In this document: positions 1-64,000 of the stretch, in pieces
Numbering within the stretch: the stretch's first letter is position 1
How the letters are laid out: each line of letters opens with the position of its first letter
NCBI GenBank assembly: GCA_951406725.2
Contig: OX597824.1
Coordinates: 56,792,001 to 56,856,000 of the forward strand
Length of the DNA: 64,000 nucleotides
From: Octopus vulgaris
Lineage: Eukaryota
Direction of reading: 5' to 3'
Notes under the pieces: model-generated
The model's input: the letters and a program-made list of their open reading frames with translations, nothing else
Database searches by the model: none
Told to the model about the DNA's origin: nothing
Program-made: the position numbers and the translations under genes

Positions 1-98
1 ATGCACCAGATGCACAATTTTTGCAACTTGTAATAAAGCCTGTCTTTGTATGAAATAATTGTACTAAAAACTAATCCATTCTTGTTGCTTCTTTCTCG

Positions 99-103
99 TA
101 TAT

Positions 104-198
<95 letters not shown>

Positions 199-460
199 CA
201 TATATATACATATATATACATATATATGTATATATACATATCTACATTCATATATATACATGTATATGTATACAGATATATATATACATATACATATATA
301 CATATATATACATATGTATATATATGTGTATATATACAAATATATATATATATATATATGTACATGTAAATATATATGTATATATGCATATATATTTGTA
401 TTTATACATATATATGCACATTTATGCATATTTATACATGTATATATGTATATATATACT

Positions 461-508
<48 letters not shown>

Positions 509-599
509 GGTATATAGAAATACATATATATATATATATACATATACTGTGTGTATATATACGTATATATGTGTATATATATATCTATATATATATGTA
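99..599. repeat. Degenerate (TA)n/(TACA)n microsatellite
   Basis: Direct reading; source of the spurious YI-repeat ORFs. Similar tracts occur throughout, e.g. 860-1020, 27965-28370, 29675-29870, 37549-37770. Confidence 0.95.
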
Positions 600-860
600 T
601 TGATAAAACGGTAAGATAACAAAAGAAAGAAAGAGACCTCAATATTATGTAAATACAGGAAATTTATCTATACAATATGTTACATTACTCGGTAGTCAAG
701 ATAAAACTCTGAGTTTCAGATGCCGAAGTGGAAATCCACAACACCATCTCTTCGGTTATCTGGCTATAACCGAAGAGATGGTGTTGTGGATTTCCACTTC
801 GGCATCTGAAACTCAGAGTTTTATCTTGACTACCGAGTAATGTAACATATTGTATAGATA
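600..860. mobile_element. Fold-back non-coding element in (TA)n (95-bp arms 665-759/766-860), probably PLE-derived
   Basis: Apparently perfect inverted repeat with 6-nt loop ctggct; unique extension 600-664; TA tracts on both sides; carries an HHR-like motif. Confidence 0.8.
699..761 (-). ncRNA. Variant type-I hammerhead ribozyme motif (mirror copy 766-824, +)
   Basis: agataa-CCGAAGA-gatg..catc-t-GAAA-ctc-a-gag-TT-ttatct: 6-bp stem I, U4C core variant, one extra nt before GAAA. Confidence 0.6.
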
Positions 861-920
861 TATATATATGTATATATATATGCATATATATACATATATA
901 TATATATGTATGTATGTAAA

Positions 921-984
<64 letters not shown>

Positions 985-1024
985 GATGTATATATACATG
1001 TATATGCATATATACATCTATATA

Positions 1025-1118
1025 CAGGGGTTGGACAAAATAATGGAAGCACTTTAACATTTCAAACAAATTTACTTTAATATGGATTAGGGGTTTCCAT
1101 TATTTTATCCAACCCCTG
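1025..1118. mobile_element. Tc1/mariner-type MITE (94 bp)
   Basis: 24-bp TIRs CAGGGGTTGGA(C/T)AAAATAATGGAA with 1 mismatch, TA on both sides. Confidence 0.85.
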
Positions 1119-2676
1119 TATAAACGTTAAAGCCCGGTAGTTTTGCAAGTTAATTTCGCATTTGTTGTATGTGTGTTTTAATTTTTGGCTAATATTTTCC
1201 TATCCATACAGATATTCTCATTGTTTTATAGAGTTCTATCTACAACTGTGGTGTTGTCAATATTTTTGTTGCATGTTAAGTAGCGTGTTCTGATGGCTCA
1301 TATTGTAAGTAGCGTGTTTTGATGGTTAATTGTGTAACGAACGTGGTACTTGTAACGACTAGGGTAATAGTCTGATTCGTGAAATTTACAACTTTCTAGC
1401 TTTTATTAGATTTTGTAGATTATATTAATAGTTTGTGGTTTGTTAGTTTGAGGTTTTGTGTTAATATTCACAATGCATTATATTAATAGTTTGAGGTTGA
1501 AGTGATGGTTCTATTTTATGATGTTTTATGAAAAAAAAATTTCCCTACTTACATTCATAATCTCAATATATACAAACCCCAACACCACCTCATAGATATA
1601 AAAACAAAAATAATGTATAACACACACGATACCTTTTTATGCACTGAAATTGCGAACAATTACCTTTACATGCACACAGTAAATGTCCACACAAATATAA
1701 AATATGAGATTCTGAATATTCACCAATCGATCATTCATTGAATAAGGAAACCCTACGTATAAAACAAATTTTAGTTACCAATGGGACACCATTCGTTAGA
1801 AATTCATCCTCACTGGTACCCAGACCTGGTACCCAATAAAAAATAAACCCGATGGTTAATTAAAATAATCAATTTAACTATGATCAAAGACTTTCCAACT
1901 GTGACCAACTAGTTATTTTTCCTATGCAATCTGTATCTAGAACTACAATTCTTTGATATGCCCTGTTCTTCTTTTTTCCTGAAAGAGGTAGGATTTGGGT
2001 GAGATTTGATTGCTATTTCTTGCAGGTTCGTCGGTTCGGGACATCTCACGTTGTCTGCGAATGTGAAGAGTTTCGAGTGAAATGATATTCCAATATTGGT
2101 ATATATGTTTTTTGTTTTCTAACAAAGCATATTAGATAGAAAATTGTAAATAAAGAAATAAAAACAAGCAAGGAAATATAAAAACAAAGTTTAAAATGTC
2201 TGAACGGGAAGTAACTAAGATCGATCAGAGTATTATGTTTTCACAATCTGTTTAACACGTAACAGCCATGTTAGGTGGCCTACTCAGATGAGGATGTCAT
2301 CCATCATAAAATCCCTTAGAACCACCACCACCCACCACCACCACCACCAAGAGTGAGATTCCAACGAAATGGATGGATGGACGATAGGATGGTGGGATAG
2401 GGTAGTGTGGTGTGGTGGTGGGCCTGATGGGTGGCATTGTTGAGGATTAGGGTATCAAAGAGAGTATAACGATATTTAGAAATATTGGAAGCAGCGATGA
2501 CAATGGTAGTTGTATGGGCAGCATTGGGATAAATGTATAGATGTGTTTGTAGATATGTGTGTAGTTCTGTATGTAGAAGTAAAGAAGCTCGATTTGCAGA
2601 TTCGTGTTTCCCAGTTCGATCTCACAGGTGATGTGGGCAAGTTTCTCTAACCATAATCACACACACACATACATGC

Positions 2677-2820
2677 AAAAGTCAGCAGCGGTGTCCACCA
2701 GGATACTGTTTTGGGCGCGCTTCTCTTTATAATCTATATAAACATCTCAAGCGTTATCAAACACAGCAAAATAAGAAATATTCGCAGATGACGCCAACTC
2801 CAGAAAATTGTCAATGGAGA
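2677..2820 (+). pseudogene. CR1/L2-group RT fragment
   Basis: Translates with frameshifts as VSSGVHQDTVLGALLFIIYIN...FADD. Confidence 0.7.
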
Positions 2821-3059
2821 AGTCATTTATTATTTTTGGAGCCTTATTATTTTGAAGCTATATTGTTATTTTTGGGTTTGTTTTGAAATATTAAATTTTA
2901 AATTTTAAACCTTAAAATGTGTCCTTAAATGGCGAAATATTTCGCCAAAGTAGCTCACTGCAAAGAACCATTTAGTAAACAGTTCAACGAAAGTTCGAAT
3001 ACCAAATAATAAAACAACAAATTTCAAAGAAAACTTATGAGCCACGAACAAGCGTCCTC

Positions 3060-4275
3060 TCTTTTCAAACATAAATAGCAACAACGATGGATTTACCAAA
3101 AGAATTAAATATGAAATTTGGCTTAGAAAAATGTGCCAAAGGACTCTTGAAAAAAGGAAAACTAGTTAAGAGTAACAATATCACACTAGATAAAGCAAAT
3201 GAAATAAGACAATTAGACCGAAGCCAGACATACAAATACTTAGGAATCAATGAGCTAGATACAATACCACACACACAAATGAAAGAGAAGATAAGGAAGA
3301 AATAATATAGATGAGTTAGAGTAATACTTAAAACAGAGTTCAATGCGAAAATAAAAGAAGATAATAGGTATCAACACTCTAGCCGTCTCAGTAATAAGTT
3401 ACAGTTGCAATATTCTTGGTTACTCCAAATGAAGTAACCAAACTACACAGGAAAACAAGAAAAAATAATGACAGAATTTAGGATGCACCACCCAAAATCT
3501 GACATAGAAAGGTTATATATACAACGTATTGAGGGTGGTGGAGGCCTTATGCAGCTAAAAAACTAAAAGAACCAGAAATATCTTATTCAGAAGCAAGGAA
3601 AACTGATACAAATAGCCACAAAACAGGCAAAACAAAAAACTGTTTTCTGACATCCAAACTAAAACTGGAACGACAAAGTATCATGATAAAATGATGGCAA
3701 GACAAGCCCTTACATGGCAAATACTGAGATAAGCTAAACAGAAAAGAAATAGACAAAGTAAAATCCAACAATGGCTGAGAAGCTCAGGACTCAAAGCAGA
3801 GACTGAAAGATTTTTAATTGCAGTTCAAGATCAAAAGAAACTAGCAGAAACACATAATGAAGTAACTGCAGAATATGTGGTGATGGGGAAGAAACAATAA
3901 ATCATATTGTCTCTGGCTGCCCAGTCCTGGCTAAGAAGGAATATATCCACAGACATGACCTGTATACACTGGAAGGTATGCCAACACTATGGAATGACAA
4001 CAGAAACGAGATGGTATAGACACTCCCTAGAAGAAACCTCAGAAAATGACGAAACAATCATACTCTGGGATATGCCAATACACACAAATAGGGAAATCAA
4101 AGCTTATAGACCAGATATAGTTGTCAGAGATTCCCAAGAAAAAAATGCCTTCTAATCGATGTATCAATCCCAACAGGTGACAATGTGTCTCTAAAAGAAA
4201 CGGAGAAACTCTCAAAATACAAAGATCTGGAAATAGAGATAACCCGAATGTGGAGTCTAAAAACAGAAACAATCA
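3060..4275 (+). mobile_element. R4/Dong-type LINE remnant (RT C-terminus, CCHC, RLE endonuclease)
   Basis: MKFGLEKCAK, YKYLGI, ILWDMPIHTNREIKAYRPDIVV, KYKDLEIE; many stops and frameshifts. Confidence 0.85.
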
Positions 4276-5778
4276 TTGAACCATCTTCTGTTTATGGATG
4301 ACCTGAAATTGTTTGGGAAATCTGAAAAACAGATAGATTCCTTAACCAAAACAGCCCAGAAATGTGGTAGGGACATCAGTATGGAATTTGGGTTCGCCAA
4401 ATGCTCAGTACTTAATATGAAAAGAAGGAAGAAAGCAGCCTGCAGAGGATTGCGCTTGCCATCAGGAGAGACCATGGGTGAACTCGACGGTTGTGGGTAT
4501 AAATATTTAAGGATTTAGGAGCTTTATGACATTCTACGCAGAGAAATGAAAGTCAATGTCAGCGAGGGGTATCAAAAAAGGGTGTTGATGGTTTTGAAAT
4601 CCAACCTGAATGCCAAAAATTTGATTACCGCAATGAATATCTGGGCAGTTTCGGTGGTCAGATATAGTGCGTCCATCCTCAAATGGACTAATGAGGTGGG
4701 ATGAGAAAGTTGATGACACTGCATGGGGCGCTACACCCTAAAGCAAATGTAAACAAATTGTATATGAAAAGAAAGAATGGTAGCAGAGCACTAATTAGTA
4801 TAGACCATTGTATAAGGAGTGAAAAGAGAACGCTTGCCGAGTATTTGATAAATAGTGATGAAGACTTGCTGCAATATACTGCGAAAGATGTGGGTGTAAA
4901 TGCAGATGAAATGATGGGCAAGGCAGAGTTTAACCAAAGAGCTGAGGAGACGAGAAAAGAAGACCTTTTTGAAACGAGAATGCATGGACAGTTTGAAAGG
5001 AATACATAAAACGTTAAGGATAATATAGCATCGTGGGCATGGCTAAAACGAAGTGATTTGAAGCGTACTACCGAAAACCTGATCATTGCTGCACAAGACC
5101 AGGTACTTGCTACCAATTCAGTGAAGTATAACATGTATAAAACTTCTGATACCCAGAAATACAGACTCTGTGGAAAAAGTGTGGAAAATGTGACCTACCT
5201 GGTAAGTGGATGTGAGAGTCTTGCACAAAAAGAATACAAACGTCGCCACGATAAATTTTGTGTATCTTCATTGGCTCTTATGCCGTAAATACCAATATGA
5301 AGTAACAGAGAACTGGCATGAGCATGTACCAAGTAAAGTTATGCAAGAGGATGGAAAAATAACGATACTTTGGGACTATGATTTTCAGATGGATCGTGTA
5401 ATCGAACACCGTCGGCCGGATATTGTCATGTTGAATAAGAGAGACAAATACTGTCAGCTCATTGATGTAGCCATACCACATGACATGAATGTTGTGAGTA
5501 AAGAGGTTGAAAAAAATCACCAAGTACTCCGAATTGAAAGTGGAAATGGCAAGACTGTATGGAAAGCCAGAGGGTAATGTAAAAGTGATACCAGTGGTGA
5601 TCGGAGCGTTGGGCTCAATCCCACTGAAATTTCAAGTCTTCTTAAGGCAACTGGAAATCCCTCCATGTCTTGCAAAAAGCAGCCTTATTGGCCACTGCGC
5701 GCATCTTAAGAGAAACCCTTGTTGACAGTTGAAAGACTCCGGTGCATTTTTACCTACACTGTATTACGAAGGAATAAT
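4276..5778 (+). mobile_element. R4/Dong-type LINE, 5'-truncated, ending in (TAG)n/(TAA)n
   Basis: HLLFMDDLKLF, IIAAQDQVL, YKRRHD, RPDIV, IPVVIGALG; tail 5779-5886. Confidence 0.9.
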
Positions 5779-5839
5779 TGTAGTAGTAGTAGTAGTGGTA
5801 GTAGTAGTAGTAGTAATAGTAGTAGTAGTAATGATGATG

Positions 5840-5886
<47 letters not shown>

Positions 5887-6100
5887 TAATTCTTTTATTG
5901 GCCACAAGGGCTGACAAAAAATAATTATAACATAAAGGGACAAAACACAGGAAGAAAGTTACAAAGGGTTTTGTCCGTTTCAAAAATCCGTGTAAAAAAG
6001 AGTGTAACAACGAAAATATCAACAATGAAAAACTCCCAATAGGAGGAGGTGCTTCGAAAGGTTCCTGGTGTAAAAACCCATAAAATCCACGGGAGCCTGG

Positions 6101-9100
6101 TCAAAAGTGGGGTAGAGAGCCCCTTTCTCCTTTTATATTACCTTTTATATTACCGTTCACACTGGCCATTCTTGCGACATTTATCCACCTTTCAGTAAAC
6201 AGCACTTCCCTCTCTACTCTCATCCTCCTTTTCAAGTGAAACTTGAAAAAGTTGATGAGGCCTGGGCCAAAGAGGAAAGTGTCTGACTTTAGTCCTTTCA
6301 AACAGGTCCATCATACCACCTCTTTCGCTACAGCCACTAGGCAAAGGAAAACTGCCTTGCCCTCTCGGTTAAAGGAGGTCGGCGGGGCAATCTTCACTAT
6401 GGATTCAGCTGATAGCCAGATCCGTCCTATACGCGACAGTAGCTGTTCGACATAAACCCATAGTTCAGCAATCTCGGGCACTGGACGAGTGCGTGCAGAA
6501 CGGTTTCGTCGTCCTGAGCGCACCTCGGGCAGACCCGGCTGACGGCACTTCCGTGCCGGTATAGTTTATCTCGAACAGGCAAAGCCCCTCGGTAACACTG
6601 CCAGGCGAGGGACCTTTGGAAATTATCCATTGGCCCCGGCCCGGAAGTCCTTCCGAACAGACTGCTCAGCTCGTTATCGTCAACGCCTAGAGTTTCCCCG
6701 AGAACGTCGTCGCACTTTTCTTCCACTAACCCTCTAGAACGCTAGAGTGAACTACTACCGGTCGCATTGCCCGCTCGGTGGAGAGCGGAGAAAGCTTGGC
6801 GGCACTGGAGGTGCCAAGCACCTTTTCTCGGTCTGCGTTTGATCCAGGTCTGCAGCTCTGTCAAAGAGACGAACTGCGGAAAGTCGTGTCTGACAAAAGA
6901 CGACCACACCTGTTCACCGTCTAGGAAACGCTTGAGATGCCGTAGCCTGAGCGCATGTTTGCGCATCAATAACCACGGCATGCCAAGGCCTCCGTTCAGC
7001 GGTCGTTGACAGCAGATGGATCGCCTGAGTAGTGGTATCTGACCCTTCCACAAAAAGTCAAAGAGCAAGCGTACCAGCTTGGCTAACCAGCGGTCGGGAC
7101 ACGGGACGACGGTCAAGCGGTAATAGATGACGGATTGCAATGTACGCATTCGCCACCTCCGCTCGACCTTTCAGGGACAGCTTCCTCTCGGCCCATTTCT
7201 GGGTGAGATTGGCTACTTTGCTCGTCACTTCTTTCCAGTTTTTATCCACCTGGAGGTCCGGACCGAACCAGACCCCGAGCAGTTTAACGGGTCCGTCTGT
7301 CCAGCGCCCTACGACGCTGTTGGACGGTATGGACTTGCCTCTCCAGGTGCCCAGTTGCAAGCCCACGGACTTTTCCGCGTTAATCTTTGCACCTGTCACC
7401 GCTTCGTACACGTTTAGCGTCTCGCCAATCAGGTCAATGTGCCTGTGGCTCGACATCATCACGGTGACGTCGTCGGCATAGGCAGACACGCTGTTTCCAC
7501 CTCCTATATCGCGCGGGATACCCCTCAAAGCCTCCAACTTGTGCAGTAATGGAGCGAGAGAGGGCATCCTTGGCGAACCGAACGCGAGGTGTCAAACGGC
7601 TCCGAAAGGTGACCGTTCATCCGTATCACCGAGCAGATGTTGCTGTATAAAGCAGCGATCCACCCGCGGAAGACTGGACCGAAACCGGCTGCCTTGAGAA
7701 AAGCTGCCAGGTATCGATGGTAGACCCTATCGAAGGCTTTACTCTGATCTAAATTGATCAAAGCCCCACCCGCACCAGCGTCGTTACCCACCCCCTCTAT
7801 GACGTAGCGCCACTCCTCGACAAACAAAAGCAGGAATTCTCCCGTTTTGCTGCCAGTTGCAGTAGACGTTTGCCAAGAGGCCCGCAAACAAGTCTGGCAT
7901 TGAAGTGTAAAGCTCGTAGGGCAGACCATCCAAACTCGGCGATCTATCTCTCGTGCAGCTTTTCATCGCTTCCTCCATTTCCCAGGCAGATATCGGCCTT
8001 TCGCAGCACTCTGCTTCGCTGTCCGAGAGTTGCGGTAGGCTGTCCAGGTACACACTTAAGCCTGTACCGTTGTCCGTCACACCGTTCATCCCAAAGAGTT
8101 GAGCAAAGTGCCGCTGAAACACCGTACACCGCACGGAAACCTCGCGCCCGTTCCAGTCCACCAAAGACAGAATGGTCGCTTTGTTGCCACGCTTCGCCTC
8201 CGCCACGCGGGCCCATCGAGCGGCCTTAGTCCCTCCCCGCTTAGTGAACGCGCCTTAGCTCTGACAACGCAGCCTTCGTGTTTGGCGTCAAAGTGTTGGT
8301 CGAGGGCCAACCTAGCCGCCAACACATCAGTTGCGATGCCTGTCTCAAGAGCCTCGTCTAGTTTTCTAACTAAATTCCGCTCTGTTTTTCTACGTTCTAC
8401 AGCTAGAGCCTTACTAAACCTAATCGACTCTGCTCTAATTGCTCTCTTGAGGGCAAACTACCAGTTGTTGTTGATGATTGCCCCCGTGAGCGCCCGTTTA
8501 ACTAATAAACTAATCCGGTCTCTGTAGGCTTTGCACGCCGTTAACGACGCGTTCAGCTTCCAGTAGCCGGGTCCCTGTCTATGTAGCCTATCTAAGTCGA
8601 CCGTACAGATCCCGAATTTGTGGTCCGTGTAGTCGACTAGGTGGAAATGTGGACACCCTATGCTGTCCTTATCCGCTGGCCTACAGAAGACTCTATCAAA
8701 GTACGATCTAGATGACCCGATGCGTTTAGTCCAAGTCCACATTGGCACATTCGGGTTGTCTAGTCGAAACTGTCGGACAGCTGAAAGCGCCTGAGCAGGT
8801 TGGCGTGGCTCTTGCACCCCTTCTCCTATCAGATGCTCCCATGCCCACCCGATCGAAACGTTCGTCTAAGACAGCGTTCCAATCCCCAACTAGCACCAGA
8901 GTGCGTGACGTTCCTAAGAAAACTTCCAGACGCTTGAAATAATCGGATTGCCCTGCTCCTGTCGGAGCGTAGGCAGCCAGCAGTCTGAAAGCATCGCCAT
9001 CACTACCGTCTACGTCGAGGACCACCAACTTACCTTCTGGATCCAGGAAGACTGTCCTTATTTTCAAATCCAGGCCCTTCCGAAATAACACCGCAGTACC

Positions 9101-9291
9101 ACCACCGCCCGCTCCCCGCCGACACTGAGATAGAAAAATCTCGTATCCACCGAAAAGGGTCGCGAGAGCCTGGTTTCACTAATGGCTACTACATCCACGC
9201 TATGATACCTCAGGTCGTTTAACAGGTGGCCCTGTTTCCAAGGTGACCCGAGGGCTCTCACATTTAAGCAACCTATTCTGAGTTTAGCCAC
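6101..9291 (-). pseudogene. Tx1 ORF2 (APE endonuclease + reverse transcriptase), frameshifted with an internal deletion
   Basis: CLNVRAL..ISET, GDWNAVLD, GYWKLNASL, LDQSKAFDRV, VRQGCPLS, AYADDV, CPRC..ETVLHALVQC. Confidence 0.9.
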
Positions 9292-10106
9292 GTTTTAAAG
9301 GTTCAGAAGGAGAAAAAAGGCTCTACTTACTGTTGTTGTTTGGTGGGGTGGCTCCCTTGTGCTTTTGCACGGGTATTTCCACCAGGTTTTTATAGAGTTT
9401 TTTGGAGAAATTTCTCCCTAGCGACCCGACATCGTTAGGGAATTTCTCCTTGATTTCGTTATATTTTGATTCGTTTATTTTTATGGTAAGAATGTGTGCT
9501 GGTGGTGTGTTGTGCGTTGGATTAACGAAATCAGAATATTTAGTGTCTGTGTTTTGTTTCAGGTGTGTGACAAGTTGTTCATTTTTTGTGTTTATAGCTG
9601 TAACGGTGTCTGAGTGTTGGTGTGTGTGGCAGTAATGGTGGCGAAAGTGTTGTTTGTTGTTGTGAGTGCATGTTGTTGTTGATGTTGGGAAGCTCTATTT
9701 GTTCGTGCTTCCCCTGTGTGTTATGTGTGTCTTTTTGTTTTTTACGTCTTTTCTTTTTCGGTGACACTGTGTGCCACTCCCCTTTCTCGCTATCAGTGCT
9801 CGCACAATCCGAGCTGACCTGATCTGGAGAGGGGACATTTGTCGGGTCCGTTTCCACAGTTTGTCGAAAATTAGTAATATTTGTAGGAAACGGTGCTGTT
9901 GCTGCAGTTGTTGGTGTTGGTGACGGTGTTGATGCTTCTTTCTGGATGGTCCTTCTTGGTGTTGGTGTTGGTGTTGGTGTTGGTTTGGTGATGGCTGGAG
10001 GTGGTGTTGCTCTTCGTGGTGGTGGTGATGGTGTTGATGGTGTGGAAATTTTTGGTGTTTCAGGCTGTTGTTATTTCTGTTGTTGTTGTTGTTGCTACTG
10101 CTGCTG

Positions 10107-11180
10107 CTATTTCTTTTTTTCTGCCTCCATTCTTTGCTTGTAAATGGGGCAGTCTTTCTTCAGATGGTTTTCGCTGCTGCAGAGGTAGCATTTTGGCCTT
10201 CGCCCGTCTACAGCAACGTGCAATCTGGTGCCTTCCGGCAAATTTATGGAATCAGGTATGGAATTTGTATTTTCTTGCTGGATCTGTGCCAGCAGCTGTA
10301 CTCTCATACCTGACCAGTTCTTCTCTCGCAACCTGCGTAAATCCAGAATAGTGGCAGTGTCCTCTATGTCATAGAGGACAGCTGCCACCAGCCAAGATAT
10401 ACTCAGCTCGGGCGGCACCTGGTCAATTTTGATTTTTGTTACTCGCCGACCAAGGTATGTCGGTACGAGCAACAAACTTTCTGTTTGCAAGGGCGAAATG
10501 GCATGTTTCCTTGCATCTTCCCCCGTTGGGAATCGAACCTCCACGGTTCCAAACCGCTTCCCTTTGGTGACATAGCTCTTTTGACCCCAAATGGGCTTCA
10601 TAGCTATTTCCAGTTGTTGTGGTGTGGCATTACTTATTTTTCTGTATTTTCTTTCGAAAATCTTGTAGATTATTGTTTTTCTGTTTGTTTCTTGTATCAG
10701 TTCTTGTGGTGTTTTCAGGAACATGCTGTTACTTTGTTTCTTCAATAAACTTTTAGCAGTTTTGATTTCTTCCATCGTATCATGTATTTCCTCCGAGACC
10801 TGCTTGGCAGCGGAGGCGAAACCGTTACGATGTTGTTCAAATGTGTTCTTGCTGGTGGTGGTGTCATTGTTGATGCTGTTCATTGTTTTTCTTTCCTCCT
10901 CCTCTGGTACTGGAGCATTAGTAGAAGGAAGTGGAGGGAAATCTTCAATGACGTCAAAAGTGATGCCTTCTTTTGTATTGTCATTTTGAACGGTGCACGT
11001 GCCGACACGTTCTTTCGAAAATTCTTTGTTGCCTTTTAAGGCGCGAAATGGGCGGTTTGGAGCCGTTTTCGAAATGGTGTGTATTTGTGGAGGGTGTGGT
11101 GTTGGAAGAAGGGAACAGCTAACTGCTCGCTTCAAAGACATGTTTGTTAAAATAAATGTGTGTGTTTGCAAAATTGTCAA
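10107..11180 (-). pseudogene. Tx1 ORF1 (nucleic-acid-binding, CCHC knuckle); continues frameshifted to about 9327
   Basis: 357-aa ORF ending RPKCYLCSSENHLKKDCP, upstream of ORF2 on the same strand. Confidence 0.85.
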
Positions 11181-11361
11181 AGTTCAAAACGCAATTTTAC
11201 CCTTAATGGGGTAAAATTTTGCCTAACCAACTAGCTCTGCTAGAAGTTAGTTGCCTTGGCCACACAAATATCGAAATATATATATACTTTTAGACAAACT
11301 TCCAATATAATTGGTACAAAACTTATGGAGCCTCCTGAGACACGTCCGCTCTTTGGAGAAA

Positions 11362-11396
<35 letters not shown>

Positions 11397-11398
11397 TA

Positions 11399-11951
11399 CC
11401 CTGATGCAGTACCAGACAGTGGCTCTCATGGCTTCTGATCTTAACTGATTGGAAGTGTTATCATGTACATTGTTTTGTCTTAGTATAAAAGATGGGCTAC
11501 AGCAAATATTCTGCTCAATACCACAGATTTGCTTGTCGATTGTTTGACCTTAACCAGTTGACCATGTCCCTTAGTGGTTGACGATAAGTGCATCCCTGAT
11601 CATGAGCAGAAGTAGTGGGGGAGTATTATAGCCGTGTGTTGAAAGGAATTCTTGGAGGTTTGGATAATTCACCTTTGGAAACATGGGTGGTTCGTTCAAC
11701 ATCCTCAAACAATTCTTATTCAGGGACCTTTTGAGCGGCATGGGCTATTCATCCAGAAGAAAATTCTATCTGGGCCCCACCTTCCAGGTCATGTGCTGTT
11801 TATCTTGATATGAGATCACCATGTCGCGCACATATGTTTGTCATGCATGTGCCTGGTGTACCCTTATCAGACGGGTAGTCATGGTGGGTATATTGGGCTT
11901 CGTATATTTTACCCCAGTGTCAGTTTGATGGCGTGCACTGCTCTTTCACTC
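11399..11951 (+). mobile_element. About 550-bp non-coding interspersed repeat flanked by (TAA)n
   Basis: Reverse-complement homolog at 51206-51740 with the same termini; no ORF. Confidence 0.85.
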
Positions 11952-12028
<77 letters not shown>

Positions 12029-12043
12029 CAACAACAACAAAAA

Positions 12044-12079
<36 letters not shown>

Positions 12080-12080
<1 letters not shown>

Positions 12081-13378
12081 GCAGATAGAAGAGACGGGCT
12101 ATAAGTACATGGGGATTTTGGAATTGGATAAATTAATGGAGAAAGAAATGACAGAAAAATTTAAGGTGGAGTATTTGCGCAGACTGAGACTGATTCTTAA
12201 GTCGAAATTAAATGGACGGAATAAGATCGAAGCTATCAACACCTGGGTGATTTCACTCCTTAGGTAATCGCATGGACAGTAGACGAACTAAACAGCTTAG
12301 ACAGAAAGACAAGGAAGCTGCTAACTAGATATGGGTCACTCCACACAAAAAGTGACACAGACAGAGTGTATGTACCAAGAAAAGGAGGGGGAAGAGGACT
12401 TATTGGATGCGAACACAGCATTAGAGCAGAAGAAAACAACATAGCATGGTATGTAAAAAATGCCACAGAATCGCTATTATTCGAAGTAGGAAGATCAGGC
12501 TTGTGTAGGATGAAAGATTGCAAAGATAAAGCACTATACAAGAAATTGAAAACGAATGAAACTGAAAATAGGTGGGTAAAGAAAAGAATGCATGGTCAAT
12601 TTCATAGGGATGTTGAAGATAAGACAGAGAAAAAGATGGCTGTGGTTAATTAAAAGATATTTAAAACCGGAAACGGAGGCTCTAATCTGTGCTGCCCAAG
12701 AGCAAGCAATAAAAACTAGCTATATAAAATACAGAATAGACAATACAGCAGAAAGTGATAAGTGCCGAATCTGTGGACAAAACGGTGAAACCGTATGGCA
12801 TATTAACAGCCAATGTACGCCACTAGCCCAGAAGGAATATAAGAGACGCCACAACAATATAGCCAGGCTTGTCCATTGGACACTCTGCAACAAGTATGGC
12901 CTTGACAGAGGAAAAAATTTGCACGACCACAAACCTGAAGGCATCGTCGAAAATAGAAATGCAAAGATCCTATGGGATTTTATGATCCAGTGCGACCATT
13001 TCTCTTAATTGAGAAAGAAAACAAACTATGGTGGATCATTGATATAGCATTCCCAGCTGACAACAAGGCATGCGATAAAGAAGAAAGAAAAGTTGAGAGA
13101 TGTGACAGGTTAGCTTGGGAAGTTAAGCAGTTTTGGTCGATGAAAAAGGTAGCAGTAGTACCAATAAATGTCGGAGCCCTGGGAAGTGAGCAAAAATCTC
13201 GAGAAGTAAGTGGAATAAATAGGGGATGCAATAAGGGTGGAGCACTTGCAGACAACAGCATTGCTTGGAACTGCTCGAATACTCCGGAAGGTGCTCGAAA
13301 AATAAGTGAACCTTAGTTCACTACTAGTGAACAGCTGACACTGTAGTACATATCCAACGTTAGAAGCTGTGTAAAGGC
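12080..13378 (+). mobile_element. R4/Dong-type LINE, 5'-truncated, (AAT)n on both sides
   Basis: YVPRKGGGRGL, ICAAQEQAI, CRICGQNGETVWHI, YKRRH, VVPINVGALG. Confidence 0.9.
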
Positions 13379-13474
<96 letters not shown>

Positions 13475-13549
13475 TATAATAATAATAATGATAATGATGA
13501 TGATGGTGATGATGATGATGATAATAATAAAGATCAAAGCGGCATAATC

Positions 13550-13790
13550 AAATCTCAGAAGGAGTTACTGAGAATGAGAATTGCAAAATCCTGTGTAACT
13601 ATTAGATTAAACATGGGAAACCTGACATTGTTGTAGAAGAAAAATAATGCCTGATAACTGACATAGTATGACTTGGCGAGAACCGGATTGAAGAGAAAGA
13701 AGAAAAGTGAGAAAAAGTGAAATGAGAAAAACGTAGGTTGCGGGCAATGAAGAAAGTGGACATGATGAGGTTATCAGTTATTTGAATTGT
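13550..13790 (+). pseudogene. Highly decayed R4/Dong RLE fragment
   Basis: KPDIVV...CLITDI...ENRIEEKEEK-like translation. Confidence 0.5.
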
Positions 13791-14020
13791 ACACATAACT
13801 ACATGTATTCGATTCCCCTTTTACAACATTATGTAATGCCTGTGTCTAGTGGATATATGTGATATATGCATATGTGTATGTGTGTGTATGTACATATCAT
13901 ATATGTATATATGTATGCGTGCACTCACTCACACACACACACGCATACATGTATATTTTGTATGTTTATATATATGCATATAGACGCACAAGGGAACAAA
14001 CACAATAAATATATACATGT

Positions 14021-14080
<60 letters not shown>

Positions 14081-14084
14081 TTAT

Positions 14085-14364
14085 AAATAAGGATAATATC
14101 GATATTATCAAGTGGCCAGCATGGGAAAAATACCATACAAAGGTAATAATTTTTTACAACTAAAAATAAGGGTGTCTAAGAGACACCACCACGCCGAAAT
14201 AGCAGTCAAATCCCTGACTCTAAAAATCACGTTAAATGTTCATATCGCACGTTAAATGTTCTTATCTCATGGTGCGATATGAACATTTAACGTGGTTTTT
14301 AGAGTCAGGGATTTGACTGCTATTTCGGCATGGTGGTGTCTCTCAGACACCCTTATTTTTAGTT
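14085..14364. mobile_element. Fold-back element in (TA)n (93-bp arms 14158-14250/14272-14364)
   Basis: Inverted repeat with a few mismatches; the 21-nt spacer repeats arm sequence gttaaatgttc; TA tracts flank. Confidence 0.8.
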
Positions 14365-14721
14365 ATATATATATATATATATATAGTACGAATGTCAATT
14401 ATCTTATTTAAATATTTCGGTTTGGGATCATAAACATTCATGTTACAGTATGCTCTTATCCACACATGTACATAAACGAACACGCACGTATACATACAAA
14501 TTTACATATACTCGCACACTCATACCCACACAACACGCAACCACTTTTCCAGAGTTGTTTGTTCTATAACACAGATATATACATTCCGTAATTGGACTTT
14601 AAACAGTCAAAGTATGCCTGCGCGTGAAATTTTATTCCTTAAAATAGTAGGGGACACCATTTAGAGGAGTGAAATGTTGAACAAATGGAATAAATTATTT
14701 TGCCATGCGAAAGTAGTATAT

Positions 14722-14755
14722 GCTAACGTTTCAGATGGAAACTCTTCGTCAAAGA
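14722..14755 (-). ncRNA. Degenerate minimal hammerhead motif
   Basis: TTGACGA-aga..tct-GAAA-CG-TT; C3 mutated and stem I poor. Confidence 0.35.
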
Positions 14756-14843
14756 GAAAGAAAGAGAGAGAGAGAGGGAAATAGATGAGTTGTACTGGTG
14801 TTGCTTGATAGAATGGTAGTGCAGACACACACGCACACACACA

Positions 14844-14884
<41 letters not shown>

Positions 14885-15178
14885 ACATACATGATCTGAA
14901 ATGTAATATTTTTATCCTGATGATGGAGGCCCAATGTTTATCTGCTTGCATTACTGGCGGTATATTTTGGTGAACTACATCTACCAACATTATGATGGAT
15001 CTCCGAGCCACCAGAAACATCTGTTGGACTTATAACACCTTACCTTTTCCCCTTTAATTTTCTGTGTCTTTTGTACTTTGTGTGAGTTTGATCAATTAAT
15101 ATATAAATATCTACATATACTTAAATATTCATCGTCTGAAAATCTTCAGTCTTTGTTTTCTTTCGGCACACACACACA

Positions 15179-15215
<37 letters not shown>

Positions 15216-15270
15216 TGTATATCAAACCCAAGTTGTTATAGTTAATTTGTTTATCCGCATAGTTGCCTCC

Positions 15271-15337
<67 letters not shown>

Positions 15338-15338
<1 letters not shown>

Positions 15339-15530
15339 TTTTATTCGTTTCATTCATTTGACTGCAGCTATGTTGGAGCACCACCTTGAAGCCAATCCCA
15401 GGACTTTTTTCTTTTAAGGCCTAGTACTTATTCCATCAGTCTCTTTTGCCGAACCGGGGATGTAAAGACACCGACACCGGTTGTCAACTGGTGATGGGGG
15501 ACAAACACAGGCACAAAGACGCGCACACAT
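15338..15530 (-). mobile_element. SINE 3' portion (family of 24540-24920)
   Basis: Homologous to 24540-24735. Confidence 0.75.
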
Positions 15531-15571
15531 AGATATATACATATATACAGATACCTACCTACCTACCTTCA

Positions 15572-15601
<30 letters not shown>

Positions 15602-15606
<5 letters not shown>

Positions 15607-16170
15607 GAATAAATGAAAGAATGGAGTCGAACGAAGATGTTAACAAAATTCCTTTTCTCTCGACATATGTTTCGAAGACAACATGGTTTCATTCCAAAGG
15701 AATAAAGGGTGCATTATGCAATCTTCTCATCAGGAAAGAAGGGGAGCCTCTCTCGACAACAAGGCAAACAAAAATTTCGATGACTGCCTACATGGTAAAC
15801 AAAACGAAAACACTCATTATCGTTTTGTTTACCATGTAGGCAGTCATCGAAATTTTTGTTTGTCTTGTCGAGAGAGGCTCCTCTTCTTTCCTGATGAGAA
15901 GATTGCATAATGCACCCTTTATTCCTTTGGAATGAAACCATGTTGTCTTCGAAACATATGTTGAGAGTAAAGGAATTTTGTTAACATCTTCGTTCGACTT
16001 CATTCTTTCATTTATTCATATACAACACACAAATTTCTGCACACAAACCCGGAGTTTCCACCCTTGGACAGGTCGCTTCAACCGTGTTTCTGACGTGAAT
16101 TTGCTACCCTGGTATCGGTTCAACGAATTTTCCATGCTGACGATAAACATAGGATAGTTCATTCACCTAT
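15602..16170. mobile_element. Fold-back HHR element (about 205-bp arms 15602-15807/15820-16022 plus 3' extension)
   Basis: Inverted repeat with 12-nt loop; single-arm family member at 42548-42892. Confidence 0.85.
15886..15967 (+). ncRNA. Type-I hammerhead ribozyme motif (mirror copy 15657-15738, -, has a GUC site)
   Basis: ctttc-CTGATGA-gaaga..tcttc-GAAA-c-atat-g-T(T/C)-gagag. Confidence 0.85.
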
Positions 16171-16171
16171 T

Positions 16172-16268
<97 letters not shown>

Positions 16269-16270
<2 letters not shown>

Positions 16271-16526
16271 AGGCGCAATGGCCTAGTTGTTAGGGCAGCG
16301 GACTCGCAGTCGCAGGATCGCGGTTTCGATTCCCTGACCGGGCGTTGTGTGTGTTTATTGAGCGAAAACGCCTGCTGTACTCTTTCACCACTCTTTCTCC
16401 CACTCTTTCTTCTGTTGGCCTGCTCGCTTAGCCAGCGGGGTGGCGTCATTCGAAGGCTAAAACAATGCGAACGCATTGTGACCAGCGATATGTAACAACA
16501 TCTGATGGTCTGGTCGGTCACGTGAT

Positions 16527-16533
<7 letters not shown>
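16269..16533 (+). mobile_element. tRNA-derived SINE
   Basis: A box tggcctagttgttagg, B box ggtttcgattcc, non-tRNA body, between TG and TA tracts. Confidence 0.8.
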
Positions 16534-16569
<36 letters not shown>

Positions 16570-17592
16570 CATATAAGATGTGAATAAAGTCTACTGATAA
16601 GTGAAATCGCTAGACACTTTTCGGTATCTACTTTTGTACCTGTATCTCATGCTACTGCGTTCAATCCAAGTAGAATATACTTGGGATCTAACACAGAATA
16701 CAATAAAATGTATATAAAGTATATTACATCTCTGGAAACAGTAAACATGATGTCTTGGCAAAGATGTTTGCAATATACTACAGGTGATAGAAGTTCTCAG
16801 GAAGATAACATTGCGATATTATTTATGTTGTCACGTTACTTATTATCTATGTGGTTTTGTGGTTCCCGCCAAACTTTCATGTTGGTGATAGTATTGATAT
16901 AAACATCATGACAATATTATAAAATATATATGTATGTATATATAAAAAAAAAAGAGAATGAGAAAAGGTTTAAAATAAGCTTTAAAGTTTTACATCAATG
17001 TCGGAACTTGAAGCTGAACTTCTTTGGTCATTGCGGATTCCAATTTTACTTTTCATTACCTTAATTTATCTGAGACAATGGTTATCGTTAAAGATCGGAT
17101 AAAAGAAAAAAAAACAATATGAATACAAATATAAAGCTAGGAAACGAAGTTGACTATAAAAATAACTTCCACAAGAGTTTCAGAAAAATTTTACTGCGAC
17201 GTGCCAAGAATATAAAACAAGCTGTTTTATGCACCTGATACTCAACTGTTAAAAGCTTTCTTTAGATAAAGGACAGCAAGGATCCACCAATAAAAGCAGT
17301 GTTGCCTACAGATAAGTTTCTTTTGCCTTTTAGTAGAGAACGAAGATAAGAAAAAGATTAGAAATGCGGCATGGGTTTAGGATCAGAAATTTGAGTCACA
17401 GTAGCGTCTGCAAAGAACGAAACGGAAAAGATTTTCAGCCAATTTCTTTTGCTTGTTTTTGATTTTATGTTTACCGGAAGAGGAGGACATTAATGAACGA
17501 GTCTTTGGCGTTCTTATGTCTCGATTGCTGGAGTACGGATTATGGTCAGGGAAATATTGTGTATCAGATTAATTTATACAGGGGTGGGTACA

Positions 17593-17652
<60 letters not shown>

Positions 17653-18299
17653 TATATTCTGGAATTTATTAATGAAAAACAATTTATCGCTAAATAAGCA
17701 AATTTTCAATCGGTGGCACAATTTTACTATGACCAACTTCATCAAATGCATCTGTCCATTTGTACGTGTATCTAAGTTTACATTGTTCAACACGTCCTCC
17801 CTTTTTTGGGAGGGTGCAGTTTTATTGGAGAGAAATTTGACTGCTATTTCTTAAATGTTGAGCGACCGAACACAGGCTTCCTCGATAACTCATTCTGCTG
17901 TTTGTCTTTCTGGAGACGAGCTAGACCATAAGAAACATGCTGTAAGACAGCAGTGGGTAATGCGGTGAGTTAGAAAGTTTGGCAAATACAGGGGCCATTA
18001 TAGTAGTTAATTATTCAGTAAAAGGGTATATCATCCATCTTCCACAAGTGATCACTCCTATCAGTTCGTTATTTAATCAACGACCCGTGTGTGCGTGCAT
18101 GCGTGTATTTGTACATGTTTCATCGTTATTCGCGAGCAAATATGACCTGCTAGATTGTACAACAATTTCGCTGGTTGTTTTAGATGTCACTGAATTCGAG
18201 AGCACACTGTCAGACTTTTCATCCGTGACCCAGAGGAATTTAATAACTTGTGGTAGAGAAGGTTGTGGCAGCATCTGGCTGCTTCTCATTTTCAAAATG

Positions 18300-18397
18300 A
18301 AATGACGTACTTTGATCAAGGACACAACATGGTAACCAATTCAAACCTACGACCGATTGAGAGCCCAACACCCTAACCCCTGAGCCACACGCCTTCA
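18300..18397 (-). mobile_element. Decayed tRNA-derived SINE head
   Basis: Reverse complement gtggctcaggggttagg..ggtttgaat..tgttgtgtccttga. Confidence 0.55.
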
Positions 18398-18624
18398 TTC
18401 CCCCCTCTTTCTCTCTCTCTCTATATAAAGAAAACGGAGGTAGTCAGAATTTGGGATAATTATTTATTTATTAATTCTGTCACCTCGTTTGTTTCCGTGA
18501 CTCATTAGGTCTCTTTTATGTTATTCCTGTCATCGTACTATGACTAGTTGCACTAGACGGAGTCTCACCGTAATTAAAATACAGAATGAAGGCGCTAAGG
18601 TGTGATGTGTTAGCAGTTCAAAGA

Positions 18625-19474
18625 CGAGGTCTGATCAATAAGTATACGGACTGGTGCTATAAATACAAAACTTCAACACGTACTAATTTTGCATTTAATC
18701 TCCTTCAAAATAGTCCCCTTCGAAAGCCATACACCTAATCCAGCGCTGTTTCCATCGATGGGAGCATTCATGGAACTAATTTTCTGGGATAATCAGCAGC
18801 TACTTCATTGCATTTGATATTTTGAAAGAGAAGTCATAAGGGGCGCGATCTGGGGGAATACGGTGGCTGTCGAACTTGGGGAATGCTGTGCCAAGCCAAA
18901 AACTGCTGCACAAGCTGCGCTGAATGGGCAGGTGCGTTATCAGAGTGTAATTGGCACTCATCGGACATGCATTTGTGGCCTTTTCCGACAAACAACATCC
19001 CGCAAACGCCACAAAACGTCGCGGTAGTACTCTTTGTTTACTCTCTGACCAGGTGGAGCATACTCAAGATGAACAAGCACCTTGTAGTCGAAGAAAACTG
19101 TCAACAGTGTCTTCACATTGCTTCGACTCATTCATTCTTTCTTCGGTCTTGGAGAGGGTGAAGTCTTTCACTGCGAAGACTGAGCTTTTGTTTCGGGGTC
19201 ATATCCATAGACCCACGATTCATCACCCGTTATGATCGTTTTCAAAAAGTGTTCATAGTTCTCGATAACTTTCTCTGTCATGGTCAATGCGACGATCATA
19301 CACTACACACTTTCTTTCCAAGCACTGGTGTAAACAGTGGAAGTGAGCTAGGACGTTAAACGTAGTAAACATGCAAAGCAAAATTCAAGGTGAATCTGTG
19401 CCAAGTGGCTTGACACTGCGTGCTTTAGCTTTGTTACTATTGCAACAGAGTGGATACTTATTGGTCAGACCTCG
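18625..19474 (-). mobile_element. Mariner DNA transposon, internally deleted
   Basis: TIRs CGAGGTCTGATCAATAAGTAT / ATACTTATTGGTCAGACCTCG; transposase remnants DESWVYGYDPETKAQS and PDRAPYDF. Confidence 0.9.
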
Positions 19475-19673
19475 TATATACATATATATATATATATATA
19501 TACAAATTGAGATAGGGGTTGTAAATGCAACCCTCCATGGGATAACATATATCCAATATACTGCTAGTGAAGTACCCAACAAAGTTAATACATAAATGTT
19601 AATGATTGTGATGCAATCAATTCATTTACTGTATTATATGGGCAAAGGTAAAATGATTTACCACAAATTACTA

Positions 19674-20231
19674 ATACAAGATAAGAAAATGGAGAAATAC
19701 ATCTAAATCAAATATCAATTACCAGATAATACTCAATCACATACTTTATTAAACCACCATATACGAGACTGTGGGGTTAAACATAAAAAAGGAGAACAAA
19801 TCAGTGTACATAAAGGAATGTACATAAAAAGTGTACATAAAAGAGTAACGTTGTATAATAAGTAGAATATATATAAAAAAGAGAATATAAATATAAGTAA
19901 ATATAAATATAAGTATAGATTACATCTTACAGCTAATATTGGTAAAATGAGCACACTTATCTACATGGCCGAAACAGCTGTAAGATGTAATCTATACTTA
20001 TATTTATATTTACTTATATTTATATTCTCTTTTATATATATATTCTACTTATTATACAACATTACTCTTTTATGTACACTTTTTTATGTACATTCCTTTA
20101 TGTACACTGATTTGTTCTGCTTTTTATGTTTAACCTCACAGTCTCTTATATGGTGGTTTAATAAAGTATGTGATTGAGTATTATCTGGTAATTGATATTT
20201 GATTTAGATGTATTTTTCCATTTTCTTATCT

Positions 20232-20236
<5 letters not shown>
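19674..20236. mobile_element. Fold-back element (about 260-bp arms 19674-19934/19976-20236) with the 3' half of an HHR at the centre
   Basis: Inverted repeat; 41-nt spacer ends ggcc-GAAA-c-agct-g-TA; (TA)n at right. Confidence 0.85.
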
Positions 20237-20276
<40 letters not shown>

Positions 20277-20499
20277 TCATGCTTGCATAACTACATGCGT
20301 ACGCAGACACACGCATACGCACATATACTCATAGGGCAGAGAGCCTGCACCTCAGCCCTCTTTTATAGCGCTGAAGGACCATTAAGCGATCTTCAAGAGT
20401 AACCCTAAGTGTAGATTGATTAACCCAACAAAGCCCGAGTCAAGGGTAGTTGACAAAAAAAAAAAAACATTGGAAAAAATCTTTTTCAGAATAAAAGCA

Positions 20500-21660
20500 G
20501 CTTCATTATTAAAATTATGGTGCAAAACTTTAGAAGTTCTGGAAAAGTTTAAGGGAATAAAAGAGAAAGGAACCTGACATTGCTGACTTTTATTTTTCTG
20601 TATTCATAACTCTGTTATTGAAGGCCCTAAATTTCGCAAAAACAATCACTGATATTAATGAGTCGGACATTGACGTGATTATGTACTTAAGAAAATCACC
20701 CCTGTTTTTTGATAACGACATATGGGTTGAGAAAAGCGGGAGTTATTCGACGTATCCATGGAAACATATGATGGAGTTCAGGTGAGTGAAATCATAGGGT
20801 TATATATTCCGAATTTGCTAAGAATAAAATTTCCTGAAATGGACTGTAGTTTTCTATCGAGAAATTGTAATGGTCATAAGTTAGAGAGATTTAGGAAAAT
20901 ATTCCAGGAAATAGAAGTTAGTATTACTGTTAATTTTCTTGATGCAACGTTAAGACCGGATAGTTTTAGACCATAGCAAAAACTAAATGAGAACTTAATA
21001 TATATATGCATAGACAATCCAATCACCCACCTTGTACACCGAGGAACTTGATTGAAAATATTAGTAAACACGTATCTTGAAGATGCATTTATGGGTGCAA
21101 TTGAGGCGCTTAGAAATTGTGGTTTTTCTATTAAGAGTAGACACGTAAAAGACTCTGGGAATACACAACATAAGAGAGATGCAAACAGCTAGTCAACAAA
21201 GATCATGCAACTTCAGAATTCGTTAAAAATGTCCACTAGATGGTAACTGTCTGGCAAAGTCGATAGTATACACTGCCAAGGCTGAATCAAATAGCAATTA
21301 TCAACCTAAAACACATTTGGGCAACGGAACTCACATTCAAAATCTGTTATTACAAGCAGATACATTCATTTGTCAACCTTGATAGAAACTGTACTACGGC
21401 TTTGACGAAGTTTATATGGTTTGTGTCTGACACAAGTCCTCACAAATTCAAAATTGCTTCGTCTATTATAAATAGTTCGCAACCATACAGGTACAGGAGC
21501 TTCAAGTCAAAGATGAGTGTGATTTTGGTTTGAGCGAAAAATTGAAAATCTTGACTTAAGGTAGTAATAATTTGAACTGTTAACGCATTATATGCAGGCG
21601 GTTATATATCTGTTATGCAAATACAAGCATCTTTGAATTTCGTTCTTGTTCAGAAAAAAA
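20500..21660 (+). mobile_element. Decayed Penelope-like element (Naiad-like), RT + GIY-YIG
   Basis: METYDGVQVSEIIGLYI, VNFLDATL, KCPLDGNCLAKSIVY; clade assignment is inference. Confidence 0.75.
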
Positions 21661-22228
21661 AGATAGTTTCGAAATATTTAACTAATAGGTTTTATTGACA
21701 TATGCTTTAAAATGTGTGGGTGCATGTCTATATGTGAGTATATGTGAGGGGTGCATGTCTATATATAAGTATGTGTGATGAAGGTATAATTCTGTATATA
21801 AAGGTGTGTATATTAGTGCGCATGTGTATATGTATGTATCTGCACAGGCGCATGCAAAATGAATACCCAATATACACATCTATTGTTTTTTAAAAAGATG
21901 TTAAAGTATTATCTAAAGGTATTAATTATCTAAAAGCATTAATTTGGAACATTGCTTAAACAGCAATGTAATTTTACCACTTCATTCATAATGGAGTTCA
22001 TGACGTTGCCACGTGGATCAGAAGAGAAAATGAAAAGCGCGAGCTTGAAGAAGCCGTTTTTGCACATGCCATTCACAAATATTTTTAAATGGAAGTGTTT
22101 TCTTCAAGCTTTCATTTCATATTTTTAAAAAATATTCAGACAGTGGGTATTTCAAAAGAAAACCAGGCTCGGTTTATCAGCTGATGATCGGAAACGAGGA
22201 CTGACTTGGAATCGGAGCCCGTATGTAT

Positions 22229-22314
<86 letters not shown>

Positions 22315-22352
22315 TAATATAATACAATATATATATATATATTAACAAACAT

Positions 22353-24337
22353 ACTCTTTTACTTGTTTCAGCCATGTGGCTACGGTCATGCTGGTGGAGT
22401 ACCACCGTGATCTTTCTGATTTCCTCAGTCTGGGGTATTTCACTTCACCACTCCTGTATGTGCCTTTGTCCTAACTGTTGGCCTATTTGGTGAGTAAGGG
22501 AGTTTGATTCCGCTGCTCTCGTCTGCACCTCATGTCGGGCTGTTGGTTCACCCGGTATTGTGGAGAGGTTGTCTATTCCTTTTTGAAGGCATCTACTTCC
22601 ACCTTATGTAAATTTCTTAATTTTTGTGGCAGGGCATTGAAGAGCAGTGGGCCTTTGAACCCTAGACTATTACAGTACCTGGTCCTGAATTTAGATGGAG
22701 TGGATGCTACCTTTGGTAGTTCTGGCATTTGTATAACATTCAACGACGAAATTAGGTACTAGCTCTTCTAGACTTTTCCATATGTAGATTATTGCATATC
22801 TCTCACGCTTTCTCTCCAAGGAGTAAAGTTACAGTTTTCCCAGCCTATCCCTATAGATCACCCGCTTCACTGTTTCAATATTTCTAGTGTAGTGGCATTG
22901 GACTGCTTAAAGCTCCGCTGCTAATTTGGCACTGTGTAGTGACCATAACTGAGATTCCAGGCGGCTGAGAACAAAGTTTTCCACAGGGTCAACATAGTTT
23001 CTTGGTCTCTTGTCGTGAAGGACCTCAATATCCATCCTGCCGTTGTCTGCACTTTGCTGCCACCTTGGTAATGTGCATATGAAATGATGCGTCATTGCAC
23101 ATACTACCTGTGACTCTGGGATTGCAATGCCTTCGGGTCCTGTATATGCAGGCTGTTGTGCATTCGTGAGTTAATAGTGCAGTGCTTGAAATTTTCCAGC
23201 ATTAAACTGCATTTTGTTTATTTCGGTCCACACGTATATCGAACTCAGATCCTGCTGTAAGCGTGCGATGTCATCTTGATTTTTTTTATTGCCTGCCAGA
23301 ATTTTGTATCATTGGCATAACTAGTGACAGTGGCTGTCCAAGTGACTGTGGGCGTGTCTAAGAAGGCTATTGTGGACAGTAATGACCCCAGAACAGTTCC
23401 GTGAGAGACGCCACTTAGGATTTGAGTTTCCTCAGAAAGGGTACCATTAGCTGCAACTACCTGGGTCTGTCTTTAAGGAAGTCATGCAGCCACTCTCCTA
23501 GTTTATCAGCAATGCCAAGGTCTTGTAGCTTATAACTTATCATGCAATGATCTATCTTATCAAATGCCTTTGCAAAGTCAAGGTATATTACACTAACATC
23601 TGAATGGTCAAGCAGCTGTTTCGAAACCCAGTCATAGTGTTGTAGGAGTTGTATGAGACTTCTTCTTCTTGGATAGAAACCATGTTGTGTATTGTCCAGT
23701 AGGTAATTTTCTTCTAGGAACATTATCAACTTCTTTCTGATGATTCGCTCAATGACTCTACTGATATGCGAAGTCAGAGAGGTTGGCCTGTAGTTTTTGG
23801 CCTCTGATCTGCTTCCATCTTTGTGGATAGGGCATTAATGCCATCTTTCAGCTTTTTAAGAAGTATACCACTTACAAGGACACTTTGGAAAATTATCTAG
23901 AATGGTTTCACTAAAGCCTTCTTACATGACTTCAGGAGAATAGCTGAGAAGCCATGAGGACCAGCTGCGGAGTATGAGCTAATTTCATCTATGGCCGCTC
24001 TTACACTTGTCTCATAATGTTGATGTAATCGATGGCTGGTACCTCCTTTTTTAGAGTTACAATATTACAGAATTTAGCCGGATTTTTTATCTGCAGGTAT
24101 CCAAAGGGGGAAGTGAAGACACTTTTAAATTGTTCACTGAGTATCTCACTTATCCTTCCTGGGTCCGCTATCAGTGAGTCATTCCCTTGGAACAATGGTC
24201 CTATATTATATTGTTTTGTAGCTGTTTCCTTTGCGAATTTATAGAAAACTTTGAGATTTGTTTTAATGCTTTCCACAGCCTTTTTCTCTTTCTCTCTGCT
24301 CTTTCCCTTTCGTGAGAGAGTGTGATCTTGTTTTCGA
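22353..24337 (-). mobile_element. CR1/L2-group LINE remnant with SINE-like 3' tail
   Basis: QHGF, VIYLDFAKAFDKIDH, SRLESQLWS; tail 22353-22410. Confidence 0.85.
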
Positions 24338-24539
24338 CTACATATATAAATATGTGTATGTGTGTGTATAAATATTAATAATAATAAAGAGTATGGAGAC
24401 TTGTACATCCACAAACTTTACACACACGCATACACACATATATATATATACATACATACATACACACACACATACACACGCACACATATATATATATACA
24501 TAATTACACACACACATATACATATATGCATTTATTTTT

Positions 24540-24920
24540 TTACTTATTTCAGTCATTTGACTGCGGCCATACTGGAATATCGCATTTGGTCGAGCAAATC
24601 GACCCCAGGAATTATTCTTTGTAAGCCTAGTACTTATTCTATCGGTCTCTTTTGTCGAACTGCTAAGTTACGGGGACGTAAACAAACCAGCATCGGTTGT
24701 CAAGCGATGTTGGGACGACAAACACAGACGCATAAACATGCACCACCACACATATATATAAGACAAGCTTCTTTCAGTTTCCGTCTACCAAATTCACTCA
24801 CAAGGCTATTGTCGGCCGGGCCTATAGTAGAAGACACTTGTCCAAGGTTCCACGCAGTGGGACTTAATCCGTAACCATGTGGTTGGTAAGCAAGCTACTT
24901 ACTACACAGCCATTCCTACA
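24540..24920 (-). mobile_element. tRNA-derived SINE, full length
   Basis: Head near 24920 (tggctgtgtagtaag), body, tail cagtatggccgcagtcaaatgactgaaa. Confidence 0.8.
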
Positions 24921-24932
24921 CCTGGAAAAGTA

Positions 24933-25016
<84 letters not shown>

Positions 25017-25313
25017 GAAATTCGGGGTGAGTACTTGATAATTATAAGCACCTGTGTATACCGTTTGGTGGTGTAGGTGGTGGAGTAAATTGATCGTCCT
25101 GAATTCTCGCCCCTCCATCTTCACGTCTATATATGTATTTATTTATTTACATTACTTCAACATCCAAATTTCCTCATTCAACATTGAGAGAAGAAAGAGA
25201 TGGACGCTTCAATTCTATGCTGCTGCCGCATTATGTCGTACGCGAATGAGAGGATTTGCATCCCCAACCAAGAATTTTTGATGTAACACATGTCCTTGTG
25301 GAAGCTGTTGTGC

Positions 25314-25391
25314 GCGGCTGAAGAAGGCCACAGACATACATTATGCATTGTTATAAATCTGTCTAATAAAGGCCCGAAACATATGTACCGC
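25314..25391 (+). ncRNA. Type-I hammerhead motif in a short non-coding element (about 25015-25412) between (TATC)n tracts
   Basis: gcgg-CTGAAGA-aggcc..ggccc-GAAA-c-atat-g-TA-ccgc. Confidence 0.85.
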
Positions 25392-25446
25392 TGAATCCTT
25401 CGCATCATGTTTTTATCTATCTATCTATCTATGGATTATATATATA

Positions 25447-25477
<31 letters not shown>

Positions 25478-25480
25478 TTT

Positions 25481-26287
25481 AATCAATATAAGGGTAGCAA
25501 AAAATTCAATAGAAATTTTTCCGCCACCAGCGGTCTAGTAAGAAAGAAAAAATAGTCAATAGACTATATAATGTACATTCAACAGTAATATTAAGGAATG
25601 GCCTTAATAGGCCATTCAACTCACTAAAACGAGCAGCTAAACTCAAACCGCTAAATAGTAGTAATTCAGAAATCAAAGGAAAATTAAAAACATTTATCCG
25701 AATCATCTTTGGACTATGCATAGTTTCGACGTACTTTTTGGCAAACTAGCCTAATTAAATTAAATTAAATTTAATCAAGTCAATTTACCACTGGCCCGTC
25801 TCATCGGCAAATAAGTCAGGAGGAATAAATATTCCACGAGGCAACAGCATCGATGCCTTGGGAATATATACTCTAAATTTTCAAAATCTACCCTCATCGC
25901 GCCAACTTATCAGCAGCAAATATAGACTGCTGATTTAATTTCAGAATTAGTCAAAAAAATCATTAATTAATCAATATAAGGGTAGCAAAAAATTCAATAG
26001 AAATTTTTCCGCCACCAGCGGTCTAGTGAGAAAGAAAAAAATAGTCAATAGGCTATATAATGTACATTCAACAGTAATATTAAGGAATGGCCTTAATAGG
26101 CCATTCAACTCACTAAAACGAGCAGCCCAAAATTATGTCGAAACTATGCATAGTCCAAAGATAATTCGGGTAAATGTTTTAAATTTTCCTTTGATTTCTG
26201 AATTACTACTATTTAGCGGTTTGAGTTTAGCTGCTCGTTTTAGTGAGTTGAATGGCCTATTAAGGCCATTCCTTAATATTACTGTTG
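25481..26287 (-). mobile_element. Non-autonomous HHR element: 488-bp unit + partial tandem copy + inverted copy
   Basis: 25481-25638 repeated at 25969-26126; 26127-26287 is the reverse complement of about 25580-25741. Confidence 0.85.
25708..25811 (-). ncRNA. Type-I hammerhead motif (U4C variant)
   Basis: tttg-CCGATGA-gacg..cgtc-GAAA-ctat-gc-atag-TC-caaa. Confidence 0.8.
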
Positions 26288-26318
26288 TATATACATACAT
26301 ACATATATATATACACTC

Positions 26319-26370
<52 letters not shown>

Positions 26371-26373
<3 letters not shown>

Positions 26374-26766
26374 TTTAAAATTAAGGATAAAATCTTTATA
26401 AGAAATTATCAGTAGTTAGCGTGAAAAACCTCGTAAGAGAAAAAATCTGTAAATTTTTCCACTTTGAAAATATTTATTTATATTATATAGAGGGTACTAT
26501 TATTCATAGGTAATGCTGCGGCGAATTCTACGGTTGGCTGTCGGGTTTGTAATGTTGTGTTTTTTCTTATATGTCTTGAGTTCGTTGCACTGAAGAGCAT
26601 AGAATGCATATTCTGCATTGATTGCGAAATCACAGGTGATATGTAACTAAATTCTGTTTTTAAAATGACTTGCTTTGAAGTTTTGCATTCGGTACAATTT
26701 GTTTATTTTAGTAGTTTTGACTGCAAAAGTCCCTCCTAGCGTGCGGTACCTATGAATAATAGTACC

Positions 26767-26773
<7 letters not shown>
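26371..26773. mobile_element. HHR element with partial inversion (family of 39090-40039)
   Basis: About 27-bp inverted repeat near 26487-26512/26747-26773; (TA)n on both sides; homologous to the 39-40 kb palindrome. Confidence 0.8.
26584..26647 (+). ncRNA. Type-I hammerhead motif
   Basis: gttgca-CTGAAGA-gca..tgc-GAAA-tcac-ag-gtga-TA-tgtaac. Confidence 0.88.
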
Positions 26774-26833
<60 letters not shown>

Positions 26834-26874
26834 CATATATACATACACACACACACACATATTTTTTATTATTT

Positions 26875-27634
26875 TTATTATTTTTATTTTATCTAGTTTC
26901 AGCTCACGAGCTGTGGCCATGCTGGGGCACCGCCATTTGGTGTTGCTACATGATTTTACTTCACGAATGCTTTTTAGCAACTGCCATTTGGTGCATGAGA
27001 GAGCTCGATACAGCTGCCCTCATCTGCACCTCCTGATGTGAAGTTGGTTCATCTGGGACACCTGACAGGAAGAGATCCAGTCCTACTTTAGAGACATCTG
27101 CATCCACCACATGCTGGTCCCTCAGACTCTTCGGGAGGATATTGAAGAGCTGTGGGCCTCTGAAGCCCAGGCTATCACAGTATCTTGTCCTACATCTTGA
27201 TGGCAAATTTGGAGTCCTTGGCACCACGCAGTGGCGCCCAGTTCTGGAATTTGTGTAACTCGCGATGCCAAAGTTTGGGACAAGTCCTTCTAGGATCTTC
27301 CAGATGTATATTATGGCATATCTTTCTCGCCTACGCTCCAAGGAATAGAGTCTTAATCTCTTGAGTCTTTCCCAGTAGCTTATATGCTGCACAGAGGCTA
27401 TCTTCTTCATGTAGCTTCGTTGGATCGCCTCAAGTTCTGTGATCAACTTGACACTGGATGGTGACCATAGCTGAGAGCAATAGTCAAAGTGTCCTCCAGA
27501 GGACCATCATGGTTTCTTGGTCTCTTGTTCTAAAGGTTCTAAGAATCCACCCGGCCAGCCGCCTACATTTCATTGCCAATTTAGCAACATGTACATGAAA
27601 GGTTGCGTCATCACTCATGTAAATACCCAGGTCA
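26875..27634 (-). mobile_element. CR1/L2-group LINE 3' fragment
   Basis: YWERLKRLRLYSLERRRERY; 3' tail ggcggtgccccagcatggccacag. Confidence 0.9.
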
Positions 27635-27654
27635 TTTATTTCTTTTGCTACATG

Positions 27655-27712
27655 TATCACTGACGAAGAGAGGTCTCTTAGTAGCTAACTCTGAAATCGG
27701 TCCGATATGGTA
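27655..27712 (+). ncRNA. Type-I hammerhead motif in a short element (about 27635-27965) ending at (TA)n
   Basis: tatca-CTGACGA-agag..ctct-GAAA-tcgg-t-ccga-TA-tggta. Confidence 0.85.
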
Positions 27713-27986
27713 ATAATGGAATTTTTTAGAAATTTCTGTCGACCCTTTTTCGAGTAGCGTGCGTATTGTGAAAAAAGTATATGGTTAATGGACAATATGT
27801 CCAATTTTTCGGCATATTTGGCATTAGAAAAATTTTTCCTTTGCCCTCATTTATGAATTGTTTATAAATTTAACCGTTAAAGATATTTTTTAATAAGCTG
27901 GCCAATGATAAAATTCTTTTCGAGAAAATATCTTTTTTCGAAAAGAATTTTATCCTCACATTTGATATATGTATGTATATATATGT

Positions 27987-28311
<325 letters not shown>

Positions 28312-28314
28312 TAC

Positions 28315-28371
<57 letters not shown>

Positions 28372-28644
28372 ATAAATATTAGGGAATAAATCCAAATTTA
28401 CAGGGAAAAATCAGATTTAGGATTGAATCCAATTTTATAGTAAAATATTATATAATATTAATTAGAGACAAAACCACTATTAGGCAAATCAAACAAAGAA
28501 AAACTTAATCCAATACATAAAAAATTTTATATAAATTAAATAAAATTAATTTTATTTAATTTATATAAATTTTTTTATGTATTGGATTAAGTTTTTTTCT
28601 TTGTTTGATTTGCATAATAGTGGTTTTGTCTCTAATTAATATTA
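28372..28644. mobile_element. Loopless AT-rich palindrome 28453-28644 with extension (family of 40339-41913)
   Basis: Centre aaaatt|aatttt at 28547/28548; left end nearly identical to 40339-40490. Confidence 0.8.
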
Positions 28645-29665
28645 GAGCCACGATCACAAGTTATGCAGATGATACAAAAGTTTCACAGGCAATACAGAAC
28701 CCTGAAGACACTAAGCACCTGTAATGTGAGCTGGACGAAATATACAAGTGGGCTGAAAAGAATAGCATGCAGTTCAATGCTGAAAAGTTTCAAGCTTTAT
28801 ACTATCAGCATGCAAAACTGAATGCAATACCCAATGAATACACTGGACCCGGAGGGATTGCAATCCCAGAGGCACAATCAGTGCGTGACCTGGGTATTCA
28901 CATGAGTGATGACGCGACCTTTCATGTACATGTTGCTAAACTGACAATGAAATGCAGACGGCTGGCTGGCTGGATTCTTAGAACCTTTAGAACAAGAGAA
29001 CAAGAAACCATGATGGTCCTCTGGAAGACACTTGTCCTAAGCAACTTTGACTATTGCTCTCAGCTATGGTCACCATCCAGTGTCAAGTTGATCACAGAGC
29101 TCGAGGCGATCCAACGTAGCTACACGAAGAAGATAGCTTCTATGCAGAATGTAAGCTACTGGGAAAGACTCAAGAAATTAAAACTATATTCCCTGGAGCG
29201 TAGGCGGGAAAGATATGCCATAATATACATCTGGAAGATCCTGGAGGGAAGTGTCCTGAACTTTGGCATCGAGAGTTACGCAAATGCCAGAACTGGGCGC
29301 CACTGCATGGTGCCTAGGACTCCAAACTTGCCATCTAGATGTAGGACAAGATTCTGTGATAGCCTGGGCTTCCGAGGCCCACAGCTCTTCAATATCCTCC
29401 CGAAGAACCTGAGAGACCTGCATGGGGTGGATGCAGATGTCTTTAAAATGAAGCTGGATCTCTTCCTGTCAGGTGTCCCAGATGAACCAACTTCACGGCA
29501 GGAGGGGCAGATGAGGGCAGCTGCATCGAACTCTCTCATGCACCAAATAGCAGTTGCTAGAAAGCCTTCATGAAGTGAAACCAAGTAGCAACACCAAATG
29601 GCGGTGCCCCAGCATGGCCACAGCTCATAAGCTGAAACTGGAAAAATCAAAATCAAAAAAATCAA
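28645..29665 (+). mobile_element. CR1/L2-group LINE 3' fragment (268-aa ORF 28767-29573)
   Basis: YADDTK, MQFNAEKF, DYCSQLWSP. Confidence 0.9.
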
Positions 29666-29670
29666 TCAAA

Positions 29671-29788
<118 letters not shown>

Positions 29789-29869
29789 TATATGTATATA
29801 TATATATATATATACATATATTTACATATATATTTACATATATATATACATATATATTTACATATATTT

Positions 29870-31613
29870 ACCACCCCGTTGGAACGAACCAGTGGACTTC
29901 TTTGCCGCCTCACCTATAACCAGCGAGGCGATTACAAAAGAATGTATTGACATTAGCGAAAAAGATGTCCTACTCGCCATAGATGAAGTGGACACAAACT
30001 CAGCTGCTGGTCCAGACGGTTTCCCAGCCATCCTCCTCAAAGCGTGTCAGCATGCCCTGGCAAAACCCCTCAAGATTCTCTTCCAGAGCTTTCTTGCGAA
30101 TGGCAAACTGCCAAGCAAGCTGAAAGAGGGAATAATATGCCCAATACATAAAGGGGGAAGTAGAGCAGATGCCAAAAACTATAGGCCTATCTCTCTGACT
30201 TCACACATCAGCAAAGTAATGGAACGGATAGTCAGAAAGAAACTAATCGCATTCCTTGAGGAAAATAACTTGCAGAGTAATACCCAGCATGGTCTTCGAC
30301 CAGGTAGGAGCATTATGACTGGGTGTTGAGGCAGTTACTCAACAAATCAAATGTGGACGTAATCTACCTTGATTTTGCAAAAGCTTTTGACAAGGTGGAT
30401 TATGGTATGATATGCCACAAACTACGTGACCTCGGCATAGCTGGAAAACTTGGAGTGTGGTTGCATGACTTCCTGAAAGATAGGAGTCAGGCAGTAGTGG
30501 TTAATGGAGCCACCTCTATGAACACACAGATAATGAGCGGTGTTCCACAGGGCACTGTCTTGGGACCACTGCGTTTTATAGTGGCCCTCTCAGATATGCC
30601 CTCAAATGCCCGGATAGCCACTCTGGCCAGCTATGCAGACGATACGAAAGTCTCGCAGAAAATACAGAACCCCAGCGATGTTGCACACCTGCAGCAGGAG
30701 TTGGACTCAATCTACAGATGGTCTGAGGATAATAATATGCAGTTTAATGCTGAAAAATTCCAGGCCCTGCGCTACCAGCATCCAAAACTGAATATTAAAC
30801 TTAGAGGATACACCGGTCCACGGGGAATTTCAATCCCAGAGTCTAAGTCTGTGAGGGACCTGGGTATCGACATGAGTGATGATACCTCTTTCCAAGTGCA
30901 CATTACCAGGATGGAAACAAAGTGCAGACGACTGGCTGGGTGGATCCTAAGAACATTCAGAACCAGAGATAAGGAAACCATGATGGTCCTCTGGCGGACA
31001 TTCGTCCTCAGTCGCCTGGATTACTGCTCACAGCTATGGTCACCCACCAGTGTAAAATTAACAGCGGACCTTGAAGCAATCCAGAGAAGATTCACAAAGA
31101 ATATCGTCTCTTTGCAACAGCTCAGCTACTGGGAAAGGTTGAAACAGCTAAGACTCTACTCCCTGGAGAGAAGACGGGAGAGGTATGCAGTAATATATGT
31201 CTGGAAGATCCTGGAAGGAATTGTGCCAAATTTTGGCATTGTAAGCTACACCAATGCTAGAATGGGACGACACTGCATAGTGCCAAAGATCCCAGCAATG
31301 CCATCACGCTTCAGGACCAGCTTCTGCAACAGCCTGGGTTTCAAGGGCCCACAGCTTTTTAATATTCTCCCAAAGAGTCTGAGAAACTTGCACAAAGTAG
31401 ATGTAGCGGTTTTTAAATCAAAGCTGGACATCTTCCTGTAAAAAGTCCCAGATCAACCTACCTCACGGCAAGAGGTGCAAAAGAGAGTAGCTGTATCAAA
31501 CTCCATTCTTCACCAAGTGCCACATATTAGACGAGGTTCGTCGTAATAACAGTGTAGCACAAAACGGCGGTGCATCAGCATGGCCGCAGCTCTGAGCTGA
31601 AACTAGAATAAAA
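29870..31613 (+). mobile_element. CR1/L2-group LINE, 5'-truncated, RT largely intact (ORFs 29892-30329 and 30323-31441)
   Basis: [43 protein letters not shown]. Confidence 0.92.
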
Positions 31614-31836
31614 TATATATATATATACATATATAAGAAAAACTTTTAGATGGCTGCCCACATGGAGTCCACAGTGATACATCTGATATATATATATATA
31701 TATATATATAAGGGCAAAAAAAAAAATTCTTATGCCAAATATGCTGAAAATAGACTTTAAATTTCTACATAATTCATCAATATAAGCAAGCGTCTCGAAG
31801 CAAGCTGACAGAAATTTCTGAAAAAAATTCTATTAA

Positions 31837-31895
31837 TACCGAATCGGTCCGATTTCTGAGTTAATTCATACAGAACTTTTTCGACATCAGCGGTA
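31837..31895 (-). ncRNA. Decayed hammerhead motif (relative of 27655) in element about 31710-31920
   Basis: taccg-CTGATGT..GAAA-tcgg-a-ccga-TT-cggta; core A9 mutated. Confidence 0.6.
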
Positions 31896-32159
31896 AATAC
31901 GTTAAGAAATAAATGAAATACTTACTTGCAGTCATTGAAGAAGCAGACTACTTCCAGTATACTGCCGTATGAGTAATTCTTTATTTCTTTCTTATTAATG
32001 TAAGAGGGGGAGTATAAAATATATTTTAGATCGAAATATATATGGTTCAATTACTGTTCACGCAATTATTGCTGGCATTTTATTTAGCAACAGAGATTGA
32101 GTGGAAAGACTTTACATCTTTACATATTTGATCTTGTGAATACTTCCTTTTCTTTTAAA

Positions 32160-32425
32160 TATAGCTTAGTGGCTAGAGTATTTGGTTTACGACTTTACGG
32201 TCGTGAGTTCGATTTCTGGCGGCGCGTTCTGTCCATGTGCAAGACACTTCATTTCCCATTGCTTCAGTCCACTCAGCTGGTAAAAATGTGTTGCACTTCT
32301 AGTTCAATGGGCCAGCCTTTCACAGTCAGTGTGACACGTTGAATCTGCCTGATAAATATGTTGAGGATATGCGTGTCTGTGGAGTGCTCAGCAACTTACA
32401 AGTTAATTTCAAGAAAGGCTGTTAA
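32160..32425 (+). mobile_element. tRNA-derived SINE (family members at 46780-46992 and a 3' piece at 34152-34197, -)
   Basis: tagcttagtggctag..gagttcgatt; shared body cagtccactcagctggtaaaaatg. Confidence 0.7.
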
Positions 32426-32734
32426 TTTCAAGAACACGTCCAATTGTGAAAATTACACGGAATAAAAAAATCTTATTCTCGAGAAGCAACTCTATTATCA
32501 TATTAGCTTTAGTTTCATATAAACAAGCACTTCTGTACAGGTGTGTGGAGAGTGAATAAGCAGTTAGGTGCATGTGTATGCTTGTGTGCGTATATGTATG
32601 TGTATAGATGTATGTATGTGTTGATACATGTGGGCTTGTATATGCAAATGTATGCGTGTGTGTGTGTGTAAGTATGTATATGAATATGTGTGTGTATTTG
32701 TGCACGAGTGTATGAATGCATGTGTTTATGTTTG

Positions 32735-32780
<46 letters not shown>

Positions 32781-34213
32781 TATACATATATATATATGTA
32801 TGTGTGTGTGCGTGCGTGTATGTGCATGTATGTGCATATATATGAGCATGTATGTATGGACGTGTGTGTATATAGCTAGTTTTGATGTTTCAGATAAATT
32901 GGAGGTTTCTACATAGCATGCATGTGACCGGAAATACAGAAGCTTATACCGGTCAACTTAATGACGTCACGTGGAGTGTAAAAATACAGTCCTGATGACA
33001 TATTACATCTGTGTCCGCTTTCGGTGAGAGTTTTTACTGTAGCTGCATTGTTTGTATGTGTGTGTGTGTGTATGCATGCGAATGAGTGTATACATGCATC
33101 TATGTATATGTATGTATTTGCATGATGTGTGCGTTTCTGTGTGTATTTGCATGTGCGTATTAATATGTATAAGTGTATGAATGTGTGGTCCGAGTGTGTT
33201 TTGCTTTTTGCTGTTGTCCTTAGATATTTCAACGATATCTTCATGGTTTTCAGGAGATATTCAACTTCGTTATTGACTACTTCTCAACATTAACACTTCT
33301 TTCTTCCGCTCTGTTTGAAATTTCTTCCAACGCCGCCACCACCACCACCACCACCACCACCACCATTATTATTATTAAAGACCTGCCGAATTTCTATCTT
33401 AATGCTTCCATGTTTTTTCTGAATGGCCAAAGTGGTATTGTAATTGTAGACATATATCAAAGATAATGGAAATCTACAGAGATTTCCATGTTTTTCATGA
33501 GGTCGGGGTTCTTCGCACCTTGCTTTTATTTATTTACTCATTTTTATTAATGTAAGATTCAGTTGCTTTTAGCTGGGTTCATATAAAAATGACTTCTATC
33601 AAATATAAAAAACAATAGAAACAAATAACAAAGAAGAAATTGATGGAAAATAATGCATATATTATAATAAAAATGAATAATGAGAAAATATACTAAAGTG
33701 AGAAGGAAGAAATATATAAATGTTTTCAGATAAAAAATGACATACTTTGTAACAAGCGCTGTAGAGTAAAATGGTGGTGGTCTATGGTGAAGCGAATCTG
33801 CTAGAGTTCTTTGAGTTTCTCACATCGATAATGGTTTGGGGGAAATCACGTGCACACAACAATTTCCCATCTTTCTTGCATAGGGTTACACATACATACA
33901 TACATACATACATACATACATACATACATACATACATACACATATACATATATACATACATACATACATACATACATACATACATACATACACATATACA
34001 TATATACATACATACATACATACATACATACACAATATATGTATGTATCTGAGTATGTGTATGTGTGCGTGTGCGTCTGTGTATGTAGACATGTCACTAT
34101 ATGTTCTAATATATAAATGATTAAATACAGACACACACACATATATACAACTGGCACTCCGTCGGTTACGACGACGAGGGTTCCAGTTGATCTAATCACA
34201 CTTAAATTACAAA

Positions 34214-34246
<33 letters not shown>

Positions 34247-34396
34247 AATGCATGTATATATATACATATATATATGTGTGTATATATACATATATATATA
34301 TGTGTGTGTGTACATATACATATACCTTTATATATACATATATATACATACATACAGTCACACATACATACACACACACGAGCACACACACACATG

Positions 34397-37772
<3,376 letters not shown>

Positions 37773-37980
37773 AAGTATTGCTTATGACCACTTTAATGAT
37801 GCTTGACCTCTAAAAGACGACGCTACTGCTACTGGCAGAAGTTGTCTCCTGCTTACAATAAATGTCGTGTACGAGAAGAGCACTGAATAAACTAGCTAGA
37901 GGAGATGCCTCCCTGGGTTAAATGGCAGTATTGTCGTCTCTTAGAGGACAGCCACATTAAAGTGGCCATAAACAATACTT
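37773..37980. mobile_element. MITE-like element with imperfect terminal inverted repeats of about 55 bp
   Basis: aagtattg..ccactttaatg..cctctaaaagacgac versus gtcgtctcttagagg..cattaaagtgg..caatactt. Confidence 0.65.
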
Positions 37981-38339
37981 TTAGGTTTGTGTGTGTGTGT
38001 GTGCGTATATATATGTATATAGGCAAATTTGTTGTTGAAAATGCACCTAAATTTGAAAAAAACGTAACTCTTTAAAAAACATTTATTTACATATATACCA
38101 AACTTGTTTCAACAATATTTTTTGGCTATCAACGGTACAAATTTAAAATTATGAATTAGAAAAACATGTTAAGGAATTTCGATATTGACAAGTTCATAAC
38201 ATTCAATAATAGTAAAACTGTGCACCAATTTGTTTGAATATACAAAACTCATTAGTGTTAGTAGTCATCGAAAAGAAAAGACTACCATCAAAGTTTCAGT
38301 CATCGAGTTAAGAGGGTAAAAAAAAAATAAAACAAGGAA

Positions 38340-38948
38340 GAAATGAAGATATTAAAAAAGGGGATTTGGTTTACAGTTTCTCTGATCCTCTTTCCGTCGT
38401 GTGTAGGAACTTCCGCTTGTAGCAGTGTGTTTTTGAATCCGGTGTATTTATAATTTTATTCGCGAGCGGATCTGAATTTTGATTCGTTAAAGTGCTAGTT
38501 ACGTCTTGTTTTTCCGTTGGTTAAGTTTGTCGTTCTGCCTGGTTGGCTTCCCTGTGGGGAACGGTCATCAGTCGTTCCCGTTGGTTGATTATCTTAAAGG
38601 GTAATTTTGTTGTATTTGCTGAAGTTCGGTTTTGATTAGTCTACAGTTAGGTGACATCAGCAACTGGTGTTTTAAAAATTTCATTGGTCTAGAGATAGGT
38701 GACGTGAGTAACTGGTGTTTGTATGGTGATTTGGAGTTGCGGTTTCGAAACCCAGGTGGAAAACTTTTACTAAATTTTTAAAATTGTATATTGTTCCTGG
38801 TTGTTTTTTTGTGGAGAAATTGAGTCTGTTTTCTTTTTTCTCTTTCTGGGGTTTATATTTTTTAATGAGTATGCTTTCCTTATTTAAACGGAATTGGGTT
38901 GAAATGTTTCCGGTGCATTGATACAGAGGGAAGATTTGGTATTTCGTA
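38340..38948 (-). mobile_element. PLE terminal fragment (GIY-YIG C-terminus + 3' UTR)
   Basis: YQIFPLYQC...[14 protein letters not shown] resembles the C-terminus of the 34-37 kb PLE; decayed CTGATGA-ccgtt..aacgg near 38500-38570. Confidence 0.6.
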
Positions 38949-38996
38949 TATATATATATATATATACACACACATATATATATACATATATGTATA

Positions 38997-39088
<92 letters not shown>

Positions 39089-39089
39089 C

Positions 39090-40039
39090 AAGGATAAAAT
39101 CTTAATAAGGAATCTTAACAAGAAATTATCAGGTAGTTAGCGTGAAAAACCTCATAAGAGAAAAAATCCGAAAATAATTTTTTCACTTGAAAATATTTAT
39201 TTATATTGTATAGAGGGCATTATTACACATAAATGCCACACGCTAAGAGGGACATAAGTCATTACTACCAAAATTTAACTAATCATACCGAATGAAGCTC
39301 TCAAAGCAAGACATTTAAAAAACTGAATTTAGTTCTATATCACCTGTGATTTCGCAATTAACGTATTAAATACGTCTTTTGTTCATCAGTAGAACAGATT
39401 CTGAACACATCATAAATAAACATAACCAACATACCTAGCGAAGCCAAACAGACATCTGCTCCCCTCGGCGAAGCACATGGAAGTGTTTATTCATCATACA
39501 TTCGGTAAATGGCGGGCATTTTCGAACTGCATGTCGGTAGGAAAACTTTTCCTACCGAAAAAGCCCGCCATTTTCCTACCGGTAAAAGGCGGGCTTTGCA
39601 GTTCGAAAAAGCCCGCCATTTACCGAATATATGATGAATAAACATTTCTATGTGCTTCGCCGAGGGAAGCAGATGTTCTATTTGGCTCCGCTAGGTATGT
39701 TGGTTATGTTTATTTATGATGTGTTCAGAATCTGTTCTACTGATGAACAAAAGACGTATTTAATACGTTAATTGCGAAATCACAGGTGATATAGAACTAA
39801 ATTCAGTTTTTTAAATGTCTTGCTTTGAGAGCTTCATTCGGTATGATTAGTTAAATTTTGGTAGTAATGACTTATGTCCCTCTTAGCGTGTGGCATTTAT
39901 GTGTAATAATGCCCTCTATACAATATAAATAAATATTTTCAAGTGAAAAAATTATTTTCGGATTTTTTCTCTTATGAGGTTTTTCACGCTAACTACCTGA
40001 TAATTTCTTGTTAAGATTCCTTATTAAGATTTTATCCTT
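39090..40039. mobile_element. Large fold-back HHR element (about 440-bp arms 39090-39531/39597-40039)
   Basis: Near-perfect inverted repeat flanked by TA tracts. Confidence 0.9.
39734..39797 (+). ncRNA. Type-I hammerhead motif (mirror copy 39332-39395, -)
   Basis: gttcta-CTGATGA-acaa..ttgc-GAAA-tcac-ag-gtga-TA-tagaac. Confidence 0.85.
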
Positions 40040-40054
40040 AATTGTTATATACAC

Positions 40055-40107
<53 letters not shown>

Positions 40108-40148
40108 TGTATGTATGTATGTATATACATATATGTATATATATATGT

Positions 40149-40282
40149 GTGATATAGAACTAAATTCAGTTTTTTAAATGTCTTGCTTCGAGAGCTGCAT
40201 TCGGTATGATTAGTTAAAGTTTGGTAGTAATGACTTATGTCCCTCTTAGCGTGTGGCATTTATGTGTAATAATGCCCTCTAT

Positions 40283-40290
<8 letters not shown>
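40149..40290 (+). mobile_element. Truncated copy of the 39-40 kb family starting at HHR stem III
   Basis: Matches about 39786-39927. Confidence 0.85.
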
Positions 40291-40338
<48 letters not shown>

Positions 40339-40340
<2 letters not shown>

Positions 40341-41913
40341 ATAAAATATTAGGGAATAAATCCAAACTCACAGGGAAAAATCAGATTTAGGATTGAATCC
40401 AATTTTATAGTAAAATATTATATTATATTAAATTAGAGATAAAACCACTATTAGGCAAATCATACAATGAAAAACTTAAGCTAATACATAAGATTAATTA
40501 ATTTATATTATTTAAAAATATATCAAAATTATTAAAAAAGATAATTAATATAACACTACGATCGTTTCATGGCTGTTCAATTCTTAAAATTTTCGAGTTA
40601 CAGTCATTCTTTAGGTGGTCTAAATATCTAAAATATAATCAATATTTTAAAGATATAAATAATATATATAATATAATAATTTTACTTATAATAAACTCTA
40701 TTATCAAATATGATTATATCCAAATCGACTATAACGTGAATATTAATTTTAATTTATAAGGTAGGAAACCCATAATCTAATATCAATATTAGTCTATATC
40801 TAATTACATAAATATTTAAAATGTCTAATATATATAAATTATCAATGAAAATATATATATAATATTATAATCAAGATCTAAAATAATCTCTATAAATAAT
40901 TGTATATAATAAAAACCTAATGAATTTAATTTTTCATATTTAAAGATGAAATAGCTAATTTCAAAATGCAAAAAAACTAACTTAAATGAACTTTCAGAAA
41001 TCTTATGTAAAATACTTTTAGAAATAATCAATTCTTAGTAATATAGTATCGAATAAATACTATAAGTACTATAAATATAATTATGAATGGGAATAATTAT
41101 CGAATATAAATTTAAAGAAATAACTAAGTTATGCTATTAAATTAGACATGGCCTAGACCAATCTTTAATCGAAACATATCTAAGTTTATCAAAGTTTATC
41201 TAATTTAATAATAAATTTAAAATTACAATTAATACTATTAAAACATGTATATACAAAGCCTAACTTAATACACCTAGTATGCTTGCTATCAAATAATATA
41301 TCTATCGCTAAGAAGTATCTTACGAATAAAATTAAATTTAATATCTAATAATATAGAAAATTACGATAATTAGATCATTACATAAACAACGATATTTACA
41401 TAAGGAGAATATTATTACTCCAAAGGCTTATACAATATTAAAATTTACAATTTGAAGATCTTAAATAAATACATACTTAACTTGGCAAGGCTTAATCAAT
41501 GAACTAAAATTTTGAATCAAAAAACGTCTTTTACAGCGTTTAAAGAATACTCGTGGAATTACATTATTAGCAAAAAAAATTAAAGCTAATATTTACATTA
41601 TAGTCGATTTGGATATAATCATATTTGATAATAGAGTTTATTATAAGTAAAATTATTATATTATATACATTATTTATATCTTTAAAATATTGATTATATT
41701 TTAGATACTTAAACCACCTGAAGAATGACTGTAACTCGAAAATTTTAAGAATTGAACAGCCATGAAACGATCGTAGTGTTATATTAATTATCTTTTTTAA
41801 TAATTTTGATATATTTTTAAATAATATAAATTAATTAATCTTATGTATTGGCTTAAGTTTTTCATTGTATGATTTGCCTAATAGTGGTTTTATCTCTAAT
41901 TTAATATAATATA
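40339..41913. mobile_element. Very AT-rich HHR element with inverted arms of about 335 bp (40418-40755/41577-41913)
   Basis: Arms are reverse complements with scattered transitions; (TA)n flanks. Confidence 0.85.
41715..41778 (+). ncRNA. Type-I hammerhead motif (mirror copy 40554-40617 has core CTAAAGA)
   Basis: cac-CTGAAGA-atgactgt..acagccat-GAAA-cg-at-cg-TA-gtg. Confidence 0.8.
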
Positions 41914-41977
41914 TATATATGTATATATATTGATACGGAGGGAAGATTTGGTATTTCGTATATATATATGTATATAT

Positions 41978-42022
<45 letters not shown>

Positions 42023-42025
42023 TAA

Positions 42026-42078
<53 letters not shown>

Positions 42079-42167
42079 ATATGTGTGTGTATATATATAT
42101 ATATATATACGAAATACTAAATCTTCCCTCTGTATCAATGCACCGGAAACATTATATATATATATAT

Positions 42168-42526
42168 AGATAAGAAAGTTGGTTTGTGAAAGCACGTGGT
42201 TGAATATATAGAAAATAGTAAAAAGTGAAAAAACTACAGAAGGCTTAAAGGTTAAAAAATATATATATATTTGCGTCAATATGTCTGAAGAATATTAAAA
42301 AATTTTTTCTTACAGTGACATAGTTTAGAAGAAAGACCGGTTTCGCGTTTAGCTTTTCAAATAACGTCGTAAGAAATTTGAAAAGCTAAACGCGAAACCG
42401 TTCTTTCTTCTAAACTATGTCATTGTAAGAAAATTTTTTTTAATATTCTTCAGACATATTGATGCAAATATATATATATTTTTTAACCTTTAAGCCTTCT
42501 GTAGTTTTTTCACTTTTTACTATTTT
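42168..42526. mobile_element. Fold-back element (151-bp arms 42212-42362/42376-42526) with the 3' half of an HHR
   Basis: 13-nt loop; gc-GAAA-ccgg-TC near the centre. Confidence 0.85.
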
Positions 42527-42547
42527 ATATATATATATATATATATT

Positions 42548-42892
42548 TCGATAGGTAAATGAATTATCCTATGTTTACCGTCAACATGGAAAATTCGATG
42601 AACCGATACCAGGGTAGCAAATTCACGCCAGAAACACGGTTGAAGCGACCTGTCCAAGGGTAGAAACTCCGGGTTCATGTGCAGAAATTTGTGTGTTATA
42701 TATGAATAAATAAATGAATGGAGTTGAACGAAGATGTTAACAAAATTCCTTTACTCTCGACATATGTTTCGAAGACAACATGGTTTCATTCCAAAGGAAT
42801 AAACGGTGCAAGATGCAATCTTCTCATCAGGAAAGAAAGGGAGCCTCTCTCAACAACAAGACAAACAGAAATTGCGACGACTGCCTTTACAG
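42548..42892 (-). mobile_element. Single-arm copy of the 15.6-kb family with intact HHR 42754-42835
   Basis: Reverse complement of about 15835-16170; CTGATGA-gaaga..tcttc-GAAA-catatg-TC. Confidence 0.85.
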
Positions 42893-43699
42893 TAATCATT
42901 CTAGGCCAGTAAACTTTTTGCCTAGGGCGAGCCCACAGCAATATCATATCTTCTCCACTATTTCAGTATTACGTGTTGAAAGTGAAACAAAAATATTTCT
43001 CTATTTTATGTCCGATGCTTTCCATTTAACAATAAAAATAATAATAACAATTGAATTATATGTAGTAAGTAATAATTAAAATCAAACTAAAGTATAATAT
43101 AATCGTAACATAACAAAAGTAAAAATAGCAATTGGTATAAAATTGCATCAATGACTTGAACTTGTATAAGTGGTTTCACATGAATGGGAATAAATTAAAA
43201 ATAAAATTAGCGTGCAGAAATGGAATAGTCCAGATGGAGCTGTGCTTTTACATTAGATTATCTGCTAATTAGCTAGCATTAAGTATCTATATGAAGTTTG
43301 GCTGTATGTAATATCTGTTTTCTCGAACAGCCGCTACTACAGAGTACTGCTGTTGGTTTATTTCTTATACATAAAGGACTAAAGCTTCAACTGCTTACTG
43401 CTTTCTGACTCATCGTAAGGTTTGTTGTTATTATTATTACTGTTTAACTATTGTTATCACGTTTGTTGGTTCCTCGCAAAGGAAACATTGATGTGTTGCA
43501 TTTGTTAAATAATTGTAAACTGTAACCTTCCCCCTTTGGGATAAGGAGCTTTGGTTATTGTTTAAAAATCGAATTGTGTCCCTGTTTGGGGAAATTGACA
43601 ATATTTTCACCGTTTACACGGAAGCATTTTTGTTAGAATGCCTTCGATAGAAGAAAGTCCAAAAATGAATTTCCCTGCAGCCGTCGGTGGGCGCGAACT

Positions 43700-44130
43700 C
43701 ATTGAAATTAAAATGGAAGAAATACGGATTGAACACCACCAAACGAAATAAAAAATTAAATTAAAGAAAAGACTATTGTCTATAAAGTATACAATGTAGA
43801 GAAAAAAGATTTGAACACCTGGAGGAAAGCACCATCGAAAAGTGTTTTGGTGCGACTATGAAAGATATCTAACTAGAGGCGGTAAATTCGCCACAATAGA
43901 AGCAAGGTTCGAGTCAACGGAGCGTGCAAGGGAGTACTCTTATCTTTATATCTGGGACGTAGGACCTCCCGGATAAAAATTTAAAATGTCCCCCACCTCC
44001 AGAAGTAGAGGTAGGCTGGATTGTAGCCACACTTCTATACAAGAGGGAGGACAAGATAAAATTGATCGAAATTGCAAGAGACGGGCCTACAATTCCAGTC
44101 TGTTATATATTTTGAATATTGTTATCACTA
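43700..44130 (+). pseudogene. Divergent Tx1 ORF1 fragment
   Basis: KTIVYKVY, TRGGKFATIEARF, YLGRRTSRIKI, GWIVATLL align by eye with ORF1 at 10107-11180. Confidence 0.7.
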
Positions 44131-44236
44131 GCGGTATCTAGATATAACTTTGTATTTTGTATTTTATGTGTAGATGTATATATATATACAGATGTACATG
44201 TAATATGTACACATATATATACACATATATACATGC

Positions 44237-44275
44237 ACTAGCACTATGACCCGGCAACGACGGGTCATAATGCTA

Positions 44276-44277
<2 letters not shown>
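44237..44277. repeat. 41-bp hairpin with CTAG ends (mini Helitron-like) in TA
   Basis: actagcactatgacccg-gcaacga-cgggtcataatgctagt. Confidence 0.55.
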
Positions 44278-44326
<49 letters not shown>

Positions 44327-44367
44327 TATATTACACACACACACACACACATATATATATACATATA

Positions 44368-45445
44368 CAGTAGAGCAGCGCTCAGTACGAGTGCACTATT
44401 GTACGAGTAACTTGCTGTACGAGCCGAAGCTCATGCAAATTTTTGTCTTGAAGTACGAGTAGAAATCTGAAGTACGAGCGAGTTTTATACAAGCGACCGC
44501 TAGTCGGTGCTGAGATCCCAGAAGCTCTCCCAACAAGAGCATTCTTCGCTCGCTCAGTTCACGTGTTTATCTCCATCCATGTTGTGTTTTCCCAGTGTTT
44601 TGTTTAGTTTCGTGCATCTTTTGCTATTATTTTATAATATTTAGTCGTGATAGCCATGGGGTCCTAAGAAGATTAGTGCAAAGGACAGTGATGTAAAGAA
44701 GAAAAAGCTGATTACGATAGAATTGAGGAAGGAAATCCTTGATAAACATGAGAGAGGAGTGCGTGTAGTGGACATAGCACGCCAATACGACCGAAGCACG
44801 TCGAGGATCTGCATCATTTTGAAGAAAAAGAACGAGATCAAGGCCGTTACAACAGCAAAGGCTATCTCCAGGCTCTCTAAGCAACTCGCATCTGTCCACG
44901 AAACATTGGAAAAATTGCTTCTCCTGTGGTTCAACATGAAGTAAATTGCAGGGGTTACGGTTACGGAGACTATCATTTGCGAGAAAGCAGAACCCTGGAA
45001 CATCGATAGAGGAGACATCAGCAGACGCATTTCAAGAAGAGCATTGGTGTTCATAGCGTCGTCAGGTATGGCGAAGCATTGAGCTCTGATACGAAGGCAG
45101 CTGAAGATTTCGTGCGTGAATTCCGTCAGTTCATCGTAGCCGAGGGGTACATCGCACAACTGATATTCAGCTGTGATGAAACTGGCCGGTTTTTTGGAAA
45201 AAATACCCAGAGGAACCTACATAACTGCAGAGGAGAAGAAAATGCCAGGCCACAAGCCTATGAAAGATAGGCTAACTCTCGACCTTTGTGCCAATGCGAA
45301 TGTAGACTTGACGATTTAGCCACTTCTTGACTACCATTCCGAAAACCCACAAGTGTTCAAGTCGCACAAAACTCCGAAGGAGAAGCTGCAGGTCATGTGG
45401 AGGGAAAACGTTAAAGCCTGGGTCACCAAGCAATTCTTCAATGTG
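44368..45445 (+). mobile_element. Tigger/pogo DNA transposon remnant (TIGD1-like transposase pseudogene from 44656)
   Basis: TA-CAGT start, repeated gtacgag, ITIELRKEILDKHERGVRVVDIARQY, FSCDETG, MPGHKPMKDRLTL. Confidence 0.9.
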
Positions 45446-46211
45446 GAATCCAATAACCCACTACATTTCCTAAACCTGATCCAAAATTGTTTTCTCACAT
45501 CGCACATCTTCCGAATTATTTAATCGGCACAATTTAAAATTAAACATGTGCTGTATGACATGGTACTAGGAGAATCATTGAAGTTGTTAAACTCCCTCAA
45601 ATAATTGATAATTTCAGGAACTCGGAAGATAACTCTGTTGACACTTATTTCCAGAATGTTTCTCGAGATTCCGTGCTGACATTCTGAAAACGAAATCACA
45701 GGAAACATAACCACAATTGCCAAAATAGAGAGTTATTTCTCTCGGGATATTATGCATAGTGGTTGCTGCTGTGTTCCAGAAACGCATATCCCACTAAATT
45801 TTACATAGTAATATGCGAGAACGAACCGTTACTTAAACTATAATATCACTTTCAGGATGAATGTTAAAAGACATGAACAAACATCATTATCAAGTTGTAT
45901 GTGGTATGTGAAAAATAAGGCATTGTCATCTTTAATATCCCTTTAGTTAACTTGGGTTTTACCCAGGGTAAGAATCTTCTGATTAAAAATCACACACACA
46001 CACACATATGTATATATATATACATTTTTTCCTTCTAAGACACGATGTGTATATATACAAAATATATTGTACATATATGTAATTTTGTACGTTTTCTTTT
46101 TGTGCGGATGCACTTTACACATGCATACAAATACACATACATATGTATATTCACACACAAATATATTGTTCAGTTATACAGGAGAACAAGAGTGTCTGTA
46201 GCTCATATTTC

Positions 46212-46271
<60 letters not shown>

Positions 46272-46544
46272 ATGGTGACGTGAGAGACCACACACACACT
46301 ACGCACAGACTTTGTTAATCTCCATCTTCATCAAGAAATTCTTTCAACATATTCAATGTTTTGACATGTATTGTTTCAGTGAATTATATAAAGTTCTGTT
46401 TCCATTCACAGCTACCACCAGCACCAACACTACACCCCACCGCTTATGTCTACGCCTTTCTATCTTTTTGACCTTCGTTTTCTTGAAAAATTCATGGCTG
46501 CATGTAGCTGTTTCTGAGTTTTGCATGTGTATATCCTTTACATG

Positions 46545-46608
<64 letters not shown>

Positions 46609-47529
46609 ATTTATATGTGTGTGTACATATATATATATATGTATATGTGTGTAAATACATACACACACATACACATACACACATACACACACATACACAC
46701 ACACATACACACTCACTTACGCACACACACGCGCTCATATATACGCTAATAGAGGGAATGAGTGCACCGCATTGAAGGATAAATACTCTTCATTGGTTAG
46801 GGTATTGGAAAGTTGCGAGTTCGATTCCCGGCATTGCTTCAGTTCACTCAGCTGGTAAAAATGAGTTCTACCTGTAATTCGATGGGCCAGCCTTGTCACG
46901 TTTCGAGTGCGAGTGTTTGTGGAGTGCTTAACCACTTGTACGTTAATTTCACGAGCATGCTGTTTCGTTAATTGGATCAGTTGGAACACTCTTTAACAAA
47001 TATAATTGATTTTCATAACGAGAAAAAATTCTCAGCAATTATCAAACTTTCTGTATGGATGGAAATATACGAAGCTACAAGAGACTGTAAGGGATTTGGA
47101 GATAAATAAATGAATATACATATCATGGGAGATGACTTACAGGAAATTTCAATTATTTTTTCCTCTGCGTTAGAAATTACGGTAACCATGAATTAATTAA
47201 TTCCTTAATCATTTCATGTGAGAGCGCTCGTGTACACGAACGTCCAAATTTATAAACATGAATATAAACATACACTTATGTGTACATGCACATCCATACA
47301 AAATATGTATATACACGCTGGTACACACACATGCACACATAAACACACACATACACACCTACATTATGTATTCTTTTCGTTCTTGAGTATGTGCACAAAA
47401 TAGTGGAATTTCACGTAATTTTGACGCCAAATTTGGTCCGTGGCGTTGGAAGTTGATGGGCTTGTGGATTCATAGGTTTGTATATATATATATGTATTTT
47501 GTGAAATGTGCCTGTCTTTTATGCATAAT

Positions 47530-48480
47530 GTTCATGTAATGCATATAATTGATGTCCTGAGAAAAAAAAAACTTATCCAGGCTAGAGGAGTGGCAAAATG
47601 AGTGGGGGATCTTGCTTCAAAGTTCGAATTATGAGGTGTTGATTGAGTATGCAGGGGAAGAAGGTTTCCTCTCCATTGTATAAAAAGTTCACTGTTGATG
47701 TTATAACGTTTAGTTTTTCAGCTATGCAGAACTCGCATTTGCTGCCCCGTCCTCTGTATTCGCTAGCTTTAGCATTAAGGCTCTCTTTTTAAGTGTCTAT
47801 AACATACTGGATAAAGATCTTGCTTCAAAGTTCGAATTATGAGGTGTTGATTGAGTATGCAGGGGAAGAAGGTTTCCTCTCCATTGTATAAAAAGTTCAC
47901 TGTTGATGTTATAACGTTTAGTTTTTCAGCTATGCAGAACTCGCATTTGCTGCCCCGTCCTCTGTATTCGCTAGCTTTAGCATTAAGGCTCTCTTTTTAA
48001 GTGTCTATAACATACTGGATAAAGATGTTGGGTGTTCTTTGTTTTTATTTCTGAACGAAGCCAAATGTGGCGTATATCGCTCTTAGAAGGTGTTTCCCGT
48101 CATTCAAATATAAGTTCTTGTTGTTCCGTTCAAATCCGTAATGCTTGCACGCTAATTATTTTTCCTGGTGCTTATTGGCTCAAAAGAAAGGTGTCCAGAG
48201 ATATGCAGTTACAAGATCTTTGGAGGATGTTCCTAATGTTGTTATTTTTATTGTGATTGAAAATTATTGACCTTATATCAGGGAGGCTATAATAGCTAAT
48301 TTTAACCGTATTTCTGTTGAAGATCTTATGAAATTTATGTGAGGGAATTGGTTATACATGAGTTTTAGGAATTTTCTTGTTGTGTTAGTGGTAGCATTCA
48401 TACTATATGGGGGATCTTACCATAAAATTTTTCTCTGCCTACGTCTTCTTGGTTTATCTACCAAGGTAATTCCTCATGTA
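47530..48480 (-). mobile_element. Decayed Naiad-like PLE GIY-YIG region
   Basis: RTYI*MTGNTF*ERY..HLASF, GSKCEFCIAEKL. Confidence 0.65.
47608..48026. repeat. Tandem duplication, 208-bp unit
   Basis: 47608-47815 repeated at 47816-48023 with GAT microhomology; no difference seen. Confidence 0.92.
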
Positions 48481-48899
48481 TGTACAAAGGTAATTCCTCC
48501 CGTATGACGAGTAGATCCAAATATCGTTTAGAAGAATTTCAAGAAATTCAAAGTATTAGACAACAAAAATACGGACAGAAAAAAATCACTCTTTTAAATA
48601 TATCCGAAAATACATGTTAACACAACGTTTTCAAGACGATCTAAAGTTAGTTAAATTCGAAGTGAACTTAAGAAGAACTATATTTTAAGAAAAGTTATTT
48701 TTGTATTCAACTCCTGGTGACGTCATTGGATAACGAAAGAATTATAAACAAACATAAGAATGCTACGTTACGACAACCAGAAACATTGAGATTTTTCGTC
48801 ACGACAATTAGTTATCTATTTCTTAAATATAGTAAATCCTTTTTTTTTTAGAAGAGTTATGCTTATTATATAACATATGAAAAGCAATTATAATTAAGA

Positions 48900-49690
48900 A
48901 TTGAAATATTCAAATGCCTTCCGAAATTTGTAACATTTCATTGTAAAATTCTCATTAAATTTTAATAAAATTGATTTAGAATATGTAATACATTTCTTCA
49001 AGGCAAAGATCACATGTAGAATTGCCAACATTGTACGACTATGAGTAACTAATAATGGATCACTGTAAATCATACTTAATGTTCCTATCTTTTAAATCCC
49101 AATTGCATTTGCTAAGATTTGAAGGATCACTATTTCTTTAATACTTAAATGAATGAGAATGATTATGAAATCTAGATTTCCAAATTGTAGCAGATGGACC
49201 TACGTAGTAATACTTTAAATTCCCTGTTATTACTTTGTATTGATAGACTATCTTTCCCTTAAACACTGATTTTCTAAAGGACAATTTTGTTTTTACAATA
49301 ACACAGGCATTTATTCACTTGTATTTGGTACTCATGGTTAAAAGAATTCCTACAAATCCTTGTCTCAGAATTAGGTGTTAAAGCAGGGTTACAATTATTA
49401 TTGCTATAATTAATATTCAAACTAGGTATTAACTTAACTCTATTATAGGAATTACTTTTACTTAAAGAATAGAAATCTAGTTCAGGAAAATTATATACAT
49501 TATACATTACCAATTCTACTTATATACAATATACGTTATCAATTCTACTCTTGTTTACAGATTTTGTGTTGAGATACTCCCTAACTCTCTATTTATTATG
49601 TACTGTTATAATCTCACCTAAATGTCTAGTGGTTGAATACGAAAATTTTATACTATAGTGATTAAATAATTTCCCATATTTACTTATCTA
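48900..49690 (-). mobile_element. Decayed Naiad-like PLE GIY-YIG region
   Basis: CPLENQCL, IVYQYKV..YYVG..KSRFHNH, LSK..WDLK, CDLCLEE. Confidence 0.75.
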
Positions 49691-49699
49691 GTGCAGCAT

Positions 49700-50382
49700 A
49701 GAATTTTCGAGAGCTATTGGTAGCTATTGAGTATGTGAATGGTGTATTACACCATATCGTCACCAGTCACTATTCGGTCCAAAAAAGGTTCCTTCGTCAG
49801 AGGTGATAGTAGCATACATTCACTCTCTGTACGCGATTAAACTTTGAAAGTTTATGAGGAACTCATTGACCAAATTTGTTGACATTTCCGATGGCATGCA
49901 GATGTCAATGAATGGTTGAATGATCAAATTCAAGCTTCTCTGCTAGTTCCTCAACAGTTATAATGGGATTTTGTTCCACCAGGGTTTGCAGGACGTCCTC
50001 GTCAAGCTCTGCAGACCTTCCAGGACGAGGCTCGTTTTCTATGCTGTAGTTTCCGGCTCGGAATTTCTGGAACTACCGTTGACACTGGCTTACGCTTGTT
50101 GTCGGATCCCCATATACTGCAATAATATTCCTCGCACTTTCCGTTGTGTTGCCTTTATTGAACACGTAAAGCAAATATGCTCCTTTGTCACTTCCATTAT
50201 AGCTTTGAAAAAAATAACTGTTAAGATCGAATTGCACTCTTCAAAACTTGCACTAAGAATAAGGTTAAGGTAAAATTACTATCTGCTTTTATAGCATGTT
50301 GATGCAGGTAGTTTATCCCTTCCTCCTTCGAATTTTAGTTCATGCAGTTGAAAAAGCCTCAGATTTATAAGATGACCGAATA
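49700..50382 (-). mobile_element. Mariner transposon 5' half
   Basis: LDEDVLQTLVEQNP..TVEELAEKL..STI..*VPHKL (WVPHEL motif). Confidence 0.8.
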
Positions 50383-51147
50383 TATACACTTTATATAATT
50401 TATACACAATTTTATAGACTTAATACATAGCACTCATAAAATAAATATTCACTCTTATTTCTCCATTTTCCCCAGAACCGAAAAGGAATATCTCATACAT
50501 ATGATACAACCTTTAGTGAAATTGCATATATCTGCCCCGTAAATAAGCGTGAAAATTTCAAGAAATTGCACTTGTGCGCATGCGTTAAGTAAGTGAAATA
50601 AAAAAAAACTTAGTTCAATTAAAAAGAGAATAATTTTCACTACCCAATCACCTCTACTATCACCATCATCTGCTCTCTCCCCCTGTTCTCTCTCTCCTCT
50701 CTGTCTCTCCCTGCTCTCTCCCCTCTCTCGCTCTCCCTCCTCTCTCGTCCCTCTCTCTCTGCCTTTAACTTCACCATCAGAACATCACCCCTATGCTAAA
50801 ATTATATTTTTAACTCTCCTCCTCTATCTTCAACTGACTTTATTAACCACGAAATGAATATTACGTTCCTCTTACCTCATGCCACGGACGCTTTCCTCTC
50901 CCTCTTTCTTTCTCCCTCTTCGCCTTATCCTCTTTTTCTCTCTCCTTTTTCTTTCTGCTCTTTTTCCTTTCAACTAATCACATGAAAACGTTACAATTAC
51001 ATTCTTTCTACCTCACGTCATGGACGCTTCTCTCTTCCTCTTTTTCTCTAATCACGCGAAATCGTTACGGGCTAAGTAATGCAATGAGAAGCAGAATTGT
51101 CATAAGACAGAATTTTCCTACCGTAATTTTTATTCTCAAGCTCAAAC

Positions 51148-51205
<58 letters not shown>

Positions 51206-51740
51206 GAGCGAGAGAGCAGTACATGCGATCAAAGTGACACTAGGATAAATATACGAAGCCCAATACAGCCATCATGACTACCCGTCTCATTAGGGTACAG
51301 CAGACACATGCATCACGACCATATGTGCGCGACATGGTGATCTCATATCAAGATAAACAGCGCATGACCTCACACGTGGAACCTAGTAAGAATTTTCTTC
51401 AGGTTGAGTAGCCCATCCAGCTCAAAAGATCCCTAAATAAGGGTTGTCTAAGGACGATGAACAAAACACCTGAGTTTCCAAAGGTGAATTATTCAAGCCC
51501 CAAAGAATTCCTTTCAACACATGGCTACGATGCTCCTCCACTACTCGCGATCAAAGATGCACAAATAGTCAGCTATTAAGGGGTATGCTTAACTGGTGAA
51601 GGTCAAGTGACTGACAAGCAAATGTGTGGTATTGAGCAGAATATTTGCTGTAGTCCATCTTTTATACCAAGACACGATAGCACTTCTGGTCAATTAAGAT
51701 CAAAAATCATGAGAGCCACTGCCTGGTACTTCATCAGTGC
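51206..51740 (-). mobile_element. Second copy of the 550-bp (TAA)n-associated repeat
   Basis: Reverse complement of 11399-11951; (TTA)n at left, (TCA)n/(TTA)n at right. Confidence 0.85.
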
Positions 51741-51757
51741 ATTATTATCATCATCAC

Positions 51758-51806
<49 letters not shown>

Positions 51807-51840
51807 GTCGTCATCGTCGTCATTGTCATGATCATGATCA

Positions 51841-51932
<92 letters not shown>

Positions 51933-52151
51933 GTTATTATTATTAACGTTTATACCAACCGTATATTTAGTATCACTTTGAATTTAGCTAATTTTGGATC
52001 TCCTTGAAATCATTGTCTTAACATTTATATTCGGATATATGCATTTCAATATTTTCTATATCTAAATATATTGATACAACAGAAATGGTTGTCAGCATAC
52101 TATAGTGAATTCTGCAGTTAAAGATGTGATTTTCTTTATCCGTATTTTTGT

Positions 52152-52206
<55 letters not shown>

Positions 52207-52267
52207 TTAAACATTTAAACAAAGAGATGACACCGGAATAAACAAAAGTTACGTAATGGACTTCATT

Positions 52268-52348
52268 AGCTTACAACTGTTTCGGCAATAAGGTGTGGTG
52301 GACTCTTCGATGACTACCAGGATAACAGCCTATAGCTTCATCAGAACC
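52268..52348 (-). ncRNA. Type-I hammerhead motif next to (TA)n
   Basis: ggtt-CTGATGA-agc..gcc-GAAA-cagttg-TA-agct. Confidence 0.7.
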
Positions 52349-52541
52349 TTGAAGATGAAGTGCACTTTATTTTCAGAACATACAAGCGTTATGAATGAAA
52401 ATGTTTATGCTGATTGGTTATAGAAAGTTCTGTTCCAAAGTAGCAAAAATGAATGCAAATACACGCATGCGTTTAGGATAGAATTAAAAGGGAGACACAT
52501 GAGTAGACGCGCGCACACTCGTTCATATACATACATAAATG

Positions 52542-52591
<50 letters not shown>

Positions 52592-52596
52592 CATAT

Positions 52597-52651
<55 letters not shown>

Positions 52652-52836
52652 CACACACATACACATGTCTACACACACACAAGTCCGTACAAAAATGTAT
52701 TCGGAAAGACAATCACACGGAGAGCAGAGATAGGGACAGAACTTTCCATAGCCATCAGGTGCCATCTCTTTGTTTCTATTAGCACTCTATACAATTTTCA
52801 CTAAGAAAAAAGAAACAACAAAAAAACTAGGATATT

Positions 52837-53160
52837 TGACCTCCTAATATGCTGCAAATCCCTTATTTTGGTTCGGGAAAAAGGTGGGGGGACCGCTGCC
52901 CCCTTCCTTCCCAGAATCATTGGACAATTTCTTTTCGTTGTAGCATACTAGGAGGCCTGTAACCTCCTAATATGCTTCAAAACCCTTTTTGGGGTGCGAA
53001 AAACGGAGTGGGGCGAGGTGGAAGCCTCGGAAATTTCACCCCCACCATTGATCTTTCACCCGCACGACTTTCACTTAGGAAAAAAGGGATAGAGGAGCGG
53101 TTCCTGCCACCCTTTTTTTCCCGAATCAAAATAAGAGATTTGCAGGATATTAGGAGGTCA
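52837..53160. mobile_element. MITE-like element with inverted repeats of about 62 bp and an internal third copy
   Basis: tgacctcctaatat.ctgcaaatc.cttattttg at both ends; partial copy near 52962-53005. Confidence 0.65.
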
Positions 53161-53588
53161 GGGTATTTGATTCCACGTAAAAAATCCAAGTTTTTTTTCT
53201 TAGGGAAAATCTTGCGGGAGTTTATATAGAAATTTACCATATTTTGCTGTTATTTAAACTCGAATCAACCCTGATACAGCAAACCTATCATCAAAGACAT
53301 TCCAGACTTCAACAAACCGTCTTTTTAGGGATAATCTAGGACATTACGTACATTGGGCGTGATTTAGATAGGGGAATACTTTGGCTGCTATTTTTAGCGT
53401 GTCGAGCGACCAGGTACAGGCTTTTGCATTGGTTCGATTGCGTGATGAGATTTTTTTTACACATATATGTATGTATATATATCATCGGCAGAAGTTAGAG
53501 AGTAAGTCAAAAGCTAAGAGTTTCGTGTATTGACACTTATCAAATACGAATTTGGCCATTATCACCCTGTAACTTCTGCCTATTATTA

Positions 53589-53623
<35 letters not shown>

Positions 53624-54017
53624 GATAGATAGCTAGCTAGCTATATAGATATATAGATGGACACATTCTCATATATGTTGCTATAAAAACATCTCTAGTT
53701 ATTAAAGAAGGGTTTTGTTAGGGGAGACTTTCAGTTTAAATTTTTCTGTTTACGGACACTCATCGTTTTGTCAATGGATCTGGAAGTTGTTCGCAAACAG
53801 CAGCAGTAATTTTCTTCAGCTGAACACACGTCGTTGATTGGTTAAAATTAACCAAATACGACAACTTTAACACGAAATAACTTCTAAAATACAAAATTTT
53901 GTCGAAAACGTTAAGAGTAGTTAAAAAATAATTAATTAAAAGATCTGTCCGTCAAATTGAATACATCCAATTGCTGGCCTTGTGCCAGAGTTTGAAACTA
54001 ATATTTCAGTATTCTAA

Positions 54018-54160
54018 CGCGGCGAGATGGCAGAATCGTTAGCACGCCGGGTAAAATGCTTACCAGCATTTCGTTTGTCTTCTAACTTCTGAGTTCAAAT
54101 TACCGTCAAGGTCGACTTTGCTTTCATCAATTCCGGATTGATAAAATAAATACCAGTTGA
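54018..54160 (+). mobile_element. SINE 5' part (3' part at 60246-60335), split by a PLE
   Basis: Matches the intact SINEs at 61382-62300. Confidence 0.8.
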
Positions 54161-54217
54161 CTATTATTTACATTATTTACATTTGACGGATATTTGTCCT
54201 CATCTTGTTTGTTGTTA

Positions 54218-54261
54218 ACTCAACGTTTCAGCTGATATACCTTCCAGCCTTCATCAGTTGT
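54218..54261 (-). ncRNA. Minimal HHR in the PLE 3' end
   Basis: CTGATGA-aggctg..cagct-GAAA-cg-TT; stem I eroded. Confidence 0.7.
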
Positions 54262-54651
54262 CTTCGGGAAATTTCGAACCTGGATTCTCATTCCTAAGGT
54301 ATTTTTCGATGTTGTTGTCGTTGTTATTATTATTATTATTGGGGTAAGCAGCTCGCGCTCTTAACCACTACGCCATATGCCCGTGAGCAATTAGGAAGTA
54401 TATTTTAGGGCTTATGAGTCTAATATTTTCCTGTCCTTCCTTAATACCGGTTCCCATATGCTATTCATATCTGCACTCGGTCTGCTTAAGAGAGTGTTGT
54501 GTCCTACCATATGTGCTGTTTCATTTAGTTTTCGTATTTTCCAGTGGTGTTCTCTGTCTATTATTTTAACTTCATCCCACAGGGGGAGGTGGTCTCCATT
54601 TTTCTATACACGATTAGCTATATCCGATTTATCAATATCTCCTCGTGTCAC

Positions 54652-54927
54652 TGTGGTGTCTGTGAGAGATTCGAAATAAAGGCACCTACCTTCTCTTCGC
54701 TCAGATGGAGACCCTTCAGCGGTAATGGATCCTTCAACACAGCCCGACCTGAACGCTAGAAATAGCTGCTGCTTCTCCCAAACTTAACAACGTGCTGACC
54801 CGTCTTACTCGCTCGGCGACCACGATCGAAAGGCCGAATGCTACCTTACCTGCGCACGCATCACTGCTGCTCCTTCCGGTCAGCCCCAAGTCCCGGTCAG
54901 CTCCCCAGCTGCTGACGTCATACCACA
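54652..54927 (-). repeat. 3' LTR
   Basis: Direct repeat of 58493-58768, about 17 substitutions by eye. Confidence 0.95.
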
Positions 54928-54958
54928 CGCCACCCTGATCTTAAAGATCACAATCTCT

Positions 54959-57685
54959 CTACTCCATGTCGTAGTCCACCATCCAACCGGGAGGGCGCCT
55001 TGCGCGTCGAGATCTTCTCAAGCTAGGTACCTCGTTCTCCCCCTCTCCACAATCGTCCTCCGTCGAAGCAACAATCCTGCGAAGGTCTAAGACGTGTCGC
55101 GGCATTCCATCCACGGAGACGTTGTTTCTGGAATTGACCGCCGTCACCGTTCCTCTGCTCCATTGAGACGTACAGCGCGCCTTCGGTGGCTTAACCCAGA
55201 CTTCCTCCCCTATTTTCACGCAAGAGGGTCCCTTCTATTCCTCGTAGCCCTCCGGCGCTTTACTCGGGTACCTCCATTCATATTTAAATACAGCTCTCTG
55301 CGGCACAGATTCTTCAGCTTGTCCGGATCAGGGAGGCAAGTTGTACCAAAAAACTGCTTCAAACGGCAAAATGTGCCCTCTTTCCGCTATGGCCTTGAGT
55401 GTCCGATGGTGCCTCTCTACGATCCCGTTACCGCTCGGCCTATACGCTGCTCTGAACAAGCGACGCACCTTCCACCGGTCAAGCATATCCCTCAATGCTT
55501 CCGAACGAAACACCGCCCCGTTGTCCATTAGCAGTTCTTTCACGGGACCTCTCTCTAAAAATATCCCGTTCAAGATCTGCGCAATCTCGTCAGCAATGCT
55601 CGTTTTCAACTCCCTCCAAATGGCCAGCCGACCCGGCTCGGCCCGCAGTCGACCATGGAGAGATACATTCTCTGACGGGGAAAAGCTAGCCTTTTCCAGT
55701 TGTGCTCCACCGAAAGATTTCCCTGTTCATGCCCACACGGAGCAGGGTCAACGGACTGACACCTGTCGCAGCTCCCGACCACTTTCCGGATGCTTCTCCT
55801 GGTGACGTCAGTATCAATTTTCTTCGCCAGATACAGGGTCCTGTCCACACCCAAGTGATGCATAGCATGCAGTCTCTTCAGTTTAGAGTCATCCAACCGA
55901 CACGCTGCAGCTATCCCTTTCCGGGCCTCCTCCGGTTCCTCCAACCACGCCCTTTTCACCCTGGTCAGTGCGTCCGCCCTGTTTTTCTCCGAAGGCTCGA
56001 AAACCACGTTCAGCTTCAGTCCAAACTCGGCAATCAATTCTCCTAGAACTCCTAGACGGTGCTTCGCCAACATCTCCGCGGCACCTTTCGTCCGAACTCT
56101 CCTTTCACCGGTGATCACCGATCCTACCCAGCCAAGCAAAGTGGCCGAATCCGTCCGGATTTCAATTGCCCCCATTTCAGGGCCAAGTTCACCCCTTTCA
56201 GCACCGCGTCTAATTCGGCGACATTGATGTGGTTGAAGTCATCTGCTTTCCGAAGCCAGGCCGCGTCCTCCACCGCAGCGACTTCGATCGCCAACACAAT
56301 CTCTATCGCTATACTGCTAGCATCACACCAGACGGTCCCGCATTCCGTCTTGGGCACGTACCAGTTCCCTCTGACCGGGTCTTCCGCTCTCGTTCTCTCT
56401 AGGATTTCCTGCATCATCGCCACCGTCCCTTCTCCCACCTTGTCGCCCCAACTCTCCCCCTCCGCTCGTCTCTTGGTGTAACTACACGCCGTGCGCAGCC
56501 ATCCAGCGATCGGGTAGTGACCGACCAACTTCCCACACACCGAGAACAGCTCTCTCCTGCTGACGCCGGAACTCAGCTCTGGGATTTCATTCCCTCTCAG
56601 GAACACCAACTCACCCGATCTATCTCTTCGCAGCTTCAGCCCCAGTGCGGCTCCCCCTTCCATCGTCTCCGGTGATTTCGCAATCAGTCCGAACTTCTCC
56701 AGATGTCTAACTACCTCGTTGGCTGGCACTACAGTTTCGTCCACCAAAATGTCGTCAATGTAGGAGCTGGTGGCCTTTCTAATCTTGCCGTCTTTCCCTA
56801 GGACGGACCTAAGCACTGCCGCCATGATCTTCGGAGCGGAATTCAGCCCGAAACCCAGCCTGGTTAGACAGTACGTCCGGCCCTTGTACCGCACCAGCTG
56901 ATATCGCCACAGTTTGTCGCTCACATGGAGCTGCAAGTATGCCGATTTCAATTCGACAATCGCCGCTGCCTTGGTCGACTGTCTCCACGCACATAACATC
57001 TCGCCACAAACGTCCGTCGCCTCACCTCCCGTGTGACACGATATATGCTGGTTTAGCTCCCTGAAGTCCAGCACCGGTCTGACTTTTCCCTCCGTAGGCT
57101 GCACCACCACCATCAGGGGTAGCACTCCGCCCGCTACCTCCTCCTTCCAAGGGACAAGGACCCCTTCCTCGATCCACCTCTCCACCTCGTCTTCAAACTC
57201 GACCCTGGCGTGGCCTTTCAGGGTATGCTGGTAGCAGCTCACTCTGTTTTTCGTCCTTTCATCGCCCCTCTATCGTCCACCGCCTGAAAATCTTTGTCCT
57301 CGATGGTGTAAGCGGCGCAGTCCCTCGCGGGACTCTGCTCTCCCTGGCGATCCTGACTCGCCGTGCACGTCGCCCCCACGCTTCCGAACGTGACCTCATC
57401 TCCCACAATACTGACGCCACCGAGGCGGTTGATGGCGTCCATCCCCATCACCACATCAACCCCATCTATTACGCGTTCAGCCACAATTACCTGCAGCCTT
57501 AGCGTTGCGGCGCGCACCACTATCTCTACCTTGCTGCTGCCTTTGCAACGGATTTCGCTGCCGTCGACCGCCCGGACGCTACTTGCCCCTTTCCATTTCT
57601 TCGACACCCTTGAATTCACAAGGGTAGTCGTGCAGCCCGTATCCACGAGGGCCTTGAACGTCTTCCCCTTCGGCCTCCACGTCAA
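54959..57685 (-). pseudogene. pol (protease, RT, RNase H, integrase), frameshifted
   Basis: ALVDTGC; RPVLDFRELN, LGFGLNSAP, YIDDILV; WCDAS, AELDA, TDS, NRADALTR; H..HLG..C..C, DNG, GNGIVERHHRTLK. Confidence 0.92.
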
Positions 57686-57776
57686 TTAATGGCAGCGTCT
57701 CCAAAAGCGCCTCTACTCGTTTGCGGGGAAAGTTCGAGAGGAAGCAACTTCCCCGCGGTCGTTTCCCTGGTCGCAA

Positions 57777-58457
57777 TCACGGGCGATGTGCCTTGTCTGC
57801 CTGCATCGATAGCAAACGGGCCCCGGTTGCGTACACTCCCTCGCCATGTGCGACCCCTGACATCTTAAACACCGACCTGAGAATGGCCGCGGTAGGCTTC
57901 TGCACGTCTTTCTCTGGCCGTCGTCCGTCTTTACACACCGCCATCGCTATCGCCTTCCGCCCAGAGTGTCGCGTCAACACGCGGTCTTGAGTCACAAGTT
58001 CGCTCAGCGTCATCTTTTTACTCCTGGCCAATTGTTGTAGGTGAATCCCTACATCGTCGGGGAACCCATTTACGAACGCCAGTCGTGCTGCTCTCTCCAA
58101 CCCTTCTCCTGTAAACCCAGCCAGCGTCGCTAACCTTCGAACTTCTGCTGCATATTCGTCCACCTGTCCTCCCATCCATCTGATCGTACCCAGCTTAGCA
58201 AAAGCTGTGTACTCACACTCTGTGTAGGTATCCCTCAGACGTTGCTCGATCTTTTCCTCGTTCAGACGTTCTTCCTCGTCCATCTCAAGATATAGCGTCA
58301 ACGCGCTCCCTTCCAAATACAGCGCCATAAGACTTGCCACATCGCTTATACCTTGCAGTCTTGCCACCAGCCTGATTTTACGCATCCAGGCCACTACATC
58401 GCCTTCTCCATTAAAGGGTCTGATGATGTCGCTGGCGATCCTGATTTTCGCTGCCAT
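57777..58457 (-). pseudogene. gag-like ORF
   Basis: 226-aa ORF starting 36 nt after the 5' LTR; PFNGEGDVVAW..LYLEGSAL; CCHC knuckle frameshifted near 57780-57830. Confidence 0.8.
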
Positions 58458-58480
58458 CGTGGTGACGTCTTATACGGAAC

Positions 58481-58492
58481 GCCGAAATAGCT
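58481..58492 (-). promoter_or_regulatory. Putative primer-binding site AGCTATTTCGGC
   Basis: Abuts the 5' LTR; complementary to the tRNA-Phe 5' end GCCGAAATAGCT (recalled sequence). Confidence 0.55.
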
Positions 58493-58768
58493 TGTGGTGT
58501 ATGCGAGAGATTCGAAATAAAGGCACCTGTCTTCTCTTCGCTCAGATGGAGGCCCTTCAGCGGTAATGGATCCTTCAACACAGCCCGACCCGAACGCTAG
58601 AAATAGCAGCTGCTTCTCCCAACCTTAACAACGTGCTGACTCGTCTTACTCGCTCGGCGACCACGATCGAAAGGCCGAATGCTACCCTACTTGCGCGCGT
58701 GTCACTGCTGCTCCTTCTGGCCAGCCCCAAGTTCCGGTCAGCTCCCCAGCTGCTGACGTCATACCACA
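58493..58768 (-). repeat. 5' LTR
   Basis: Direct repeat of 54652-54927. Confidence 0.95.
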
Positions 58769-61381
58769 GTCACAGCTTTGCGATGTTCCTCTACCCTTAT
58801 TTTGAGGGGGTGACATGTTTCGCCTTTGTATAACCTACCACAGCTGCATGGGATGGAGTACACGCAGTTTTTGGTCATATTCTCTTCTATGAACCAACCA
58901 AGCAAACATTGACATGAAGTTGTTATTGTATCATCACCACCACCACCACCACCACCACCACCACCACCACCACCGCCGCCGTCGGAGATATTTGCGAAGT
59001 GTTGTATTACCCTTGAATACTATCCTGATGTCATATGGGTCGCATATCTTTTCAAAGAGGCCTTTCACATAGAGTAGACAGACTGTGGACAGCTTATTGG
59101 TTTCATCCTCTCTTTTCTTCATAATTGGAGTGGATAGTGTGTTTTGGGGGTAGTTGTTGCTTAATAGATTGTTACTGAGCTTGATCATTTCTTCGTGGTG
59201 GGTATCGCGATAGCTACTTATATTCTTTGCTCGATGTTTTAGGCACTGAGCAATCCCTCTCTTTACACTGTATGGATGGTGGGTATTGAAGTTGAGGTAT
59301 GGTCCAGTGAAGGTTGGCTTACGGTATACGGATGTCCTGAATCCATACTCGGTGCGTGTTATTAATACGCCCAGGAATGCTAGCTGATTGTCTTTTTCCT
59401 TTTCCACTGTGAACTGTATGGATGGCTTTATTGAGTTCACATGATCTAACAGCACTTGGACATATTCCTGGTGGGGCCAGAGTATAAAGGTGTCATCAAC
59501 ATATCGCAGCCACAGTGTTGGTTTTAGTGGTATTGATCCTAAAGCCAAATTCTCAAAGTATTCCATGTATATATTAACTATTATCGGTGATAATGGTGAA
59601 CCCATTACTAAACCCTCTTCTTGTCGACATATATCAGTGTCCATACTGAAGTAGGTAGTTTCTACACAGGTCAACATTTCCATTAAGTTTCTTATTGTTA
59701 TACTAGTGCGTTCTTTTAGATGGGTGTCTGTCACTAGCTTTTCTTGAATCACCGATAGTACTTCACCAGTTGAGACTTCAGAGAACAGACTTATCACATC
59801 TAGACTTACCATCTAGTTGGATTTAATGAGGGCATCATTGATCAATTCTGAGAAGTGAGTGGAATTCTTCCCGTACGATGTTGACTTTCCTGCTAATGAA
59901 CTGAATATATCCACAAGGAAGCGGCTCAGTGGATGACATGCTGAATCTCTACAGCTCACTATAGGTCTTAATGGAATACCATTCTTGTGAATCTTAGGAA
60001 GACCGTACATATGTGGTAGTTTACTGCAGTGTTGAGTTAGTTGCCTGTATTTCATTGGTGCAAAGTGATCCTTGTTCTTAATCAAGATCTGTGACAACTT
60101 CCTCTCTGTTTTCAAAGAAGGGTCTTTCTTTACTTTGCTGTAGCTACCATCACTTGTAAGACTTGCCAATTTTTCCGAGTAGTCAGACTTGTCCATTACC
60201 ACTGTAGCATTTCCCTTGACCGCTGGAAGTATTATTATAGAACTGAAGTACCAGTCGAGCCCTGGGGTCGATGCAATCAACTTATCCCCTACCTCGAAAT
60301 TGCTGGCTTTGTGCCAAAATCTGAACCCAATATTTCAGCGTCCTATACAACACCGCAATTTTACGTAGTTGCCTTTTTTGTACCGCAGTCATTTCACCTC
60401 CCACAATCTCTCCCATACAGATCCTCTTCTAGCATATTCTCTATTTTCACTACCACTCCTTATCAAATATTTTCCTCTTCCTCTTCCTCCCCCTCCCCCT
60501 CTCCCTCCTATATATATATATACATACACAGTAACCACAACAACTAACATCCCACCCATCATCCTTAACTGTACTAGACTCCCGTATCCACCCCTTACCA
60601 TCTTCCTGACACCCTGAATATCTGAAGATAGCCAGATTCCCGTAACAGTGTGTAGTACTTTAGTGAAACTGACTGGCAGCATTTGATAAATGGACGAACA
60701 ACGAGTTGTCTTTCATGAAATAACGACGACGACGACAACAATGACGGCCGTGACGACTACGATGATGACAATGATGACTACGAAAGCGATGACGACGAGG
60801 ACGACGACGACGATGATGATGTTCGGTCTGCGGTAGGTCTGAACTCTTCCGCATTCCTTCTCTTGAACCAACCAAGCAAACATTGACATGAAGTTGTTAT
60901 TGTATCACCACCACCACCACCACCACTACCACCACCACCACCACCACCACCACCGCCGCCGCCGTCGTCGTCGTCGGCGGCGGCGTTATTATTGTTGTTG
61001 TTTTATATTTTAAACAGTTTCTGTGCAAAACTCTCTTGCACCACCGGGTATTCTAAAAGTAGTGCAGCATTGTTTTCTGGAAATGTTGGCATGTGTTTAT
61101 ATATTACAAAAAGTTTTGTTTGGGTGGAATTTGCTGCTGTTGTTGTTGGTGGTCGTGATATTTTAGTGTGGAAGATGTATGAGTTGTGTTATTTGGCTGG
61201 ATGGGGTCTGTATGTCGTATGTATTGTGTAGTTAGGATTGTGCGTTTTACTGTTGATCGGGTCCGCTGTGAGTTGATGATATTAATGTGTGATAACTGAA
61301 TAGAATATAAGAGGTGTAAGTTGTGGCTATCGGGTAATCGATTATGTAGGAGTATATATTATCGGATATTACCATTACGAA

Positions 61382-62299
61382 GGCGGCGAGCTGGCAGAAT
61401 CGTTAGCGCGCCGGGCAAAATGCTTAGCAGCTTTTGGCCCGTCGATACGTTCTGAGTTCAAATTCCGCTGAGGTCAACTTTGTCTTTCATCCCTTCGGGT
61501 CGATAAATTAAGTACCAGTTGCGTACTGGGGTCGATCTAATCGACTGCCCCCCCGCACCCCAAATTTCAGGCCTTGTGCCTATAGTAGAAAGGATTATTA
61601 TAATTATTATTATTAAGGCGGCGAGCTGGCAGAATCGTTAGCACGCTGGACTAAATGCTTAGCGGTATTTCGCCTGTCTCTACGTTTTGAGTTCAAATTC
61701 TGCCGAGGTCGACTTTGCCTTTCATCCTTTCGGGGTTGATAAAATAAGTACGAGGGGTTTCGGTTGATAAAATAAGTACCAAGGGTTTCGGGGTTGATAA
61801 AATAAGAACACTGGGGTCGATGTAATCGACTCATTCCCTCTCCACCCACCATAAAATACTGCCCTTGTGGTAAAATTTGAAACCATTATCATTATTATTG
61901 GCGAGCTGGGCAAAATGCTTAGCGGCATTTCGGCCGTCTGTACATTCTGATTTCAAATTCCGCCGAGGTCGACTTTGCCTTTCATCTTTTTGGGATCGAT
62001 AAAATATCAAGTACTGGGATCGATGTAATCGACTTGCCTGCTCCCACCAAATTTCAGGTCTTGTGCCTATAGTAGAAAGGATTATTATTGGCGAGTTAGA
62101 ATAATCGTAAGCACACCGGGAAAAATGCTTAGCGGCATTTCGTCCGTCTTTACATTCTGATTTCAAATTCCGCCGAGGTCGACTTTGCCTTTCATCCTTT
62201 CGGGGTCGATGAATTAAGTACCAGTGAAACACTGGGGTCGATGTAATCGACTAGTCCCCTCTCCCACCAAATTTCAGACTTTGTGCCTAAGTAGAAACG

Positions 62300-62300
<1 letters not shown>
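61382..62300 (+). mobile_element. Head-to-tail cluster of four tRNA-derived SINEs
   Basis: ggcgagctggcagaatcgttag..gagttcaaattcc..gcctttcatcctttcggggtcgataaa; starts near 61382, 61617, 61899 and 62089, separated by short (ATT)n. Confidence 0.88.

Positions 62301-64000
<1,700 letters not shown>

What the first reader, a model, noticed from the sequence alone, without database searches (positions are those of the whole stretch)
25481..26287. 488-nt ORF-less monomer in partial tandem plus inversion: retrozyme-like unit
Seen: direct-repeat period of 488 bp (25481 versus 25969), one well-paired HHR with CCGATGA core and GUC site, then an inverted 160-bp copy. Inference: a partial tandem is what reverse transcription around a circular or multimeric RNA of about 490 nt would leave. 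This is the best candidate here for a stand-alone non-autonomous family.
Basis: partly seen in the sequence, partly recalled or inferred. Interest (0 to 1): 0.7.

Follow-up and report, generated by a model that had tools for sequence, protein, structure and literature searches.

The report
Retrozyme copies stop at ribozyme cut
This is one decayed copy of a widely scattered, protein-less jumping repeat of a known kind (a retrozyme) that carries a predicted self-cutting RNA motif; its copies often end just short of the predicted cut site, which suggests that a Penelope-type enzyme likely pastes it in, often from the cut, linear RNA rather than only from a circle.

Summary
Observation confirmed: a 488-bp unit, a 157-bp second unit and a 163-bp inverted arm between (TA)n tracts, with one minus-strand type I hammerhead. 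It belongs to a dispersed ORF-less family of hundreds of loci. The tandem junction recurs (78 exact hits), none of 87 loci runs in sense into a PLE ORF, and all four hammerhead helices covary. CCGAUGA marks a whole subfamily; sister subfamilies keep CUGA, and this copy has two rare stem I changes. Insertions have Penelope anatomy: in 44 of 50 inverted loci one arm starts at a fixed site A and the other about 100 nt in, like the tail of a young Neptune-type PLE in the same genome. Arm ends pile up in the ~50 nt 3′ of the predicted cut (scan p<1/2000); both arms often stop there together, and three end exactly at it. The Neptune shows no such pile-up. Best reading: a non-LTR retrozyme mobilised by a PLE, often from cleaved linear RNA. 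A circle is untested and not required; the partner PLE is unproven. The scan noted similar families earlier on other DNA of this genome.

The parts
25481..25968 (-). Full ORF-less 488-nt monomer (RNA sense = minus strand), first unit of arm A; positions q1-q488 count from 25481
   Evidence: fold z -7.2
25969..26126 (-). Partial second unit (q1-157), head-to-tail continuation of arm A, 98% identical
26125..26287 (+). Inverted arm B (about q102-262), starting at the family's second start site next to the right (TA)n; 2-nt overlap with arm A; holds only the 3' half of the hammerhead
25706..25813 (-). Type I hammerhead: stem I 25813-25808 / 25711-25706, core CCGAUGA 25807-25801 (U4C), helix II 25800-25797 / 25731-25728, GAAA 25727-25724, palindromic helix III 25724-25713
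   Evidence: 96.3% of cells paired; 7 of 21 pairs changed on both sides
25711..25712 (-). Predicted self-cleavage site (GUC|CAAAG, q232/q231); arm ends across the family pile up on its 3' side
   Evidence: cleavage itself not tested
25732..25796 (-). 65-nt AU-rich hairpin extension of helix II, kept as a hairpin with different length and sequence in sister subfamilies
25479..25490 (-). Start site A: precise RNA-sense end (...AUAUUGAUU, then AAU shared with the TA target)
25481..25581 (-). [quoted passage not shown]
   Evidence: Neptune analogue of about 35-38 nt
25961..25976 (-). Predicted short hairpin across the tandem junction, with start site A at its tip
   Evidence: consensus fold pairs columns 2-8 with 502-508; no two-sided change, so prediction only
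25437..25478 (.). Left target microsatellite (TA/TACA)n
26288..26370 (.). Right target microsatellite (TA/TACA)n

Best explanation
The locus is one decayed insertion of an ORF-less 488-nt hammerhead-bearing repeat family (a non-LTR retrozyme) that is likely copied into (TA)n microsatellites by the reverse transcriptase/GIY-YIG endonuclease of a Penelope-like element, probably of the Neptune type. Shown: fixed start site A, second start site B about 100 nt further in, TA targets, head-to-head arms from one template lineage, a conserved hammerhead fold, and arm ends clustered 3' of the predicted cut. Inferred: the enzyme cuts both strands of a TA tract, and each DNA end primes on the same RNA at a UA-rich internal site (A precise, B ragged). 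The two cDNAs run towards the RNA 5' end and are joined head-to-head after trimming. About a third of arms run off at an RNA 5' end made by hammerhead cleavage. The rest pass the site, as arm A of this locus does once, because the template was an uncut multimer or a re-ligated circle. The weakened U4C core is probably still active enough to set such ends.
For: Family and junction recurrence. No sense link to a PLE ORF in 87 loci. A+B arms in 44 of 50 inverted loci (p 3e-7 allowing for selection on an A end). The 20 nt beyond the mapped start were TA-rich in 60 of 74 A arms and 33 of 57 B arms. The same short+long end pairing occurs in 9 of 9 inverted Neptune loci where both ends were found (10 fetched), and the Neptune long end shares ACCCTTATA with site A. 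Opposite arms are closer to each other than to the median other locus in 35 of 36 loci (3.4% vs 10.5%). Arm ends fall in q185-236 for 43 of 131 A/B arms, hazard ratio 3.25 overall and 4.2 in the set not chosen for length; the scan-corrected null reached this in 0 of 2000 runs. Both arms stop there in 9 of 42 A/B junctions (Fisher p 0.005). Three arms end at exactly the first base of the 3' cleavage product. Neptune: 0 of 11 arms that reach its own hammerhead stop within 50 nt of the cut, against 35 of 78 passes for the retrozyme (p 0.003). Hammerhead covariation in all four helices. The pile-up is alike in CCGAUGA and CUGA subfamilies (HR 4.1 vs 4.5).
Against: No cleavage, expression, strand or circle was shown. 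No parent or partner PLE with homology was found: the Neptune examined has no blastn match to the unit, the shared 9-mer has E 1.6 in an unconstrained comparison, and a short-helix-II relative pattern found nothing. 76 of 131 arms pass the cut site. In the length-selected set 1 the pile-up is weak (HR 1.6, p 0.16). Most clustered ends lie 5-40 nt short of the cut, which needs trimming and also fits RT stalling at the 3' foot of stem I; the bin q409-432, just 3' of another strong hairpin, is also raised (6.3 per 1000 nt, against 7.8-8.9 at the cut and mostly 1-3.7 elsewhere). The two arms of a locus are not independent counts. No CCGAUGA locus with two complete hammerheads was found, so the source of a unit-length RNA for this subfamily is unexplained. 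In vitro, the anole PLE uses mainly unprocessed RNA (PMC11167929).
Confidence: 0.66

Rival explanations
1. Same element and PLE enzyme, but the template is always a covalently closed 488-nt circle. Both DNA ends copy round it, and the clustered stops are RT pauses at the folded hammerhead or its ligation junction.
For: 76 of 131 arms cross the cut and 42 of 86 loci cross the 488/1 junction; one arm runs 1587 nt. Overlapping A and B arms share template lineage. The unit is highly self-paired (z -7.2; circular MFE -133.6). Coral, mussel and axolotl retrozymes accumulate as circles (PMC7229834). A circle would regenerate tandems that linear copying would erode.
Against: Both arms of one locus tend to stop at the same template position (p 0.005), and three stop exactly at the cut, as expected for a shared free 5' end. 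A circle needs two cuts, and two complete hammerheads were seen in only 1 of 86 loci and in none of the CCGAUGA subfamily.
Confidence: 0.22
2. The unit is the pseudo-LTR or a 5'-truncated 3' end of an autonomous PLE whose full-length copies were missed.
For: Insertion anatomy is the same as a PLE's (PMC8557442). Searches scored only the best 40 of 785-2492 candidates.
Against: Arms pass from q488 straight into q1 in 42 of 86 loci, in subfamilies 81-97% identical; a pLTR would continue into ORF sequence there. RT/EN hits lie in 5 of 87 loci. The two closest were read and are separate neighbours; the other three lie 650-1550 nt away.
Confidence: 0.05
3. A non-autonomous PLE derivative whose hammerhead is a dead relic after the U4C change; uncut read-through RNA is the only template and the stops are purely structural.
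For: U4C considerably lowers activity in vitro (PMC3088659, one passage). Hammerhead mutants do not impair anole PLE insertion in vitro (PMC11167929). Only 1 of 9 Xenopus retrozyme dimers cleaved (bioRxiv 10.64898/2026.07.22.740005).
Against: Two-sided changes occur inside the CCGAUGA subfamily itself (helix III U-A to A-U; stem I U-A to C-G). The same passage says U4C keeps enough activity for viroid infectivity. Two of the three exact-cut ends are in loci assigned to the CCGAUGA subfamily by best reference (L084, L090).
Confidence: 0.07

Closest known systems
Metazoan non-LTR retrozymes (Cervera and de la Pena 2020, PMC7229834; Li, Clavereau and Pollet 2026, bioRxiv 10.64898/2026.07.22.740005)
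   Same: ORF-less, AT-rich, highly self-paired monomer with one type I hammerhead; head-to-tail organisation; co-exists with hammerhead-bearing PLEs; PLE mobilisation proposed.
   Different: 488 nt is above the 170-400 nt of the 2020 paper but inside the 51-972 bp range of the 2026 preprint. It is dispersed as 0.1-1.6-unit inverted insertions rather than long arrays. It has a U4C core subfamily and a 65-nt helix II extension. Circles and cleavage are untested. In the parts I read, neither paper describes fixed starts, a tail, TA targeting or stops at the cut.
Neptune and other EN+ Penelope-like elements (Craig et al. 2021, PMC8557442); young Neptune-type family in this genome (L061-L063)
   Same: Partial tandems, inverted 5'-truncated arm, optional tail at one end, microsatellite targets, hammerhead upstream of the ends; ACCCTTATA near the long end.
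   Different: No ORF; tail about 100 nt against 30-40; full three-helix hammerhead against a minimal one; no alignable homology to the Neptune examined; arms stop at the cut, whereas the Neptune's do not.
Poseidon PLE of Anolis carolinensis (Frangieh et al. 2024, PMC11167929)
   Same: Internal initiation at two sites downstream of the hammerhead, whose offset is the tail; both DNA strands cut and extended; AT-rich targets.
   Different: There, both strands used the same starts in vitro, at an AC-rich loop not homologous to the target, and uncut RNA was the main template. Here the two strands use different UA-rich starts, and many cDNAs end at the cut.
Non-autonomous Chlamys PLEs such as MRC1 (PMC8557442, passage)
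   Same: ORF-less PLE passengers that make pLTRs and head-to-tail insertions.
   Different: Those generally share 3' sequence with an autonomous family, and most Chlamys lack canonical hammerheads; no such partner was found here.

Membership tests
Metazoan non-LTR retrozyme | Type I hammerhead in each monomer | tested here: met
   Core, three helices and GUC/GUA site; 96.3% of cells paired, 7 of 21 pairs with two-sided change, slid controls 32-41% paired. Core is the U4C variant in this subfamily.
Metazoan non-LTR retrozyme | No protein-coding capacity; no LTR-type structure | tested here: met
   Longest ATG frame 71 aa; no Pfam hit for the 123-aa stop-to-stop frame; ends are TA-flanked arms. 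PBS/PPT not searched.
Metazoan non-LTR retrozyme | Head-to-tail repeats of a few hundred bp, multi-copy | tested here: met
   78 exact junctions, longest run 3; 42 of 86 loci cross the junction.
Metazoan non-LTR retrozyme | [quoted passage not shown] 2026) | tested here: inconclusive
   Not met at this locus; met in 1 of 86 loci (L064, a CUGAUGA subfamily); none seen for the CCGAUGA subfamily (exact 14-mer only).
Metazoan non-LTR retrozyme | Highly self-paired monomer RNA | tested here: met
   MFE -140.6, z -7.2, 0 of 100 shuffles as low; 8 of 142 consensus pairs with two-sided change.
Metazoan non-LTR retrozyme | Self-cleavage and accumulation as circular RNA | not testable with these tools
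   Only contig assemblies of guessed-RNA runs were available.
EN+ Penelope-like element (autonomous) | ORF with RT and GIY-YIG endonuclease | tested here: not met
   No ORF; no sense link to RT/EN in 87 loci.
PLE-mobilised non-autonomous element | Partial tandem plus inverted 5'-truncated arm | tested here: met
   50 of 86 loci are inverted two-arm insertions.
PLE-mobilised non-autonomous element | Optional tail at one end (two RT start sites) | tested here: met
   A+B in 44 of 50 inverted loci; Neptune analogue 9 of 9.
PLE-mobilised non-autonomous element | Microsatellite / AT-rich target | tested here: met
PLE-mobilised non-autonomous element | Sequence homology to the pLTR of an autonomous partner | tested here: inconclusive
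   No blastn match to the 33 Neptune loci L031-L063; only a 9-mer at the A end. One Neptune family of many was examined in detail (11930 candidates, 150 scored).

The most novel reading that the evidence does not exclude
The family is a genome-scale record of a hammerhead cutting its retroelement RNA in the germline. Both nicked DNA strands copy one RNA from two fixed starts to a ribozyme-made 5' end, even with a U4C core. Animal retrozymes would then be pasted largely from cleaved linear or multimeric RNA rather than from the circles of the current model, while their autonomous Neptune helper uses uncut RNA.
Probability: 0.4. Interest if true: 0.68.

Novelty: new member of a known kind. Interest (0 to 1): 0.47.

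Why it matters
Two points are proposed but not shown in the papers read here: that PLEs mobilise animal retrozymes, and what the hammerhead does in that cycle. This family gives countable genomic footprints for both: a PLE tail, two-strand priming, TA targeting, and cDNA ends at the predicted cut. A young, intact Neptune-type ORF in the same genome makes the pairing testable in the in vitro TPRT system set up for the anole PLE. The kind of element is known and this locus is an ordinary decayed copy.

Tried and rejected
Rfam scans of the window and of the element gave no hammerhead hit, only sub-threshold hairpin matches; the long helix II is the likely reason. Expression: no RNA holder listed on record. 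Contigs of 4 of the 24 listed runs, guessed to be RNA, cover the unit in pieces; they cannot show strand, ends or circles, no silent control stretch was laid, and they are not used as evidence. Search for a parent PLE: a pattern for a short-helix-II version of the hammerhead found 0; DNA searches with the A end and the q350-488 part returned only family members among the 40 scored; the Neptune family has no alignable homology. RNA-editing footprint: only 2 of 13 locus-private variants shared between segments are A>G; not supported. Weaker cleavage by U4C: no difference in stop rate between subfamilies (19 of 38 vs 16 of 40 passes, p 0.49). Long head-to-tail arrays: longest run 3 junctions among 78 exact hits. 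'Unique local duplication' rejected. Rows dropped before counts: L115 (23-nt match only) and one 67% old fragment in L080. L102's third piece and L120's third arm were kept as arms; L120 is the one locus that fails the arm-sharing test, because its longest pair involves a separate insertion 3 kb away. A sequence look-up of earlier scan notes found nothing, so identity with the earlier noted families is not established. Literature: 6 searches; none listed a cephalopod retrozyme study or stops at the cut; most subscription journals are not covered. Supplements of PMC7229834 (Fig. S9 model) and of the bioRxiv preprint were not seen and may bear on novelty.

Full report
Observation. The window holds a 488-bp unit (25481-25968), a 98% identical partial second unit (25969-26126) and a 95% identical inverted arm (26125-26287), between (TA)n/(TACA)n tracts. 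The minus strand has one type I hammerhead: CCGAUGA at 25807-25801, helix II GACG/CGUC with a 65-nt hairpin extension, GAAA, a palindromic helix III and a GUC site. The unit has no ORF above 71 aa from ATG and folds far better than shuffles (z -7.2). Positions q1-q488 below count from 25481 on the + strand, so reverse transcription of the minus-strand RNA runs towards higher q. The predicted cut lies between q232 and q231.

Family. The genome has 2.8 Gb in 227 contigs. Earlier scan notes call it cephalopod; I did not test that. The unit drew 2492 first-look candidates, of which 40 were scored. Exact counts are 242 terminal 21-mers, 78 tandem junctions and 80 CCGAUGA 14-mers against 3 in the reversed control. 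I mapped 87 loci: 30 best matches (set 1, biased to length) and 57 taken from the first 100 listed of the 242 terminal-pattern hits (set 2). One was dropped as too short. The closest long copies differ by 1.6-7.1% from their majority, and subfamilies are 81-97% identical to this copy. The 488/1 junction is crossed in 42 of 86 loci, but only L064 has two or more complete hammerheads in one arm. RT/EN hits lie in 5 of 87 loci. The two closest were read and are independent neighbours; the other three lie 650-1550 nt from the element.

Hammerhead. On 36 of the 73 extracted motifs, chosen to span subfamilies, 96.3% of cells pair and 7 of 21 pairs change on both sides, in all four helices; slid controls pair 32-41%. 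Related sequences inflate the shuffle control, so I rest on the individual two-sided changes. The 73 cores were 47 CCGATGA, 9 CTGATGA, 9 CTGACGA, 1 CCGATAA and 7 unparsed. U4C is thus a subfamily trait, not decay of this copy. PMC3088659 (one passage seen) says U4C lowers activity in vitro but supports viroid infectivity. This copy does carry two rare stem I changes, and its hammerhead fold is 6.5 kcal/mol above its MFE, against 0.6-2.7 for three relatives. It is probably inactive or weak (inference).

Insertion anatomy. 50 of 86 loci are two arms joined head-to-head. In 44 of them one arm starts at q1 (site A, precise) and the other at about q96-110 (site B, ragged), each next to (TA)n (p 3e-7 after allowing for selection on an A end). 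This is the PLE signature of a tail at one end only (PMC8557442, passages seen), which PMC11167929 (parts 1-2 of 4 read) traces to two internal RT start sites. A young Neptune-type family in this genome has a 411-aa ORF1 and a 717-aa RT/GIY-YIG ORF with a CxxxxCxxC linker (the clade label rests on my recall of that linker plus PMC8557442). It shows the same pairing in 9 of 9 inverted loci with both ends found, with a tail of about 35-38 nt, into (TA)n. Its long end shares ACCCTTATA with site A, a lead only (E 1.6), and it has no other homology to the unit. Opposite arms of one locus are closer than the median other locus in 35 of 36 cases, so both come from one template or one source.

Where arms stop. 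43 of 131 A/B arms end in q185-236. The stop hazard is 7.8-8.9 per 1000 nt in q193-240 and mostly 1-3.7 elsewhere. I chose the window after seeing the data; a scan over all 52-nt windows in set 2 peaks at q189-240 (35 ends, 11.7 expected), and 0 of 2000 null scans reach it. The excess holds at directly abutting junctions (30 of 86 ends), so it is not an alignment drop-out. Both arms stop there in 9 of 42 A/B junctions (odds ratio 8.6, p 0.005), at the same template position rather than after equal lengths. Three arms begin exactly with the first base of the 3' cleavage product and one a base later. The CCGAUGA and CUGA subfamilies behave alike. As a control, 0 of 11 Neptune arms that reach their own minimal hammerhead (40 loci examined, chosen for long ORFs) stop within 50 nt of its cut. 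Against this: 76 of 131 arms pass the site, set 1 shows only HR 1.6 (p 0.16), and a second raised bin (q409-432) lies below another hairpin, so structural stalling may contribute.

Mechanism. Shown: TA targets, two starts, shared template lineage, conserved hammerhead fold, clustered stops. Inferred: a PLE protein, probably of the Neptune type, cuts both strands, and both ends prime internally on one RNA. The cDNAs run to the RNA 5' end, which in about a third of arms is the hammerhead cut, and are joined after trimming. Arms that pass the cut, such as arm A here (645 nt), need an uncut multimer or a circle, and the DNA cannot tell these apart. Unexplained: no CCGAUGA locus with two complete hammerheads was found in this assembly, so the source RNA of this subfamily is unknown.

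Comparison. It works like, and on the testable features is, a metazoan non-LTR retrozyme (PMC7229834: parts 2-3 of 6 and passages read; bioRxiv 10.64898/2026.07.22.740005: parts 1-3 of 5 read). Both papers propose PLE mobilisation, from co-occurrence or pLTR phylogeny. Circularity and cleavage, which define the class experimentally, could not be tested. It is not an autonomous PLE. PMC6962438 (passages) only lists hammerhead counts in a squid genome. Earlier scan notes on other DNA of this genome describe 359-495-nt families with the same two-start anatomy. I had noted the second start before reading them and tested it here. The stop pile-up was not in the notes shown for this genome; one note on another genome reports clustering at the ribozyme's other edge.

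Verdict. Real feature, new member of a known kind. Interest is moderate and comes from the family-level evidence on how the hammerhead and a PLE enzyme act, not from this locus.

Noticed in passing
window 25313-25392 (+): A second, unrelated hammerhead-like motif about 90 nt left of the element (CUGAAGA core, GGCC/GGCC helix II with long loop, GAAAC-AUAU-GUA), probably the end of another PLE family.
   Followed up: no
window 15891 (+), 15733 (-), 42830 (-), 27660 (+): Further hammerhead-like cores; the pair at 15733/15891 is inverted, as in PLE insertions.
   Followed up: no
L061-L063 (G000 C9:10669000-10686000; C9:55713000-55722999): Very young Neptune-type PLE in 4.4-kb tandems (99.3-99.6% identical), with a separate 411-aa ORF1 without Pfam match, an intact 717-aa RT/GIY-YIG ORF and a minimal hammerhead-like motif with a UUGAAAA core (would be a C3U/G8A pair; numbering recalled). 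Many near-identical copies.
   Followed up: partly
L121-L140: In all 9 complete inverted Neptune loci the short end lies on the lower-coordinate arm and the tailed end on the higher one; the tenth has the tailed end on the lower arm. Orientation should be arbitrary; unexplained.
   Followed up: no
window 25481-25496 and 25578-25597: Start sites A and B resemble each other in RNA sense (CCUUAUAUUGAUUAAU and CCUUAAUAUU..GUUGAAU), a possible recognition motif.
   Followed up: partly
L064, L069, L077, L109: Sister subfamily with CUGAUGA core, GUA cut site and a rebuilt helix II extension; L064 is the only locus with three complete hammerheads in tandem, a candidate source locus.
   Followed up: partly
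window 35654-36853 (-) and 58934-60334 (-): Broken PLE RT fragments, Neptune-like (79-83% identical to the young family) and Penelope/Poseidon-like by recalled motifs.
   Followed up: partly
window 26770-27490 / 29044-29764 and 28725-31441: Several broken LINE RT fragments in inverted arrangement; also an LTR-type gag-pol remnant at about 55300-58500 and another non-LTR element at about 6700-11200 (labels by eye).
   Followed up: no
joints 25728-25865 and 25784-25897: Contigs from public runs show related variants that skip or replace 92-136 nt around the 5' half of the hammerhead: further subfamilies.
   Followed up: no
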